From the IMG/VR virus record IMGVR_UViG_3300035703_000025, positions 32,001-96,000 of that record: a stretch of DNA of 64,000 nucleotides. One strand, given 5' to 3'. The notes beneath the pieces were generated by a model. It saw only the letters and a list, made by a program, of their open reading frames with translations. It was not told the DNA's origin and ran no database searches. The position numbers were made by a program, and so were the translations under genes. The stretch comes from a virus. This document shows positions 1 to 64,000 of this stretch, in pieces. How positions within the stretch are numbered: position 1 is the stretch's first letter; each line of letters starts with the position of its first letter.

Positions 1-43
1 CACTCTGCCACAGCGAGTAGTCATCTTCTGAAGAACGCTCATG

Positions 44-517
44 TCAGATCCTCTCCCACCGGTTGCGCATGCGTTCAACGGCCTCGGTGGGTACGCCGTG
101 AACACTACCAAAGTCGTTTTGGCACTCAATCACACACACAACCCAGTCAGCGAACTCCTCACGCTTGACAAGGTCCATGTACGGTTCCATCTCCCATAGC
201 TGAGAGAACGTGTTTGAGACTGCGACTGGCCGCAGATCGTGAAGAACGTTTCTGTAGACGTCGTTGCCATCACGATCGGTCTCACCGAAACACTCCTCCC
301 TGTATCGGCTGCGCATTGCGTCTATCGTCCGAAGAAGACAGTCGTGATGCGCGCTTCGCAGATTGAATGGATCGAACTTGTAATCGCCGCTCACTGGATC
401 AGTGAAGTACTGATCAGCCTCAAAGAAGCTGTCTCTGCCAACGAGACGCTTTGCGAGTGTGGACTTTCCAGATCCTGGAAGACCACGAATCAGGTACAGA
501 GTCATGACCTTTCTCAC
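44..517 (-). CDS. P-loop kinase (AAA_33 / polynucleotide-kinase-like)
   Basis: Walker A LIRGLPGSGKST, EADQYF, VSNTFSQLWEM and HGVP motifs typical of phage AAA_33 proteins. Start placed at GTG 517 (GGAGG upstream, GTGA overlap); ATG 505 is an alternative. Confidence 0.85.
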   Translation of the reverse strand: MRKVMTLYLIRGLPGSGKSTLAKRLVGRDSFFEADQYFTDPVSGDYKFDPFNLRSAHHDCLLRTIDAMRSRYREECFGETDRDGNDVYRNVLHDLRPVAVSNTFSQLWEMEPYMDLVKREEFADWVVCVIECQNDFGSVHGVPTEAVERMRNRWERI

Positions 518-861
518 AGCTCGCCCTCCTTCTTGCTGAAGCAGTCCCAGCTCCACCTTTTTGCGATGTACCGTGCGTCTCTCTCATTGCCGTACGCAGT
601 CATGTTGCAGTACATCTTTCTCGCCTCATCACGCTCTTCCGTGAGGCTGCTGATCTTCTTGTCGAGGCGATCGATCACTCCCTGCATGTCGTGCATGTGG
701 CGATCGCACACCTGCAGAGCCTCGACCGCCTTTGCTGCTTCTTCGAGCATCAGCACGAGCTTGCCCCACTTGCCCTCCTCGAACCCCGGCAGATCTTGCC
801 CGCCCTCACGATAGTCTTTTGCGGTGGACATCAGGGCCTCAACCAATTCCTTAGCGTTCAT
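514..861 (-). CDS. hypothetical coiled-coil protein
   Basis: GAAAGGAAGG SD upstream; LTEERDEARKMYC...ARYIAKRWSWDCF tail is of a type common in phage early regions. Confidence 0.75.
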   Translation of the reverse strand: MNAKELVEALMSTAKDYREGGQDLPGFEEGKWGKLVLMLEEAAKAVEALQVCDRHMHDMQGVIDRLDKKISSLTEERDEARKMYCNMTAYGNERDARYIAKRWSWDCFSKKEGEL

Positions 862-902
862 ACAAGCACCTTCCTTTCTGAAGGATCTAATGGCACCATG
901 CC

Positions 903-940
903 AAAAGAAAAAGCTCGTACCGGATTTCTCCGATACGAGC
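903..940 (-). terminator. intrinsic terminator
   Basis: Minus strand GCTCGTATCGGA-GAAA-TCCGGTACGAGC followed by TTTTTCTTTT. Confidence 0.85.
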
Positions 941-964
941 CGTTGAGCTAGAGACAGCGAACTG

Positions 965-1105
965 TCACAGGGCCGAAGCCTTTTCGCAGGACTGAAGCAC
1001 GTCCACCCTCGTATACACGATACGACAGGCTTCCGCGAAACTGATGTTCTTACGCCGCATCAGGCATCGAACTACCTGATGGATGAGCTTGTCAATGTCT
1101 GACAT
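965..1105 (-). CDS. hypothetical 46-aa protein (not in ORF track)
   Basis: Manual translation MSDIDKLIHQVVRCLMRRKNISFAEACRIVYTRVDVLQSCEKASAL; AAGGAG SD; fills the gap between the upstream gene and the terminator. Confidence 0.65.
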   Translation of the reverse strand: MSDIDKLIHQVVRCLMRRKNISFAEACRIVYTRVDVLQSCEKASAL

Positions 1106-1107
1106 GG

Positions 1108-1341
1108 TCACTCCTTCTCGTTGAGGATCTTGTGGACCTCAGTGCTCCAGAAGAACATGTCTTCGATGATCGACTTCATGCGGAGCAAGATGAGCAAACC
1201 AATTGCAAAAATGGTGAACTCATTGACTGTCGCCTTGTGCGGGATTGGAAGCCACAGCTGAGCCACACCGTAGATGGCCCCAATAATCATCCACGCCAAA
1301 AAGAGAAACCGTGCAACGGACGAGAAGAAACGCTTGACCAT
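1108..1341 (-). CDS. small membrane protein (2 predicted TM helices)
   Basis: ATG 1341 after AAAGGA; hydrophobic segments FLFLAWMIIGAIYGVAQLWL and FTIFAIGLLILL. Confidence 0.7.
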   Translation of the reverse strand: MVKRFFSSVARFLFLAWMIIGAIYGVAQLWLPIPHKATVNEFTIFAIGLLILLRMKSIIEDMFFWSTEVHKILNEKE

Positions 1342-1402
1342 AACAGATCCTTTGCCATTGGCAAAAGAGTAGAAAACCCGTGGCGTACATACCACGGGTG
1401 AA

Positions 1403-1476
1403 CACCCCAGACAGGATTCGAACCTGTAACCTGCCGCTTAGAAGGCGGCTGCTCTATCCGTTTGAGCTACTGGGGT
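1403..1476 (-). tRNA. tRNA-Arg (anticodon UCU), CCA not encoded
   Basis: Acceptor stem ACCCCAG/CTGGGGT, D arm GCTC-AAACGGATA-GAGC, anticodon arm GCCGC-CTTCTAA-GCGGC, T arm ACAGG-TTCGAAT-CCTGT. Confidence 0.96.
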
Positions 1477-1484
1477 TGAGGAGT

Positions 1485-1838
1485 TTAACGGTCCATGAAC
1501 GTCAGGAGCGCCTGCATCGCCTCCTCCGTGGCGCCGATGCAGAGGTCCATGGTGCGCGGCTCACCGTCGCTGTCGGGCGAGATGCCGGAGTAGTACAGCT
1601 CCTTGATCGCGTCCCACTTGTTCACGACGTCCTCGAAGTCGATGTGGCTCCCGCTGAGCGACTCCGAGAGCGCCACGATCGCGTTGCGCATCTCGCAGGG
1701 CTTGCTGTCGGACTCGTCGGCGCCCGTCATGAGCACCGCCTGGAACGCCAACTGGTCCACCTGGATCGACATCATCGCCAGGGACGTGAGCGCCGCGTTG
1801 CAGCACAGGAAGTGAACCGGGGTCTTCTTCTGACGCAT
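1485..1838 (-). CDS. hypothetical protein
   Basis: AGGAG SD, strong GC3 bias in this frame, co-directional with neighbours. Confidence 0.7.
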   Translation of the reverse strand: MRQKKTPVHFLCCNAALTSLAMMSIQVDQLAFQAVLMTGADESDSKPCEMRNAIVALSESLSGSHIDFEDVVNKWDAIKELYYSGISPDSDGEPRTMDLCIGATEEAMQALLTFMDR

Positions 1839-1941
1839 AGTGAATCTCCTATGAATGGAGAGAGTGAAACCGGTGGCATACGTACCACCGTAAATCCCAC
1901 CACAGCACTTAAGCCATGGTGGGAGTGTTGAGGCTGATCAC

Positions 1942-2466
1942 TCAGCCGTGGAAACCAGTGGCCCTGCAATTCTCTAGAAACTGGAAGAGCGCTGCAGTGA
2001 CGTGCACATCACGCACACAGTAGTCCTCCATTTCCTGCGACCACTGAGACCAATCAGTGTGCTTGCAGAAGTCGCCCTTGTCCATCCCAAGGCGAAGCCC
2101 CCACGCCTCCAGACTGTGTCGCCCGCGCAACGCCTCTGGCACCCTGTACTCGTTGAACCCATTGGGGAACAAGGACTTTGCGGTTCGCCGCGTGTCGTTC
2201 AGCGTCACCCACGATGGCAGCACGATCTTGTTGTGGGTGCACATCACCCTGCGGTCGAACTCCACGTTGAACCCGATGATCTCCTGCGCGTTGAGCGCGA
2301 TGAAGTTGATCCCGCTCCGCACTTCCGACTTGCGGAACCGGAACTCCCGACCAGTGTCCACGTCCAACGCACACACGCAGTGCACGGTGTGCAGCGACGA
2401 CGTGTCTCCAGCGTTCCACGACGCCCAGTCGATTGCGTTCGTCTCCGTATCAACGACGAGTCTCAC
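1942..2466 (-). CDS. stand-alone 3'-5' exonuclease, PolA/T7 gp5-type (DEDDy)
   Basis: ExoI VVDTETN, ExoII GFNVEFD, HSLEAWGLRLG, ExoIII EMEDYCVRDV; ends before any polymerase domain. Confidence 0.85.
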   Translation of the reverse strand: MRLVVDTETNAIDWASWNAGDTSSLHTVHCVCALDVDTGREFRFRKSEVRSGINFIALNAQEIIGFNVEFDRRVMCTHNKIVLPSWVTLNDTRRTAKSLFPNGFNEYRVPEALRGRHSLEAWGLRLGMDKGDFCKHTDWSQWSQEMEDYCVRDVHVTAALFQFLENCRATGFHG

Positions 2467-2873
2467 AGGACACCTCCTCTTGCGGCGAGTGCCGCCTTGA
2501 AGTCATGCACCAGAGCAGCGCTTGCCCTGCGTGCTACCGCCTCCACTCTACGAGAGGGAAGCGGACGCCACTGCTGCGCAGCGTCGCGCAGCTTCACGTG
2601 GCGATTGCGAGCCTTCACTTTTCTTGGCAGACGACCAGGAAGTGGTAGTGGTTCAGTGGGTCGCACCACTGTGTGACCGAGCGCGATTGCCCTGCGCTCT
2701 AGCCCCACATTCGGGATGCGATTACCACCCTGCTGGTCCACCTGGAAGCCATTGGCTGCAGAGCGCATGAGTGTGCGCCCTGGGGTCTTGGGCTTCGGGA
2801 ACCGGTTCATGGTCAAGCCACCGCTCCACTCGTTGGTGCAGTAGTGACCTCGTAACTGCCATTTCTGGTTCAT
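2463..2873 (-). CDS. hypothetical basic protein
   Basis: ATG 2873 after GAAAGGAGGA; Arg-rich C-terminal half; GTGA overlap with the exonuclease start. Confidence 0.7.
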   Translation of the reverse strand: MNQKWQLRGHYCTNEWSGGLTMNRFPKPKTPGRTLMRSAANGFQVDQQGGNRIPNVGLERRAIALGHTVVRPTEPLPLPGRLPRKVKARNRHVKLRDAAQQWRPLPSRRVEAVARRASAALVHDFKAALAARGGVL

Positions 2874-2886
2874 GTGAGTCCTCCTT

Positions 2887-3267
2887 TCAGGACTGCATGC
2901 TGTTGAACTCGTTGGGGTCGTAGGCCAGGGACTCATCCACGATGGGCGCCTCGCCCCTCAGTCGCACAGACGACGGCAGCGGCACACCAGACAGGTGCTC
3001 CTTCTTTGGTTCCTCCACCGTGAACGGCTCCACCGTCACACGCGATGGCATTCGCTGAATCAGCATCATCACCTCCGTCAGCTCCTTGGTGCCCAGGTAG
3101 TCAAAGACCTCATCAGCGGACGGCTGCACGTACGTCCGATCCTCCGACACCCTGTAGAACACCTGACGAGGCCCCATCACGCTGATCTTCACGCAGTTCC
3201 AAGACGGAACAATCGTCAGGCTCCAACCATTCACCCAAGTGAACGTCGTCTGATTGCTGATCTTCAT
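2887..3267 (-). CDS. hypothetical protein
   Basis: GAAAGGTAGGA SD upstream of ATG; co-directional with the block. Confidence 0.7.
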   Translation of the reverse strand: MKISNQTTFTWVNGWSLTIVPSWNCVKISVMGPRQVFYRVSEDRTYVQPSADEVFDYLGTKELTEVMMLIQRMPSRVTVEPFTVEEPKKEHLSGVPLPSSVRLRGEAPIVDESLAYDPNEFNSMQS

Positions 3268-3269
3268 AC

Positions 3270-4576
3270 CAAGATCCTACCTTTCTGCACTTTACGAGTG
3301 CAAGTAACATGAGGACTTTGAAACCGCACGCTGCGGTCCATAAGTGAATGCCCACCGCAGCCAGTCAAGGCTGGGTGAGACTGTGTGCCCATAGCGGATG
3401 TTTGACCGCCAGGGTCTTGCCGGTAGATCCGGGAAACCCACAGCACAGCGTTTCCGCCGTGCTGGGGTAGGGAAACGGGGCGTGATAGCACGCTAGCCCC
3501 GCCCATCTGCAGCCATGCGTGCGGCTGCGGGTTACTGGTGACTGTGACTCGGCTACTGCAGTAGAATCGTCCGCTTACCCCACTACTGTGTAGCCTACAG
3601 ATACCGCCGTGTCATGCGTGGCTGGTCGCTAAGCAACCCCGCATGATCGACTCCCTGGTGCGCATGCCGCGCGTATGCAACCCCGTAGCCGTTGGCTACC
3701 GGACATAGCGCACCGTTGTCGTCAGCCCGGAGGCTGACCGCCCTGCAGGTTAGTGATCATCATCGGGAAGCCATCCCATCAGCGCAAGCGCGTCACTTGG
3801 GAATATGTCCGGATGATCGGATCAGTCGCCGCAGTATTGGATCTAGGTCGTGGGCATCATCGACCGTGGCATATCCTCGCTGGCTACTTATCAGGGTCAC
3901 GAGCACCCCAGCCGTAGCGAATCCGTTAGGAAACTTCGCAGCCGCTGCGTAGATATCAGACCGCCTGGCACGCACACTATCACGCCTTGACGCGATAGCG
4001 AACGCACCCACGTATCACCACAGTAGGACCGCCGCGCACCTGCCGGCCTAGCCGGGGAGCACGCGACAGCCGCCCTACGGTATCTGTCGGTGGAACTAGC
4101 CTATCGTACCCTTCGACCGTTGGCGAGCATGGCCTAGCGCTACTCGCTGTATCATATGGGTACTGTACTTCGCAGCGCCATCCATGACGCCACTACTTGC
4201 CCTGCAGGGTACAGCGTCCACACGCTGTCCGTCCCGCTCCGCTAGCGCACTACGCGCTATCGGCAGCGAAGCATCCAGGATAACCGACCTCCGTTGAGGG
4301 GACCGCTACGCTTGCGCGTCTCGGTCGGGCCGGCTCGGCGCGCCCTAGCGCACCGTTCCCGATCTTGGAAACCAGGGGTTCCGCGACTCCCGCGCTTCGA
4401 TTGCCCGTGTTCCGGGCGGCGGGGCCTCACCAGGCGCCTCTTTCGTTCCCGCCACGCGGATTCCGGTTTCGGCTCGGGGCCGAGCGGCAAGCCGCGCGCA
4501 CGGGGCGTAGGTCGCTACTAGTGCGCGGTACTATGTAATCCCCGGCGCCCGCCGTTAGGCGGGGCCGGAGGGGGGG
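3270..4576 (-). ncRNA. candidate large structured non-coding RNA (~1.3 kb), family unknown
   Basis: No convincing SD-led ORF. Dense hairpins whose mismatches become G-U pairs on the minus strand; GNRA loops at 3441-3464 and 4308-4319; 10-bp long-range helix 3597-3606/4078-4087. Boundaries are approximate. Confidence 0.6.
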
Positions 4577-5053
4577 TCACTCGGCGGAGGCCAACCACGC
4601 GGCCACCTCGGACTTCGAGGGGGGCAGCGTCAGGCCGTCGATGAGGTCGCGGACGGTCAAGGCCCGGTCGGCGGCCACGCCCGGGATGCGGCCGATGGTA
4701 ACCCCATGCGGATTCGGGATGGCCGCGAGGAGGTCGACCGCGCCCGCGAACCATGCCATGGCCTCGGCGGTCCGAGCCTGGGCCTGCAGCCACGGGGCCT
4801 GGGTCGTCGGGCACGGGGTGCGGGCGTACACGCCGGCGGCCTTGGTAGCGTCGCGCATGGCCTGGGCCGGCAGGCGGCGGGCCTTGCGGCGGTCGGTGAG
4901 GTCGCCGAGGACGGCCTTGCCGAACGTGGCCGGCGCGGCCAGCACGCGGTCGAGGCCCCAATCGGCCACCTCGGTGGTGACGGTCGAGGCCGCGAGCCGC
5001 AGGACGGCAGCGGGCGAGGCGGGGGCGGTGCGGGCGGAAGACTTGGTGGGCAT
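4577..5053 (-). CDS. hypothetical Ala-rich protein, first gene of the GC-rich block
   Basis: ATG 5053 after CAGGAG; near-total GC3 in this frame; overlapping frames are Pro/Arg-rich shadows. Confidence 0.7.
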   Translation of the reverse strand: MPTKSSARTAPASPAAVLRLAASTVTTEVADWGLDRVLAAPATFGKAVLGDLTDRRKARRLPAQAMRDATKAAGVYARTPCPTTQAPWLQAQARTAEAMAWFAGAVDLLAAIPNPHGVTIGRIPGVAADRALTVRDLIDGLTLPPSKSEVAAWLASAE

Positions 5054-5226
5054 GAGACAACTCCTGGCGCTGTGCGCCGTGGGGGGTGATTGTCGGGCAC
5101 GCGCCCGACACCAATGGGTGCTCCGGAGGGCGCGGGGGTTCACCCAATTTCACAGGCGAAAAACCAAATATGAGGACTTATTACACCAGCGAATCGTTTT
5201 TGAAAAGGCTGGGCGCTCGCCATAAA

Positions 5227-5748
5227 TCAGGACTTTGCCCAGCTTTTTCCGTTTCGTATGTTACGTATTGCGCCTGCGCCAACACCAAATCTGTCGGCAA
5301 TTACACTGTCCAGGAATCCAATCTCTATCATTTTTCGTATTTCGTCCACGTCTGCCTGGGTTAATTTGCTGAAGCGCGAGTTTTCCCCCGATATTCTGCT
5401 TAAATCTCTGTTTTCTGTCTGTTCTGCCTTTGTTGCGTACCGTAAATTGGAGAGTGCATTATTTGTTCGCACTCTGTCAATGTGGTCAACAGTCATTTCG
5501 TCTGGACACTCTCCCTGGTAAACCTCCATAACCAGTCTGTGCACAAATATCTTTTCTGCTCCTGTTCCCATGGGTTTTCTCAAAACAACAAAAGCGTAGC
5601 CTTCTGTGTCGATAAAAGGTTCAATAGTTCTAGGGGGCTTTGAGTGAATTCTGCCACGGTTAAAAACAGGCCGCGCCTTTTCACGGACGCGACCTTCGGT
5701 GCTGACTTCGTAGTTGGGGTTTCTAGCTAGGGGCTTCCAGGTTTCCAC
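5227..5748 (-). CDS. NUMOD4-HNH homing endonuclease with C-terminal HTH
   Basis: ETWKPL..NYEVSTEGRVR (NUMOD4), VHRLV, VDHIDRVRTNNALSNL (HNH), SKLTQADVDEIR..IADRFGV. Confidence 0.9.
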   Translation of the reverse strand: METWKPLARNPNYEVSTEGRVREKARPVFNRGRIHSKPPRTIEPFIDTEGYAFVVLRKPMGTGAEKIFVHRLVMEVYQGECPDEMTVDHIDRVRTNNALSNLRYATKAEQTENRDLSRISGENSRFSKLTQADVDEIRKMIEIGFLDSVIADRFGVGAGAIRNIRNGKSWAKS

Positions 5749-5753
5749 CCATT

Positions 5754-5759
5754 ATTATA
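5754..5759 (-). promoter_or_regulatory. sigma70-like -10 box, leaderless
   Basis: TATAAT, 5 nt, then GTG 5748. Confidence 0.6.
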
Positions 5760-5764
5760 GGTTT

Positions 5765-6448
5765 TTATCCTAATACAGTACCACCAAAGCACTGTGGCGC
5801 ATAGCCCTCAAACCATTGGTGTGCCAAAGACATTAAATTTGCCCTGAGTACGTCTTCAGACCAGATCGGATTTAGTCTTCTTAGTTCTTCCGTTTGGTTT
5901 TTTAAATACCTCATAAAATCTGGCTTCCAATCTCCTCTTTTACCACTGCTCCAAACAGTAAGATCACCAAGCGCCTTCATCACGCATTCGTTGCTAGAAT
6001 ACAAACTCCCGATTATATCGTAAACCTCCTGAGTAGCTGGATCCATTTTTTGCTTTATTTTTTCCGCTGACTCATCCATTCGAGTTCGCATTCTTTCAGA
6101 AGCGCCAACGGCTGCGGACAGCTTGTTTAAAATATCAACAAACGAGTTGGCCTTTTTACTGTTTTTCTTTACCCAGTTCAGGTATATTTTCCTTGCTCGT
6201 GCCTGCAGTCTGTCCTTTTGGGCCTGAGACAGGAATTTAGCCTGTGGGATTCGCGCAATCGCATTAAGAATGTGCGCGCGGTCAACTTTGCCGTCCGCGT
6301 CCTTGTACGGAAAGTGTCGTAGCGAACGAGGCTTGATTTTCCCCTCGGAGTCCCTTTTGCCGCCAGCCTCAATATAAAGAAAAGCACTGTCAGGGAGATC
6401 ATTTTTATACCTAGTTGTCCACTCTGCGCCTTGAGAGAAGTTTTCCAT
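5765..6448 (-). CDS. putative virion/head-associated protein (DUF6582-like N-terminal domain)
   Basis: NDLPDSAF..RHFPYKD..HILNAIARIPQ motif recalled from phage head-associated proteins; internal leader-like helix FVDILNKLSAAVGA; GTGTAT promoter. Confidence 0.6.
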   Translation of the reverse strand: MENFSQGAEWTTRYKNDLPDSAFLYIEAGGKRDSEGKIKPRSLRHFPYKDADGKVDRAHILNAIARIPQAKFLSQAQKDRLQARARKIYLNWVKKNSKKANSFVDILNKLSAAVGASERMRTRMDESAEKIKQKMDPATQEVYDIIGSLYSSNECVMKALGDLTVWSSGKRGDWKPDFMRYLKNQTEELRRLNPIWSEDVLRANLMSLAHQWFEGYAPQCFGGTVLG

Positions 6449-6456
6449 ATTTGTAA

Positions 6457-6462
6457 ATACAC
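6457..6462 (-). promoter_or_regulatory. GTGTAT late promoter motif
   Basis: GTGTAT, 8 nt, then ATG 6448. Confidence 0.7.
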
Positions 6463-6468
6463 AAGCCC

Positions 6469-7494
6469 TTAAACAGAGCCGTTCTGTATTGCCCTTTCTA
6501 TTGATTCACGGGTCCAGCCTTCAGTCTGTATGCCAAGCGCTCCCGCTAGAGCCAAAACAGCAACAGCTAGAGCTGGCGCTGCTGTTCCACCAGAAGCCGC
6601 TGCCGCAACCGCTGCAGCTATGGCCAAGCTTATAAGAACAGTTATTTTTATTGTTTCTTCATTTTCTCTTATGAAAGTGCTTACAGAAGACACAAAGGAT
6701 GAAATGGCGTTTCTTGCCCCACCTACGCTGTCTATCACAATGCCGCCAATTCCTAGCACGTAGGTTGAAAGCCGATCCCACAGTTCCTCACAGGCCTTTT
6801 CTCGCTGTTCTGGTGTCGCGTTTATAGTGTTAAGTAATTGATTCAGTTCACCCCACGTTGCGCACAAATCAACTAGTGCAGCATCGCTAAAACCACCAAG
6901 TCGTATTTTCATAAAACGAACTAACTGCTCCTCAAAACTAATGTTGTTAACTGGCGCAATACCCAAAGAGGAAAGGGCTTCAGAAAGAGCATTAGCCAAA
7001 ATAGTACCAAAATGATTTATAAAGCTTTCCATATTTGACGCCCAAAAATTACTAAGCCATCTAAATCTTCTAAATATTTCATCAACCTCACGGAAAAAAC
7101 TTTGAAGTGCGTCGCTACATAATACGTTTATAAACATAGACCAGGGGCCACTGTTATCAACAACCCTTTGTCCAGCTGTTATTAATGCGACTGCATCTGA
7201 AATCCAACCAATAGCAGATCTAGTTATTACTCTTTGAAGCGACTGAAGAGCGCTCATAAATCTAAATATGTCTTTAGGTATTTCTGCTCTAGCTTTAGTC
7301 TGGTCATTTATTGTTGGCACGCATTCCATAAAAGAAATAAGGGCCTGCTGCCATGTTGTGCTTGATTCAATTCTGCGCACACAGTCTTTTTCTGTTACAA
7401 CAACAGACTCTTTTGCAGACGGATCCGCCTGCTCGTAAACCTCTGCTTGTTTGTTTAAAGCGGATATAAATCTGTAATTTAGTTCTTTTTTCAT
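6469..7494 (-). CDS. helical protein with C-terminal hydrophobic hairpin (putative membrane-inserting cargo)
   Basis: Leader RFISALNKQAEV; TVLISLAIAAAVAAAASGGTAAPALAVAVLALAGALGI; paralog of 7498..8328. Confidence 0.7.
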   Translation of the reverse strand: MKKELNYRFISALNKQAEVYEQADPSAKESVVVTEKDCVRRIESSTTWQQALISFMECVPTINDQTKARAEIPKDIFRFMSALQSLQRVITRSAIGWISDAVALITAGQRVVDNSGPWSMFINVLCSDALQSFFREVDEIFRRFRWLSNFWASNMESFINHFGTILANALSEALSSLGIAPVNNISFEEQLVRFMKIRLGGFSDAALVDLCATWGELNQLLNTINATPEQREKACEELWDRLSTYVLGIGGIVIDSVGGARNAISSFVSSVSTFIRENEETIKITVLISLAIAAAVAAAASGGTAAPALAVAVLALAGALGIQTEGWTRESIERAIQNGSV

Positions 7495-7497
7495 TTT

Positions 7498-8328
7498 TTA
7501 TCCAATGGTTATTCCATAACCCGAAAGTTCCTCTTCCGATGGAGGCTCCATACCCAACACAATAAAAGCGGCAACTAATATTGCAAGTGTTGGCGCTGTT
7601 ATTGGTGTGCTCGTGCCGCCGCTCGCAATAGTTATTCCAAGCGCAGCAATCATTGCTATCACCAAAGCGGGACGCAAATCAATTTGGGTCAATCCGCGAG
7701 ACAAAACACCGTAAGCAGACGCTAAAACAGCTGAAAAAGATTCAAAATTGGCCATAATCGTATTAATCAATTCACCAACCTCTTCTTCGGTCATTTGAGC
7801 TACTGTTCTGCAAAAAGCAGAAATGTTGTTTGGTCCGCCAACCAAAAGATCGCGTAAAAAATTCTTAAAGTTTTGACTTCCAAAAACAGCACTGTTCATA
7901 CCGTAGAAAGTTTCGCCAAGAAGAAAGCCTAGCCTGCCAACAATTTGGCTAACCAGTATTTGAACTAGCGCTGGATTTGCCAAAAATTGAGACATCACCC
8001 CAATATCACGGAGTGTTTTTATTATTGTTTCTAGAAAAGAACACAGCATACTAAAAAAATCTTTCCAGTTTGATACTGAACTAGATCTTATTGTTGCTAT
8101 TGCGAGTTCACCAAGCTTAGTAACGATCATTCCAACGACAATAGCGGAGCTTATCACGCCGCCACCTGCAGTAAAACAAGATCGAACACTAGAAACCAGA
8201 TCTTCTATTGTTTTTGCAATTGATATTTCTGGACATGATTCAATATCAGTTTTTTTAGGCTGGTCGTCTAGACCTAAAACCTCTACCTGTTTATTAATAG
8301 CAGCCACAAACAAACGGTACGCGTCCAT
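7498..8328 (-). CDS. helical protein with C-terminal hydrophobic hairpin, paralog of 6469..7494
   Basis: Leader RLFVAAINKQVEV; ALVIAMIAALGITIASGGTSTPITAPTLAILVAAFIVLG. Confidence 0.7.
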   Translation of the reverse strand: MDAYRLFVAAINKQVEVLGLDDQPKKTDIESCPEISIAKTIEDLVSSVRSCFTAGGGVISSAIVVGMIVTKLGELAIATIRSSSVSNWKDFFSMLCSFLETIIKTLRDIGVMSQFLANPALVQILVSQIVGRLGFLLGETFYGMNSAVFGSQNFKNFLRDLLVGGPNNISAFCRTVAQMTEEEVGELINTIMANFESFSAVLASAYGVLSRGLTQIDLRPALVIAMIAALGITIASGGTSTPITAPTLAILVAAFIVLGMEPPSEEELSGYGITIG

Positions 8329-8336
8329 GGCTTAAG

Positions 8337-8368
8337 ATACACTTTAAAATAAAAAATATTCAGTGTAT
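8337..8368. promoter_or_regulatory. divergent pair of GTGTAT promoter motifs
   Basis: Minus-strand GTGTAT 8342-8337 is 8 nt before ATG 8328; plus-strand GTGTAT 8363-8368 is 10 nt before ATG 8379. Confidence 0.7.
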
Positions 8369-8378
8369 TAATACCTGT

Positions 8379-9062
8379 ATGAACCTGAAAACAGTCATAG
8401 CAAAGCATTTGGCCGTAAGTGCAGCACCACCGTCTACACCACCAAGATGTCGTGAGATAACTGCAAAGTGGGATTCAATTCGCCAAAAAATAAACCAGGC
8501 GTACGAGGCTGGCAGGCAGCAGATCGAAGGCCTTACTTACGGCACACTTGGTCAGGTTTGGGAGTTTGAAATATGGAATACGCAAAACGGAAATCCATTT
8601 CCGCCAAATATGTTTAAGTTTTCAGTTGATCAGGGTGTTTACGTTGCAACAAATCAATATCCTCCAGCTGCTGCCGCACAAAATCCACAATTGGCGGCCC
8701 CAGAGACCCAAAACGATCCAAATTTAGCAAAAAAAGAAAAGCTTCTTGCGTGCATAAAAACACTAAGAAAGTGCGCGCTTCTACGGGGATATAAAGACCC
8801 GAGATCAGGTAAATACATACGCGGAAAATTTGATCTGATGTATTCGGCAGATGTTCTTGAGGCTATAGAGCTAGCAACAAAGGGATGTGAGCCTTACGCG
8901 TCTGCTGGTGGCATGAAAAACGCAACCACGTCTCAAAAGCGAGACTTTTTTAAAGAGCAAATCCGTGGTATGGAGGCCGAGTTTAGATCTAACGTTAATG
9001 ATACGCCGGCGTGTAAACCGTGCACGCCACAAACAGCTCCAGCAGGAGTAAATCCACAATGA
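8379..9062 (+). CDS. Cys-containing leader-bearing hypothetical protein
   Basis: MNLKTVIAKHLAVSAA leader, Pro linker, then CREITAKWD, similar to the next gene. Confidence 0.7.
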   Translation: MNLKTVIAKHLAVSAAPPSTPPRCREITAKWDSIRQKINQAYEAGRQQIEGLTYGTLGQVWEFEIWNTQNGNPFPPNMFKFSVDQGVYVATNQYPPAAAAQNPQLAAPETQNDPNLAKKEKLLACIKTLRKCALLRGYKDPRSGKYIRGKFDLMYSADVLEAIELATKGCEPYASAGGMKNATTSQKRDFFKEQIRGMEAEFRSNVNDTPACKPCTPQTAPAGVNPQ

Positions 9063-9688
9063 ATGACTCAATTTCAAAATTAATTTACGTTTTGGGTGCA
9101 GCTCCCACAGAGTGTCAAACAATAAGATCAAAATACGACAAAAAAATCAGCAGCGCAAACAGTTGCAAAAGTGATGGTACACGAGCTGCTGATCGTATAA
9201 CTTGGATAGATAACACTCATCCAGAAAGCGGAATGACGCCATTTAGCTGGAAATGGGAAAGCTGTGCTCCAGAAGGAGAGACGTCTTTCTTGCCAGAAGG
9301 CGAAAAGCATAAGCTTGGGCAAGCAGGTTCGGTTGGTCCAGACCAAGACGGTGGATCAATGAGACCAGGACGTGGAAGAAGCGCGGTTATGCCAACAGTT
9401 TTGACCCCTAACTCTATGGAGCCTGGAGACAAAGCGCCAACTAATAGAGACAGGCTAGACGCTAAAAAGAACGAAGAGAAATGTAAGATTCTAGCAAAAC
9501 ATAACGAAATACTGTATTCTCTTGAGGTGGAGCGAGAGACAGAGCTTTACAATGCTCAGTGCAGCCCATACGGAGCAACAGTTACAGACAGAAAAAAGAA
9601 ATTTGATAAAAAGAAAGAAGACATAAGAAATAGCTATTTAGAAAAAGCCGCAAGAATAGCGAGAAATAAACCGTGCAAGAAAAAATAA
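9059..9688 (+). CDS. Cys-containing leader-bearing hypothetical protein
   Basis: Start reassigned to ATG 9059 (ATGA overlap, AGGAG SD); MNDSISKLIYVLGAA leader; CQTIRSKYD. Confidence 0.7.
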   Translation: MNDSISKLIYVLGAAPTECQTIRSKYDKKISSANSCKSDGTRAADRITWIDNTHPESGMTPFSWKWESCAPEGETSFLPEGEKHKLGQAGSVGPDQDGGSMRPGRGRSAVMPTVLTPNSMEPGDKAPTNRDRLDAKKNEEKCKILAKHNEILYSLEVERETELYNAQCSPYGATVTDRKKKFDKKKEDIRNSYLEKAARIARNKPCKKK

Positions 9689-10116
9689 TTGCCGCAATAA
9701 AAAAACTATCTCTTGCTGTTGATCAGCAAAACGCTGTGCCGTGCTCGTATTTAAAAATAAGTCCTTCAAGGCGTGCTCTTCCGTGCAAATGGAAACCAAC
9801 CGATATTTCTAAAATAGCGTCAGATATAGCCATCAAGGCGAAGACTCAGCAGCTTTCTTCCGAGTGCGTCGAACAAATAATTCGATCTTTTTCCGATCTA
9901 TTCAACCAAAAGTGTGGAAATCCAGGAAAAGGAATGTATTCAGGAGTTTATAAAGCTTTTCGCATGGAGCTAATTAGACGCGGTATAATTAAATTAAACA
10001 CAAAAACAACTAAGCCATCAATAAAGCCAACCGTTGTGAAACCAGGAGTTATTATTCCAGACAGACCAAACATTGAAATGATGATTGAGTACCCAAATCT
10101 TGATCCATTTAGATAA
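9673..10116 (+). CDS. leader-bearing hypothetical protein
   Basis: MQEKIIAAIKKLSLAV leader; 4 Cys; Pro-rich tail. Confidence 0.65.
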   Translation: MQEKIIAAIKKLSLAVDQQNAVPCSYLKISPSRRALPCKWKPTDISKIASDIAIKAKTQQLSSECVEQIIRSFSDLFNQKCGNPGKGMYSGVYKAFRMELIRRGIIKLNTKTTKPSIKPTVVKPGVIIPDRPNIEMMIEYPNLDPFR

Positions 10117-10119
10117 TTA

Positions 10120-10125
10120 GTGTAT
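10120..10125 (+). promoter_or_regulatory. GTGTAT late promoter motif
   Basis: Followed by AAGGA SD and ATG 10145. Confidence 0.65.
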
Positions 10126-10144
10126 AAAAAAATAAGGAACGACT

Positions 10145-10456
10145 ATGTCACTAGAAAAAGCAATACAAAAACTCACAAGCGCAATTACTGCCGCAAAAAT
10201 GCCATCTGTGATTTCTCCACAGCCATCAATGATTCCTGGTATGAGAAGACTAGGTGATTGCCCAATTGACCGTTTTGGTCAGCTTGATTGGAAAAAATTA
10301 CCTAAGGGCGCTTGCTGCTACACATCTACAAGTCAGGGCTGTGCAGTAACTTGTGGCGGGCAGGGTCCGGGCTTTAGAATAGTAAGCGAAGGCCCATGCC
10401 CACAAGACGGTGTTTTCACTGGTGATGATCTTGCTGGTATGCAACAGGCTGGTTGA
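10145..10456 (+). CDS. small Cys-rich leader-bearing protein
   Basis: MSLEKAIQKLTSAITAA leader; 6 Cys including GACC. Confidence 0.7.
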   Translation: MSLEKAIQKLTSAITAAKMPSVISPQPSMIPGMRRLGDCPIDRFGQLDWKKLPKGACCYTSTSQGCAVTCGGQGPGFRIVSEGPCPQDGVFTGDDLAGMQQAG

Positions 10457-10502
10457 ACAGTAAAAGATTTTAAAACCCGCCAGTGATGGCAGGTTATTAT
10501 TT

Positions 10503-10508
10503 GTGTAT
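10503..10508 (+). promoter_or_regulatory. GTGTAT late promoter motif
   Basis: 11 nt before ATG 10520. Confidence 0.65.
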
Positions 10509-10519
10509 CAATAGTTGAT

Positions 10520-11368
10520 ATGTTTAATTCTATCTCTAAACTTAGATTTATATTCGGCATTGAGGCCCCAACCCCAACAGTTTTAAACGTTAATCCAATA
10601 AGTGAGCCTAGCACTGGGAAAAAACCATCGGCAGCTCCTCCATGTTTCAAGTTAAGCCCATACTGGAAAAGCGTTCTTGCGTTTTGGGAGGGATATAGAC
10701 CATATCGCTATAGAGATAGTGAAGGATACTGGACTGTAGGAATTGGTACGCTAATTGATACAGACAGAGTTTCCCTAAGCAGAATTCAAAATAGACTCGG
10801 ACAACACTTTGCTAGTGTAATGGATGGAATAGAATCTGATCCAGATCCAGTAGCTGGCACGCCAGGATCAAGAAATGGCAATAGTCCAATGCCTGGCACA
10901 CAACAGTCGCCAGTCTCTGTTGATCTTGCATGGCAGTGGGCAGAAAGCGATGTTCAAAAAGCCTTTACTGCAGCTTTCAATTTTATTGGCCCAGAAAGCT
11001 GGGCTAGACTACCGTATCCAGTTCAGTGTGTTTTAGTAAGTTTAAGCTATCAAGCAAATATAACTGGATTTATTAAGTTAAAAAAAGCACTAACTAAAAA
11101 TCCACCCGATTATAATGAAGCAGCAAACCAGATGATGAGATCAACTTGGTATAATCAAACTCAAAGCGACAGAAAAGAACCAATGATTGCGATAATGAGA
11201 TCGGGCGGTTCGTATATACCAACAAAAATTGGTAAATTTACGCCATCAAATCCAGAAACAGCAAGAACAAACCCATGTGGTGTAAGTAACCCAGCCACAA
11301 ATCCACCACAATCACCAACTACAAAACCACCACATCCTTGGTCGCCAGGATATCATTGGTGGGAATAA
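10520..11368 (+). CDS. GH24/T4-type lysozyme with N-terminal leader and Pro-rich flanks
   Basis: WEGYRPYRYRDSEGYWTVGIG (E-8x-D-5x-T triad) and AANQMMRSTWYNQT; leader MFNSISKLRFIFGIEA. Confidence 0.88.
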   Translation: MFNSISKLRFIFGIEAPTPTVLNVNPISEPSTGKKPSAAPPCFKLSPYWKSVLAFWEGYRPYRYRDSEGYWTVGIGTLIDTDRVSLSRIQNRLGQHFASVMDGIESDPDPVAGTPGSRNGNSPMPGTQQSPVSVDLAWQWAESDVQKAFTAAFNFIGPESWARLPYPVQCVLVSLSYQANITGFIKLKKALTKNPPDYNEAANQMMRSTWYNQTQSDRKEPMIAIMRSGGSYIPTKIGKFTPSNPETARTNPCGVSNPATNPPQSPTTKPPHPWSPGYHWWE

Positions 11369-11429
11369 AGTTTATTTTCACACCTTTTTTGTTGATAGGC
11401 ATGTATTTTTATATGCGCTGCATTAAAAT

Positions 11430-11804
11430 TTAAATAGTCGGAAAGCTTCTTCTTGATCCAGATCTTAACTTGAGATTTGATCCAGACCTAGATAGGCTGT
11501 TTGTTGTTATTCTTTTTTGTTTTGCGTCAGTCGCTAAATAAGCACTTACATTGAATGATTCAGTTTCCAAAATGCTTACAACCCCGCCCTTACTTGTTGT
11601 GTAAGTCGCAAAAATATAGCTTCCACCAGAAGAGGATACGCTTAATACTACAGTCCATGAGCTTAAAAGTAAATCTGGATTTGTCTGTTGTGTTAAAACA
11701 TCCAAAGCACCTGTTCTTATGTACGCCCCCGTGCCTAGCCCACTAAAGCCAGAGGCTGTTAGTGTTACTGTGTTTGACGTTCTGTTTGATAAAGTAATAG
11801 GCAT
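11430..11804 (-). CDS. beta-rich hypothetical protein with basic C-terminal motif
   Basis: Ser/Thr-rich beta-strand pattern; C-terminus resembles that of 11806..12264. Confidence 0.65.
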   Translation of the reverse strand: MPITLSNRTSNTVTLTASGFSGLGTGAYIRTGALDVLTQQTNPDLLLSSWTVVLSVSSSGGSYIFATYTTSKGGVVSILETESFNVSAYLATDAKQKRITTNSLSRSGSNLKLRSGSRRSFPTI

Positions 11805-11805
11805 T

Positions 11806-12264
11806 TTAGAACTTTGGAATGCTGTTTCTTGTTTTAGCTTGAGATTTTAATGAATCATTTGCTGAGACTCTAGTTTTCTTTTTTCCAAATCCGTAAAACT
11901 TTGGAAAAGAAACAGTAGAAGACATGTAAATTTCACCTATTTCAACAGTATTAGTTACAACAACATAGTACTGTCCAGACTCTGATGATCCATGCAGATG
12001 AGTGTAAGTCCAGGCCTTATTTTTCAAAAATGAATTAGTTTCGCCACCACCACCAACACCACCTTGATAACTTAATATCTGCGTAAAAGAAGGAGATCCA
12101 AATTGTTTATAAAAAAGAGCATAAGAAAGCGTTCCTTCGCCATCACAACAAATAGAGTCTCCTAAATAGCACTCAATAGTGCTAGATGCCTCATTTCTTG
12201 AAACCCTGTACAAAAGAATTTCTGTAGAACCAGGACCCACTTCACCTGGTGGTTTATCTGCCAT
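11806..12264 (-). CDS. Ig-like beta-sandwich protein, putative virion decoration
   Basis: ESGQYYVVVTN resembles the Ig F-strand D/E-x-G-x-Y motif; basic C-terminal tail. Confidence 0.55.
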   Translation of the reverse strand: MADKPPGEVGPGSTEILLYRVSRNEASSTIECYLGDSICCDGEGTLSYALFYKQFGSPSFTQILSYQGGVGGGGETNSFLKNKAWTYTHLHGSSESGQYYVVVTNTVEIGEIYMSSTVSFPKFYGFGKKKTRVSANDSLKSQAKTRNSIPKF

Positions 12265-12265
12265 T

Positions 12266-12469
12266 TTATGCCCCCGCTTGTTGTATTGGTCTTAGCTCTA
12301 CTCGTCCACGACCACACATTTTAACAAGACCCATTCGTCTTCTCATCTCCCTTACCGACTTAAGAGTTCTTCCAAGGGTTGAAGCTATTTCACAGTCTCT
12401 CATTTTTCCAGCCTCAAGCTTTAAAAAATTCTTGTGTTCCGCACTCCATCTTTCTTTTTTGTCCTGCAT
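12266..12469 (-). CDS. small HTH DNA-binding protein
   Basis: WSAEHKNFLK..EIASTLGRTLKSVREMRRRMGL, a Myb/HTH-like pattern. Confidence 0.75.
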   Translation of the reverse strand: MQDKKERWSAEHKNFLKLEAGKMRDCEIASTLGRTLKSVREMRRRMGLVKMCGRGRVELRPIQQAGA

Positions 12470-12487
12470 AATATTCTCCTGTAATTA

Positions 12488-12509
12488 ATACACCTTTCTA
12501 GTCTATAAT
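12488..12509. promoter_or_regulatory. divergent promoters: GTGTAT (minus) and TATAAT (plus)
   Basis: GTGTAT 12493-12488 precedes the HTH gene (AGGAG SD); TATAAT 12504-12509 is 5 nt before GTG 12515. Confidence 0.65.
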
Positions 12510-12514
12510 AGAAC

Positions 12515-13111
12515 GTGAAAAGACCTCAGAAAGACGCAGTCGCAATCTTTTTGAAAAAAATCTCAAAAACATCTGGGGCGAAAATCTCAAGAGACGAAGT
12601 ATTATCATTGGTTGAAAAAATAGCCCAAACCCACATGGGTAAAACATTTGCTTACATGACAGTAGAAGACATAGCCTCACAGGCTCGTCTTATTTGCATG
12701 CAGCAGCTAAAGTTTTACGAACCAGAAAAAGGTATTGGTTGGGACGATATAAATTCGCTTGAGCGTTGGCTTAACAGGGTTGTTAAGAATAGACTTAAAA
12801 ACTTTTATAGAGATCATTGCGGCAGCTTAAATGAACAACACAAAAAAGCTAGAGTTTCACTTAGCGCAAAAGCAAGAAACTCAAAAGACGACGCTGTTTT
12901 ATACGAGCCTGCGACTGGAAAAAACGAAACAGAAAACTCAGTTGTTTTTGGGGAACTGAAAGACTTTGTTGAGGCTAGGCTATCTGAGGAGGGGCTTGAA
13001 ATATACAGAGCCTGTCTTTCCGAAGAGCCAGTAAATTCATACTATAAAAACAAGCTTCGTTTAGAAATAACACAAATAATGGGGGAGTGGCGAGATGGCA
13101 AAACGAATTGA
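12515..13111 (+). CDS. phage RNA polymerase sigma factor (sigma70-family region 2-like)
   Basis: VEDIASQARLICMQQLKFYEPEKG..LERWLNRVVKNRLKNFYRD matches the region 2.2-2.4 pattern; lies upstream of packaging genes. Confidence 0.7.
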   Translation: MKRPQKDAVAIFLKKISKTSGAKISRDEVLSLVEKIAQTHMGKTFAYMTVEDIASQARLICMQQLKFYEPEKGIGWDDINSLERWLNRVVKNRLKNFYRDHCGSLNEQHKKARVSLSAKARNSKDDAVLYEPATGKNETENSVVFGELKDFVEARLSEEGLEIYRACLSEEPVNSYYKNKLRLEITQIMGEWRDGKTN

Positions 13112-13937
13112 CGAAGCTGACAAGATATACATAGAAAATAATTGCAAATACAAAACAGACGCTGACATAGCAAAACATATCGGTTGTTCAATTAAAACTG
13201 TAGAGCGATACAGAAAAAGTATTGGCATGATGAAAAACACAACCAAAGACCCGGTTGTGATGATTGAACAAAGAAAAGACTATCAAAACAGAGATATATT
13301 TGATTTTCACGTTCGCTCATTTGAGACAAGCCCAAGAGGGGCGAGAATAAAAAAACAATTACCAGAAGAAGACTGGATCTTGTTCTCCGAGGAGTGGGCA
13401 AACTATAAAATTCAGCTTGAAGATTTAACGCACACGGAGCAAAATACTGTCGAGCAGCTAATTTTTTTAAAGCTAAGAATAGACAAAAACCAAAAAGACT
13501 ATTATGACGCCATGAGAATACGTGACTCTCTTATGGCAAACAATGACATTGTTGATGTCAAGGATTTAGATCTGTCAGACCCAAAACAGGCTGAGCTATA
13601 TCAAAAAATATTCAATGCTTCTATGCGGGCAACAGATTTAAATAAAGAGTACAAAGATTTATTAGAAAAATCTACAAAGCTGAACGAAACACTCAATGCG
13701 ACCAGACGCCAAAGAGAAGAAAAAGGAAAAGTTGGTGGGGACACCTTCTTCTCCCTTTGTAAAAAGTTTGAATCTATGCAGACAAGGGAGAAAGAGGGTC
13801 GCATGGCAGAACTACTTCGGCTTTCTATGGAAAAGAAACAAGACAGCATGCGTAACGCCATAGAATATATGGACGGGGAACTAGCTCCGCAATTACTAGA
13901 TTCGGAAACAGTAAAGAAAACAAGAGAACAACAATGA
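13095..13937 (+). CDS. HTH plus coiled-coil protein, candidate terminase small subunit
   Basis: DADIAKHIGCSIKTVERYR HTH, long helical body, upstream of TerL. The TerS role is positional inference. Confidence 0.5.
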   Translation: MAKRIDEADKIYIENNCKYKTDADIAKHIGCSIKTVERYRKSIGMMKNTTKDPVVMIEQRKDYQNRDIFDFHVRSFETSPRGARIKKQLPEEDWILFSEEWANYKIQLEDLTHTEQNTVEQLIFLKLRIDKNQKDYYDAMRIRDSLMANNDIVDVKDLDLSDPKQAELYQKIFNASMRATDLNKEYKDLLEKSTKLNETLNATRRQREEKGKVGGDTFFSLCKKFESMQTREKEGRMAELLRLSMEKKQDSMRNAIEYMDGELAPQLLDSETVKKTREQQ

Positions 13938-14956
13938 AAACAGCAATAGTAACAGGTTGCCCAGGTCAAGACGCCTCATATTTGACAGAGCTTTTGCTAA
14001 GCAAAGGATACAAAGTATACGGAATATACAGAAGAAGCTCAACAGAAAAAAACGCCTCTAATATGTTTGAGGCAGAAAAAAACCCAAACTTTCATCAAAT
14101 AAACCTTGATATAACAGATGCCTCTGGTATATTTAGCATTATATCCCACATAAGACCAGATGAGTATTACAACCTCGCAGCAATGTCTCACGTTGGCCAA
14201 AGCTTTAAAGAACCAATATCTTGTGCATACGTTAATGGGACTGCTGTAACAATAGTTTTAGAAGCAATAGCAAAGCACTCGCCACACACAAGATTTTACC
14301 AAGCATCTACATCTGAGATGTTTGGTGGCGTAACTGAAAATCAATCCGAAAACACGCCTTTCGTTCCACGCAGCCCTTATTCGGCAGCAAAAATGTACGC
14401 ACACAACATGGTTGATATTTACCGAAAGTCTTACGGCATTTATGCGTGCTGCGGAATACTATTCAATCATGAAAGCCCAAGAAGAGGCTTTGATTTTGTT
14501 ACTAGAAAGATAACAAACGGCATAGCTAGATATAAACTTGGCCTTTCTGGTCCAATTGAGCTTGGAAATCTTGCCGCCAAAAGAGACTGGGGTCATGCGA
14601 AAGATTATGTTAAGGCGATGTGGATGATGCTTCAGGCGCAAACGCCAAGCGATTATGTTGTTGCGACTGGAGAAACTATATCAATTAAAGACGCACTTCA
14701 TTATGTCTGTGGATTAGCAGATGTTAATCCAGAAGATGCTTGCAAAATAAACCCATCATTTAATCGTCCATTAGAGGTAAACGTTCTTTGTGGCGATCCA
14801 TCAAAGATTAAAAGAGAGCTTGGTTGGCAACCAGAGTACACATGGAGAGACTTGCTTTACGAGATGTACAAGCACGATTACAGTATTAATTATGCCCAAA
14901 GTGTATTAAATAACGGTGGCAAAGAAAAGGCTGAGGAAACCCAAGTTCAGGCGTAG
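13934..14956 (+). CDS. gmd: GDP-mannose 4,6-dehydratase
   Basis: AIVTGCPGQDASYL, YNLAAMSHV, FYQASTSEMFG, PRSPYSAAK, GILFNHESPRRG..FVTRKIT, RDWGHAKDYV. Confidence 0.95.
   Translation: MKTAIVTGCPGQDASYLTELLLSKGYKVYGIYRRSSTEKNASNMFEAEKNPNFHQINLDITDASGIFSIISHIRPDEYYNLAAMSHVGQSFKEPISCAYVNGTAVTIVLEAIAKHSPHTRFYQASTSEMFGGVTENQSENTPFVPRSPYSAAKMYAHNMVDIYRKSYGIYACCGILFNHESPRRGFDFVTRKITNGIARYKLGLSGPIELGNLAAKRDWGHAKDYVKAMWMMLQAQTPSDYVVATGETISIKDALHYVCGLADVNPEDACKINPSFNRPLEVNVLCGDPSKIKRELGWQPEYTWRDLLYEMYKHDYSINYAQSVLNNGGKEKAEETQVQA
14901..14906 (+). promoter_or_regulatory. GTGTAT late promoter motif (inside the gmd 3' end)
   Basis: 9 nt before GTG 14916. Confidence 0.6.
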
Positions 14957-15314
14957 AGACGGTAGATACTCACCAGAGTATTGGCGTTTCAGAAAAGAGG
15001 TTCTAAAAAGAGATGAGTTTTCATGCCAATTTCCAGGATGTTGCGAAAAAAGAGGACTTGAGGTACATCATATAAAAAAATATGCAAGCTCGGCAAGGCT
15101 AAGAACAGAGAAATTCAATGGAATAACTCTTTGCAAAAAACATCACGAGCTAGTAACAGGAAAAGAAGAGCAGTTTGAATCGGAGTTTTTCAAAATTATT
15201 TGTCAAAAAAACACCGAAGAAATACAGAGGATAAATGAACTCAGGAAACAAGGGTTCCCTAAAGAAGGCCAAAAAAACAGTAGAGAGCGCTATATACGCA
15301 AGCGTTATCATTGA
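14916..15314 (+). CDS. HNH endonuclease (packaging-associated type)
   Basis: RKEVLKRDEFSCQFPGC..LEVHHI..NGITLCKKHH. Confidence 0.9.
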   Translation: MAKKRLRKPKFRRRDGRYSPEYWRFRKEVLKRDEFSCQFPGCCEKRGLEVHHIKKYASSARLRTEKFNGITLCKKHHELVTGKEEQFESEFFKIICQKNTEEIQRINELRKQGFPKEGQKNSRERYIRKRYH

Positions 15315-15804
15315 CAACCAAGAAAAAAAGCCGTGGGACTTTTCAGAAAAGCTACCATCTAAATTTTTTGTAAAAAATGTTTTGGTTAAAAATCTAGAGT
15401 ACGGTGATTATACGCTAGAGGGCTATGATATGCCCGAGTTTAAAAACAGTATAATTATTGAACGAAAAGCGTCTGTTGAGGAGCTTCTGGGAAATATAGG
15501 AAAAAACTGGGAGCGATTTCAAAGAGAACTAGATGGACTACAAAAGTATGCAAAGCCACTCATAATAGTTGAAGACGATCTGCATGACGCTTACGCAAAG
15601 TACATGGGAAGAAATCCTAAAAAAGGAATGTATTTTACGCTGCCTCCAGATTTTGTTCTTTCAAGAGTTTCAGAGATTGATCATAAGTGGGGAATCAAAA
15701 CGCTTTTTCTAAGCAATAAATATTTTGCAAGAAGATACGCGTGCAATATTTTTAGATCAATTCTAGGAGAGGTTAAAAATGACACTGAGCCAAGAGTATC
15801 TTGA
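15235..15804 (+). CDS. ERCC4/XPF-family nuclease
   Basis: IIDNQEKKPW, LEYGDY, IIIERKAS..L, RFQREL motifs. Confidence 0.85.
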   Translation: MNSGNKGSLKKAKKTVESAIYASVIIDNQEKKPWDFSEKLPSKFFVKNVLVKNLEYGDYTLEGYDMPEFKNSIIIERKASVEELLGNIGKNWERFQRELDGLQKYAKPLIIVEDDLHDAYAKYMGRNPKKGMYFTLPPDFVLSRVSEIDHKWGIKTLFLSNKYFARRYACNIFRSILGEVKNDTEPRVS

Positions 15805-17749
15805 AAATCTTTATCTTGAGCTTGGTGATACAAGCGCCTTTGATATCAAAAACCCAATTGATATTTATTCGCCAAAAGAAAAAACGGCAGAAGAGCTTAT
15901 AAAAATTGGAATGGACCCAAGATACGTTGGATTTACCGCTAAGCATTTTCTTGGCGTTAATTTGTTCCCGTATCAGATGGCCGTATTAAATGAAATATGG
16001 AACAAAAGACTTCCAATACTTATTGCGACTAGAGGTGGTGCAAAAACAACAATGCTTGGTATTACAGCAATACTAAAGGCAATGTTTAACCAAGGCTCAA
16101 AAATAGTAATTGCTGGTGCTGGTTTAAGACAGTCTGGCCTCGTGTTCGAGTCTATGGAAAACATATGGAAGAACGCGCCTGTCTTGCAGGACATATGCGG
16201 ACCAAACAACGGACCAAAAAGAAGCGTTCTTGGTTTCAATTGGGATCTTGGTGACAGCAAGATCATGGGCATTCCAATAGGAACTGGTGAAAAAATCAGA
16301 GGTCTTAGAGCAAACGTAATTATCGTTGACGAGTTTGCTTCAGTTAACCCAGACATATTTGAGGTTGTAATCAGAGGCTTTGCTGCTGTACAGAGCCAAA
16401 ACACCTTTGAAAAAGTAAAGCAAGAGTATATAAGAAGAGCATTAAAAGAAACGCTTGGAGAAGACGCGATTGACGACAACCTAAAAAACAAAGGTAACCA
16501 AATAATACTTGCTGGTACTGTTAGCTATCAATTCAATCACTTCTACAAGTACTACCAAGACTACGCCAACATTATATCGTCTGAAGGAAAGGCTGGCGTT
16601 GATCCAAGTGAATACGCAATAGTCCGAATACCGTTTGATCAAATGCCTCCAGGGATTATGGATGAAACAATATTGAATCAAGGTAGGGCAACGATGGATT
16701 CAGTAATTTTCAAAATGGAATACGGTTGCGTTTTTGCAAAAGACTCAGAGGGTTTCTATCCAGCCTCAGCCATATACGCAGCCACAAGCCCAGTCAAAAC
16801 ACCAGACGGAGAAGTTTCTTTTACCGTTGAGTCTTACGGAGATAAGACTGCAAAGTACGTTCTTGGAATAGACCCAGCATCAGAAAGAGACAATCTTGCC
16901 ATAAGCATCATAAAGGTTACAGAAAACAGTAGACAGCTAGTTTTTTGCTGGAGCACAAACAGAAAACGATTTGAGGCGGATAAAAAGAAGTATCCAGATA
17001 GATACAAAGAGATCCCAGATTACAACACCTTTATTCTCAGAAAAATACATGATCTTTTCGCTAGATTCAATATTGTTCGAATGCATCTTGACTCTGGTGG
17101 CGGTGGTAGATCAATAATTGAAGGCTTAAAAGATCATACGAAACTGAAAGACGGAGAGTATTGTCTGTACGATATGGACGATGAAGACTGCTCTGACAAA
17201 GTAGGACTTCACGTAATAAAAGTAATTGAATTCTCATCTCGTGAGTGGTACGAGTCATCTCACTTTAACTTACTCAAAGACATTACAACGATGAAAATAT
17301 TATTTCCAGAATACGATGCCGTAGGAATAGAGCAGTCTAAAATATTGGGCCTTGATTCAGATGACGACTACAGTCACGACAATATTCTATCCGAAATAGA
17401 AGAGTGTAAATATCAAACAACTTTGATACAAGAGCAGACTACAGCAAAGGGTCAAAAAAGATGGGACTTGCCAAAAATAAAAGGCGTTGTAACAGAGGGT
17501 ATAAAACTTCGACTTAAAAAAGACCATTTCACAAGTCTGTTATTGGCAAATGACGCAGCAAGAAACTTAGACAATCAGCAGCAGCAAGGCATATCTACAT
17601 TTGGCGGCTACTCCTCAAAATACATTGTGCAAAACAACATAAGGTCAGACTCGATGTATCAGGGCAAGGGCATGAGAAAAATGAAAGGTACCCAAAGATC
17701 TTCAAATATATCGATGGAAGAAGGAAGACAGGGGAACATAGCGTATTAG
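15779..17749 (+). CDS. terminase large subunit
   Basis: LFPYQ, ATRGGAKT Walker A, IRGLRANVIIVDEF Walker B, nuclease LGIDPA and KKDHFTSLLLA. Confidence 0.92.
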   Translation: MTLSQEYLENLYLELGDTSAFDIKNPIDIYSPKEKTAEELIKIGMDPRYVGFTAKHFLGVNLFPYQMAVLNEIWNKRLPILIATRGGAKTTMLGITAILKAMFNQGSKIVIAGAGLRQSGLVFESMENIWKNAPVLQDICGPNNGPKRSVLGFNWDLGDSKIMGIPIGTGEKIRGLRANVIIVDEFASVNPDIFEVVIRGFAAVQSQNTFEKVKQEYIRRALKETLGEDAIDDNLKNKGNQIILAGTVSYQFNHFYKYYQDYANIISSEGKAGVDPSEYAIVRIPFDQMPPGIMDETILNQGRATMDSVIFKMEYGCVFAKDSEGFYPASAIYAATSPVKTPDGEVSFTVESYGDKTAKYVLGIDPASERDNLAISIIKVTENSRQLVFCWSTNRKRFEADKKKYPDRYKEIPDYNTFILRKIHDLFARFNIVRMHLDSGGGGRSIIEGLKDHTKLKDGEYCLYDMDDEDCSDKVGLHVIKVIEFSSREWYESSHFNLLKDITTMKILFPEYDAVGIEQSKILGLDSDDDYSHDNILSEIEECKYQTTLIQEQTTAKGQKRWDLPKIKGVVTEGIKLRLKKDHFTSLLLANDAARNLDNQQQQGISTFGGYSSKYIVQNNIRSDSMYQGKGMRKMKGTQRSSNISMEEGRQGNIAY

Positions 17750-17754
17750 TGTAT
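17749..17754 (+). promoter_or_regulatory. GTGTAT late promoter motif
   Basis: Upstream of portal ATG 17781. Confidence 0.6.
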
Positions 17755-17780
17755 TGACCTTATAGCTAGAATAGGTTAAC

Positions 17781-19418
17781 ATGTCAGAGGAACAGAACTT
17801 TTATATATCGCCAGATCAGGGCAGGCAAGAAGGACTAAATAAACTTGGTCGAGCTATGGCTAGCCAGGATATGGCAGTCGCTGGATTCTATTCAAATCTA
17901 GAAGAAAATATATCTGTTCGACCACCTTTTACAAGAACGACATACGAAAGATTCAGACCGCACGAGCGGATTCCAGATAAAGACAACGACATAATGACGT
18001 CTTGCAGAAACGCTTATCAAAGCGTTGGCGTTATTAGATCTGTTGTTGATTTGATCACAGAAACAGCGGTTGAAGGTCTTGAAATAGTAAGCGAAAACGA
18101 AAACATAACAAACTTTTTCAAGGTTTGGTCAAGCAATGTGGCGCTCAAAGAAAGAAGTGAAAGATTTGCGAATTATTTTGTCGTTGAAGGCAATGTAGTT
18201 GTAAGAAGAAAAACATCGCAAATCGATACTCCAACAGTAAGAAGAATGAAAAGAGCTAACGCTGTTGAAAAAATAGACATACCAACTGAATACGTTTTTT
18301 ATGATCCACAAACAATAAGACTTCTCGGTGGTGAGCTAGCTATTTTTTCTGGAGTCAAGCGCTGGGGAATTAAAGTAAGCTCTGCGCAGGTTCAAGATCT
18401 TAAAGACGCTTACGCTCAAGACAAGAGCATACTTAAAAGTGTTCCAGAAGAAATTAAAAAACTAATTGGTGAAAAAACTAGCGTTGGAGAAACCGTAATA
18501 CCGATTCCAGAAGATGAGGTGTACGTAGCACACTACAAGAAAAAAGACAGCGAAATATGGGCTAAAAGTTTTATTTTTAGCATTTTACACGACGTAATCT
18601 ACAATGAAAAGCTGCGAATGGCAAAAATAAGCGCCCTTGACAGCTGGTACAACTCTGTTCGTCTTTGGAAGCTTGGTGATCACAAAGCTGAAATTTTGCC
18701 AGATACAGGCTCTATTGTAAAGCTTGCTAAAATACTCGAAAACCACACTGGTGGAACGTTAGATGTAATTTGGGATTCAATGTTAGATTACGAACAGTTT
18801 TTCCCGCCAATAGAGAAGCTACAAAACTTTGAAGAAAACTACGAATCAATGCTTCTTGGTCTTGGTGTCCACAAGAGCTTGATAGGTGGCGACAGCAATG
18901 TTCCAGGAAGCTCGGACTCATTCATAGGGCTTAGAAATCTTATGAAAAGAATAGATTGCGTAAGAAGAGCGATGTCTGATTGGATCATGCATGAGGTGAA
19001 TCAAATTTGTGACGACATGGGCTTTCAAGAAAGACCAAAGGTCAGATTCAATAACGACAATCTATTTGATCAACCAAGCTACTTTAAGCTACTTATTGAG
19101 CTTGCAGATAGAAACATCATTTCTAATCAAACCATTCTAGAGAAAATCGGGGAAATGTGGAACATTGAAAAGGCAAGAGTAAAGAACGAAAGCGAGATGA
19201 GAAAAGATGGTGAGGTTCTTGATAAGCTTAGCCCGTTCATTCAAACTATTATACCTGAAAGCAACCACAAAAAAGCAAAAGAGTTGCAACAGTTGCGAGA
19301 GCAAACGCCCGGATCGCAAGAGCCTCCAGGCAAAGCTGGAAGGCCAGATGGTGCAAAGGATACTGTTACGAGAAAAGTTAAGAAAAGAACTCGTGCTGAT
19401 AACAAAAAGAGCACTTAA
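17781..19418 (+). CDS. portal protein
   Basis: Immediately after TerL; 545 aa; CRNAYQSVGVIRSVVDLITE portal-like helix; basic GRP-containing tail. Confidence 0.8.
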   Translation: MSEEQNFYISPDQGRQEGLNKLGRAMASQDMAVAGFYSNLEENISVRPPFTRTTYERFRPHERIPDKDNDIMTSCRNAYQSVGVIRSVVDLITETAVEGLEIVSENENITNFFKVWSSNVALKERSERFANYFVVEGNVVVRRKTSQIDTPTVRRMKRANAVEKIDIPTEYVFYDPQTIRLLGGELAIFSGVKRWGIKVSSAQVQDLKDAYAQDKSILKSVPEEIKKLIGEKTSVGETVIPIPEDEVYVAHYKKKDSEIWAKSFIFSILHDVIYNEKLRMAKISALDSWYNSVRLWKLGDHKAEILPDTGSIVKLAKILENHTGGTLDVIWDSMLDYEQFFPPIEKLQNFEENYESMLLGLGVHKSLIGGDSNVPGSSDSFIGLRNLMKRIDCVRRAMSDWIMHEVNQICDDMGFQERPKVRFNNDNLFDQPSYFKLLIELADRNIISNQTILEKIGEMWNIEKARVKNESEMRKDGEVLDKLSPFIQTIIPESNHKKAKELQQLREQTPGSQEPPGKAGRPDGAKDTVTRKVKKRTRADNKKST

Positions 19419-19438
19419 ATAAATAGCTATTAAAAAAT

Positions 19439-19444
19439 GTGTAT
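19439..19444 (+). promoter_or_regulatory. GTGTAT late promoter motif
   Basis: Followed by GAGG SD and ATG 19462. Confidence 0.65.
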
Positions 19445-19461
19445 TAGCTCATGAGGTAAAT

Positions 19462-19896
19462 ATGCCGATTGAGCTTTTATCAATGATTGGTGGTAGCACT
19501 TTGGGGTTTATTTTTCGCTACCTAGCCGAAAAAAGGCAGGACGAAAAAGAACTCTTTGAAAGAGTAATTGAGGCGAACAAGCAAACAACCTCAAATCAAG
19601 ACCAGGCTGCTAAAAGAGTTCCAATAGACGTAGGAAAGGGAGTTAGACAGCTTATTGTCTTAACTGTTCTTTTTGGTTCTATAGCAGCACCTTTTATACT
19701 TCCATTTTTTGGAGTACCAACATTTGTTGAAGTTGACGCAACAAATCCAGAGGGTCTTTTTGGCATAATTCCAGAAACTAGCAAGAAATTTTTTGTTGAG
19801 GTAAACGGGTTTTTATACTCATCAGAAAATCGACAAATATTACTCAGCATAGTTGGATTTTACTTTGGCACGTCTGCAGCAGCGAGGAAGTCATGA
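19462..19896 (+). CDS. holin-like membrane protein
   Basis: Three hydrophobic segments; C-terminal IVGFYFG typical of 3TM holins. Confidence 0.55.
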   Translation: MPIELLSMIGGSTLGFIFRYLAEKRQDEKELFERVIEANKQTTSNQDQAAKRVPIDVGKGVRQLIVLTVLFGSIAAPFILPFFGVPTFVEVDATNPEGLFGIIPETSKKFFVEVNGFLYSSENRQILLSIVGFYFGTSAAARKS

Positions 19897-20192
19897 AATT
19901 TATGTCTAAAATAATATGGCCATTGTTTTTTACGGTTTCTCTTTTTGGCTGCGACACAACACCAAAGATTATTCCAGACACAACTGGAGATAGTGCCGTT
20001 ATGCTCTCTATTAAAAAATCTATAGAGCACCAGTCTACAGACACAACTGGCTACGGTTGGCTTTTTTGGTACGCGCCAGTTGCACTAATAGCCTTGCTTT
20101 GGGCGTATAGAGAGTTTATAAGAAAGCCACTTCTTTGTGATGATGGTGACGTAAAAGACGAACTAGAAGACAAAAAGGAAGACAACACGTGA
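19893..20192 (+). CDS. lipoprotein with C-terminal TM helix (spanin candidate)
   Basis: Signal peptide with lipobox LFGC; WLFWYAPVALIALLWAY TM segment; ATGA overlap with the holin-like gene. Confidence 0.55.
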   Translation: MKFMSKIIWPLFFTVSLFGCDTTPKIIPDTTGDSAVMLSIKKSIEHQSTDTTGYGWLFWYAPVALIALLWAYREFIRKPLLCDDGDVKDELEDKKEDNT

Positions 20193-20237
20193 GAGCTTGA
20201 TTAGTATTCGGCGGGCCTAGGATGTATGCGCCTGCTT

Positions 20238-20486
20238 TTATGACTTATTCAAGCTTTCACTGTTTAATTTCTTCAATGTTCCGCCAGAGTACTGAAAAAC
20301 CAAAAACTCAGAAGGTACGTCTTCTTTATTTTTTACAGCTCTTGATTTTGCTCTTTTTAGCTCGTTTCTAGTCAAAAGAAGCGGATAAACGTCCCCGTCT
20401 GATTCCAAAAACGCGCAAAAGTAATAAAACTCAGCCTCAGTAGGTTTTTTATTCTTGTTGCGAATTGCATTCTTTTTCTTCTTCAT
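20238..20486 (-). CDS. hypothetical protein
   Basis: GTGTAT (20501-20496) is 9 nt before ATG; LLLTRNELKRAKSRAVKNKED. Confidence 0.7.
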   Translation of the reverse strand: MKKKKNAIRNKNKKPTEAEFYYFCAFLESDGDVYPLLLTRNELKRAKSRAVKNKEDVPSEFLVFQYSGGTLKKLNSESLNKS

Positions 20487-21102
20487 CTAAATAAAATACA
20501 CCTTTTTCTTCAGAAACAGACCACCTATCGCAAGTTTCAGCACTCCACACTCTAGAAGAAACTTTATATCCCTCAGCGCTAGGATTTGGTTTGTTTCCAA
20601 TGAAGTAAGCATCCTTAAACGCTATTCTATTTGTTGGCAGCGCCGCAATCTGCCCGTTATCTAATTTTACTATATGAGCACATTTGTCCTGATCAGGAGT
20701 GTAAACAAATGATGTATCCGGATTTTCGTCTTTTAGCCATTCAACCGTAAACCAATACTCTCCTTGTACCACCTTTCTGTTTCTTAAAAAACAGTCGCAT
20801 TGGTGGCCAAGTAAATAGTCCCACTGTATTATTTGTATTTTTTCAGTAAAGCAATCCCATAACTGCAAATTCTCAAGGCTGTAGTGCTCGGAGCCTTCTT
20901 CTGGCTCGTACCACCACATTGAATGAAGTGGAAGACCACGCCAGTGCGCTCCAGTTTTAAGCATTACATGAAAAAGCAAACTTCTTGCTCGCATTGACCT
21001 AACACCAAAAACATGACCTTCAGTAAAGCCTTCCTTTTCTTCCATGTCGTACAAGAAATCGTTTTTTATGAAAACTTTTATAACTGGCGAGTTCGCGTGC
21101 AT
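20449..21102 (-). CDS. conserved phage hypothetical protein
   Basis: Motif-rich (FGVRS, LLFHVML, LQLWDCF, KCAHIVKLDNGQIAALPTNR); TATAAT 21113-21108 is 5 nt before ATG. Confidence 0.75.
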   Translation of the reverse strand: MHANSPVIKVFIKNDFLYDMEEKEGFTEGHVFGVRSMRARSLLFHVMLKTGAHWRGLPLHSMWWYEPEEGSEHYSLENLQLWDCFTEKIQIIQWDYLLGHQCDCFLRNRKVVQGEYWFTVEWLKDENPDTSFVYTPDQDKCAHIVKLDNGQIAALPTNRIAFKDAYFIGNKPNPSAEGYKVSSRVWSAETCDRWSVSEEKGVFYLDEEEKECNSQQE

Positions 21103-21137
21103 GAAATATTATAGAACTTTTACTCTTTAAAACTAAT

Positions 21138-21143
21138 GTGTAT
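21138..21143 (+). promoter_or_regulatory. GTGTAT late promoter motif
   Basis: 8 nt before ATG 21152. Confidence 0.7.
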
Positions 21144-21151
21144 ATTAAAAC

Positions 21152-23074
21152 ATGAAAGTCTTTGAAGGCGAAAAAGAAATAGCTTCACTTTTAGTTAATA
21201 ACAAAACAAAGTGTGACTCAACTCTAGTCACAGACATTTCTGTAAAAACAGACTCTCTTAATAATGTTTGCAAGGGCAATGCTTGTGCAATCGCCTCAAT
21301 TGCACCGGATGGCTACAAGCCAACCGATGATGTAACTGCTCTATCATCAATACTTGTTAGTGACATATGGAACGCAAACGACGACGTTTTTACATCCGAA
21401 GAAATACTCTCAAGATACTCAACAGCGAAATTTAAACCAATTAATTGGATGCACAAGGGTTCCGAGGACACCGAAAATGAAAACATAGGTGTCATGCTTG
21501 AAACCACACTCGTTGAAGGCGACGTTCCAGAAGTTAACATAATTAAAGCTGATGAGTCTTCTTGCAAAAACCCACGCTCTTGCAGCGGGAAAATACACGT
21601 TAAACAAGACGGTATAATTTGGTCTGGTTACTTCCCGACCTATGCCCAGAAAATAAAAAAGGGCATTGAAGACGGAAAGCTATTTGTTTCAATGGAATGC
21701 TTCTTTGAGGACTTCGGATACGCGCTAAGAAAAGATGATGACTCTGAAATAATATTCCTTGACAGGTCCGACGCAAATTCAAAAATGTCTAAAGATCTTT
21801 TGGCCTTTGGTGGAAAAGGTATCACCCAATACAAAGGTCAGAGATACCAAATTGGAAGATGGCTAAAGAACATAACCTTTTCTGGCCAGGGCGTGGTTTA
21901 CGAACCAGCAAACAAAAAGAAGAACAAAATATACAGCATAATTTTTGCACAAACAGCACAGGACATTATGAACGCAAACTCTCCAATATCCACCCTTCAA
22001 GAGCCTGGGGCTATATTAAATCCCGCAGAAATGCCAGACGACACCTCAAATGTCTCTAGAACAGACACACCACAAGACCTCAAAAACAAAAGAGAAATGC
22101 CAACCTCATTCAAGCCGCCAGCTGATGGATTCTTGTTCTTCACAGCAAAAGAAGCCGAAAGCGTTGGCAAAATAAAGCTTGGCTGCACTGGATACCACCT
22201 TTATCAGGAAGACAGACACGGCGATAAGCCGCTTCTTTACTCTGCTTTAATTGCAGACCCAACAGATATTGAAAAACAAATGGCAATACCTCAGTATCGC
22301 CCATGCGAAGACGAGCGTGAGCTTCGTTTTGTTCTAAAGGAGCTTGGTATCTCCCAAGAATCAGAAACCTCTTATTATATAGACAAGCCAGAGGGCGATT
22401 CTGGTGATATTGAAGAGGGCACTTTTAATCCACAAGAAAACCAAAGCGGGCAACAAGCCACCCAATCAGCACCAGCCCCAGGATCTGCTGGCGAAAATGC
22501 TTTAAGCCAAGCAAACAAAAAAGACAGTAGTTTAGAAAATAAAAATAATTTTGTGTATAAAAACAAAGAGGAAAAAATGTCAGACACTAATACAAAAAAC
22601 GATAACGAGGTTCTTGATCTTAAAGAACAATTAGTTTACGCCGAACAAGCAATTGCTTTGGCTACAACTCATATTGAAAACATGAACCTTAAGCTTGCCC
22701 GTCTAGAAGAACTAGAAGACTTCAAGACACAAGCAGAACAGCTTATTGATCAAGCCTACGAAAACAAAGTGGGCGCTGACAGACTTGCCGAAATGCGAGA
22801 GATGGTTGGTGAAAGCTACACAGAAGAAGACCTTCCAGAGCTTAAGGCCATGTCAGAAGAGGCGTTTGCTGAGCTAAGAAAGGCTGTAAGCAAAGTAAGC
22901 AACAAGATTGAAAAAGTAATCACAGAACAAGAAATTGTTGCAAAGGCTTCACAGGCAATTGCAGCAGCAAAGAAACAACAGTCTCAAACTCCGAATTTTG
23001 TAGTAGCGACTAAGCGTGAAAACAAGGCCGACGTGGCGAAAAATCTCATAGCTCATGCGCTACGTAGAAAATAA
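21152..23074 (+). CDS. prohead protease / scaffold fusion
   Basis: Between portal and capsid genes; WNANDDVF, KPINWMH, VSMECFF, FSGQGVVYEPA resemble herpes/HK97-fold maturation protease motifs; C-terminal coiled coil. Confidence 0.7.
   Translation: MKVFEGEKEIASLLVNNKTKCDSTLVTDISVKTDSLNNVCKGNACAIASIAPDGYKPTDDVTALSSILVSDIWNANDDVFTSEEILSRYSTAKFKPINWMHKGSEDTENENIGVMLETTLVEGDVPEVNIIKADESSCKNPRSCSGKIHVKQDGIIWSGYFPTYAQKIKKGIEDGKLFVSMECFFEDFGYALRKDDDSEIIFLDRSDANSKMSKDLLAFGGKGITQYKGQRYQIGRWLKNITFSGQGVVYEPANKKKNKIYSIIFAQTAQDIMNANSPISTLQEPGAILNPAEMPDDTSNVSRTDTPQDLKNKREMPTSFKPPADGFLFFTAKEAESVGKIKLGCTGYHLYQEDRHGDKPLLYSALIADPTDIEKQMAIPQYRPCEDERELRFVLKELGISQESETSYYIDKPEGDSGDIEEGTFNPQENQSGQQATQSAPAPGSAGENALSQANKKDSSLENKNNFVYKNKEEKMSDTNTKNDNEVLDLKEQLVYAEQAIALATTHIENMNLKLARLEELEDFKTQAEQLIDQAYENKVGADRLAEMREMVGESYTEEDLPELKAMSEEAFAELRKAVSKVSNKIEKVITEQEIVAKASQAIAAAKKQQSQTPNFVVATKRENKADVAKNLIAHALRRK
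22577..23074 (+). CDS. nested in-frame scaffold protein (165 aa)
   Basis: Internal GTGTAT 22553-22558 plus GAGG SD plus in-frame ATG 22577 (MSDTNTK). Confidence 0.65.
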   Translation: MSDTNTKNDNEVLDLKEQLVYAEQAIALATTHIENMNLKLARLEELEDFKTQAEQLIDQAYENKVGADRLAEMREMVGESYTEEDLPELKAMSEEAFAELRKAVSKVSNKIEKVITEQEIVAKASQAIAAAKKQQSQTPNFVVATKRENKADVAKNLIAHALRRK

Positions 23075-23094
23075 TTAAAGCAAATTTTTAATTT

Positions 23095-23100
23095 GTGTAT
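23095..23100 (+). promoter_or_regulatory. GTGTAT late promoter motif
   Basis: Upstream of ATG 23121 with AAGGG SD. Confidence 0.65.
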
Positions 23101-23120
23101 AACATAACAAGGGTAAAAAA

Positions 23121-23672
23121 ATGGCATTAAAACCTGATAGAAACGAACTAGACGTAGACATCTCTTATTTCTGGGCTACCGGTATTGGTTACGGCAGCGA
23201 GCGTGGTGGCTGGGTCAGCGCAACTGGCTCAACCGTTGCTTCTGGTGCCGCTATGGACCAAGCCGCTAACCAAGTTTGGTACGGCCTAAACGCGACAGGC
23301 GTTCGTCCGCTAGGCATTCTTCTAAACGACGTAGTAAACATCGACCTTACCAGACAGATCCTCAACCCATACAAGAGCGAGGTTCAGGTAGGTGACAAGA
23401 TTACAGTCCTTAAGAAGGGCTATGTAGTCACCAACAGAGTCGTAACTACTATGGGCGCAAACAGCGTAACTGTAGTTCCTGGCGCCCCAGCTTTCACTGG
23501 GCCAAGCGGCTTCATTACTAGCGTTGCATCTGGTACTCTCCATATGGCTCCTGGAGCTGGCGACGCGCTTTCACGCTCAATGCTTAACAGCGCTTCTGGC
23601 TCTTACGTAATCGGTAAGTTCCTCTCCAAGGTTGACGAGGACGGTTACGCCAAGGTTTACGTTGATCTATGA
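23121..23672 (+). CDS. head decoration/cement protein
   Basis: Directly before the MCP; PLGILLNDV..GYVVTN..IGKFLS..DGYAKVYV beta-tulip-like pattern. Confidence 0.65.
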   Translation: MALKPDRNELDVDISYFWATGIGYGSERGGWVSATGSTVASGAAMDQAANQVWYGLNATGVRPLGILLNDVVNIDLTRQILNPYKSEVQVGDKITVLKKGYVVTNRVVTTMGANSVTVVPGAPAFTGPSGFITSVASGTLHMAPGAGDALSRSMLNSASGSYVIGKFLSKVDEDGYAKVYVDL

Positions 23673-23714
23673 TTGAGTTAAAAGCTGAATAAAAACAAAA
23701 GAAATAGGTATAAA

Positions 23715-24779
23715 ATGAACAACGAAATCAAAGACAGCGTAGAAACACAAGAATTAACCGACGCAGCAAAGCAGCTGCTTTCCGATGCTGGCAGTAATGA
23801 CAAGGCGGTCTCCATGAGAGCGCAGGCTCAAATTGCAAAAGGCATTGCTTCCGCACTAAACGAGTTCAACTACTCTGAGGCCGTTGAAGGCCCAATCAGA
23901 GAAGGCGTGCTCAAGGGTGACGTTGTTTCTGATATCTTCGTAACCGAAGACTTCAGCACAACCAATGACCTTCGCATTCCTCTTGATCTCCTTGCCCCAG
24001 GCACTGAAAAGGATCACGTTGCCTACGTTATCCCAGATCACGGTAAGATACCAATGCGTAGAGTTGAGGCTGACTACATTCAATTGAACACCTACATGAT
24101 AGGCAGCTCAATTGATTGCACAAGAAAATTCCTCAAGAACGCTAGATTCGACGTTCTTCGTAGAATGATCGAAGTCCTCAACATGTCCTTCGTAAAGAAG
24201 AACAACGACGACGGTTGGCAGACACTTCTCGCTGCAGCCTACGGTCGTGGTATCGCTGCTTATGATGCTGACGCACCAGCTGGTTCTTTCACACCAAAGC
24301 TCGTTAGCCTCATGAAGACCATCGTTCGTAGAAACGGTGGCGGTAACTCCACTAGCACCAATCGTCGCAAGCTCACCGATCTTTACATGTCCCCAGAGGC
24401 ATTTGAAGACATGAGCGCGTGGGGTCTAAGCTTAGTCTCTGATGACATCAGAACCTCAATTCAAAGAAGTGAAGAAGGCGCTGTCCGTGGTATGTACGGC
24501 GTAAACTTCCACGACCTTGATGAGCTTGGTGTTGGCCAAGAGTACCAGCTCTACTACACAGGCGTACTAAGCGGCTCACTCGCTGCTTCCGACGAAGAGC
24601 TTGTAATCGGTCTTGACCTAACTCAGCCAGACAAGTCTTTCATCCACCCAGTATCTCAGAAGATTGAGATCACTGAAGATGAGAATCTCCACAGACACGG
24701 TCTCGTTGGCTTCTACGGATCGATGGAAGGCGGATGGGCTTGCCTAGACGTCAGATACATCCTCGCTGGCTCCTTCTGA
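23715..24779 (+). CDS. major capsid protein
   Basis: 354 aa, canonical position, strong codon bias, followed by a terminator; HK97-like order (backbone helix FDVLRRMIEVLNMSFVKKNNDDGW). Confidence 0.8.
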   Translation: MNNEIKDSVETQELTDAAKQLLSDAGSNDKAVSMRAQAQIAKGIASALNEFNYSEAVEGPIREGVLKGDVVSDIFVTEDFSTTNDLRIPLDLLAPGTEKDHVAYVIPDHGKIPMRRVEADYIQLNTYMIGSSIDCTRKFLKNARFDVLRRMIEVLNMSFVKKNNDDGWQTLLAAAYGRGIAAYDADAPAGSFTPKLVSLMKTIVRRNGGGNSTSTNRRKLTDLYMSPEAFEDMSAWGLSLVSDDIRTSIQRSEEGAVRGMYGVNFHDLDELGVGQEYQLYYTGVLSGSLAASDEELVIGLDLTQPDKSFIHPVSQKIEITEDENLHRHGLVGFYGSMEGGWACLDVRYILAGSF

Positions 24780-24802
24780 TTTACAGTAACGCAAATACTA
24801 AG

Positions 24803-24833
24803 AATCCCGCTCCGTTTGGGGCGGGATTTTTAT
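24803..24833 (+). terminator. intrinsic terminator
   Basis: AATCCCGCTCC-GTTT-GGGGCGGGATT followed by TTT after the MCP. Confidence 0.85.
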
Positions 24834-24835
24834 TT

Positions 24836-24841
24836 GTGTAT
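24836..24841 (+). promoter_or_regulatory. GTGTAT late promoter motif
   Basis: Directly after the terminator; GAGG SD; ATG 24859. Confidence 0.7.
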
Positions 24842-24858
24842 CTAAAATAGAGGAAAAA

Positions 24859-25341
24859 ATGCCATTAGCCCCAACAAATCCAAGCAATGTTAGCGGTGTA
24901 ACAAATCGCGCTATTGTTTATCAAAATCCCACAGTACAGCAAAGTATTACTTATGGTGTAATAGGTCTTGTTTCAGAAAATATAGTAGCCAATCAGTTTG
25001 TATACGATAAAACAATCAAGCCTTTTGCAACAGGATGGCCTTCAATAGACTCTACTGGAAGATATCTTTTTGCTTCAGAAAGTGGTCATCACGGAGAGCC
25101 AGTTGAGTCTATTCTAATTTACAATCCAGGCCCAACAGCAATGCGCGTTGGTTACAACATACCAGTTTCTGGCAGCTGGTCCTCTGAGCCTGGCTTTCCT
25201 CTTGGTTCTGGTGACAGCATACAGTTTGGTGGTCAAAATATAGGAACCGTAAGAAATGCTTGGGCAAAAACAGTATCTGGCGACTCTGGTGCTGGTCAAG
25301 TCATTTACGTACAAACATATCCAAAAGATCACTGGGTCTAA
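24859..25341 (+). CDS. putative virion structural protein
   Basis: Beta-rich, in the head-tail operon. Confidence 0.55.
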   Translation: MPLAPTNPSNVSGVTNRAIVYQNPTVQQSITYGVIGLVSENIVANQFVYDKTIKPFATGWPSIDSTGRYLFASESGHHGEPVESILIYNPGPTAMRVGYNIPVSGSWSSEPGFPLGSGDSIQFGGQNIGTVRNAWAKTVSGDSGAGQVIYVQTYPKDHWV

Positions 25342-25344
25342 AAA

Positions 25345-25872
25345 ATGCCAACAGTAAACAGCTGGACAGACGTTTTGCCAGAAAGATTGCGCTATTATAT
25401 AGGCGACTTAGATTCGCCACAGCGATATACTGACGCAATACTTGAAAGTTTTATTACTCTCGCTGCAGCAGCCGTAGTCACAGAAGTCAAGCTAATAAAC
25501 AACACTTTTACTATAGATACAGCAAACAATACAATATCACCAGATCCAATAATTAGCGGTGATGTAGATCCTGGCATTCCAGCGCTTTTTGTTTTTAAGG
25601 CAGGAGCAATTCTTGCAATGTCTGAAGTAAGAAGAGACGCTGCCAAATACGGTGTAAAAATTCGTGATGACGTTACTTCTTATGATGGAACTGCTGCGTT
25701 AAAAGTTCGTGGCGATTCGTACAAATTTTATCTTGAAAATTACGAAAAGGCACGATGGGCTTGGGAAAGAGGAAACAGAGCAACACTCAAGGCTATATTT
25801 GGCGCATACGAAAGCGCAAATATTGGTCAAACAAGCGTCGATTTCTACTGGCCAACAGTTCATAGGAGATAA
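25345..25872 (+). CDS. head-tail adaptor protein (putative)
   Basis: LRYYIGDLDSPQRYTDAILESFI resembles neck adaptor N-termini; synteny. Confidence 0.6.
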   Translation: MPTVNSWTDVLPERLRYYIGDLDSPQRYTDAILESFITLAAAAVVTEVKLINNTFTIDTANNTISPDPIISGDVDPGIPALFVFKAGAILAMSEVRRDAAKYGVKIRDDVTSYDGTAALKVRGDSYKFYLENYEKARWAWERGNRATLKAIFGAYESANIGQTSVDFYWPTVHRR

Positions 25873-25874
25873 AA

Positions 25875-26405
25875 ATGGGAACCCTGTCAAGTTCAGAATT
25901 AAGCGCAATAAAATCAGAATGGCGCAGTATAGCAACTGACTTGACTGACAGCTTTGGTCTTTCTTGCAAGCTTATTTTTGCACATGCGGTTGAGGCCACG
26001 CCAGCTGTTTCACAAGATCCAATTGGTAAAAAAGAAGCCTACATGCCGTCTTTTGGGGGTAGATCGAACCCAAGACTTGTGCCAGGTATTAGTTTAGCCA
26101 ACCTTCCTGTTTCTCCAACTGGTTTGAAGATACAGGAAAACACAAAAACAATAACCGCTAGAGTTTATGGAGCCAACAAAGAGTTTAAAGAGCTAAATCC
26201 AGCAGCTGGCATATCTGAAAACGTCTGGAAAATGATATGCGCAAAAGAGTATTCCCCAGACCTACTAAGGTGCACAGACGCTGTATTTGACGCCTCTTTT
26301 AAGGGCAGAGAAATAAAAGTAAAACTAATTATGGCTCCTGTCCCGTATGGCCTTGGTGGATATCATCAAGTTAAGACATACTGGGTGGAGACATCAAATG
26401 GCTAA
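25875..26405 (+). CDS. head closure/neck protein (putative)
   Basis: Synteny, size, C-terminal PVPYGLG..VKTYW. Confidence 0.5.
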   Translation: MGTLSSSELSAIKSEWRSIATDLTDSFGLSCKLIFAHAVEATPAVSQDPIGKKEAYMPSFGGRSNPRLVPGISLANLPVSPTGLKIQENTKTITARVYGANKEFKELNPAAGISENVWKMICAKEYSPDLLRCTDAVFDASFKGREIKVKLIMAPVPYGLGGYHQVKTYWVETSNG

Positions 26406-27381
26406 ACCCGCCAAAGTCAGCACTACATTTCTAATACTTGATCAAACTGAGTACTCTTCTGCAATCAAGCAGCTCGAAAAAGACTTAAAGGGCCTTGGTG
26501 CAATATCAAGATTGATGAAGAGGGCTGTTAGTGTAGCCGCAAAGAAAACAGCTGCGTTTTTAGCAGACAGATTTCGCCAACACGTTATTAATGACCCAAA
26601 TATAAAACAGGCAATGACTGACTTAGAGCTTAGAGGCGCGCTTGGTTTAAGAAAAGATACCAAGGTTGAAGATTTGATCTTTAAAAAATCTAGAGCCTTT
26701 TTTAAGGTCGAAATAAACCAAAACGGATCAGATGGCACAGTAAGATTCAAAAACCAAACAGACCTCGACAAGATAGCGTCTTCTATATTTTACATCTCAA
26801 AAAAAACATTCTTAAACCCGTATTCAGACACAAAGGTTAAAAAATCAACATCACAAAAAATTAATTGGTTTGAGTGGCTATTAAGGCCATCAACTGGTAA
26901 CATTCAGGGCTTTAGTGTTTGGCCTGGTGTAAACGGAAATGAAAAACTAAACCCGAAACTAGAACCGCTTAAAGACACAATCAAGGCAAATATAGCAAAG
27001 CGCTCTAGGAGCGGAACGCACACAATGCTTTTTGGTGGTTCTTTTTCTATAAAGTCTTGGGTAAAAAGAAAAAGAGACGTAGATATCGATAAAGAGTTTA
27101 TTAGAACAATTAATGATGATGCTCGTGATTATTTTCGTGTTGCTTTACGCGAGCAAGTGCTAAAATACGGAGCCTATAAAAAGGGAGAGATTTCAGAAGG
27201 TCGCGCTGGTCCAATTTCCCAAAGAGCATCAAAAGAAGCTAGCCCAGAGGCTAAGGCTTCAGCAAGGGAGCTTGCAGAGAAAATAGTAGAAGCCGCGCAA
27301 AGGGGAGAAAAAACATTTATGGGTAAACCAATACAGGATCTTTTAAAGATCGTTAGTCAGATAGGGGGTTTGAGAATTTAA
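26398..27381 (+). CDS. basic neck/tail-completion protein (putative)
   Basis: ATG 26398 after GGAG; INWFEWLL motif; synteny. Confidence 0.5.
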   Translation: MAKPAKVSTTFLILDQTEYSSAIKQLEKDLKGLGAISRLMKRAVSVAAKKTAAFLADRFRQHVINDPNIKQAMTDLELRGALGLRKDTKVEDLIFKKSRAFFKVEINQNGSDGTVRFKNQTDLDKIASSIFYISKKTFLNPYSDTKVKKSTSQKINWFEWLLRPSTGNIQGFSVWPGVNGNEKLNPKLEPLKDTIKANIAKRSRSGTHTMLFGGSFSIKSWVKRKRDVDIDKEFIRTINDDARDYFRVALREQVLKYGAYKKGEISEGRAGPISQRASKEASPEAKASARELAEKIVEAAQRGEKTFMGKPIQDLLKIVSQIGGLRI

Positions 27382-28319
27382 TGTTTAGAAACTTAACATA
27401 CCTTGGCCAATACAGTAATCGTGCACAGATACGAGAAAATCTTACATGGAGATTACGTGAGGCTTTTATAAACATTGGCGCTTATTACAACATAGAATCT
27501 GGCGTAAAATCTTTTGACGGAAGCGAGATGGGTGTTTTAAAACCGTCTTACAGACCAGAGCTTCACAACTCTTCTGGATTTAAGTTTTGGCAAGGCCTTA
27601 GCTCTGATTGGGTCTGGGAAAACGCATCGCCAACTTACACTGGAGGTACAAATCCAATACAGGTAAGTGGTATATTTATTAATGATGTTTTTTATCCAAC
27701 AGGAACTACTGGAATTTACGAATACTACGTTGATTACGCAAGAGGCGGTATAGTTTTTGCTAACGCACTTACAGAAAGCGGGAACGTAATCTACTGCAAT
27801 AGATCTGAAAGGGCAATATTTGTATATCCAACAAAGTCTAGTCAATACAAAATGCTTTTTACGGAGCATCTTAAAAGGTTTGAAAACTATACCCCAGGAT
27901 CAGGGGTTGACTCTGTTCCAAATGAACTTAGATCATTTATGCCAGCTGTTTTTATTGATGTCTCACAGTCAAACGGGGATCCTTTCCAGCTTGGTGACAT
28001 AAATAAACTGCAAAACTTCAGCATTTCTCTTGATATTGTTTCTGAAGACCCAGGTCTTCACGACACTATTGTTGATGCAACGCTAGCCCTAGCTGGACAG
28101 GGCACAAAGATGTTTGACGTAAATAAAGCAATAGAAAACAGAAAATACCCTCTTGATCACAAGGGTCAAGTTGAAAATAGAATAAGTGCTGATCAAATGT
28201 ACGCACTGTATCCATGGAAAACTGGAAGATTTGATTATAATCCAACTGAAATAGAGGGTTATACCGCTCTTCCTATTTACAAATCTACTGTTGTGTTTGA
28301 TTTTGAAATAGTTACTTAA
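27381..28319 (+). CDS. tail terminator-like structural protein (putative)
   Basis: Precedes the major tail protein; MPAVFIDV..PFQLG..ISLDIVSE pattern. Confidence 0.5.
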   Translation: MFRNLTYLGQYSNRAQIRENLTWRLREAFINIGAYYNIESGVKSFDGSEMGVLKPSYRPELHNSSGFKFWQGLSSDWVWENASPTYTGGTNPIQVSGIFINDVFYPTGTTGIYEYYVDYARGGIVFANALTESGNVIYCNRSERAIFVYPTKSSQYKMLFTEHLKRFENYTPGSGVDSVPNELRSFMPAVFIDVSQSNGDPFQLGDINKLQNFSISLDIVSEDPGLHDTIVDATLALAGQGTKMFDVNKAIENRKYPLDHKGQVENRISADQMYALYPWKTGRFDYNPTEIEGYTALPIYKSTVVFDFEIVT

Positions 28320-28321
28320 TT

Positions 28322-28327
28322 GTGTAT
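28322..28327 (+). promoter_or_regulatory. GTGTAT late promoter motif
   Basis: GGAG SD downstream; ATG 28352. Confidence 0.65.
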
Positions 28328-28351
28328 TATCAAACGGAGACTAAAACTTAA

Positions 28352-29509
28352 ATGGCTGACAACAAAAGACTATATTACGCAGCATACGGGGTTGGTATTG
28401 CAAGAAATACTGCAACTGGCATAGTTGGCTATACAACTGGCTGGATTCCCGTAAGCGGCCTTCAAAGTGTTGGTATAGACACAAGCTTTAATCTAGATAC
28501 CGTTTTCCAACTTGGTGAGCTTGAGCTTTTTGATCAGCCAGAAAATCTTCCGGCTGTAGAATGCACAATGGAGCAAGTTCTCTGCGGCGCAACCCTGCTT
28601 TCTTCTCTTGGAACACAGGGTGCGACAACCGGTACTCTAGTTGGCCGCTTCTCTAACGAGCAGTGCAACATCGCCGTTGGCTTCTGGGAAGACACAGTTA
28701 CTGTAATGGGCACAGGAACTGGATACGCTGCACTACCAAGCGGTACTTGCATCATGAGCGGCATGTACGTAAACTCCATCAACTTTAATTTGCCCGTTGA
28801 CGGAAACTTCACCCATAGCGTCACCTTTGTTGGTAATAACAAGCTTTGGACGCTCGGAACAGGTGTAGCTGGTGGAGCAGCAACCGGATTTTTCAATCCA
28901 AACAACTTTGGCGCTGATATCGACTCCACTGGAGTTCGCAGAAGATACAACTGGAACCCAACTGGCTCAATTCTTCCACGAAGCCTTGCTGGTGTAAGAC
29001 CAATAGCAGCAGCGACTGGAACACTACCAGCTTCTGGCCAAAGCGCAACTGGTGAAGACGGTGGATACTTGCCAAGAATACAGTCCATACAGATTTCTAC
29101 AGACTTTGGTCGCCCAGAGATCTTCCAGCTCGGTCGTCGTGCTCCATATGCGCGTTACATTGACTTCCCAGTCGAAGTAACTACAACTTTTGAAATTATC
29201 AACCGCGCTGGCGATAGGGTGTCTGCGCTAGATAACACCGCAAACTTGACAAACGAGCCAATTATCATTGGTCTGAATGACGGCACTCTTTTTGATATGG
29301 GTCTTAAGAATAAGCTTACATCAGTTTCTGATACTGGTGGCGATACTGGTGGTGGTAACAGAACAACAACTTATACCTACACTAGCTACAACACCCTCTA
29401 CATTAGAGACCCCAAAGACATTGCTGGCGCAGCAATTACAGGCCAGCTGCTTTCGACTGGTGGAGCAAACGTTGGCGTTGCAGGCGCGTTCTCAGGACCA
29501 CCAACCTAA
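28352..29509 (+). CDS. major tail (tube) protein
   Basis: Own promoter and terminator; internal duplication (GLQSVGIDTSFNLDTVFQLG / RIQSIQISTDFGRPEIFQLG); upstream of chaperones and TMP. Confidence 0.7.
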   Translation: MADNKRLYYAAYGVGIARNTATGIVGYTTGWIPVSGLQSVGIDTSFNLDTVFQLGELELFDQPENLPAVECTMEQVLCGATLLSSLGTQGATTGTLVGRFSNEQCNIAVGFWEDTVTVMGTGTGYAALPSGTCIMSGMYVNSINFNLPVDGNFTHSVTFVGNNKLWTLGTGVAGGAATGFFNPNNFGADIDSTGVRRRYNWNPTGSILPRSLAGVRPIAAATGTLPASGQSATGEDGGYLPRIQSIQISTDFGRPEIFQLGRRAPYARYIDFPVEVTTTFEIINRAGDRVSALDNTANLTNEPIIIGLNDGTLFDMGLKNKLTSVSDTGGDTGGGNRTTTYTYTSYNTLYIRDPKDIAGAAITGQLLSTGGANVGVAGAFSGPPT

Positions 29510-29530
29510 TCTTAGTTTTAGTACTAAAGA

Positions 29531-29558
29531 AAGACCCGACCGAAAGGCCGGGTTTTTT
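29531..29558 (+). terminator. intrinsic terminator
   Basis: GACCCGACC-GAAA-GGCCGGGTT followed by TTTT. Confidence 0.8.
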
Positions 29559-29571
29559 CTATACTATACTA

Positions 29572-30609
29572 GTGATATCCGACTCCTTGGTTTACTCAAT
29601 AATATCCGGTGAATTTTGTATTCATTGCGGTGACAAACAATACGTATTTAGACAGCCAGGAATAATTACTTCTTCAAGGATTTATAACTCATCCAATATA
29701 AATGAAAACCGCTTCAAGAAAGACGGTTTTTTATCTAGTGAAGAAGAAAAAGAGCTGCTATACAAGCACGGCCTTTGGAGTGATGATTTAGAAAAAGAGT
29801 TTGAAAACACAAAAACAATAATAAGAGAAATAACTAAATCACTACCAGAATTTGAGTACAAGACGATAGAAAAAAACATGCTTGTCTCTAGAAAAAAAAT
29901 GGCAGAGACAAAGCTTAAAGAGCTTCTTGAATTAAAGATGTCTTTCTTTACGCAGACAATAGATTATCAACTGAAAAAATATCAAGCCTCTTCTATTTTG
30001 CCGTATTCAATATACTTTAATGGTGCGCTTTTGTGGAAAGACCAAAAAGAATTTGATGAAGAAATGAGTGCAGATTTAATTAATTGCCTTACTGGCGAAA
30101 TCCTTAAAGACTTCTACTCAGAGAAAGAAATACGAAAAATTGCTAGATCCGAGCCGTGGAGATCAATATGGAAAACATATAGTAATTCTGGCGGCGATTT
30201 ATTTGGTAGACCCCTTGCAGACATGGCTAAGTCGCAAAGGGATTTGACTTATTGGTCAAACATATACGATAATGTATTTGAGAGTCACGAAAGACCAGAT
30301 TGGTCAGTAATAGACGACGATGAGGCGCTAGACAAGTGGTTTGAAGAACAGTACAACAAAACAAACAAAAAGAAAACGGCATTTACAACAAACCCAAAAA
30401 TAGCAGCAGCAAAAGAAGTATTTATAGTTGCACAAACGCCCCAGGACGCACAAAAAGTGTATTCATCAATGAATACCCCTCTTGGTCTCGCTAGTATACA
30501 AAGCAGAAACAGGAAATTAGAGACGAAGGGGGCAATAAAGGAACATGAGCTGCCCGATGTGCAGGTTGATATTCAAATTCAACAGAACAACTTGAAGGTT
30601 AAAAAATGA
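29572..30609 (+). CDS. tail assembly chaperone-like protein
   Basis: Between tube and TMP; WSNIYDNVFESHERPDWSVIDDDEALDKW; TATACT 29560-29565 is 6 nt before GTG. Confidence 0.55.
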   Translation: MISDSLVYSIISGEFCIHCGDKQYVFRQPGIITSSRIYNSSNINENRFKKDGFLSSEEEKELLYKHGLWSDDLEKEFENTKTIIREITKSLPEFEYKTIEKNMLVSRKKMAETKLKELLELKMSFFTQTIDYQLKKYQASSILPYSIYFNGALLWKDQKEFDEEMSADLINCLTGEILKDFYSEKEIRKIARSEPWRSIWKTYSNSGGDLFGRPLADMAKSQRDLTYWSNIYDNVFESHERPDWSVIDDDEALDKWFEEQYNKTNKKKTAFTTNPKIAAAKEVFIVAQTPQDAQKVYSSMNTPLGLASIQSRNRKLETKGAIKEHELPDVQVDIQIQQNNLKVKK

Positions 30610-30983
30610 ATTACAAAGAGGCTCGTGAACGGCTTCGCTTAATACAACAGCAAAAACTCCAAGAGGTAAACGAGCAAAAGTGTTCAGAAATACTGCAAAA
30701 AATCGCTTGCTCAAGAATGGAAACCGTTTTTGTTGGCGCTGTTTCAAAAATAGAGCATTTCTTTGGTTCTCTTTGGGGTGAGCTAGAAGGCGTAGACGAA
30801 TCTAAGATGACATCAGATCAGAAAAAGTGGTTTAATAAATTTCTTGATCTACGAGAGGCAATATTTGACCAAGGCAACACTGAAAAAAACAGAATAACAA
30901 AAGACATTAATAACTTTAAAATTTCTCTAAAAGAAACTAAAATACAACTAGGACAACAAAATGGAAGAAGTAAGAAAATTTGA
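30606..30983 (+). CDS. hypothetical helical protein
   Basis: ATGA overlap with the previous gene. Confidence 0.65.
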   Translation: MNYKEARERLRLIQQQKLQEVNEQKCSEILQKIACSRMETVFVGAVSKIEHFFGSLWGELEGVDESKMTSDQKKWFNKFLDLREAIFDQGNTEKNRITKDINNFKISLKETKIQLGQQNGRSKKI

Positions 30984-31626
30984 ATTTGAAGGCGCGCATT
31001 ACAGAATAATTAAGCCCACCAACAAAATAAGAAGAGAAAGCGATGCGATATACGCGAGAGCTTATCGTGAAGCAATCGCAAACGGTCTTTTTTTAGAGGC
31101 AGAAGTTGAAAAAATACTTAAAGAGCGTGGGCTTGACAGATATTCTCGTGAAGGCGAGAGAAAAGAATCCCAAGCGAAAATAGATAGACTTCTGGATAAG
31201 CTTGAAAAAACTGAAAAGAAATCCGATGGAATGAAGATCGTAGAAGAAATACGATCAGAGCGTAAGGCTATGGACGAAGTTGACAGCGCAAGATATGAGT
31301 TAAACTCACAATCCGCGACACTGTTCGCTGAAAACAGAAGATTTAACTACTATGCTTTTGCCTGCTGCTCTAGAGAAGACGGCACAAAAATATGGTCATC
31401 CTTCAAGGAGTTTGAGGACGATGATTCGCCGCTCGCAAACAGAGCCGCCTCTGAAATAATGTCCTTTATCTATGAGGGTACACAAGAAATCCTGAGACAG
31501 ATTGAAAAGCTTAGACCTGAAAATGAATGGCTAGAAAAACACGGTGAAGAAACACAAAATCCACCAGTTGTAGATAAGGCCACTAGCGAAGAAAAACCAA
31601 AGAAGAAAAAGACCTCAGTAAAATAA
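30961..31626 (+). CDS. tail assembly chaperone-like protein
   Basis: Resembles the N-terminal half of 29572..30609 (GLFLEAEVEKILKERGL vs GFLSSEEEKELLYKHGL); precedes the TMP. Confidence 0.55.
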   Translation: MEEVRKFEFEGAHYRIIKPTNKIRRESDAIYARAYREAIANGLFLEAEVEKILKERGLDRYSREGERKESQAKIDRLLDKLEKTEKKSDGMKIVEEIRSERKAMDEVDSARYELNSQSATLFAENRRFNYYAFACCSREDGTKIWSSFKEFEDDDSPLANRAASEIMSFIYEGTQEILRQIEKLRPENEWLEKHGEETQNPPVVDKATSEEKPKKKKTSVK

Positions 31627-31636
31627 GGCGACTCTA

Positions 31637-31642
31637 GTGTAT
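31637..31642 (+). promoter_or_regulatory. GTGTAT late promoter motif
   Basis: GAGGA SD; GTG 31662. Confidence 0.65.
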
Positions 31643-31661
31643 TTAATCTAGAGGACGCAAA

Positions 31662-34600
31662 GTGGCAGAGGACTTCTTTTTAAGGTTTGGCGCGCTTGTC
31701 AACACAATTAATGTAAATAAGTCTGCTGTTTCGCAAGCGGCAAAGGCTATACAGAGCGCCCTTAATCAAAGGGCTGCTGTTGATGTTGCTGTAAATTTTA
31801 GCCCAGGAGACGCAACCGAGCTTTTTGGCCAGATATCAAAAGTAGCAGACCAGGCAAGAAAGATCATAAATGATCCGAAACTGAAAGTTGGCGCAGCTGG
31901 TTCAAGGGACGTAGAGGGTCTTTTCAAATCAGTTAACGCCCTTAAGGGCGCTTCTGCTGGCGCAAGAGAAGCGATAAGATTAATTCAGCTAAACCCAAAG
32001 ACCTTCAAGGATTCTCAGGATCTTGTTACTCTTTTTCAGTTTTTAAGCGAAGAAATAAAAGTATTGCAGCGCGATGCAAAGCGGGCAATAAAGCTTGAGT
32101 TTGACACAGAAGCAATAGACAAGGCCTTGGAAAAAACAGAAACCCTAAAAACAAGACTAGCAACTAGACAACAGGTTCTTGGTTCTTCAATAGGGCAATT
32201 TATTAGAGCGCGCTCTGCTCAGGAAGAGCAGCGCGCACAGCTAGACCCTTCTTATGTCGCAAAAACAAGACAGGACATAAGATCTGAAGCTTTAAGCCTA
32301 TTTGATCCAGGCTCAGTAAACACGCTGCGTGAAGCAAATGATCTGATAAATAAAGTTCGTGGTGAAACGCAAAAAATATCTGCAGAAAACTTTAACACAT
32401 CAAAGGCTGTTAAAGACGCAAACGCTGCTTACAAGATAAGAGAGGCGAACGCAAACAAGATTTATAGCGTAGAGCAGGCCATCAAGAAAACAGTAGATGA
32501 GCAGGTCAAAGCAGAAGCGGCTAAGGCTGCAACAGCGGCAAAATCAGGAACATTTTACAAAGCAAGATCTGCCTCAGAAATAGAGAGAGACATAAGGTCT
32601 AGACCAGAAGTCGCAGCATTGCTGTCTGGTGGCGGTAAAATAGCGCCGCTAGACAGAAGGCGGGTTGAAGACACAATAAAAGCAGAAGGTGTTGCTGCTA
32701 AAAAGGAAGCCAAAGACCTTACAGATAAATTAACAGCAAAAGAAAAAGAACGAAGCAAGGCGATACTTGACCAGTTAAGATTTCGTGAATCCCTAAGAGG
32801 ATTGATCGAAAAAGAAATTGCGCTTGAGCAAAAGCTTGTTGAGCTTGACAAGTTAAAGGGCAGAAGTAGGGCTTCGAGATCAAGAGCTGATATAGCTGCA
32901 AGCGTTGAAGGGCGATTTGGAATTATTGCGCCTGGGGCTGCTCCAGCCACCCAGGCAGACATAATAACGGCAAACGCGGAAAGAGCAACATTTGCAAGAA
33001 GTCAAGCCGAGCGCGAAAAGCTTGTCAGTAAAGAAATTTCACAAAGACAGGCAGTTCTTGAAGAAGAGGCTAAAAAGAGACAAAAAATAAGAGATCGTGT
33101 TCGTGAAACTTACGACGCTCTTGTAAAACTAAACAACGAGGTTGCTAGAAAAGCTGGTCCTGGATACACAAAATTAAGCAATGCTGAGCTTGCAAAACAA
33201 GCGCTTGAGGTAAACAAGCTTACTGGTGTCAATATTTCAAGCCTAACTGGGGCTTCACTTGAGGGTGCGCTTGGAAGAACCACAAAAGCGTCAAAAGACG
33301 CAAAAAACGCGCTTCGTGAATTTAATCAAGCGCTTAGAGATGTTGAGGGTGGAAGACAAAGCGTTCTTCAATTCACGGCTAGATTTGGAAACAGCTTTGA
33401 GAGACTCGGGGCACAAGTAACAATTGCTACTCAAAGAATTGCAGCCTATGTAATAGGCGCGTCTGGAATATATGGTACAGTTTCTTTCATAAGAAACTCC
33501 ACTAGTGAATTCTTTAAACTTGAGCAGCAGCTTACTAAAGTACGGCAGGTGCTTGGTGACACGACAGAAAATAACGGAAAGATAAAAGAGCTTTCAGGCT
33601 TCATAAAGAACCTAGGCACATCTCTTGGAATAGCCCCTAGTGAAATCGCTAGTGGTGTCGCATTGCTTGCTCAGGCTGGCTTCACAAACGTATCAGAGCT
33701 TAAAGGAGCCATAGAAGCAATATCCCAGGCTAGACTTGGCCCATCGTTTGGTTCCCAAGAGCAAACAGTTGACGGTCTTATTGCCGTTTATAGGCAATTT
33801 AACTTAACGCTTTCGGATACTAAAAACATATTAGATCTTGTAAACCAGTTCTCTAAAGACTATGCAGTAGAGTCACAAGATCTTTTTGAAATAGTTAAGC
33901 GTGGCGGTTCTGCATTTGCTGAGCTTGGCGGAAACTTCCAAGAGTTTCTCGGCATATCCTCTGCGCTTAGGCAGCAGACTAGAGAATCCGCCTCTGTTAT
34001 CGGTACATCGCTAAAGACAATAACAACGTCTTTATTCAAGCCAAAGTTTGAAAAATTTATAGGCGGTATCGACCCAAAAATACTTCAAGAGCTTAACCCG
34101 TCTAGAAGACTTCAGGCAGTGGCAAATCTTTTCCAGACTAGATTTGGAACAGAGTCTGAAAAAGTCTCTGCTATATCGCAATTTGTAGACGTAAGAAACG
34201 CATCAAGGGTGCTTGCTCTTTTTGAGGCTCTAAACTCACAGGCTGAAAACTTAAGACAAACAACAGAGAAAGCCGCTGGATCAGTTCTTCGTGATGCTCA
34301 GACGCAGCTAGAAACTGTTGGAAAGTCGATAGAGAGAGCTAGAATTTCTCTGCAAGAAGCTGCAGTTGGTCTTGTTGATAACCCGTTTATAAGAGAAGTA
34401 TTTAAGTCTGGCGCAAATCTAGTTAGCGGAGCAATAGCGCCAACTCTTGGCGCAATAGCGCCTGTTGCTGCGCCTGCAGGTTTTGCAGTAGCAATTTATG
34501 CTCTAGTAAACATCATAAAGTCTTCTATTGTTACGTACCGAGCACTAATCACAAGCAGCCAAAGACTTACAACTGGACTCGATTCGGTTAATAGAACAAT

Positions 34601-37373
34601 TTCCATTCTTAACAACAACATTACAGCGCTTAGCGGAAGAGGCACTTCGATACCAGGAGGACCACCAGGTGGTGGTGGTGGCGCAGGAGGTGGTAGAGGT
34701 GGTGGGTTTTTAAAGAATGCTATATTTTCTCCGCTTGGACAGGGAACTGGTCTTTTCTTAGCCTCTGGCCTAACTTCAATATTGTCTGATTTTGTTTCTA
34801 GGCTTGGTACAAATCAAAGAGAAAGAAATATCGCAGGAGAGGCTTCGTCTGCAATAAATATTTTAGGTGGCGGACTTGGAGGGGCTGGATTTGCAAGACT
34901 TTTAGGGTTTGGTCTTCGTGGCACAGCAGCTGGTGTTATTGCTGGCGCTGGGCTAGAGACTTTTAAAGTAATAAATCAAAGAAGAGAAGATCAAAGAATA
35001 GCAGAACAGCAAAGACAGCAAGAACAGCTTTCTGCTAGGCAGAACATAACTGCAGAATTTGTATCAAGCGGAAGAATAGCACAAGGCGGCGTCCCGACAC
35101 TTGGACCAAACATAGAAAGATTCTTCCTTGATAAAAACGCCTTGCCTCAAAGAATAGACGCTCTTGTTTCTTTAATTATTAAAAGAGAGGGCAATGTAAA
35201 AGGATCGCTAGAAAATCTTGTCAGAAGGTCTGACCCAAATCTGACTTCAGAACAAATAGCTGATGCGGTAAAGGATCTCACAAGCCCAGAAGGAGGCGGA
35301 ACGCAAGCGCTTGAGATTCTGAGGCAGTCACTTAAGAGCGCGTTCGTAAGAGCGCAAAATCTTGGTCTTACTGGTGCTAAAGCTGATGCATTTGTTAAAA
35401 AAGAACTGCAAACCCTTCTGTCAAGACCCTCAGCAGGCGTTGTGGTGCAAGGAAAAGAAATTGAAAAGGTATTCAATTCCCTTGTCAAGCAATTCGGTAA
35501 AGTTGGAAGAGCATCACTGAGCCTTGATGAGGTTTTAAATGATTACGCTCAAAGTCTTGAACTTTCATCCGCAAGAATATTTGCGTCGCTTGGAAGAGTC
35601 AGCCAAAGCTCGCAGCTAAGACAAAATGTCAGAAATAGAAACGTTTTAGGTGCTGACGCCCTTTCATCTATATTTGGAACAGGAGCGTTCACTCCAAGGA
35701 CAACAGAGCTTTCGCAGTTTACATCAGAGGCCCAGCTCTTTTCTCGTTTTGGAGCAACGCCATTAATAACGCCAGATCTTCAGCAGAGAATAAACCAAAT
35801 AAACACACTTGCCGAACAGTTTAGGTCTGGTTCTTTTTCTGGCGCCCCACCCCTATTCATAGCAAGACAGGCGGCACAAGCTGCTGCTGGAGAGGACGAC
35901 AACGAGAGAGACTTGAGAGGCAGAGAGTCAGAAATTCAAAAAAGATTTGAACAGCTAGCTAAATCTGGAGAGGTAAATGTAGGAGAGGCACTTCTAGGGA
36001 TCGATAAGCTAAGAGAGGCCAGAATAGCCTCAATTAATGAACTTATTAAAGAGCAAAACGAGTATTTAAAAGACGCTGTAGCTCTATCTGATTTAGCGAC
36101 ACAGAAGCGATTCCAGCAACTTGACGTTCAAAAACAAATAGTAAGCATACAAGACTCTCTTAGAAGACAGCTTTTAGAAATAGATCGCGCTAGTGGAAAT
36201 ATAAGTGAGGCGCAATTTAGGAGTGGTGTTGGTGCAATAAAGCCACAGCTTCCAGGTGTCGCAACTGGGCTATTGACTGGCGGCGGTGGTGGATTTTCTG
36301 GTCTTGGTCGGGCGTTGGCAGATGTTCAAACAAACCTTGCTAGATTTTCTCAAAATATATCTAGGGGTCTTTATGCGCCAGGAGCTATATCCAGCGCAGC
36401 GTCCTCACCAGCAGCATTCGGCTCTTTTATAAATAACATAATACAGTCAAGACAGCTAGCTGTTGGCCAGGTAAATGTAGCAGAAACAGACCCAAATAAA
36501 CTCATAGCAGATGTCACTAGAGCCTTCAACGAAACAAAGTCTCTTATACCAAGACTTTTTGATGAGTTTGGAAATTACCTAGACGCATCAAGACAGGGCG
36601 TTCTTGAGCAGATTCAAATTATACAAGGCCAGCTACAAGCAAGCCTAGGTTTTACTAAAGACATTGTAAGCAAGGCATTTGGCGGGACGCCAGACGAGCA
36701 AGCCTTGGCACGTCAAGAAATAGAGAAAAACAGAGATAATCTGCGAAGACTTGCTTCTGAGCTTCAGGCGGCTGGTTTCAAGCCAGAGGATCTAACCCCT
36801 GAAAAAATAGTAAATAGCCCAGCCCTGCAAGCCATAGCAGAAGATTTTGCAAGAAGAATAGGCGCAACTGGAGATTTCCTTGGTGCTACTGGCCTTGCAC
36901 AAAGCGCTGGTGGCGCAACACTTCAAGGATTTGGATTTACTGGTACGCAACTAAGCGATCTAATAAATCTAGGACAGGCAATTGTTCCGAGCTTGACTGG
37001 TTTTAACACTGGACTATCAAATAGTTTTAGTGAAATAAATAAGCTTAAAACTGAGCTTGAGGCAATTGCTAACACGCAAATACAGCTTCAAAAAGAGTCA
37101 AAGGATATAATAGACGCACAAAACTCTTTAGCAACAAAAACGGCAGAAAATTTAGCAAAGGCACTTGAGGGCTTCCCAGAAACAATTACATTCAAAATAG
37201 AGGGACTCCAAGACATAAATCTGAAATTCAATCTTACTTCAGCAGAGGAAGACATACAAAATATTAAAAACGAAGTTGCTACGCAAGTGAGTGAATATAT
37301 TAAAAACGCATTGAACACAGCTGGCTTTAGCATATCTTCATTTACCTTTCCAGTAGGACGACCAACACCATAA
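31662..37373 (+). CDS. tail tape measure protein
   Basis: 1903 aa, Ala/Gln/Leu-rich helical; TP901-type core (SEIASGVALLAQAGF, DLVNQFSKDYAVESQDL, ESASVIGTSLKTI). Confidence 0.9.
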   Translation: MAEDFFLRFGALVNTINVNKSAVSQAAKAIQSALNQRAAVDVAVNFSPGDATELFGQISKVADQARKIINDPKLKVGAAGSRDVEGLFKSVNALKGASAGAREAIRLIQLNPKTFKDSQDLVTLFQFLSEEIKVLQRDAKRAIKLEFDTEAIDKALEKTETLKTRLATRQQVLGSSIGQFIRARSAQEEQRAQLDPSYVAKTRQDIRSEALSLFDPGSVNTLREANDLINKVRGETQKISAENFNTSKAVKDANAAYKIREANANKIYSVEQAIKKTVDEQVKAEAAKAATAAKSGTFYKARSASEIERDIRSRPEVAALLSGGGKIAPLDRRRVEDTIKAEGVAAKKEAKDLTDKLTAKEKERSKAILDQLRFRESLRGLIEKEIALEQKLVELDKLKGRSRASRSRADIAASVEGRFGIIAPGAAPATQADIITANAERATFARSQAEREKLVSKEISQRQAVLEEEAKKRQKIRDRVRETYDALVKLNNEVARKAGPGYTKLSNAELAKQALEVNKLTGVNISSLTGASLEGALGRTTKASKDAKNALREFNQALRDVEGGRQSVLQFTARFGNSFERLGAQVTIATQRIAAYVIGASGIYGTVSFIRNSTSEFFKLEQQLTKVRQVLGDTTENNGKIKELSGFIKNLGTSLGIAPSEIASGVALLAQAGFTNVSELKGAIEAISQARLGPSFGSQEQTVDGLIAVYRQFNLTLSDTKNILDLVNQFSKDYAVESQDLFEIVKRGGSAFAELGGNFQEFLGISSALRQQTRESASVIGTSLKTITTSLFKPKFEKFIGGIDPKILQELNPSRRLQAVANLFQTRFGTESEKVSAISQFVDVRNASRVLALFEALNSQAENLRQTTEKAAGSVLRDAQTQLETVGKSIERARISLQEAAVGLVDNPFIREVFKSGANLVSGAIAPTLGAIAPVAAPAGFAVAIYALVNIIKSSIVTYRALITSSQRLTTGLDSVNRTISILNNNITALSGRGTSIPGGPPGGGGGAGGGRGGGFLKNAIFSPLGQGTGLFLASGLTSILSDFVSRLGTNQRERNIAGEASSAINILGGGLGGAGFARLLGFGLRGTAAGVIAGAGLETFKVINQRREDQRIAEQQRQQEQLSARQNITAEFVSSGRIAQGGVPTLGPNIERFFLDKNALPQRIDALVSLIIKREGNVKGSLENLVRRSDPNLTSEQIADAVKDLTSPEGGGTQALEILRQSLKSAFVRAQNLGLTGAKADAFVKKELQTLLSRPSAGVVVQGKEIEKVFNSLVKQFGKVGRASLSLDEVLNDYAQSLELSSARIFASLGRVSQSSQLRQNVRNRNVLGADALSSIFGTGAFTPRTTELSQFTSEAQLFSRFGATPLITPDLQQRINQINTLAEQFRSGSFSGAPPLFIARQAAQAAAGEDDNERDLRGRESEIQKRFEQLAKSGEVNVGEALLGIDKLREARIASINELIKEQNEYLKDAVALSDLATQKRFQQLDVQKQIVSIQDSLRRQLLEIDRASGNISEAQFRSGVGAIKPQLPGVATGLLTGGGGGFSGLGRALADVQTNLARFSQNISRGLYAPGAISSAASSPAAFGSFINNIIQSRQLAVGQVNVAETDPNKLIADVTRAFNETKSLIPRLFDEFGNYLDASRQGVLEQIQIIQGQLQASLGFTKDIVSKAFGGTPDEQALARQEIEKNRDNLRRLASELQAAGFKPEDLTPEKIVNSPALQAIAEDFARRIGATGDFLGATGLAQSAGGATLQGFGFTGTQLSDLINLGQAIVPSLTGFNTGLSNSFSEINKLKTELEAIANTQIQLQKESKDIIDAQNSLATKTAENLAKALEGFPETITFKIEGLQDINLKFNLTSAEEDIQNIKNEVATQVSEYIKNALNTAGFSISSFTFPVGRPTP

Positions 37374-37374
37374 A

Positions 37375-37977
37375 ATGCCATCCCAGTACCAAATAATTAG
37401 CAATATTTTGACTTATGGCGCCTACGGCGTCTCAAGTGGTACTGCAACAATATTTGCTACTGGCGCTCCAGGGCTAACCATAGGCGCTATGCCTATGTAC
37501 ATAGGCACAGTAGAAACTCCAGCTACTAGAACTGTTCCACTTATTTTATCCGCAATGGATCAGTGCGGACAGTGGGATGTAGGCCTAAAACAAAGATGGC
37601 AAACTTATACTAGCAGCGCTCTTGAACAATGGCAAGTAATACCGTCAAGCTGTGTTCAGGGGGCCTACATAACAAAGTACACATCTATTTTTATGTCTGG
37701 CGCTAGCACTGGAAATTATAATGCGCAAATGCCGCTTTTCCTGTACGCAAGCGGTGATGGTATAATTAATGGATCAACAACCGCATTTTTGTATGCACAA
37801 GCCTTTGAAAGCTCAACAGGCACAATATTTATTAAGGGCTTTGGTTCATCGACAGGAACTACAACAATAGCAATATCTGGTGCTTATGCATCTTCTACTG
37901 GTACGACAACGGCATTTATAGGGGCTTTTGATGTTTCAAGTCTTGAGGTCGAACTTTATATTTCTGGTATAGAATGA
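37375..37977 (+). CDS. putative tail protein with short repeats
   Basis: Repeated SSTGTxTxFIxG units. Confidence 0.55.
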   Translation: MPSQYQIISNILTYGAYGVSSGTATIFATGAPGLTIGAMPMYIGTVETPATRTVPLILSAMDQCGQWDVGLKQRWQTYTSSALEQWQVIPSSCVQGAYITKYTSIFMSGASTGNYNAQMPLFLYASGDGIINGSTTAFLYAQAFESSTGTIFIKGFGSSTGTTTIAISGAYASSTGTTTAFIGAFDVSSLEVELYISGIE

Positions 37978-37978
37978 G

Positions 37979-37984
37979 GTGTAT
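37979..37984 (+). promoter_or_regulatory. GTGTAT late promoter motif
   Basis: 8 nt before ATG 37993. Confidence 0.7.
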
Positions 37985-37992
37985 AAAACAAT

Positions 37993-38832
37993 ATGGGAAC
38001 TTCATTTTTAGGACAAACGCCAAGCCAGACATACAAAGATATTTTACAGATATCTAACTCAAATAACGGTATGCCAACAACGCTACGTGCTGTTGCTGCT
38101 GGAAACGGAACCGATTCTGCTCTTAAAATATGCACAACTGGAGTTGACATAAACGGAGTCCTGTTAATAAGCGGCACAAGAATTACAGCCACCGCTTCAG
38201 AAATTAATAAAATCGACAGGGCTGGCTCTGATGGCGATGTTGAATCAAATAAAGTAATAGTTGCTGGATCTAATAGAGACATAACTTTTAATGGCGGCGT
38301 TATTAGCATGGCTGGTTCTGGATTGTTACAAAACGGAACAATCAGAAACATGGCTATTGAAAGCTTTTCATTTGGCGGCTATCAAGTAAGCGCAACTGGA
38401 TCAACATCAACTGGCGTTTTTGTTATTTACCCAGCTAGCGGAACTACACAAAAAGTAACACTAAATCAGCCGCTAACACAGGTCTCAATATCTAAATCAC
38501 CATTTCAAGACCAAGATGCTAGCGGAACCACAGGCCTTCCAGCGACTTACATGAGAGATTATCGTGTGACTTTTTTTGCAGTTCAAGACGCTGCTGGTAA
38601 TAGGGAGGTTGATTTCGACAACTCAATTATTTGGCCACGCGAACAATGGGCTAGCGGATACTCAAAGCCAAGACTAAACTCTCCAGTCACAGCGACTGGC
38701 ACACAAATAGACGGTTTTGAATTTTACAGTTTTGATTATGGTGTAACTTGGTACGGAAACAGGATAGCCTCCTCAATTGCTTCTTCAAGCGCTGGCCCGC
38801 TTGATTCTATAATTGATGGCGGCACTTATTGA
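37993..38832 (+). CDS. tail fibre-like protein
   Basis: GQTPSQTYKDILQI N-terminus; VQDAAGNREVDF..IIWP..IDGFEFYSFDYGVTWYG domain; C-terminal IDGGTY. Confidence 0.6.
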   Translation: MGTSFLGQTPSQTYKDILQISNSNNGMPTTLRAVAAGNGTDSALKICTTGVDINGVLLISGTRITATASEINKIDRAGSDGDVESNKVIVAGSNRDITFNGGVISMAGSGLLQNGTIRNMAIESFSFGGYQVSATGSTSTGVFVIYPASGTTQKVTLNQPLTQVSISKSPFQDQDASGTTGLPATYMRDYRVTFFAVQDAAGNREVDFDNSIIWPREQWASGYSKPRLNSPVTATGTQIDGFEFYSFDYGVTWYGNRIASSIASSSAGPLDSIIDGGTY

Positions 38833-38844
38833 TTTGAGGAAAAT

Positions 38845-40428
38845 ATGGCAATAGTACTATATAATGGTAAATACATTACCCCAGCACCACTTTACAGCCT
38901 TTCTGAAAATTATCTCAGAACGACTGATGGCACAGTTCTATCGTCGCAGTTTGAGCTTACACTAAACGGAACACTTCTTCCAGATCGCGGGTCTCCAGGA
39001 CCAACAGGTCAATTTTTTACAACTTTATCTACAGCAGAATCTGTCGATACATCTATTAACACCGATGATAAAAAATTTGGATCTCTTTTAAAGAAGCAAA
39101 GAGCACTTCGTGATCTTTTTACAATCAATCCAGGAGAGCCGAATACTGGCTCCGCTACAAATAAAGTATCAACTGAATATTTACTCGAAATAAAAACAGA
39201 CGACGGAACAACGAGTGTTCTTAAATGTAAGCCGCAAATTTCTAATATTTCATTTGCAGACGCTATTCACGTTGTAAAAACAGATTACACAATAACAATA
39301 CTTACAAATGAAATACTTATTGACGGATACACGCCAGTAAATCCTACTTTTGCGCAATCTGAGTTTGGTGGTTTTAACTTAAAATCAGCTTCTGACTCAA
39401 TCACTGTTTCTTCCGATAACGATTTTGAAAATTCTTATACTGTTACAAGATCTGTTTCTGCACAAAGCTACAAGGCATTTGCTACTGAATATGCAGCTAC
39501 TGGAAACTTTAGCCCATTCGTAAAAGCAAGACAGTGGGTTGAAAAAAAGGTATCAGAAACAGGCCTGGTTAATCCAATAACAATTTACAGTTTATATGCA
39601 CCGAAGTCAGGATACGAATACGTCGGACATCAAACTTCTGAACAATCAGATCAATACGCCGGATCTTATTCTATACAACAGACATGGAAGTTTATTAAAA
39701 CAACTACAAGCGGAGTTCAAGACGATTTTAACATATCAATGACGTCTAGGGCTAGCGGACCAAACGCAATAAGCAACACCCACGGTTACGATAAATCTTT
39801 TAGAGTTTCTGGTGCCATAAAGGGAATTCAGCCAGGACCAACTGGTTATAAAAAAGCAAAAGATTATTTCACTAATATAATAGCTGCCAATAATTTTGGT
39901 GTGCTAAAAACAAGAATAACAGAAACTGGATCACTAACAAATCCTTACATAACAGGATCTTCATATATTTATGGTCCTTATGGTATGACCATTTCTGAAA
40001 ATAGAAGATCTGCGACTGTAAATTACGAAGCTGAATTCAAGGAAAAAGCAGTAGATTTAACGGGTACAAATTTTATAGATTTTGATGTTAATGTTAGCCA
40101 AAACACAAAAGAAAACTTTGTTGCTGAAATACCAGTCCCAGGTAGAACAGCAGGCCCCGTTATTCAGGACATAAAAACAACAAACACAACAAAGAGAAAC
40201 ATTTCAGCAAATTTTGTCATAGGAACTGGCCTTAAGGCAGATTTTGGCACTATTGGAACTTACAGAAATAACGCAAAAGCAATATTAACGACGATAGATG
40301 TCTATCCTACTGGAACACAAGGATCAAATTTTTGGCTTACTTCTTTTAGCGAGTCACTTGATATATTTAAAGGAAATTATTCTTTTAATGCAACTATACT
40401 AACTCCAGGACAGGGTGGTACTTTATAA
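38845..40428 (+). CDS. tail tip/distal tail protein (putative)
   Basis: Beta-rich, downstream of the TMP. Confidence 0.5.
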   Translation: MAIVLYNGKYITPAPLYSLSENYLRTTDGTVLSSQFELTLNGTLLPDRGSPGPTGQFFTTLSTAESVDTSINTDDKKFGSLLKKQRALRDLFTINPGEPNTGSATNKVSTEYLLEIKTDDGTTSVLKCKPQISNISFADAIHVVKTDYTITILTNEILIDGYTPVNPTFAQSEFGGFNLKSASDSITVSSDNDFENSYTVTRSVSAQSYKAFATEYAATGNFSPFVKARQWVEKKVSETGLVNPITIYSLYAPKSGYEYVGHQTSEQSDQYAGSYSIQQTWKFIKTTTSGVQDDFNISMTSRASGPNAISNTHGYDKSFRVSGAIKGIQPGPTGYKKAKDYFTNIIAANNFGVLKTRITETGSLTNPYITGSSYIYGPYGMTISENRRSATVNYEAEFKEKAVDLTGTNFIDFDVNVSQNTKENFVAEIPVPGRTAGPVIQDIKTTNTTKRNISANFVIGTGLKADFGTIGTYRNNAKAILTTIDVYPTGTQGSNFWLTSFSESLDIFKGNYSFNATILTPGQGGTL

Positions 40429-43400
40429 TGCCAGCAGATTCAATAATAGGGTCCCCAATAAAGTTTCTTGGTTGCTCTGTTGTAAGCTTTAGCTGTAATT
40501 TAGGCTTTAATGGCTCACCATCAACCTTAGATGTCCAGCTAGTCGAGGACAACGGAGAAAATTTCACTGGACACGGAACTCTTGATTACGCCACAGATGA
40601 GCAGGCGCTCATTGCCTCTATAAAAGGCGGCTCTGAGTTTTTAGCTGGAAACCCAGGAAGTTATCATCTTTTTCAAAATGGTAGTTTTAAGTTTGGTGGC
40701 GTTGTTACTAGCTGGCGCCGAACGCATTCGTCTTCTGGAAGGCTAATTAACGTTCAGCTAACTGATCCAAGAGCAATACTGAAAGACATTCCAGTTATTA
40801 CAGACCATTGTCCAGCTTTTAGTGGTGGTGCTACTCAATGGGATGGCTACAACGTTGTTACACCACTAAACACATTTGCCAATGCCATTGCAGCAAACTG
40901 GACTGCCGATGGAATGATTTGGCGCAACGTTTTAGATACTAGATTGGAGCAACCGACTTATAATTTTTACGGCAAGCAATACAAAATATCTTTTGACGGA
41001 ACATTTACATCACGAGTTCCACTTAATTATAGAGTTCAGATACAAAATGCTAGCATCGAAGACTTCATAAACAGAGTCGCCAAAGATAATAACATTGACT
41101 GGTACGCTGTTTGCGAGTCACTAGAAACAGACAGCACAAAAACCATATCAGTTCGAGGTATTAGCCGCGTAAATCAGTACGCACTCACCAATGACTCAAT
41201 AAATACCTTTATAAGCTCTCTATCTAACAAGCTTTCATCATATGAGATTGGTAGAGAATTAAGAACTGATCCGACAAAAGCAATATTTATTGGTGATAAC
41301 AAAAGAACATTACACATAAACACAGATCTAACCCAGGTCTACCACATAGACGGTGACGGATATATCTGCGATCAGCCATTCATTGATCTTTCATCAATAC
41401 ATTCCGATGATCCATCACTAGTATCTAATTTACCGACTGTCACTCTTGGTGGAATAAGATCGACTAAAACGGCTGGTGCGGTAAACGCTTCTTCTGTTGG
41501 AAACCCAACCACAAATAAAAGCAAATCACAGCTTACTAAGAAGGGCTACATTGCAACAGAAAGAATACTCAGAGCGGCACTGCACAGCAAAGAAGCTTGG
41601 GCCACTGCGATTTGGTATGCTTTTAGAGAGCTTTACGTAAACGGAATAACATATACAACCTACAGTGGTTTTCATCAAAATAAGTTCATAGCTGGCTCTC
41701 ATTCTGGATCAACTCAAGCTATAACATTTGGCGCACTAAATGGCATACCGATGAAAATGGGTATATATTCACCACCATTCAACCGAGAAAGCCCGTCATT
41801 TTCTGATGTTCCAACAACATTTCTAAGTGGATATATTCCAACACCACAGACAGAAGCATTAAAAGAGGCTTGTTATCAAGCCACTCTTCGTGTCGCACAA
41901 GAATATTACGGCAAGGTGTTTGTTGGTTTTATTTTTAACGATCCATCGTTTAGCTCAATAACTGGGGCTGATTCTTCCGGCAATAGTGGCTCGTATGTGT
42001 ACTCTGGTAAAAAAATACCAATGACTTACGAGATAACTGATTCAGCCCCAGATTTAAGCGATCCACAAAATGATAGCCTTGTACATAATTTATATGGTCT
42101 GCACTTGAATACAGACTCGGGTGCTTTCAGAAGTGAGCAGGGCTTATTTAGGCCGTACTGTGAAATAGACTTCGGAACCCTTTCTTCAAATAGGCCAGGT
42201 ACAAGACTAGATAACTTCGACCCAGCCTCTTACTTGAAAGTAAGCAAATCAAATACAACACTTCCATCATCAAGCTCTGACTGTTACCTTCTTAGATCTG
42301 ATGTCTCTATAGAACAATATAAATTTGACCCAAGATATTTCGTAGCCACAATAAATGAACCGTTCAATGTTGGCTTCGATGATATTAGGATCGCGACATA
42401 TACTGTATACTCATACTCATCTGATCAAAATGCTATAGAATCAGACCCAAGACTTCTTGGTGCAACAAAAACAGTTGATGCTGTGACTACAGTTCCAGCG
42501 CTTCTCACAACTAAAAAAGACAAAAGCGAGGGCGCTAGAGAGTTTTTATCCTGGATTTACAGCGACTACAGCATAGTTGCCATAACTGATGATATAGTTC
42601 CAGCATCAAAACAAATTTCAGCCAAAAAATACATGGAGATGATAAACAGCTCTTCAAAAATTTGGCAAGAAAAAATAGGATTAGCAGAGAGAAGATATAC
42701 TCCCGCAATGGGAGCTGGATTCAAGGTGGCTGTTCCATTAAAGTGGAGGTTTTTAAAATATGGCCCTTTCATTGGAAACAATACAAATGTGAACTACAAC
42801 TTAAGACCAACGCAGGTAATAGACGATACTAGTCTTACGCCATGGAATTATGGAAATGTTGGCAACATGAATGTAGCAGGAAATATACTTGCAGATAACT
42901 CTTCTGGTCAAGTTTCGACTGTTGGATACGCATCAATAACAGTTGCTGGTCTTCCAGAGTATTCAATAGGATACGAAATATCGTCTAATGGCGCGGTGAT
43001 ATCAAATCTTGCAGACATTTCACTTTCTTATGGAACTAGCGGCTTTACTACAACATATAGGTTTAAGACATTCTTTGGTCCAACCGGCTTCAGGAGAAAG
43101 CAAGAGATAGACTCTGAAAGATCAAATACATTTAGGCTTGCAGACGCAAAGAAAGAGTTCATAAAACTAGACTCAATCGTAAAAGATTACGAGCCAGAAT
43201 CTGGTAAAAAATTCATATACATCGACAGATCACGATCAACACCAGCCACAGTAATAACCTCTGGTCAAGACAAAAACACGTCTGTTGACAGCAGCTTCCT
43301 GATGTGTAGTACGTCTCCTGGTAGCGAAAAACCAAATGTTTCGATTATTTCGGGCGGTGCAATAAAAGAGATGGTAAACGCTGACGTTTACGGCACTTAC

Positions 43401-43628
43401 ACCGCATCTGCATACGCTGGATTGAGTGAAATTTTTACGCCTGTTGGCGGCGCTTATCCAGAAACCCTACGAGCTTCTGAAACTATAATACCTAGTATAC
43501 ACGGCATACCAATTGGTGGAAGCGTAGCGTTTACTTCAACAGCGGCGCCGGAAGAAACAGAGAGCAAGTACATACCAGTGTTTGAATTGAAGGAATTTGA
43601 TCAGAAAGTAGCACTGCCGGAAACTTAA
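40428..43628 (+). CDS. tail hub/baseplate protein (putative)
   Basis: 1066 aa; FLGCSVVSFSCNLGFNGSPSTLDVQLVED hub-like start; ISLSYGTSGFTTTYRF end of hub fold. Confidence 0.55.
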   Translation: MPADSIIGSPIKFLGCSVVSFSCNLGFNGSPSTLDVQLVEDNGENFTGHGTLDYATDEQALIASIKGGSEFLAGNPGSYHLFQNGSFKFGGVVTSWRRTHSSSGRLINVQLTDPRAILKDIPVITDHCPAFSGGATQWDGYNVVTPLNTFANAIAANWTADGMIWRNVLDTRLEQPTYNFYGKQYKISFDGTFTSRVPLNYRVQIQNASIEDFINRVAKDNNIDWYAVCESLETDSTKTISVRGISRVNQYALTNDSINTFISSLSNKLSSYEIGRELRTDPTKAIFIGDNKRTLHINTDLTQVYHIDGDGYICDQPFIDLSSIHSDDPSLVSNLPTVTLGGIRSTKTAGAVNASSVGNPTTNKSKSQLTKKGYIATERILRAALHSKEAWATAIWYAFRELYVNGITYTTYSGFHQNKFIAGSHSGSTQAITFGALNGIPMKMGIYSPPFNRESPSFSDVPTTFLSGYIPTPQTEALKEACYQATLRVAQEYYGKVFVGFIFNDPSFSSITGADSSGNSGSYVYSGKKIPMTYEITDSAPDLSDPQNDSLVHNLYGLHLNTDSGAFRSEQGLFRPYCEIDFGTLSSNRPGTRLDNFDPASYLKVSKSNTTLPSSSSDCYLLRSDVSIEQYKFDPRYFVATINEPFNVGFDDIRIATYTVYSYSSDQNAIESDPRLLGATKTVDAVTTVPALLTTKKDKSEGAREFLSWIYSDYSIVAITDDIVPASKQISAKKYMEMINSSSKIWQEKIGLAERRYTPAMGAGFKVAVPLKWRFLKYGPFIGNNTNVNYNLRPTQVIDDTSLTPWNYGNVGNMNVAGNILADNSSGQVSTVGYASITVAGLPEYSIGYEISSNGAVISNLADISLSYGTSGFTTTYRFKTFFGPTGFRRKQEIDSERSNTFRLADAKKEFIKLDSIVKDYEPESGKKFIYIDRSRSTPATVITSGQDKNTSVDSSFLMCSTSPGSEKPNVSIISGGAIKEMVNADVYGTYTASAYAGLSEIFTPVGGAYPETLRASETIIPSIHGIPIGGSVAFTSTAAPEETESKYIPVFELKEFDQKVALPET

Positions 43629-43629
43629 A

Positions 43630-45003
43630 ATGGAAATACCAAAGGACACACACGGTCTAGTACCAGGAGATACGTCTCTTTCAAATTTAAGAAACAGACC
43701 AGTTCCACAAGGTGGTGAGCCTGGAACAATAAACCCATTTACAGCAAGATTTATAGGTCTTGCTGGACCAGTAGCTATTGCTGGTTGGGGATACGATATT
43801 TTTGGAAGGCCTGTTCCTGGGGCTGTAAATCTAGCCGAACTTAATGGTATTGAAAGTAGCCCAAAAAACTACAGCCAGACAAAGTTTATAACAAAAAACG
43901 CAGGAGGCGCAAAGTTTCCGCTCGGTGGAGAGTCTCTTCCAACGCATCATGTAGCTGGAATGCTTGATGTAAGATACGACCCAAGACACGGGCTTTGGAG
44001 AACAAATCATTTTTTCTTAGCAGAGATAACTGGAGTTGTTTCGACAGGCAATAGTGTTTTTTGCAACAGATACGGCTGGAGAGAAATAGAAATACATGAA
44101 ATCAATCTTCCAGATCCAACAACAAAAAATATGCCAGTAGACACGCTTGACTTTCCATACCCAGCAAGGTCTTATGTCTCTGGAAATGAAATAAATAACT
44201 ACGCAATAAATTTAGCCGAATCTTCTGCGAATCAACACGATAGGATTCATCATAAAATACCATCTGGTACAATTGTGCAGATGAGATCTATCAATGTTCT
44301 TAAATCAAATAACGGTACTGATCCATCTCTTAATGATTATCAGCCGCTTTATATTTTTGAACAGGCTGGATACAATAGTGTCTTTATAAAAATACTAGGG
44401 TACGATGGAACTTATCCCGGACCGCTTTCTGAAGGGGATGCGTCTCCGCTTGGTAACGAACCAAACTACAATCAGGCGCGAATGCCGACTAGATGGATTT
44501 ATCAAGGAGTTATAGTTCAGTTTAGCGGTGGTAGAGATCTTCCGCCAGATAGAAGATTCTCAACTCCTTTTGGTTCTTTTGTTGAAGACGAAACCATACC
44601 AATTCAATACAGAAAAGTCCAGTGTGTAAATCTTATAGAGATTGGAAATCCGCCAGGCAGAAGAGGCTTAGTATGCCCAGGGATTGTTACTGCTACTGGA
44701 AACGCAATAACAGCAGCAAACGTTTGGCCGGATGGGGTTCCTGCTGGAATAACGCTTGCTGCTGGAACAAAGTCCGCATATCCTAAAGGCTTTTCTGTTC
44801 AACCAGTTTGTAGTGGTACGATTGTGGAAGCCCGAAGACTCCCCTCACCAAACGGCACAAGCACATACGGACCAATATACTATTTTCAAGTAGAAAACGC
44901 TCACGATGGCGGGTGCGCAAGCGGAGTTTGGCCTTTCTACGGACACACAACTCAATCACCAATGGAATACGGATCTGCTAATACTCCAAGACCTGGTGTA
45001 TAA
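43630..45003 (+). CDS. tail-associated protein
   Basis: GLAGPVAIAGWGYDIFGRPVP; synteny. Confidence 0.5.
   Translation: MEIPKDTHGLVPGDTSLSNLRNRPVPQGGEPGTINPFTARFIGLAGPVAIAGWGYDIFGRPVPGAVNLAELNGIESSPKNYSQTKFITKNAGGAKFPLGGESLPTHHVAGMLDVRYDPRHGLWRTNHFFLAEITGVVSTGNSVFCNRYGWREIEIHEINLPDPTTKNMPVDTLDFPYPARSYVSGNEINNYAINLAESSANQHDRIHHKIPSGTIVQMRSINVLKSNNGTDPSLNDYQPLYIFEQAGYNSVFIKILGYDGTYPGPLSEGDASPLGNEPNYNQARMPTRWIYQGVIVQFSGGRDLPPDRRFSTPFGSFVEDETIPIQYRKVQCVNLIEIGNPPGRRGLVCPGIVTATGNAITAANVWPDGVPAGITLAAGTKSAYPKGFSVQPVCSGTIVEARRLPSPNGTSTYGPIYYFQVENAHDGGCASGVWPFYGHTTQSPMEYGSANTPRPGV
44996..45001 (+). promoter_or_regulatory. GTGTAT late promoter motif
   Basis: 8 nt before ATG 45010. Confidence 0.7.
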
Positions 45004-45009
45004 TACAGT

Positions 45010-45654
45010 ATGGCAACAGTCACTTTTTACGCTAACGAAGGCATAGGCGCAATAAATAGCGGAAGCCAAAATTTAAATGGCTCTGGAATAGGTTTTTTTG
45101 GAAATGGTGGCGCTTTTGCTAGCGTCAGGATTGGTGAATACCAAGACAGAACATTTGTGTGCGACGCAAACGGCACTGCCGTTGGTGCAGAAATAGATAA
45201 CGTAAAGTATGTAAATGCGACAGGAGCACTAATAAGCAGAGGTGGCACTACAGACGCATCGCTTCCGCTTGTAAATATACCAAATTACAAATCTACATTG
45301 AACATCAGATTTGACCACGGTTCGGCTGTTCGTACTCAAAACGCCAAAGTTCAAATTTACGACAGGACAAACGTTAACAACGCACCATCTGGCGTTGTAT
45401 GCCAAGTTGCTGAAATTGTTCATCCAGAGGTCTCCCAAGCAGTTGTTGGCTCAGGCGACTCGTCTTGGATTTCCTGCAGTGGATCAACACCATACGTTGA
45501 CTTAATAGCAAGCCCAGGAATAAGTGGCATAAGAGTATCTGGATCAAATACAACAGAAGCGCAACACGACTGGTACGTCTGTATTTCAGCTTCACCAACA
45601 GGAATAGGTTCGCACACCCAGTTTGGAATATACTTTACAACAGAGTACCTATAA
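45010..45654 (+). CDS. virion structural protein, paralog of 45654..46325
   Basis: IGEYQDRTF, IPNYKSTLNIR, SPGISG, HDWYVCISASP. Confidence 0.65.
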   Translation: MATVTFYANEGIGAINSGSQNLNGSGIGFFGNGGAFASVRIGEYQDRTFVCDANGTAVGAEIDNVKYVNATGALISRGGTTDASLPLVNIPNYKSTLNIRFDHGSAVRTQNAKVQIYDRTNVNNAPSGVVCQVAEIVHPEVSQAVVGSGDSSWISCSGSTPYVDLIASPGISGIRVSGSNTTEAQHDWYVCISASPTGIGSHTQFGIYFTTEYL

Positions 45655-46325
45655 TGCCAATTATTGGTCTTTATGGACAATTTGGCAGCGCAAAAAATGT
45701 ACTTATTGGATCGTCAAGCAAGTACTTTTCTTCATTTTCAACGGCTCTTGGTTTTGGCGCAGTTGATGCCAAAAATTCAATAATTTTCCAAAAAGTTGGA
45801 GAGTACCAGGGAAAAACATTTATTTCTCCTGGTGACAAAACGGCTATCGCTGAAGAAATAAATAACTCGGTGTACGAAACGTCATCAACGGCAGACGTAA
45901 TAAGCCCAGAGCTTGGTTCGTATAAGGATATAAATGTAAACTATATACCAAATAGAGCGGCGCCACTAAATCTAAGGGTTTCTGATTTATCATCCATACG
46001 AGTCTCTAGCTGCAGAATGTATATAAATGACGGTTCTTCGACTGGAATATCAACTTCATTTTACGACTTCAAGTGGTACGAGTGCGTACACACAAGTACC
46101 GACGAAACAGCACCAGGGTCTGGAGCAGCTTCTTGGTCTTCAATGCCAGCAGGGTCTACTGGGTCTATAGTACTCAGAACAAGCCCAGGAGTAAGTGGTT
46201 CAAATCCTACAGGAAGCTTGTCGTATTCAACTAGACATGACTGGTATATTTGCTTGAGTCTTACGCCAGCTAAAACTTTTCAACAATCAACTATGAGCCT
46301 TTCGTGTATTATAGACTACGTGTGA
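45654..46325 (+). CDS. virion structural protein, paralog of 45010..45654
   Basis: VGEYQGKTF, IPNRAAPLNLR, SPGVSG, HDWYICLSLTP. Confidence 0.65.
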   Translation: MPIIGLYGQFGSAKNVLIGSSSKYFSSFSTALGFGAVDAKNSIIFQKVGEYQGKTFISPGDKTAIAEEINNSVYETSSTADVISPELGSYKDINVNYIPNRAAPLNLRVSDLSSIRVSSCRMYINDGSSTGISTSFYDFKWYECVHTSTDETAPGSGAASWSSMPAGSTGSIVLRTSPGVSGSNPTGSLSYSTRHDWYICLSLTPAKTFQQSTMSLSCIIDYV

Positions 46326-46332
46326 GGTTAAA

Positions 46333-46542
46333 ATGGAAGACAGCGGGTGGATGGAGTATCGAAAATTAGTTTTAAACGAGCTTCAGCGCTCTAATGATCG
46401 CCTTACTCGTATAGAAAACGACATAGGTGAAATAAAGGAAAAGCTTGCGGTGCTTCAGACAAAAGTTTATTTTACATCAAGCACGCTTGCATTTTTGATC
46501 TCAACAGTAGTAGCATTTTTTACAACGACAATGAAAGCATAA
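46333..46542 (+). CDS. small coiled-coil protein with C-terminal TM (XhlA/holin-like)
   Basis: Coiled coil then TLAFLISTVVAFF; GTGTAT 46304-46309 and GAGG SD upstream. Confidence 0.6.
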   Translation: MEDSGWMEYRKLVLNELQRSNDRLTRIENDIGEIKEKLAVLQTKVYFTSSTLAFLISTVVAFFTTTMKA

Positions 46543-46543
46543 A

Positions 46544-47119
46544 ATGGAATACAGATCTTTAAATAAACTCAAGTTTGTAATATCCCAATCAGCACCGACA
46601 CAGGTTACCCCCTCTCCTTCACCGTCTGGACCTATCGGTTTACCCCCAATGAGGCCGATTCTTCCCGGGGTAAATAAATGCGGATCTCCAGACGCAAACA
46701 AGGAATCCTGCTCTGCTTGCAATGAGCTTGCTGGAATAACAGCCTCTCTTGGAAATATATCAGATACAATTGTACGAGGCAACCTAAGAAAGGCAAAAGA
46801 TGCAGTTGGTGATCTTTGTGCGCTTATTGGTGGATGCTCAACATCACAAGCTGGAAATATAGCGCCATATCAAGACGGCACATCGTGTTTGTGTTCTGCA
46901 TTTATGTCACTTATTGCGTCTTTCAAGGGCACTTTTAATGCCGCTTTGCTGCAGACTACCTGGAACGCTACATCTAGAAATAATTTAGCAGAACAGCTCA
47001 AGAAACAAGAAACCGTTGCAAAAATAGCAATGACAGAATGCTATAAGCGATATAGAATATCAGATAACAAAACATCAAAAGACAAGATATTAGATATAGT
47101 CAAAACATATGCTGATTAA
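46544..47119 (+). CDS. Cys-rich leader-bearing protein
   Basis: MEYRSLNKLKFVISQSA leader, Pro-rich linker, 8 Cys. Confidence 0.7.
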   Translation: MEYRSLNKLKFVISQSAPTQVTPSPSPSGPIGLPPMRPILPGVNKCGSPDANKESCSACNELAGITASLGNISDTIVRGNLRKAKDAVGDLCALIGGCSTSQAGNIAPYQDGTSCLCSAFMSLIASFKGTFNAALLQTTWNATSRNNLAEQLKKQETVAKIAMTECYKRYRISDNKTSKDKILDIVKTYAD

Positions 47120-47595
47120 TCTCCACAACCAGCAAATGTGCTTGAAATTATATTTTTACAAATTGTCTCAATAACAAAAGCTTCCGATACGGTTATTCGG
47201 TGACCAGCCCAAAAACGCTGGTCTCCTTTTTTTGAGCTTACCTCAAAAGCAAATCCGTCGTCTAGCTTATAAAGCTTCAATATAACATTGCCGCTTTTAT
47301 TTTGATGGAAAAAGCCCTTGCCCTTTCCAGACTCGTCTGCAGCCCCAAGAAACGCCTTTCTCCCCGAAATAACACACGCAATCTCAGCAGCTTCTTCTAT
47401 ATCAAGCTTTACTGTTTCCGAGTCCTCTTTCCATGAAAAACGATTGTTGCCATCACCGTCTTTTTGAGCTTCTTGCTTTGCAACAGTTAGAAAAAAGTTG
47501 CATGTCTTGTGGTTCCACTCCCATGAAGACGCGCATCCTTTTGTGTGATCTTTGGTATTTGGTTTATAGATACGATAAGAAGAGTTGTATTGCAT
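47116..47595 (-). CDS. Whirly-like ssDNA-binding protein
   Basis: YRIYK, RFSW..VKLDIEE, GFFHQ, FAFEVS, ITVSEAFVI follow the order of plant Whirly motifs (SIYKGK, YDW..F.LS..E, FFHD, FNLSV, P.T..E..V), recalled from memory. Confidence 0.55.
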   Translation of the reverse strand: MQYNSSYRIYKPNTKDHTKGCASSWEWNHKTCNFFLTVAKQEAQKDGDGNNRFSWKEDSETVKLDIEEAAEIACVISGRKAFLGAADESGKGKGFFHQNKSGNVILKLYKLDDGFAFEVSSKKGDQRFWAGHRITVSEAFVIETICKNIISSTFAGCGD

Positions 47596-48416
47596 TAGAA
47601 AATCACCTCACCCTTGATTTGATCTGGAACGATCTGACCACCATTTTCAGGACCTCTGCTAAAGCCGTTTAGAACATTGATTACTTCGTGTGATTCCTTG
47701 TAAGTCAAAGCGTGAATGCTTTCAGCTGAAAGACCGCAGAACTTTATAAGCTTATTCTGATCGATCCCCATTCTGTTGCACATTGTATTAATTGCAATTT
47801 TCGCGCTATCAGAAATTGGCTTATTGTCATCAATCATCATCGGGTCCATCTCATCCTTTGAGGCGCTTTGATTTACTTCCTCAAGGGTATAAACCTTTAC
47901 TAGACCAATCGCTTTACGTAGTGCGCGAGCTTCTGCTTTTGTTGCAGCTGTGGCAACAGCAGCATTGCAGTAAGGAAATGGTGTGTTGTCTGGATTTACG
48001 TCAAATACGTCACTTACGTACTCTGAATTAAAACCGACAACACCGTGTCTGCGGAACGTAATAGAGCATCTAACAGTAGCTGTTCTATCTGAAATAGTTG
48101 GAGACTTAAGAACATCAACATCAACAGAAGTGATTTTACCGACAAGCTTCTTAAAAATTCTGCGAAGACCATCACATGTTGGCATTCCATCCTTGCACTC
48201 TTTCTCAGTAAGGTGCGACATGACAAAGTCAGACCACTTTGGATCAGTATCATCAATTACACCAGACTCTGTTTTCAGCTCTTCTGGAATTTTTGTTGGC
48301 TCAGCTTCAACTAGCATAGTCTCAAGATCAGAAATCGGCAAATCGGAAATTAGTGCTTCGGCCTTACCAAGATCAACCAGTTTTTTAATCAGTGCTTTTT
48401 TGCTCTTTCGTGGCAT
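47595..48416 (-). CDS. single-strand annealing/recombination protein (Rad52/Sak-like, putative)
   Basis: ATVRCSITF..ATAATKAEARALRKAIGL resembles the Rad52/Sak-fold helix; C-terminal ISDSAKIAI helical domain. Confidence 0.5.
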   Translation of the reverse strand: MPRKSKKALIKKLVDLGKAEALISDLPISDLETMLVEAEPTKIPEELKTESGVIDDTDPKWSDFVMSHLTEKECKDGMPTCDGLRRIFKKLVGKITSVDVDVLKSPTISDRTATVRCSITFRRHGVVGFNSEYVSDVFDVNPDNTPFPYCNAAVATAATKAEARALRKAIGLVKVYTLEEVNQSASKDEMDPMMIDDNKPISDSAKIAINTMCNRMGIDQNKLIKFCGLSAESIHALTYKESHEVINVLNGFSRGPENGGQIVPDQIKGEVIF

Positions 48417-48918
48417 ATTGTACTATCCTTATGTAATCCTCTGCAGATTGTGGGAGTATGATGGCTGCTTTTCCATAAGAACCGCCGTATCTTGAATCAA
48501 ATACATTTTTGATGTATTCGTTTGGGAAAGCAATTAGATCCGCCCGACCAAAATCTACAGTATTGTTAGACCAATCTTCAATATCCATTACCATAGCAAT
48601 AACTGGCTTTGCTAGATTTACGCTTGAAGTAACAGCTGAAAAAGCCTGTGCAGAAAAGCAAAGAGTTGGTCCATATATTGAAGAAATATACGAAGCAGAA
48701 AAAACAGGAAAAGAAGGAACCGATATTGTGGCCGTGTCACCAAGAGTAAATAAATTAAAAGAAACTCTTTTTGATGTAAATTCTGAAATAAATTTATTTA
48801 TCTCGTAATATTTTTGTGTCATGCAGCCATCAATAACAAAGTTTAGATTTGCCCGCTTGTAGAGCGAACCTAGAAAAAATGTGTCATCTATACAGTTTTC
48901 ATTCATTACTGCTGTCAT
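48385..48918 (-). CDS. hypothetical protein in glycosyltransferase cluster
   Basis: PVIAMVMDIEDW..ADLIAFPNEYIKNVF resembles a GT-B N-terminal Rossmann segment. Confidence 0.55.
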   Translation of the reverse strand: MTAVMNENCIDDTFFLGSLYKRANLNFVIDGCMTQKYYEINKFISEFTSKRVSFNLFTLGDTATISVPSFPVFSASYISSIYGPTLCFSAQAFSAVTSSVNLAKPVIAMVMDIEDWSNNTVDFGRADLIAFPNEYIKNVFDSRYGGSYGKAAIILPQSAEDYIRIVQYATKEQKSTD

Positions 48919-48919
48919 T

Positions 48920-49594
48920 TTATCTCCTAAGCATCATGTGCTCTCTAGAAATGTCTTCATTGCTAGATACGATTGTTTTATTTTGTCCGTGGACGTAGTA
49001 CGTAAACAGAGGCATTGGAATCCGCAAACACATGTAATTTGCGGCAGATATCCGCATCCAAAAATCGTAATCCTCTATTATTTTTATAGACTCGTTAAAG
49101 TAACCAACTGTGGACAGGACCCCTCGTTTAATAAACGAATTTGTTGAAATTATGCAGTCCTGCTTTAAAATCTGCGGATCAAAATCTCTTTTAGCCGAAT
49201 AAAAAAGCCTTGATCCGTGAACCTCAAAATAATCAGAGTACACGAGACCAACCTCTGAACCAAATTCAAGATACTTGATGCTCATAGCCGTCTTTTCAGG
49301 GGAGTACTCATCATCAGCATCTAGAAATCCTATGTATTCACCGGTTGAGTTTACAAGACCAGCATTTCGTGCGCTTGCCGTACCACCGTTCTTCTTTTTT
49401 ACTAGCTTTATATTATGGGATTTATTTTTGGATATAATGTCCTGGGCTATAAGCAATGAGTTGTCTTTGCTGCCGTCATCAACTATTATAATCTCGTATT
49501 CTGATGGGTCTAGTGTTTGTTTTATCGCGCTCTCTACAGAACGCCATAAAAAATGACCCTGGTTGTAATTGGGTATTATTATCGAGCACTTCAT
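48920..49594 (-). CDS. glycosyltransferase family 2
   Basis: SIIIPNYN, EIIIVDDGSKD, NGGTASARNAG, FLDADD, EDYDFWMR. Confidence 0.93.
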   Translation of the reverse strand: MKCSIIIPNYNQGHFLWRSVESAIKQTLDPSEYEIIIVDDGSKDNSLLIAQDIISKNKSHNIKLVKKKNGGTASARNAGLVNSTGEYIGFLDADDEYSPEKTAMSIKYLEFGSEVGLVYSDYFEVHGSRLFYSAKRDFDPQILKQDCIISTNSFIKRGVLSTVGYFNESIKIIEDYDFWMRISAANYMCLRIPMPLFTYYVHGQNKTIVSSNEDISREHMMLRR

Positions 49595-50118
49595 ACGAAC
49601 TCTAGCCTTTCTTTTTCACGATTAAAAAGCTCGTCTTCGCTTATATCCTCGTACCTGTAAATGTTAAAAGCGCCGTATTGAGAAAAACCGTCGTCTTCTG
49701 ATCTGTATAGAACTGGCTTTGTGTTTTTTAAGGCAGCAGATATAAGATCTGAAATTTTGTGCGAGTATTTTTCGTTTGACCAAACGCAATAATCAAACCC
49801 CGCCTTTTTGTAAGGCATTTTTTGATTTTTCAAATAATCATTCCAAATTAAGAATATGCTAGACTCAAGTCGCTCTTTTTCAGAAAGCATCTTTGTGTCT
49901 TCAAAGAAAGACTCAAGTATCTTTACGAATCTTACATTTTGTAGGCTTCCGTAAATTGATCTCTTGCAGTCTAGCTCGTCACCAGATATGCCAATGTCAA
50001 CAAAAATGTATTGGTAATCAGGGTTTATTTCTAGCTCATTTTTGCATTCAGAAGCCGTTCCAAAGAATAATGGCCCGTTTCTGTTTTCCATCAAAAATAT
50101 GCAAATTACTGGCTTCAT
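49591..50118 (-). CDS. hypothetical protein
   Basis: ATGA-coupled within the GT operon. Confidence 0.6.
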   Translation of the reverse strand: MKPVICIFLMENRNGPLFFGTASECKNELEINPDYQYIFVDIGISGDELDCKRSIYGSLQNVRFVKILESFFEDTKMLSEKERLESSIFLIWNDYLKNQKMPYKKAGFDYCVWSNEKYSHKISDLISAALKNTKPVLYRSEDDGFSQYGAFNIYRYEDISEDELFNREKERLEFV

Positions 50119-50561
50119 TGCTTTTTAGCCTCTACGTTTAATACCCACTGATGTGGCCCGTACCATGTTTTCGTTGGTTTAAAACCAGCAGACGAGAGTG
50201 CTTGTGTAAATGAATGTCTATCAAAAAACACAAGATAGCCACTAACCATAGAGTTAAACATTTCTGAGTCTATTACTTCAGATGATAGGGCGTTTGCAAG
50301 AGCCTCAATGTCTATGCATTTTGCTTTTAATGTACATGAACTTGAGGAAAAATTAGCCCAAGACTTTAAAATTTCACCGTATCCGGCCTTGCTTTTTTCT
50401 AGAGCGCCTGGATGACAAATAATTTCCTGTATAGATTCTGTTCCACTTACGCTGTTTATTACGTAGTCTTCGACAACGTGATCTGTTTTAAAAGAACCAT
50501 TTTTTTCAAGATTAACGTAGCCATCAAGATAGTTTTCGTTGTGATTAATATTTAGTTTCAT
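50115..50561 (-). CDS. degenerate class I SAM methyltransferase-like protein
   Basis: MKLNINH...GYVNLE, IQEIICH..LEK, LSSAGF and LNVEAKK follow the methyltransferase-11 layout, but the GxG motif is absent. Confidence 0.5.
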   Translation of the reverse strand: MKLNINHNENYLDGYVNLEKNGSFKTDHVVEDYVINSVSGTESIQEIICHPGALEKSKAGYGEILKSWANFSSSSCTLKAKCIDIEALANALSSEVIDSEMFNSMVSGYLVFFDRHSFTQALSSAGFKPTKTWYGPHQWVLNVEAKKQ

Positions 50562-51580
50562 ATTGTTCCGCCAATTCTAATTGAATAAGCCCTGTCAAAA
50601 ATTTCATTCCAAGAGCTGATAAAGTCTTTTATATTGTAGTCTTGAACAATTCTATTGCGACAATGAGAGCCGATCTTATTGGCATATTCTTTACTGTTAC
50701 AAATACGAACAATTTGATCGGCTATTTTGTCAATATCATTGGTGCAAATTTCATCGTTGCGCATTATGTTTGGTATTTCTTGCTTAGCTGTTGAGACGCA
50801 TGGGGCACCACACGACATCGCCTCCATCAAAGACATTGGCACAGGAGAAAGTCTAGAGGTGTTAATATAGCAAGCACATTTATTTATTGAAGAAATAAGA
50901 GACTTTTCGTTTGCAATTGGTTGACTTATACCCGGATTTTCACCGATCAGCGCAAACTTTATTGACGGATCGATTTGAAAAACTTTTTCTTTTACTGATA
51001 GCCACTCGGTGAATCCGCAAAACTGATCTCGTGACTCAAGACCGTTCACTATGTACAGAACATACTTAACTTCACCATCAGATGGGCCAGACCACCCAAT
51101 AAAATCATCCGTTCTTATGCCGTGCTTAACAACACTAGAGTTATCAATTCCCCATGATTTTCTATTATGCTCTGTTATAAAGACATTTATGTCGGCCTTA
51201 AAGGACTTCATGTAATCAAGTTGTTCTTTTGGCCAATTGTTTAATTGTGGCTCTATGTGCTCAAGATGTATTATTGGCAAGCGAAGGCTTTTAGAAACCT
51301 CTTGAGCAAACTGTATTTGGCCAAAACGCTCTTGCGATAAAATAAAATCAATGTCGTATTCAGTATCTGTTATTGAATTGTATACGTGTGTGTTTTTTGG
51401 GAGTGGTTTATATTTTGTCTCCCATATTTTTGAGTTACCGCCGCGATTAAAGAGCAAAAATTCGTGCCCAGTCTCAGCAAGGTTTGTTTGATAAGATTCG
51501 TGTGTTGGAAAAGTCAAAATACGATACTTTTCCTTTTTAGGCAAATTTACCCGATTGAGTATTGATACTATTGGATTCAT
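50558..51580 (-). CDS. glycosyltransferase (GT-B, GT4-like)
   Basis: YINTSRLSPVPMSLMEAMSCGAPCVST. Confidence 0.85.
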   Translation of the reverse strand: MNPIVSILNRVNLPKKEKYRILTFPTHESYQTNLAETGHEFLLFNRGGNSKIWETKYKPLPKNTHVYNSITDTEYDIDFILSQERFGQIQFAQEVSKSLRLPIIHLEHIEPQLNNWPKEQLDYMKSFKADINVFITEHNRKSWGIDNSSVVKHGIRTDDFIGWSGPSDGEVKYVLYIVNGLESRDQFCGFTEWLSVKEKVFQIDPSIKFALIGENPGISQPIANEKSLISSINKCACYINTSRLSPVPMSLMEAMSCGAPCVSTAKQEIPNIMRNDEICTNDIDKIADQIVRICNSKEYANKIGSHCRNRIVQDYNIKDFISSWNEIFDRAYSIRIGGTI

Positions 51581-51582
51581 TT

Positions 51583-52692
51583 TTATCTCAGCATTGATAC
51601 TAGCTTGGGACCAACCACTTCATACGAAAAGGTGTTGTGCATGTGTCTTACGTTTTCTTTTGCGATTTTTTCGTAGTGCCCATTTGCGGCCCTTCTCATC
51701 TTGAGCATCATTTCGGAAAGAGACCCCTCCATCCACTCTCCTCTGTGAGAATACAGTCCTGGAACTATCGCGCCCTTTGACATGGCAAAAACTGGCTTGC
51801 TTATCATGTCCTTCACTGTTGGCTCGTAACCTGAAGGAAACATTCTTTTTATACCGTTGAAGTGAGTTGCTATTACTGGTTTGCCCATTGCTGCTGCATC
51901 AAAAGCTGGAATGCACTCGCCCTCTCCACGAGAAGCACTGACAAAGCAATCACAGCTGCCGTGAATAGCAGCTAATTCATTTTCAGGCAAAACATCAGTG
52001 ATAAGGTATATTTTAGGGTGCAATCTTTCTGGTCTTTTAATTTCAGACTTTAGAGATTCTATAGACGCCTTTACTGCGTCTAGTGATTCCGATGGATTTT
52101 TACCGTCAATATATGTTTTTATAACAAGAGAAACGTTATCTCTAGATGTAAACTCAGACAAAAACGCCGCAATTGTACCAGAAACATTCTTCCTGTACGA
52201 GTAATCTGAAATAGTGTAAAACTTATACGTGTCTTGTATTTCTTCTGGAAGATCTAGCTTTTGGTTACACCAGTTATTATATTTTGAAAAATCAGCTGGT
52301 CTTGTTACCATACCAATCGGAGCAGTAACACCAGAATCTACAGCAGCCTCAATTTGCTCTGGCGTAGTCATCCATATCTCGTCCATCAAATTGCAAGAGT
52401 ACTGCCAGCCAGAGTCAGAAAACGAAGAAGTTTCCCAATAAAAAAGACCGATGTTTTTTACCCCTTCAGTTCTAACAAATGTGTTTGGAATCGTTTGCTG
52501 AATTACAACATCCACGCCATCAAGCGAGCCGCCCTCTTTTATTTGGGCGTCAATAAAGTTTGGTCTTTGATTTAAACTAAACCAAATTGGTGTTACGTCT
52601 ACTCCTTGACCCTGTAGGCACTTAATAAAATCTCTAGACGAGTTTCCATAACCGGTGCCATCACGGTAAACAGATATGTATGCTACTCTCAT
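51583..52692 (-). CDS. glycosyltransferase (GT-B, GT4-like)
   Basis: GTGYGNSSR, WET, RKN, DCFVSASRGEGECIPAFDAAAMGKPVIAT. Confidence 0.88.
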   Translation of the reverse strand: MRVAYISVYRDGTGYGNSSRDFIKCLQGQGVDVTPIWFSLNQRPNFIDAQIKEGGSLDGVDVVIQQTIPNTFVRTEGVKNIGLFYWETSSFSDSGWQYSCNLMDEIWMTTPEQIEAAVDSGVTAPIGMVTRPADFSKYNNWCNQKLDLPEEIQDTYKFYTISDYSYRKNVSGTIAAFLSEFTSRDNVSLVIKTYIDGKNPSESLDAVKASIESLKSEIKRPERLHPKIYLITDVLPENELAAIHGSCDCFVSASRGEGECIPAFDAAAMGKPVIATHFNGIKRMFPSGYEPTVKDMISKPVFAMSKGAIVPGLYSHRGEWMEGSLSEMMLKMRRAANGHYEKIAKENVRHMHNTFSYEVVGPKLVSMLR

Positions 52693-54356
52693 ATTAATTT
52701 CACATTCCCTTTATTTTGGACTGCGCTCTTTTTATTAACATTGCTGAAATATCGATTTTGCTCGAAATTGTTCCTTTCAAAGACTTCCTTATTTGCAATG
52801 TTGTTTAGTTTCTCAAGATTTATGTCGTTTCCAGTGAAAGCGGAGTTGTTGTTCATAACATCGGATATTGCCGCCATTTGAAACGGTGTCCCCTGCATAC
52901 ACCCCCTAGTGAATGCGTGAGAAGCTATAGAACAAGCATTAAAGGCATCATAAGATCCATTACTCTGCAGATTAATGTAGCTAGAAATATTCGGCGGTGC
53001 AAACCATCTAAACGGGTTTTTTGCTGGTATGGACGAGAATATATCGTCCCATTTTTTAGCAAAACCATCACTTGAGTGATAATGCTCAGCTGTCTCTCTA
53101 GCAAGAGATTGCATCAGTAGTCTTTTTTCTTCGCCTTCTTGCAGGAAGCTAGTCAATATTTCCTCCAAGTGCTTATCGTCTGGAACGCCACGAATCTGAC
53201 TAGTCTCTCTGACAGACTCTTGCTTCCAGCCAGCCATTCTTACCTGTCCGTATCCACCGCCAAGTCTAGCTAGCTCATACGGAGCTGCGTAATCCACAGA
53301 AACTACTGGGACACCACAAGCCTTTGCTTCAATTATTGGAATCTCAAGTGCGCCAGCTACGCTATACTGAATATATAGATCAGCAAGGTTGTAGATTTTT
53401 GCAAGCTCCTCTCTTGTTGATCCGTTAGATGTATTTGCCATTGCGCAGGCTTTGGCTCTGCACTTTGGGCAATACTTTCTATCTCCAGAATAAAAACCAG
53501 GAGTGGACTGCTTGCACGTCTGGCAATAATAAGTAACTATTACTCTATTGCCAACACCGTATCTGATTATCTCTTTTGGGATATCAAATCCGCAATCTGG
53601 ATTTCCTGTATGCAGATATAGATAGGTCTTATCAGCGATATCTCCAAGCCCAAGCTTGTACAAATTATCAAGAGCGTTTGCGAAAGCGCTCATAATATTT
53701 GGAAAAAGCTTTCTTGGCTGATTTCTCATTACGGTCATTATGATATTTGCGTCTTTTGGTATTCCGTACTCTTCTCTAATCTTTATTTTGTCCATAGGCT
53801 TGAAGACATCTATGTCAACGCCTGGCATAGTATCTATTTGAGATACGTTTAGCTTTCCTCCACCGTATTTTCTAAGAACATTAAGCCCCCATTGCGTGTA
53901 CGATGTTAGCAAATCAACAGTTGAAAATGTTGATAGCCATTCATCTCTTGGTGGCTCTGAATCAACACACGCTGACCATATGTAAGTATAATACGGTCTT
54001 GACGGCGATTTTGTTATAAATTCATCATGCCAGTAATCCCGATAGGAAAAAACAATATCTGGCTTAAAATGATTTACTGCACTTTCAAATCTTAACGAGC
54101 CGAACTGCGAGGTTTGATATTCGCGTTGGAATCTCTCCATCTCGTCTTTTTTCGACTGCGATGGTATTACTGGATAAACCTTCCAAGGCAACTGATTTAT
54201 TCTTGGATCGTCATCTGAAACATAAGATGCTAGCTCCGCAACCTCGTACTTTCCGCTCTTATGAAGTCTTGAAAGGACGTCATATGCCATAACAGAAAAG
54301 CCTGTGTTTAGCAGGCTAAATTCACTAACTAGCAGAATTCTTTTTTTATCGCTCAC
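52689..54356 (-). CDS. glycosyltransferase (GT-B, GT4-like) with Zn-ribbon insertion
   Basis: NTGFSV, PGVDIDVFKP, RNQPRK, IYNLADLY..LEIPIIEAKACGVPVV; CQTC..CPKC insert. Confidence 0.88.
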   Translation of the reverse strand: MSDKKRILLVSEFSLLNTGFSVMAYDVLSRLHKSGKYEVAELASYVSDDDPRINQLPWKVYPVIPSQSKKDEMERFQREYQTSQFGSLRFESAVNHFKPDIVFSYRDYWHDEFITKSPSRPYYTYIWSACVDSEPPRDEWLSTFSTVDLLTSYTQWGLNVLRKYGGGKLNVSQIDTMPGVDIDVFKPMDKIKIREEYGIPKDANIIMTVMRNQPRKLFPNIMSAFANALDNLYKLGLGDIADKTYLYLHTGNPDCGFDIPKEIIRYGVGNRVIVTYYCQTCKQSTPGFYSGDRKYCPKCRAKACAMANTSNGSTREELAKIYNLADLYIQYSVAGALEIPIIEAKACGVPVVSVDYAAPYELARLGGGYGQVRMAGWKQESVRETSQIRGVPDDKHLEEILTSFLQEGEEKRLLMQSLARETAEHYHSSDGFAKKWDDIFSSIPAKNPFRWFAPPNISSYINLQSNGSYDAFNACSIASHAFTRGCMQGTPFQMAAISDVMNNNSAFTGNDINLEKLNNIANKEVFERNNFEQNRYFSNVNKKSAVQNKGNVKLI

Positions 54357-54522
54357 CTGTAGTAAACCCTTTAAACTTTCCTAAGTTTTTAGTGCTAGCC
54401 TTCGATGAAAGGTTAAGCTCTTTTTCAATTTCTTCAGCAAGTAAATCAAGCTGGCCAGGGGCTTTGAGTAAACCCCTGGCCTGCAAGATCTCAAGAATTT
54501 TGACAATCTTAATTGAAGACAT
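54346..54522 (-). CDS. hypothetical 58-aa protein (not in ORF track)
   Basis: Manual translation MSSIKIVKILEILQARGLLKAPGQLDLLAEEIEKELNLSSKASTKNLGKFKGFTTGER; TAATG-coupled to ssb. Confidence 0.6.
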   Translation of the reverse strand: MSSIKIVKILEILQARGLLKAPGQLDLLAEEIEKELNLSSKASTKNLGKFKGFTTGER

Positions 54523-54950
54523 TAGAATGGGATGTCCTGAAGATCAGACTGCTTTTGAGTAGACTTTTTTGTGATCTTTTGCGATGGCTTTGATTCGCTT
54601 TGCTGTGAATCGCCAGAGCCTCGCTTTGAAAGAAACTCAAAGTCTTCAATGCTAACAAGGATCTTGCTTCTCTTTTCGCCATCCTTGTTTTCCCAGTTTT
54701 CTTGCTTTAGATGTCCCTCTACAAGAATCGGGTCCGACTTCTTTAGATACTCGGAAATTACACCAGCTCTAGAACCCCACATCTCACAATCAATGTATGT
54801 GGTTTCTTCCTTCTTTTCACCAGACTTCGTGGTGTAGCGGCGATTAATTGCCATTCTGAATCGAACAACACTGTTGTTATCGCCAATTTCCTTTAGCTCG
54901 GGATCACTAACCAAGTTACCTACCAAAACGACTTTGTTAAAATTTGACAT
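54522..54950 (-). CDS. ssb: single-stranded DNA-binding protein
   Basis: FNKVVLVGNLVSDPEL, ETTYIDCEMWG, ILVEGHL, C-terminal DIPF. Confidence 0.95.
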   Translation of the reverse strand: MSNFNKVVLVGNLVSDPELKEIGDNNSVVRFRMAINRRYTTKSGEKKEETTYIDCEMWGSRAGVISEYLKKSDPILVEGHLKQENWENKDGEKRSKILVSIEDFEFLSKRGSGDSQQSESKPSQKITKKSTQKQSDLQDIPF

Positions 54951-55000
54951 GTTGTACCTGTGCCTTATTGTAGTTATCTAACTCTGTTTTCAATATAAAA

Positions 55001-56545
55001 TTAACTTATTTCTGTTAAAGACTCTACTGACCATCCACTTCCGGTTCCTCTTATGGTAAACTCATATTTGCCGTCCTTTCTAATTTTTGATTTGTGTTTT
55101 GCGTATGCATTTGGGAAAATAACGATTCTTATGCTGCCACTTGAGTCAGTAATGTTTATTTGACACATTTCCTGGCCAGGATTTTCACCCTTCTTCGTGA
55201 CTGTAAACGTTGTGTCTACAATTGATGCAATAACCCTTTTTGTGATACCTTTGTTGTTTCGCAGCATCCTGTGGCAATCCTTGCATGTAAAGTCAGCTAT
55301 ATCTTTGTACTCGTCTACTGCGCTGCAAGTCATTGCAATAGACAAAAGTTCTTGTTCACTAGAGGCCTTCCAGTCAGTTGTGTCCTTTGCGTTTTCATCT
55401 ATTGCATCAGCCTCAGATTTGACTATTGGCTTTCTCTTTTTAGTACTAATAGTCTCAGAACACTCAATCATTTTTTGCTTAATTAATGATACCGAGTTGT
55501 TCGGTTCATTTTTACAAATTTCGTCCACAACGTACTTAACCTCTCTTGGTGTTAGTTCGTTCATGGCACCAACGACATCAAGCATTGTTTTTCTTCCAAT
55601 TCCGTACAAATCACAAGCCCCACTTTTTATTAGGGATTCTACACCAAGAGATCGCAAAGAATCATTTTCCCTATAGGCAAGGTTTATGAATTCAGAAAAG
55701 TGCTTTGGTCTATTCGTCTTTATTGTTTCCCAGTCCTTCTCTCCAAACTGCTTGATGTGGCTAAGACCAAATATAATACTCTTTGAGTTATTATCGTTGA
55801 CAATTTTAAAGTCTTTTGACGACTCCGTGATTGTTGGTGGAAGTATTTTTATACCGCAAAGCTTTGCCTCGTTAATCATATCGTGAAGCTCTTCTCTTGA
55901 TTTTTGTCTAGCCTTGGAGTATGTTAGGTATGTGCAATAAAACTCATGCGGAAAGTTCGCCTTCATATACGCAGTTCTGTAAGACCACACTGCATATTTT
56001 TTCGCGTGAGCATCATTAAAGGCGTATCTTCCAGCGCTTTCAATCATTGAAAACAGCTGCTCTGCCAAGTCCTTTGACTTTCCATTTTTTACACAACCAG
56101 AAACAAACTTTTCACGAAGATCACTGATTACTTTATAATCCTTCTTTCCAATGCCCTTTCTTAGCTTGTCAACAATAACTAGACGGTCAATATAAGGCAT
56201 TTCCTTCCATGCGATCTCACCACCAAACTTCATTAGCTGTTCCTGGTAAATGAGAACGCCGCTTGTTGGTTGCAGAATGCGGTCAACGTCCTCGTCACCA
56301 AACTTGTGGGCAACATCTAGACCGTTCTTTACTCTCGCGTATTTTTCAGTCATTCCAGACTCAAGACACGCCGGTCTAATAAGTGCAAGAACCGCGCTAA
56401 GTTCATTTATGTTTTTAGGCTTTATCTTGGAGGCCCACTGCTTTCCAAGCTCGCTTTCGAGTTGAAAAACACCGCCAGTGTTTCCACTTTGAATTAAGCG
56501 CCATGTTTTGTCGTTTTTAAAATTTACTTCTTCGATGTTGAACAT
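55001..56545 (-). CDS. dnaE: DNA polymerase III alpha subunit, C-terminal half (split DnaE)
   Basis: GVFQLES, ALIRPA, GVLIYQEQLM, LRKGIGKK, YAFNDAHA, AYMKANFP, FGLSHIK (HhH), OB fold; no PHP domain and no PDID or K.D.LG motif. Confidence 0.9.
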   Translation of the reverse strand: MFNIEEVNFKNDKTWRLIQSGNTGGVFQLESELGKQWASKIKPKNINELSAVLALIRPACLESGMTEKYARVKNGLDVAHKFGDEDVDRILQPTSGVLIYQEQLMKFGGEIAWKEMPYIDRLVIVDKLRKGIGKKDYKVISDLREKFVSGCVKNGKSKDLAEQLFSMIESAGRYAFNDAHAKKYAVWSYRTAYMKANFPHEFYCTYLTYSKARQKSREELHDMINEAKLCGIKILPPTITESSKDFKIVNDNNSKSIIFGLSHIKQFGEKDWETIKTNRPKHFSEFINLAYRENDSLRSLGVESLIKSGACDLYGIGRKTMLDVVGAMNELTPREVKYVVDEICKNEPNNSVSLIKQKMIECSETISTKKRKPIVKSEADAIDENAKDTTDWKASSEQELLSIAMTCSAVDEYKDIADFTCKDCHRMLRNNKGITKRVIASIVDTTFTVTKKGENPGQEMCQINITDSSGSIRIVIFPNAYAKHKSKIRKDGKYEFTIRGTGSGWSVESLTEIS

Positions 56546-56548
56546 ACT

Positions 56549-57187
56549 TTACTCAGCTGTTATCTTGATCTTAGGACGTATCTTAAAGTTCATAAACGAC
56601 ATATACCGTTTAAACATTTCCGCCGTAATCTTCACGTCCTCAAGCGCGTCGTGAGTCTCAGATGTCCTTTTCATACCAAGTAAACCAGCGTAAGTGTCTA
56701 GTCTGTTATTTTTAAGGTTATCCCTGCCAAAAATAGAAAACATCATGGGCATCATATCGAGTTTTATGTTTGACCACGGGCAATCATTTTTGCCATTAAT
56801 TATCTTGTATTTGCGCATCCAGTATTCAACAAATCTATCGTCAAAATTACAATTGTTATAGCCAACAATTATGGGATATTCCCATGGATTTTCAGAAGGG
56901 TTTGATATAGAGAGATACTCTTTAAACTTTCTAAGAGCTGTCTTTGGGTGCATTCCATCGGTTTGCGCTTTTGTCCAAAGATCTTGGCCAATTACTTGTA
57001 TTGCTTTAGCGTCAGCCTTTTCAGGACTTTGTGGTTGAACGGTAATGCAAAATTCGGGAATTGTTTTTGATATTTCGTAATCCGAGTAATTAAGTGTTAC
57101 TGCAGCTATTTGAACTATCTCGGCACCGTTTTCATAATCTAGACCAGTGGTTTCAATATCGTAAACAACGAAATTCCTCTTGTTCAT
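56549..57187 (-). CDS. DnaQ-like 3'-5' exonuclease (DEDDh)
   Basis: YDIETTG, GYNNCNFDD, HDALEDV; TACAAT 57198-57193 is 5 nt before ATG. Confidence 0.9.
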   Translation of the reverse strand: MNKRNFVVYDIETTGLDYENGAEIVQIAAVTLNYSDYEISKTIPEFCITVQPQSPEKADAKAIQVIGQDLWTKAQTDGMHPKTALRKFKEYLSISNPSENPWEYPIIVGYNNCNFDDRFVEYWMRKYKIINGKNDCPWSNIKLDMMPMMFSIFGRDNLKNNRLDTYAGLLGMKRTSETHDALEDVKITAEMFKRYMSFMNFKIRPKIKITAE

Positions 57188-57204
57188 GTAGGATTGTAGT
57201 GTTC

Positions 57205-57210
57205 GTGTAT
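57205..57210 (+). promoter_or_regulatory. GTGTAT late promoter motif
   Basis: 8 nt before ATG 57219; back-to-back with the TACAAT box. Confidence 0.7.
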
Positions 57211-57218
57211 TTAATTTT

Positions 57219-57881
57219 ATGGATCAAATGCGATTGGGCATAATAAAACACATTAACGCGGCAGCTGAGAGCTTTCCTGCCCGTTTTGACGAACCAAATG
57301 TGCCTATAGACGCAACACCAACACACTCTTTGTCAGCCCCATCAAAGTTTGATTTATGGATGTCAAGTATACTTGATTCAATAATCCGAAGATTTGGCGG
57401 TATAAATAACGCGATAATTTATTTTTTAGTAAACAGGCTTGGATTTACGCAACAATTGGCTGAAATGCTTGTTGTGCATCTTACGCTTGTTGAAAACATC
57501 TTGTGGGATCTGTCTGTATGGTTTTATTTGGGAAGACAAACAGATGTAGTCTCAGAGATTGTCAGGTCAATAATATGGAGTTTTGTAAATGCTCTTAATC
57601 TTCCACTTGGGTCTGACGCAGAGCAGCTTGTTGCAAGAGTCGCAATTTCTATACAAGATGGCCTAACAGAAAACTTATGGACACCAACTGTTGTTGGAGA
57701 GGTTTGTGCTGCTTTACAACGAGGATGGACTTTGCAGCAGATACTAAGCTGGATGCAGCATCTAAGCCGTGGTGGTACTTACTATCACTGGCCTGACACG
57801 TGGTCTGAAGCTGAACTAGAAATACGGGAAAGAGAAGAAGAAGACAGAGAAAACAGCGAGGCTGGGCTAGAAAATGAGTAA
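57219..57881 (+). CDS. leader-bearing hydrophobic helical protein
   Basis: MRLGIIKHINAAA leader; amphipathic helices; acidic tail. Confidence 0.65.
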   Translation: MDQMRLGIIKHINAAAESFPARFDEPNVPIDATPTHSLSAPSKFDLWMSSILDSIIRRFGGINNAIIYFLVNRLGFTQQLAEMLVVHLTLVENILWDLSVWFYLGRQTDVVSEIVRSIIWSFVNALNLPLGSDAEQLVARVAISIQDGLTENLWTPTVVGEVCAALQRGWTLQQILSWMQHLSRGGTYYHWPDTWSEAELEIREREEEDRENSEAGLENE

Positions 57882-58431
57882 ACTAGAAAGATTAATCAAA
57901 AAACACATTACGTTGTTTGCGCGTCAAGAAACGCAAATTGCGCCAGGCTCACAATCGCCAACTAGTCTTTCATGCAACTGCTGCATAGAAGGCACAGATC
58001 AACTAAGCATAACTAAAATATGCGAAGCGGTCAAGCAGCTGTCTAGCTCTGTTGGAAGCCCTGGATCTAATCAGTGCGCAAAAGACATTAAGAGAAATAA
58101 TACTAAGCCGTGTTCGACAAATAAGTTTACTAAGGGTAATGTAATAATTGACAAATGCAAGCTTTATGCTGGGTCTGTAGTAGCCGCTTTGCCAGCAAGC
58201 TCAACAGAGCAGCAAAAATCAGAAGCGTCAAGAAAAGCAGAGTGTGATTGTTTAAATAATGCCATTTACGGCTCGCCAGACATAAACGGCTTGGGTTTTC
58301 CAGGAGCGATAATGGGTCAGCAGGTTTTGGATTTTTATAGAGATGGCTGCTCTTATACTTGGATTAGTACCGTGTGTGGAGAGAGACAAAAGGTTATCGA
58401 TAGAAAAGGCTTACAGCATCTTATGTGCTGA
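57874..58431 (+). CDS. Cys-rich leader-bearing protein
   Basis: MSKLERLIKKHITLFA leader; 12 Cys. Confidence 0.7.
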   Translation: MSKLERLIKKHITLFARQETQIAPGSQSPTSLSCNCCIEGTDQLSITKICEAVKQLSSSVGSPGSNQCAKDIKRNNTKPCSTNKFTKGNVIIDKCKLYAGSVVAALPASSTEQQKSEASRKAECDCLNNAIYGSPDINGLGFPGAIMGQQVLDFYRDGCSYTWISTVCGERQKVIDRKGLQHLMC

Positions 58432-59059
58432 TGTGTGAAAAAGCAGCCTCTATTTCTTTTGGTACACAATTAAACCGCCCCTTTAGGGACGGTTTTACTT
58501 TATTTATAATCGATCTTTTCCTCTCGAAGGAGTCGCCAATCCATTTACCAGTATTACAAAGAACCCAGTATTTGTAAAGCGTTATCGCGGCGGATCTTTT
58601 GTAAGCCTCAACGTTTATCGGTAGCCCAAATTTTCTTATAGTTTTAACGGCTCGCCTTTCGCAGTCAAGCTCGCAGGCAATAGTTTTTTTAGTGTAGACA
58701 CGGCGTAACCGCTTGTTGTAGTTTGCTTCGCCGTTTTCAAGAAGGGAAAGCTTGTAAGTTGCGTCCTCACCGCCTTTAAGAAACGTGTTCGTGTAAGCCG
58801 GAGATCGCTCTATCCATTGCATCATGTGGCAGTACTCGTGCACAAGAAACCCAAGCCATTCGTGAAGCGGCCTGTCGCCCCTGGCAACCACTATGGTTTT
58901 TTCGTTATCAGAATCTAAAAAGTATCCACAGCAAAGGGTGTTACCAGCAGGCTCCCTGACGTTGTTGCTATTTTTTATTTTTACAACTACTCCGTGCTCT
59001 TTTGCCACAGCCTTAACGTGAGCGATAAAATCTTTAACCCTGCTTTCATTGCTCCCCAT
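58421..59059 (-). CDS. zincin-like metallopeptidase (HExxH)
   Basis: LVHEYCHMMQW and downstream CELDCERRA; GTGTAT 59073-59068 is 8 nt before ATG. Confidence 0.75.
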   Translation of the reverse strand: MGSNESRVKDFIAHVKAVAKEHGVVVKIKNSNNVREPAGNTLCCGYFLDSDNEKTIVVARGDRPLHEWLGFLVHEYCHMMQWIERSPAYTNTFLKGGEDATYKLSLLENGEANYNKRLRRVYTKKTIACELDCERRAVKTIRKFGLPINVEAYKRSAAITLYKYWVLCNTGKWIGDSFERKRSIINKVKPSLKGRFNCVPKEIEAAFSHIST

Positions 59060-59133
59060 ATGCTATAATACACTTAGACGGATCTTGTAGATCTGTAAAG
59101 TGCCCAGCGGTAATTTCGTGTATATTTAATGTA

Positions 59134-61248
59134 ATGCCAAGAATAAAGACAAAAAACTCCACAACATCTACGTCAACGCCAGCAAGCGGATCTTTGCTGC
59201 AGGGAGAGCTTGCGGTAAACATAACAGACAAAAGACTTTTTGTTGGTAACGCGTCAGGAAATCCAGTAGAAATCACAAATCAGGGTGTTACCGCTGTATA
59301 CGGTTCAACAAGCGGTATTTACGTTACACAAGCAACTGGTTCCACAACAATAGGGCTTGATCCAGACGTTTACGTAAGCGGATCGATGCACGTAAGTGGC
59401 GTTTTGACTAGTAACATAGGGGCGCTTAATCTTTTTGCGTCAGAGGATCCGACAACTGGGTGGAGCCATTGGATAACAGCACAATCGTACAATGGGTCAT
59501 ATTCACAGATAGCTGGAAACGACGTTGGTGATTTAATTTTCAGAACACAGTCAAACATTTTTGGGATTGAGCCTACTGGTGCTCTAGCTGTTACGCTTGA
59601 TTCGTTTACTGCAACAACGGGATTTCTGTATCCATCACCACTAGATATTCGAATTGGCAACACTAATTCTACAACAACGTTTCCTGGCGATGTAAACATA
59701 ACAAAAACACTTACTGTTGACCACATCAATGGTGATCTAGACGGTTCTGTTCTAAAGGCGTGCAAGAACACCGACTCTATAACTCTGCGAAAAGGCGACC
59801 CTGTTTTTATTGCTGGCGTTGTTGGCTCTACTGATGTGATTGAGGTTCAGCTTGCGAGAAGCGACACCTCAGCAAAAATGCCAGCTGTTGGATTGTTATC
59901 TCAGCAATTAACAGCAAACGCAACAGGATACGTAACAGTAATTGGTACACTTGATGATGTTGACACTTCTGCATTTACCGTTGGTAATAGTGTGTTTGTT
60001 GCTTCTACTGGCTGGCTTACTGCTGTAAGACCAACAGGGGCAAGCATTCTTGTGCAAAACATTGGTCGTGTTGGCCGGGTAAACTCTAACAACGGCCAAA
60101 TAGTTGTGCTTGGACCAGGCAGAACAAACGATGTTCCAAACAACATTTTAGCTTCTGGAACGCTTACTCTAGGAACCCCTGACATAATAACTCCGCTTGT
60201 TGGTACAGCAAGCGTGTTTAACACAAACGTTTCAAGAGTAAACATAGGAACTTCGGCAAGCGGTATACAAATAGGTCACGCGACTGGTGTTGTCACAGTT
60301 GGTGACCTCTCTGTTAATGACGGAACTATAACAACAACCGCAGCATCTGTAACTGTATTTAATACAACAGCCACAACACTTTCAATGGGCGGCGCTGCCA
60401 CAACAATGACTATTGGCGGCACCACATCAGCAAGCACTTTAAACATTGGAACTGGCGCAAACGGAGCTGGTGTAACAAAGACAATAAATATAGGAACTGG
60501 CGCTTCTGTTGGTTCAGCAACAACAAACATAACGATAGGTCCAAACATAGCGTCTACTGGCACGGTAACAATAAACGGTAGAACAAACGTAATAGGACCA
60601 AACGCAACAGGAATAACAATTGGTGGTCTGCAACTAGACACAACCGTTGGTAGCAGTACTGGGTTTATAGATATTGGAACAAACTCGGTTTTTGGTGGCC
60701 ACAAGATAATAAACATTGGAACAAACGGAACTTTTGGTAATAGCCAAATAACAATCGGAAATACTCTAGGTGGGCTTATCCTTAAAGGGTCTTCGGCAAG
60801 CGGGGTTATCCTTGATTCAGGACCATTGAGAGCGTTAGGCCAATCAATAATTACAAGCTCTGATGTTAGAGCAACAGGATCTGTTGTTGGTTGGGGCAGC
60901 GTACAATCTACTGGCCACATGCTTGCCGCAAGCGGATACCGCATAACATCAAACGCAATAAACGCACAAACCGCAACGGGTTACACACTACAGGCTTCGG
61001 ATAACGGAAGAGTAATAACTTTTAACAGCGCAGGAAGCCACACGCTGCGAATACCGACTGGCCTTGACGTTGGATTCAACGCCACAATAATTCAGCTTGG
61101 AACTGGACAAGTAACTTGCACTGGTCTTTCAGGAGCAACACTAAACTGCTACGCATCTGGAAACAAGATAAGCGGACAGTTTGGAGCAGCAAGCGTAATT
61201 TGCTACGCAACAGACACATACAATTTGGCAGGAACACTCACAGTATGA
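59134..61248 (+). CDS. tail fibre / receptor-binding-like protein
   Basis: N-terminal GELAVNITDKRLFVG fibre motif; repeated xNIGT beta units; C-terminal GFNATIIQLGTGQV domain; GTGTAT 59118-59123. Confidence 0.75.
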   Translation: MPRIKTKNSTTSTSTPASGSLLQGELAVNITDKRLFVGNASGNPVEITNQGVTAVYGSTSGIYVTQATGSTTIGLDPDVYVSGSMHVSGVLTSNIGALNLFASEDPTTGWSHWITAQSYNGSYSQIAGNDVGDLIFRTQSNIFGIEPTGALAVTLDSFTATTGFLYPSPLDIRIGNTNSTTTFPGDVNITKTLTVDHINGDLDGSVLKACKNTDSITLRKGDPVFIAGVVGSTDVIEVQLARSDTSAKMPAVGLLSQQLTANATGYVTVIGTLDDVDTSAFTVGNSVFVASTGWLTAVRPTGASILVQNIGRVGRVNSNNGQIVVLGPGRTNDVPNNILASGTLTLGTPDIITPLVGTASVFNTNVSRVNIGTSASGIQIGHATGVVTVGDLSVNDGTITTTAASVTVFNTTATTLSMGGAATTMTIGGTTSASTLNIGTGANGAGVTKTINIGTGASVGSATTNITIGPNIASTGTVTINGRTNVIGPNATGITIGGLQLDTTVGSSTGFIDIGTNSVFGGHKIINIGTNGTFGNSQITIGNTLGGLILKGSSASGVILDSGPLRALGQSIITSSDVRATGSVVGWGSVQSTGHMLAASGYRITSNAINAQTATGYTLQASDNGRVITFNSAGSHTLRIPTGLDVGFNATIIQLGTGQVTCTGLSGATLNCYASGNKISGQFGAASVICYATDTYNLAGTLTV

Positions 61249-62144
61249 TTGTTCTACCTAGCGCTAAATATTTTTCTTCGGTGCCTAGTGTTGCGGAAAT
61301 AGCTAGGTTTAAAACTAATAGAAGCACCGCGACTTTTGGCGGTCTTAATTCATTTTATGTTTTTACAACAACAGGATACGCTGCAGTAACATGGTGGGAT
61401 GGCGTTACAACAATTTATGGAAGCGGTAATCCAAATGCTCAAATTTTCATATCAAAATCTGTTGTGGCCCCGTATAACACAACAGCAGAAAAAGATTTTT
61501 CTGTTTATTCTTGTGATGTTACTAGCAAAATAATTGGATACATCACAAATATAACGTTTAATTCAAGTTCAAGATCACCAATAACTTTTATTGATCATTA
61601 TTCCTTATCACAATTAAGCATTTTCTTTTGTGATTCTGGCACGGGATTGACATCTTATAGGCACAACGGTAGAATAAATTCATTGAGTTTATCAAGTACT
61701 GGCTTAACAAGTCTTGATCTTAGCAATGGGCAGAGATTATATTCTGTAAATTTACCTAACAACTTGCCGCTTACTTCAATCACTGGCGTGTCTTCGCTTC
61801 AAAATCTAGAAATTTTTAACGCTAATGGTGCTGGAATAACGTCTATTGATTTTTCTGGTTTACAGAGACTATACGACATCGACTTAAGAAGTTCTTATTT
61901 GACATCAATACGAGCTGTCGGGTGCTCTTTAGTTTCTGATTCTTACTCAACCTCTAGTTTTTTCGTTGGTGGTGCAAAATTGCAAAACACTGGTTTAAAT
62001 TCAACAGCTATAAATCAGTTTTTTACAGACCTTGCTAACGGTGACGGGTATATAAACATAGGCTGTGCAACAGGTGCTGGATCAGCAGACTCATCAATAG
62101 CGACAGCTAAGGGATATACGGTTCTAGGAAACGTGCCGTGTTAA
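61245..62144 (+). CDS. leucine-rich repeat protein
   Basis: ATG 61245 (ATGA overlap); LTSLDLS, LTSITGVSSLQNLEIF, ITSIDFSGLQRLYDIDL; C-terminal SIATAKGYTV. Confidence 0.7.
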   Translation: MIVLPSAKYFSSVPSVAEIARFKTNRSTATFGGLNSFYVFTTTGYAAVTWWDGVTTIYGSGNPNAQIFISKSVVAPYNTTAEKDFSVYSCDVTSKIIGYITNITFNSSSRSPITFIDHYSLSQLSIFFCDSGTGLTSYRHNGRINSLSLSSTGLTSLDLSNGQRLYSVNLPNNLPLTSITGVSSLQNLEIFNANGAGITSIDFSGLQRLYDIDLRSSYLTSIRAVGCSLVSDSYSTSSFFVGGAKLQNTGLNSTAINQFFTDLANGDGYINIGCATGAGSADSSIATAKGYTVLGNVPC

Positions 62145-62147
62145 AAA

Positions 62148-62804
62148 ATGATTTACTTTATAACACCAAATTATAGTCTAGCGTTTATACCAAAGTCTGG
62201 ATGCTCAACCTTATCTAGGTGCGTAATAAAAGCCTTTCAGCCAACTGAGGAGTCTTTAATTGAAAATGCGGATTTCCCAGAAGGAAAAAACGCAAACAAT
62301 TCAATGTGGCAAACATATGTACTAAGGGAAAAATATCCATCAAAACCCATACTTGCAATGATACGGGATCCAGTAGAAAGATTCCGATCTGCAGTTTCTC
62401 AATTTAAAACTAATGACGTTGACTCAATTATTAACTCGTTAATTAATAATACCGCCTTTGATTCTGGTGGAAAGCGTCGAAAGCAAATAATTGCTAGTAA
62501 AAATAGACACTTTATGCCGCAGATCCTTTGGGTTGACGTAAACACAAAGCTTTATAAGTTTCCAGAACACATAAACGAGGCGGCTGCTGAGATAGGTTTT
62601 ATACTGCCGCTTCCTCAAATAAACGCAGCGTCTTATCCAAAGCCAACCCTTACGGCCGAGCAGACAGCTGTTTTGGAGGAGTATTACGCAGAGGATATTG
62701 CGCTATTTGAGTCAATTGTTTCTCCTGGAATAATAACAGGGGTGATTTCGGCAAATCCAGTGAGTCTAGTTCCTCCAGTTATTCCTGATGATGAGGAGCC
62801 TTAA
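62148..62804 (+). CDS. sulfotransferase family 2-like protein
   Basis: 5'-PSB FIPKSGCST, 3'-PB IRDPVERFRSA, HFMPQ, YYAEDIALF. Confidence 0.8.
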   Translation: MIYFITPNYSLAFIPKSGCSTLSRCVIKAFQPTEESLIENADFPEGKNANNSMWQTYVLREKYPSKPILAMIRDPVERFRSAVSQFKTNDVDSIINSLINNTAFDSGGKRRKQIIASKNRHFMPQILWVDVNTKLYKFPEHINEAAAEIGFILPLPQINAASYPKPTLTAEQTAVLEEYYAEDIALFESIVSPGIITGVISANPVSLVPPVIPDDEEP

Positions 62805-62809
62805 AATTT

Positions 62810-62815
62810 GTGTAT
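62810..62815 (+). promoter_or_regulatory. GTGTAT late promoter motif
   Basis: 8 nt before ATG 62824. Confidence 0.7.
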
Positions 62816-62823
62816 AATAATAC

Positions 62824-63105
62824 ATGGGCTTAGCTAATAACAAGATTAAGAGCGCACTGAGAAAATTGCAAATAGCAATGGGGACAGAAATAACCTCGTA
62901 CAAAGGTATAAAGGTTGGCGATCGCGTAAAAGACGTAAATCAGCAGTGCATGCATTACGGCAGCGTAGGGGTCGTTACTATGATTGAGGCCCTGCCAGAA
63001 AACAGCGGATACCTTATTCATTATACCGTAGAAAATGACGGACCTTCGTATGGCCCAGGAACAGTGCTCAAAAAGACAGAAGATCAATTGGAAAAACTAT
63101 CATGA
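62824..63105 (+). CDS. leader-bearing SH3/KOW-like small protein
   Basis: KIKSALRKLQIAMG leader; IKVGDRVKD..GSVGVV..QLEKL. Confidence 0.7.
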   Translation: MGLANNKIKSALRKLQIAMGTEITSYKGIKVGDRVKDVNQQCMHYGSVGVVTMIEALPENSGYLIHYTVENDGPSYGPGTVLKKTEDQLEKLS

Positions 63106-63335
63106 ACGAAGAAGAAAACGATTACGATTACACACCACAGCAGCCAGCGGTTGCTAGCATTTCCGAGGGCGACATAGTTAGCTGCGGAAACAAGGACTCG
63201 GTTAACTTTGGCGTCTGGGGCGAGGTTTTAGAGGTTAACTCAGGAATTGCAACCATTAAAATAATGAATCCTGAGTTTCCTCGCAACACTGGCTGGACCA
63301 TAACGGAGAGTGTTGAGGGTCTGGAGAAGTTATGA
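63102..63335 (+). CDS. SH3/KOW-like small protein, paralog of 62824..63105
   Basis: ISEGDIVSC..GVWGEV..GLEKL. Confidence 0.65.
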   Translation: MNEEENDYDYTPQQPAVASISEGDIVSCGNKDSVNFGVWGEVLEVNSGIATIKIMNPEFPRNTGWTITESVEGLEKL

Positions 63336-63721
63336 ACGATTCGGAACTTGACGTAATTTTTGCTTCAGAGAAAGCCCAGGCAGTTGAGTATCAGGGTAAA
63401 AAAGTAACCCTAAATCAACCAAGACGAATAGGTAAGGGCGATCCTGGCTACGGGAAGAAGAAATTCTACGTTTACGTCAAGAACGATCGCGGAAATGTTG
63501 TCCGCGTAATGTTCGGTGATCCAAACATGGAAATACGACGTGACGACCCAAAGAGAAGAAAAAATTACAGATCACGTCACGGGTGCAGTAATCCTGGTCC
63601 AAAATGGAAGGCTAACTACTGGTCCTGCAAGATGTGGGAAGCTAAGAAGTCTGTTACTGACTACACAAGCAGCTCAGTAATTTCTTCTTTTATTAAAGCA
63701 ATAAACGAAGCTTCTATTTAG
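63332..63721 (+). CDS. conserved basic phage protein (EYQG-K-V-LN-P family)
   Basis: EYQGKKVTLNQP, KKFYVYVK, FGDPNM, RRKNYRSRHGC, ANYWSC; family recalled from large phages, function unknown. Confidence 0.75.
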   Translation: MNDSELDVIFASEKAQAVEYQGKKVTLNQPRRIGKGDPGYGKKKFYVYVKNDRGNVVRVMFGDPNMEIRRDDPKRRKNYRSRHGCSNPGPKWKANYWSCKMWEAKKSVTDYTSSSVISSFIKAINEASI

Positions 63722-64000
63722 GCTTCCATCCCGCCACCAGCATCTTGCGGGGGATCTTGATTTAGCCAAGCCAATAGGGCCATAAGTATAACTCCAGTAG
63801 CGCCAGACGCAATGCCGACTGGAAGGCCAAGGCCGCTAAGTGCAGCAGCTAGACCTAATAACACAGCAGCACCAGCGATTACCCAAAGCACAGTTCTATT
63901 TGTTTCTGCCCACGCTGCTATTTCTGCCGCAATACTAGGACTTGAGCCTGGCTGATTTAAAGCCCAAAGATAAACGGCTGCTACTGTTGCCGCAGAGGTT
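63718..64000 (-). CDS. 3' end of a protein with a hydrophobic hairpin (partial, runs off the window)
   Basis: Manual translation ...AAWAETNRTVLWVIAGAAVLLGLAAALSGLGLPVGIASGATGVILMALLAWLNQDPPQDAGGGMEA*. Confidence 0.7.
   Translation of the reverse strand, partial: TSAATVAAVYLWALNQPGSSPSIAAEIAAWAETNRTVLWVIAGAAVLLGLAAALSGLGLPVGIASGATGVILMALLAWLNQDPPQDAGGGMEA

Follow-up and report, generated by a model that had tools for sequence, protein, structure and literature searches.

Evidence for a conserved structured non-coding RNA of about 1.2 kb in an uncultured lake phage and its relatives

The minus strand of the GC-rich early/DNA-metabolism arm of an uncultured, approximately 125-kb tailed lake phage very probably encodes a real, conserved structured RNA, which we read as one large non-coding RNA spanning approximately positions 3320-4536 of the window (the stretch of 64,000 nucleotides analyzed here, to which all positions refer). 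The RNA is about 1.2 kb long in this phage and about 1.1 kb in its relatives, and its secondary structure, with about 50 helices in several closed domains, is maintained by selection. The source is recognizable as a phage from its terminase, portal and tape-measure genes and from a virus record with terminal repeats. As its large terminase is at most 29% identical to that of any cultured phage, neither the host nor the phage family can be named, and a blastn search with the RNA region found no match among 50,697 phage records. The RNA shares the orientation of the neighboring genes, a conserved gene for a 158-aa protein on one side and a swappable downstream gene on the other, and constitutes a GC-rich structured element within an AT-rich phage genome.

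An initial annotation had described 3270-4576 as an ORF-poor gap with a candidate large folded RNA, of the kind that phages often encode near tRNAs. The gap is real: from the upstream stop codon (4577) to the downstream ATG (3267), every one of the six frames is broken by 13-18 stops, and nothing longer than 114 codons stays open. The proposed extent holds for 3320-4536, and the final ~50 nt (3268-3319) are more likely to belong to the leader of the downstream gene than to the RNA. The tRNA association fits loosely, without adjacency, in that the window's single tRNA gene, a tRNA-Arg at 1403-1476, is some 1.8 kb downstream. A gene for an HNH homing endonuclease is found about 0.7 kb upstream of the RNA.

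Homologues of the RNA were recovered from contigs of related uncultured phages, which fall into four lineages. Two exact-pattern scans of IMG/VR returned the same five contigs both times, and a scan of JGI metagenomes returned five contigs, two of them the IMG/VR contigs already found and one identical to the relative G001 over the RNA. Scans with a 20-mer and a 26-mer gave no match in the genomes of 185,579 species. The neighboring exonuclease gene as query retrieved 30 loci, 28 of them from distant phages; an nhmmer search with the RNA profile against 53 loci and the genome detected nothing beyond the known group, and a profile search of IMG/VR with the upstream protein recovered known contigs only. 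So far, the RNA family is confined to one group of lake phages. As the same junctions are seen in contigs from several samples, the locus is not an assembly chimera. Conservation along the RNA is uneven, with the window and G001 sharing 51% identity over the 5' domain (alignment columns 18-360), 80% over the middle part and 92-100% over the 3' core and end, the last 47 alignment columns being 100% identical. About 100 nt around 3545-3645 are identical across all lineages, and in the 5' third the sequence is variable and the pairing retained.

A protein-coding gene, recoded stops included, was rejected on the number of stops per frame, on even substitutions and on frameshifting indels. Substitutions are distributed evenly over the codon positions (49/52/47 and 111/97/110) with no periodicity, and indels of 1, 2, 5, 8, 74 and 76 nt disrupt every frame, ORF 3793-4011 being cut by the 74-76-nt indel. 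All three kinds of stop codon are present in each minus-strand frame, and so no frame is rescued by stop-codon recoding.

The covariation alignment contained five full-length sequences from the four lineages, with 393 predicted pairs in 51 helices. Paired cells make up 96.1% of the observed alignment, as against a mean of 88.3% in shuffled alignments and 35-39% when the partners are slid by 1-3 columns. Both sides have changed in 91 pairs, as against 8-17 in the slid and 49 +/- 4.4 in the shuffled controls, with none of 500 shuffles reaching the observed count; there are four lineages only, all from one group of related phages, and many of the covarying cells represent few evolutionary events. 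The alignment and the substitution pattern thus point to covariation in place of the codon-type conservation that the initial annotation had named as something that would count against an RNA. The consensus can be divided into the following elements, from 5' to 3' on the RNA strand:

4528..4536, minus strand: conserved ACAUAG(U/A)AC motif, where conservation sets in ahead of the first helix
4381..4528, minus strand: domain 1, the 5' domain, variable in sequence and conserved in pairing
4200..4377, minus strand: domain 2, several helices enclosed by a 5-bp helix that covaries
4172..4193, minus strand: optional hairpin, present in lineages A and B, with a 30-nt gap in C and D
4106..4163, minus strand: domain 4, a nearly invariant three-helix element (helices 19-21)
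3597..4088, minus strand: central domain of ~490 nt, closed by an 11-bp long-range helix (4088-4078/3607-3597)
3752..3828 (approximate), minus strand: lineage-specific 74-76-nt hairpin inserted into a loop, delimited from alignments
3551..3595, minus strand: invariant hairpin (helices 41-42) with a 9-nt loop, AAGCGGACG, identical in 5/5 sequences
3436..3528, minus strand: three 3' hairpins (helices 44-47), including the GAAA-loop stem 3464-3441
3350..3429, minus strand: variable 3' region, 61% identity between the window and G001
3321..3339, minus strand: terminal hairpin GGACCGCA-GCG-UGCGGUUU, in helix 51, 100% identical in all lineages

The ACAUAG(U/A)AC motif is invariant in all five aligned sequences amid differing surroundings and has no other minus-strand copy in the genome. 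It may be part of a promoter or the single-stranded 5' end, and it is taken as the provisional 5' boundary; the terminal hairpin at 3321..3339 is the provisional 3' boundary. Domain 1 has both-side changes in 32 of the 51 pairs of helices 2-8. Domain 2 (helices 9-17) contains an invariant GCAA loop (4315-4312) and a GUGG-loop hairpin (4228-4211), and covarying pairs are found in its closing helix 9 (2/5), in helix 10 (6/10) and in helix 17 (4/9), as they are in the optional hairpin (helix 18; 3/8, window versus G002). Within domain 4, 14 of the 18 pairs never vary, three vary on one side and one departs by unpaired cells only.

The closing helix of the central domain (helix 23) is invariant in all of its 11 pairs, and its pairing is therefore untouched by the covariation test; the inner closing helices 24, 26 and 28 covary. 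This domain also includes the long interrupted stems 4078-4023 and 4000-3975. Eight of the 25 pairs of helix 27 covary, and its loop is swapped between CAAG, UGCG and UUCG in different lineages; elsewhere UCCG is swapped with UUCG, and the GCAA and GAAA loops are invariant among the aligned sequences. In lineages B, C and D, a short (G)UAAC loop stands where the window has the 74-76-nt hairpin; the indel measures 76 nt in the comparison with G002 and 74 nt in that with G001. The invariant hairpin at 3551..3595 lies within the longest invariant block, and a 20-mer taken there matched every known homologue. Among the 3' hairpins, helix 47 has two pairs changed on both sides and three on one side. 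Helix 48, in the variable 3' region, is poorly supported, with 80% of its cells paired.

Several of these helices had been picked out in the initial annotation. All of the stems that it listed were found by eye where it had placed them, and every one recurs as a helix in the RNAalifold consensus:

4319-4308, minus strand: stem ACGC-GCAA-GCGT
4228-4211, minus strand: stem ACAGCGT-GTGG-ACGCTGT
4087-4078 with 3606-3597, minus strand: long-range helix ACAGATACCG / CGGTATCTGT
4000-3975, minus strand: stem CGCTATCGCGT...GCGTGATAGTG
3738-3721, minus strand: stem GTCAGCC-TCCG-GGCTGAC
3699-3685, minus strand: stem GTAGCC-AAC-GGCTAC
3464-3441, minus strand: stem CAGCACGGCG-GAAA-CGCTGTGCTG

Compensatory changes are seen in five of these seven. 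The other two, the GTAGCC stem and the long-range helix, do not vary among the five sequences, and covariation therefore speaks neither for nor against either. The region also folds better than shuffled sequence, with a minus-strand minimum free energy of -619 kcal/mol versus -567 +/- 9.4 for 30 dinucleotide shuffles (z = -5.5; plus strand, z = -2.6). Local folding is only modestly better than in the flanks, in keeping with the earlier caution that high GC inflates hairpin counts: the minus-strand mean z of 200-nt windows is about -1.8 inside 3301-4600 versus about -0.8 in the flanking coding windows, and a z below -2.5 is reached in only 3 of the 12 windows inside. Taken by itself, folding energy would be weak evidence, and the structure is convincing because of the covariation rather than the energy.

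Near-identical contigs from the RNA region are present in all four of the lake metatranscriptome runs examined:

4016-4278: 0-2 differences
3977-4127: 0-2 differences
3720-3944: 0-2 differences, in the short form
3578-3746: 0-2 differences
3544-3736: 0-2 differences
3259-3335: a sixth contig, differing by 8 letters and 2 gaps

The short-form contig joins across 3742/3835. With a depth of about 2 and DNA carry-over as a possible source, these contigs lend weak support to the transcription that had been proposed. Six RNA runs contained 0.07-0.15 of the sampled words, and four of them were used; 13 lake-water DNA runs contained at least 0.81. As the runs were chosen for holding the RNA stretch, the coverage gap over the flanks is not counted as higher abundance of the RNA: bins 4501-9000 have a contig in none of the four runs, where uncovered parts prove nothing, and three of the four are empty outside the RNA save for foreign tRNA look-alikes at 1406-1473.

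The immediate surroundings of the RNA comprise the following features:

4577..5053, minus strand: upstream gene for a conserved 158-aa protein, directly 5' of the RNA in every lineage
4541..4567, minus strand: GC-rich hairpin after the upstream stop codon, terminator-like, without a U tract
3310..3319, minus strand: copy of a junction motif, AAAGUCCUCA, with one mismatch to the motif AAACUCCUCA
3268..3309, minus strand: leader of the downstream gene, containing the Shine-Dalgarno sequence AAAGGUAGGA (3284-3275) preceded by a small hairpin at 3301-3287
2887..3267, minus strand: downstream gene, 126 aa, without a family in Pfam and PHROG searches

Counterparts of the upstream gene occupy the same place in G002, G001 and L047 (49%, 25% and 29% protein identity, respectively). 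The protein has six database relatives and no Pfam or PHROG family match, and its AF2 model (pLDDT 78) has no PDB fold match at E<=0.001; the family and fold comparisons thus gave no clue to the function of the RNA. Five of its relatives, 66-80% identical, probably mark additional lineages of the RNA. The hairpin at 4541..4567 differs in sequence in G002 and G001 and is still formed at the same place, and the small leader hairpin is lost in G001 and L051. Scans of the region for minus-strand sigma-70 promoters and terminators returned no site, and the ends of the RNA therefore remain inferred.

Comparison with all 4227 models of Rfam 15 agrees with the suggestion that this might be a new class of large RNA, as do the folding, the covariation and the non-coding character of the region. 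At gathering scores, the only cmscan match in the window is the tRNA. At E<=10, the interval 3100-4750 yields two matches, v-snoRNA-1 (a herpesvirus snoRNA) and radC, which were set aside as chance (E>1; 15-17 bits versus gathering scores of 40-75), and three divergent homologues yield none at E<=5. RNase P RNA, tmRNA, 6S RNA and rRNA fragments were likewise rejected, there being no Rfam match and no ARAGORN tmRNA call.

Like GOLLD, the RNA is phage-borne, comes from lake metagenomes and is very large with many helices; a tRNA gene lies in its wider neighborhood. In both, the 3' part is conserved and the 5' part variable, a likeness of layout and not of homology (for GOLLD, as described in PMC12286853). 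It differs in going undetected by the Rfam GOLLD model, even when the filters are relaxed and E<=10 is allowed, in its length (~1.1-1.2 kb, as against "many members exceeding 800 nt") and in the position of the tRNA, which is neither adjacent nor embedded. With ROOL (Rumen-Originating, Ornate, Large) it shares a phage or prophage location, an ornate multi-domain structure and the lack of a known protein partner, but there is no covariance-model match, the habitat and the phage group are different, and the RNA described here is roughly twice as long. OLE, HEARO and raiA are also large, multi-helix RNAs supported by covariation, but these and similar large bacterial classes are mostly chromosomal; the present RNA has no Rfam match to them and is restricted to one lake-phage group. 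Phage group I and group II introns resemble it in size range, in being GC-rich structured RNAs and in the nearby HNH gene; an intron was nevertheless rejected on the absence of a model match and on the complete ORFs, with their own stop and start, that flank the RNA. In the literature consulted, no description of a phage non-coding RNA longer than 1 kb was found, and the supplementary tables of PMC10690425 may list short pieces of the RNA described here.

The explanation that we favor, and consider moderately likely, is one large structured RNA with an architectural role in trans, comparable in general kind to the phage-borne GOLLD and ROOL. Of its parts, we hold it fairly likely that there is one molecule rather than several; that the role is architectural or assembly-forming, rather than catalytic or cis-regulatory, we suggest more tentatively, at somewhat less than even chances. 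A stable RNA would be made either from its own start near ACAUAG(U/A)AC or by processing of a read-through transcript, and would then take up that role. It would adopt a compact tertiary fold and, during infection, might assemble into a homo-oligomer or serve as a scaffold for proteins of the phage or the host. The possible oligomer is suggested by the analogy and by the palindromic loop at 4051-4047, where CUAG is swapped to CAUG; it is the sole such swap found, and too little for a claim of oligomerization through kissing loops. A bolder and more doubtful proposal is that the RNA represents a new giant class, the largest ornate phage non-coding RNA so far, which would form its own three-dimensional machine, either a homo-oligomeric cage or scaffold larger than that of GOLLD or a new ribozyme, and would be used early in infection, possibly together with the always-adjacent 158-aa protein.

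A separate helix closes each domain, and the alignment contains no covariation-supported helix between the 5' domains (4106-4528) and the central and 3' ones. Together with the unequal rates of evolution (51% versus 80-100% identity, window versus G001), this would suit two or more structured RNAs arranged head to tail, for example a variable 5' one (4106-4528) and a conserved central/3' one (3320-4088), which are separately made or cut. We regard such a division as unlikely, because the RNA-library contig 4016-4278 crosses the would-be boundary from domain 2 into the central domain, the scans detected no minus-strand promoter- or terminator-like site between the parts, and the parts always occur together and in the same order in the five full-length sequences from four lineages. 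A candidate long-range pairing of the domain-2 loop 4350-4344 with segment 3413-3407 of the variable 3' region (7 bp, three covarying pairs) also speaks against it, though given the few lineages it could arise by chance. It was the one retained of three pseudoknot or tertiary candidates, the other two having been dropped for overlapping well-supported nested helices.

The favored single architectural RNA has also to be set against a catalytic one, either a large ribozyme of a new type or a self-splicing or self-processing element that has diverged extremely. The ribozyme-like size, the multi-domain layout, the nearly invariant core and conserved unpaired stretches such as the loop of the 3551..3595 hairpin are consistent with catalysis. 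Against this, none of the group I, group II, RNase P or small-ribozyme models matches even at E<=10. No gene is interrupted: the upstream ORF runs to a C-terminus and stop that are both conserved, and the downstream gene starts from an ATG with a Shine-Dalgarno sequence of its own. No spliced joint is seen in the contigs of the four RNA runs: none of them skips the RNA, and the sole joint is the lineage indel. A catalytic RNA is thus rather improbable.

We assign a similarly low probability to a cis-acting leader or processing platform for the downstream early genes, serving in sequestration of the ribosome-binding site or transcript stabilization with no role in trans. The RNA and the next gene point the same way, the RNA adjoins the gene's ribosome-binding site, no terminator was found between the two, and the 100%-conserved 3' end bears the motif AAAGUCCUCA, which is anti-Shine-Dalgarno-like, is paired by RNAalifold with AGGAU of the Shine-Dalgarno region and, on this model, could pair with the downstream ribosome-binding site. 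However, 1.2 kb and about 50 helices are far beyond the need, and we know of no leader that requires anything near this. The junction motif occurs in seven copies counting 3310..3319, all on the minus strand in the early arm, and at the six other gene junctions there is no large RNA, which makes it a general signal outside the logic of the RNA. Moreover, G003, G004 and L048 have a different downstream gene with the RNA unchanged and retained right to the ATG, indicating an independent module; in L004 the alignment stops at window position 3260 and picks up again at 2894.

A function at the level of DNA, as a replication origin, a packaging or recombination site or a single-stranded DNA structure, is very improbable. 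The RNA does lie in a GC-anomalous block near a sharp GC cliff at ~5150, and most helices also form on the other strand, where the antisense consensus keeps 86 covarying pairs. Yet there are 43-55 G·U versus 1-6 A·C pairs per sequence in the minus-strand structure, fixing the minus strand as the RNA strand, and the consensus energy of -473 kcal/mol on this strand versus -393 for the reverse complement leaves a gap of 80 kcal/mol. The excess of G-U over A-C pairs had already been remarked on in the initial annotation and is borne out in the structure projected on the window, where G·U pairs number 55 and A·C pairs 2. The GNRA and UNCG loops with their RNA-type swaps and the contigs in RNA libraries also weigh against a DNA element, as does the absence of a second copy of the region in an nhmmer search of the genome. 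That the region is nothing functional, a stretch of GC-rich decayed or foreign DNA with hairpins due to base composition, as the GC-inflated hairpin counts and the modest local z values might suggest, is already contradicted by covariation far above the slid and shuffled controls, by the whole-region z of -5.5 and by conservation exceeding that of the neighboring genes (~70% nucleotide identity), and can be practically dismissed.

Apart from the ribosome, RNase P and self-splicing introns, large, intricately folded non-coding RNAs are, to our knowledge, very rare, and every new class has started structural and functional work. GOLLD, ROOL and OLE form unprecedented RNA-only assemblies (Nature 2025, PMC12286853), and an IMG/VR-wide survey lists candidates of only 30-151 bases (PMC10690425); as the present case shows, kilobase-sized structured RNAs can escape surveys restricted to short motifs. 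The RNA described here outsizes the known ornate phage RNAs and is in no Rfam family. Genetics would first require a host, but with about 50 helices in ~1.2 kb, 91 compensated pairs among only four lineages and no Rfam match the RNA is a strong candidate for cryo-EM, and it offers a way to ask what phages use such RNAs for.

The non-coding stretch at ~3320-4536 (minus strand) is a conserved, strand-specific, multi-domain RNA fold, and the constraint upon it is stronger than that on its neighbors. Homologues, searched for with the two flanking proteins as queries first and with DNA second, were recovered in related uncultured virus contigs: in G003 and G004 the element is 99% identical (the surrounding 5.7 kb, 93%), in G002 88-98%, and in G001 80-87%, with neighboring genes aligning at ~70%. 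Exact matching with a 20-mer taken from the block of highest conservation picked out one further IMG/VR contig (L014) and also matched the JGI metagenome contigs L048, L049 and L051; a second motif recovered the same five IMG/VR contigs. Four lineages can be distinguished: A (the window, G003, G004), B (G002, L048), C (G001, L049) and D (L014, L051), all from related phages that form a single group and share their gene order. Neither motif is present in 185,579 prokaryote species (one genome each), and blastn of the region against 50,697 phage records gave no match. A share of 0.81 or more of the region's sampled words is present in 13 lake-water metagenome runs, drawn from 13 studies (the run with the highest share, a possible source sample, being excluded), so phages of this group are common lake inhabitants; the RNA family is so far confined to the group.

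The ORF-poor gap described in the initial annotation holds: no credible ORF lies between the upstream stop (4577) and the downstream ATG (3267). Stops number 13-18 in each of the six frames, and since every minus-strand frame contains all three stop codons, stop-codon reassignment opens none. Substitutions between lineages are spread evenly over the three codon positions (49/52/47; 111/97/110; 95/97/106), and indels measure 1, 2, 3, 5, 6, 8, 30, 74 and 76 nt. Codon-type conservation of the ORF at 3793-4011, named earlier as evidence against an RNA, is not seen, a 74-76-nt indel cutting that ORF. The element is not protein-coding. The locus is laid out as follows.

Features of the locus (window coordinates)
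5227-5748, minus strand: HNH_3 and NUMOD4 homing-endonuclease gene, just past the GC cliff
4577-5053, minus strand: upstream gene, 158-aa protein from its true start; homologues at the same position in all lineages, 98% to 25% identity
4567-4541, minus strand: GC-rich hairpin after the upstream stop, differing in sequence by lineage but always a hairpin
4536-4528, minus strand: ACAUAG(U/A)AC, the first conserved letters after this hairpin, with the first covarying helix directly after
4528-4381, minus strand: variable 5' domain
4377-4200, minus strand: second closed domain
4193-4172, minus strand: optional hairpin
4163-4106, minus strand: small invariant domain
4088-3597, minus strand: central domain of ~490 nt, closed by a long-range helix
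3595-3436, minus strand: string of 3' hairpins
3429-3350, minus strand: variable stretch
3339-3321, minus strand: invariant terminal hairpin
3319-3310, minus strand: AAAGUCCUCA, directly after the terminal hairpin, one mismatch to a repeated junction 10-mer

ACAUAG(U/A)AC may provisionally be taken as the 5' end. The long-range helix noticed earlier was recovered, with 11 bp, and is invariant in five of five sequences. Identity between the window and G001 runs, 5' to 3', 51%, 80%, 92%, 61% (variable stretch) and 100%, conservation increasing in that direction apart from the variable stretch.

The structure was derived with RNAalifold from an alignment of five full-length sequences over 1,315 columns (the window, G003, G002, G001 and L051), and its pairs were then counted. 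Standard pairs fill 96.1% of 1,928 cells (393 pairs, 51 helices), and the proposed covariation among homologues is evident in 91 pairs that changed on both sides with pairing kept. Sliding the 3' partners by 1-3 columns, a control that retains phylogeny, left 35-39% of cells paired and 8-17 pairs seemingly compensated; shuffling the 3' letters within columns gave a mean of 49 +/- 4.4, and 0 of 500 shuffles reached 91. Deriving the structure from the very sequences counted biases the count in its favor, but the count is five to eleven times that of the slid controls, far more than such a bias would give. The most diverged sequence gives the strongest covariation: of the 51 pairs in the 5' domain (4381-4528), 32 are compensated, several of them with three or four pair types, although identity between the window and G001 is only ~51% there. 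GCAA and GAAA tetraloops are invariant among the aligned sequences, one loop reads CAAG, CACG, UGCG or UUCG by lineage, and another UCCG, UUCG, CCAG or UCAG; by these letters, the element's loops behave like RNA loops. Lineage A has a 74-76-nt hairpin at the site of a short (G)UAAC loop in the other lineages, and lineages C and D are without one 22-nt hairpin.

The element is probably a single RNA. That it might comprise several separate RNAs is the best-surviving alternative, albeit a rather unlikely one: the five-sequence consensus contains no covarying helix between the 5' domains and the remainder, but an RNA-library contig at 4016-4278 (1 difference) bridges domain 2 and the central domain, and a screen for extra pairings returned one candidate, loop 4350-4344 with 3413-3407 (7 bp, three covarying), which with four lineages may be due to chance. 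Small shares of the region's words occur in six metatranscriptome runs, four of which were compared with window 1-9000; all four yielded contigs of the element, at a depth of ~2, with no strand or end information and with DNA carry-over possible. The remaining contigs cover 3977-4127 (1 difference), 3720-3742 joined to 3835-3944 via the 16-nt short-form loop of lineage B, 3578-3746 and 3544-3736 (2 differences each), and 3259-3335 (8 letters and 2 gaps different). Together they lend weak support to transcription of the element.

A cmscan search with all 4,227 Rfam 15 families found only tRNA at gathering thresholds; permissive filters gave two chance-level matches on the element, and three divergent homologues had no match at E<=5. 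GOLLD, ROOL, OLE, HEARO and raiA, and likewise group I and II introns, RNase P, tmRNA and 6S, were rejected for want of an Rfam model match, and the flanking genes are complete, each with its own stop or start, so that the context too is not that of an intron. A catalytic role, as a ribozyme, is improbable. Full-text literature searches found no phage ncRNA of >1 kb described; an IMG/VR-wide survey (PMC10690425) lists candidates of 30-151 bases only, and its supplements may contain fragments of the RNA. The suggestion of a new large ncRNA class is borne out: the element represents a real, well-supported and new family of phage RNAs that are structured and very large.

The 10-mer at the 3' edge, AAACTCCTCA (AAAGTCCTCA at 3319), is one of seven copies, each at an early-arm junction and each on the minus strand.

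Junction 10-mer copies and replacement genes
3310-3319 and 1477-1486 (window), minus strand: junction 10-mer
30801, 30089, 28406, 26490 and 16979 (genome), minus strand: junction 10-mer
L004:7886-8209 and L048:582-920 (related contigs): replacement genes downstream of the RNA

The tRNA-Arg gene has one copy immediately next to its 5' end, and several copies lie 10-25 nt ahead of a Shine-Dalgarno sequence, with which CUCCU could pair. The 10-mer resembles an anti-Shine-Dalgarno sequence, and in the RNAalifold prediction the 3319-3310 copy pairs with AGGAU in the ribosome-binding site downstream. The 10-mer might serve as a phage promoter, a processing signal or a module sequestering the ribosome-binding site. 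Given its recurrence at junctions and this pairing, 3268-3319 is more probably the leader of the next gene than part of the RNA. The downstream gene (2887-3267, minus strand) is swapped for an unrelated gene in G003, G004 and L048 with the RNA kept, and the break point at the start codon indicates a recombination hot spot at the RNA's 3' edge. That the RNA itself is a cis-acting leader we hold to be no more probable than a ribozyme.

All stems quoted in the initial annotation are present at their coordinates. The 1,307-nt minus-strand RNA, with an MFE of -619 kcal/mol, folds better than shuffled sequence, 30 dinucleotide-preserving shuffles averaging -567 +/- 9.4 (z = -5.5); the plus strand gives z = -2.6. 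In 200-nt sliding windows the minus-strand mean z is ~-1.8 inside the region versus ~-0.8 in flanking coding sequence, the best being -4.8 at 3301-3500, and with such modest values energy by itself is insufficient to settle the structure. Under the consensus each sequence has 43-55 G·U pairs versus only 1-6 A·C mismatches, and consensus energies are -473 kcal/mol for the minus strand and -393 for its complement. What folds is therefore RNA transcribed from the minus strand, which shares its sense with the genes on either side. An element acting at the DNA level is very improbable, and chance still more so.

The 125,471-bp virus record, of which the window is bases 32,001-96,000, has direct terminal repeats and is that of a tailed phage with recognizable large terminase (no more than 29% identity with any cultured-phage terminase), portal, 1,903-aa tape-measure protein and DNA polymerase. 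The polymerase is apparently split, a 174-aa 3'-5' exonuclease subunit (1942-2466, minus strand) lying in the early arm ~53 kb from the 514-aa polymerase gene (55001-56545, minus strand). A 170-aa AAA_33/polynucleotide-kinase-like ATPase (44-556, minus strand) lies near the tRNA-Arg gene (1403-1476) and could have an RNA-repair function. Genome G+C is ~40%, but rises to 71% in a block at genome 29-37.2 kb, which ends in a cliff at window ~5150. This ~8-kb block (window 1-5150, genome 29,000-37,150; 54-77% G+C), ending sharply beside the HNH endonuclease gene, includes the element, and the surrounding genes are all on the minus strand; in G002, the positions homologous to window 5239 and 5179 are separated by ~1.9 kb of additional DNA. 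The 158-aa gene is ~75% G+C in the window, and the ~0.9-1 kb around its homologues in G002, G001 and L047 only 56-62%, so the enrichment is specific to lineage and locus.

The element resembles GOLLD and ROOL in phage carriage, lake habitat, extreme size and helix count and, more loosely, in having a tRNA gene in the vicinity (~1.8 kb downstream), and GOLLD in its conserved 3' and variable 5' parts, as laid out in PMC12286853. According to the same paper, GOLLD and ROOL form RNA-only cages of unknown purpose, and palindromic loop changes are the kind of signal used for symmetric kissing loops. In the hairpin loop at 4047-4051 (minus strand) the palindromic tetranucleotide CUAG changes to CAUG between lineages by two adjacent substitutions; by analogy this is the sole hint of cage-like assembly, and a single case proves nothing. 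This loop and the pairing 4344-4350/3407-3413 are candidate tertiary or intermolecular contacts. The predicted fold of the always-adjacent 158-aa protein gave no functional clue; the protein might be a partner of the RNA. On the likeliest mechanism, the RNA would be expressed along with the early and DNA-metabolism genes, accumulate as a stable species and act in trans through its three-dimensional shape, serving as a scaffold or forming an assembly like those of GOLLD and ROOL.
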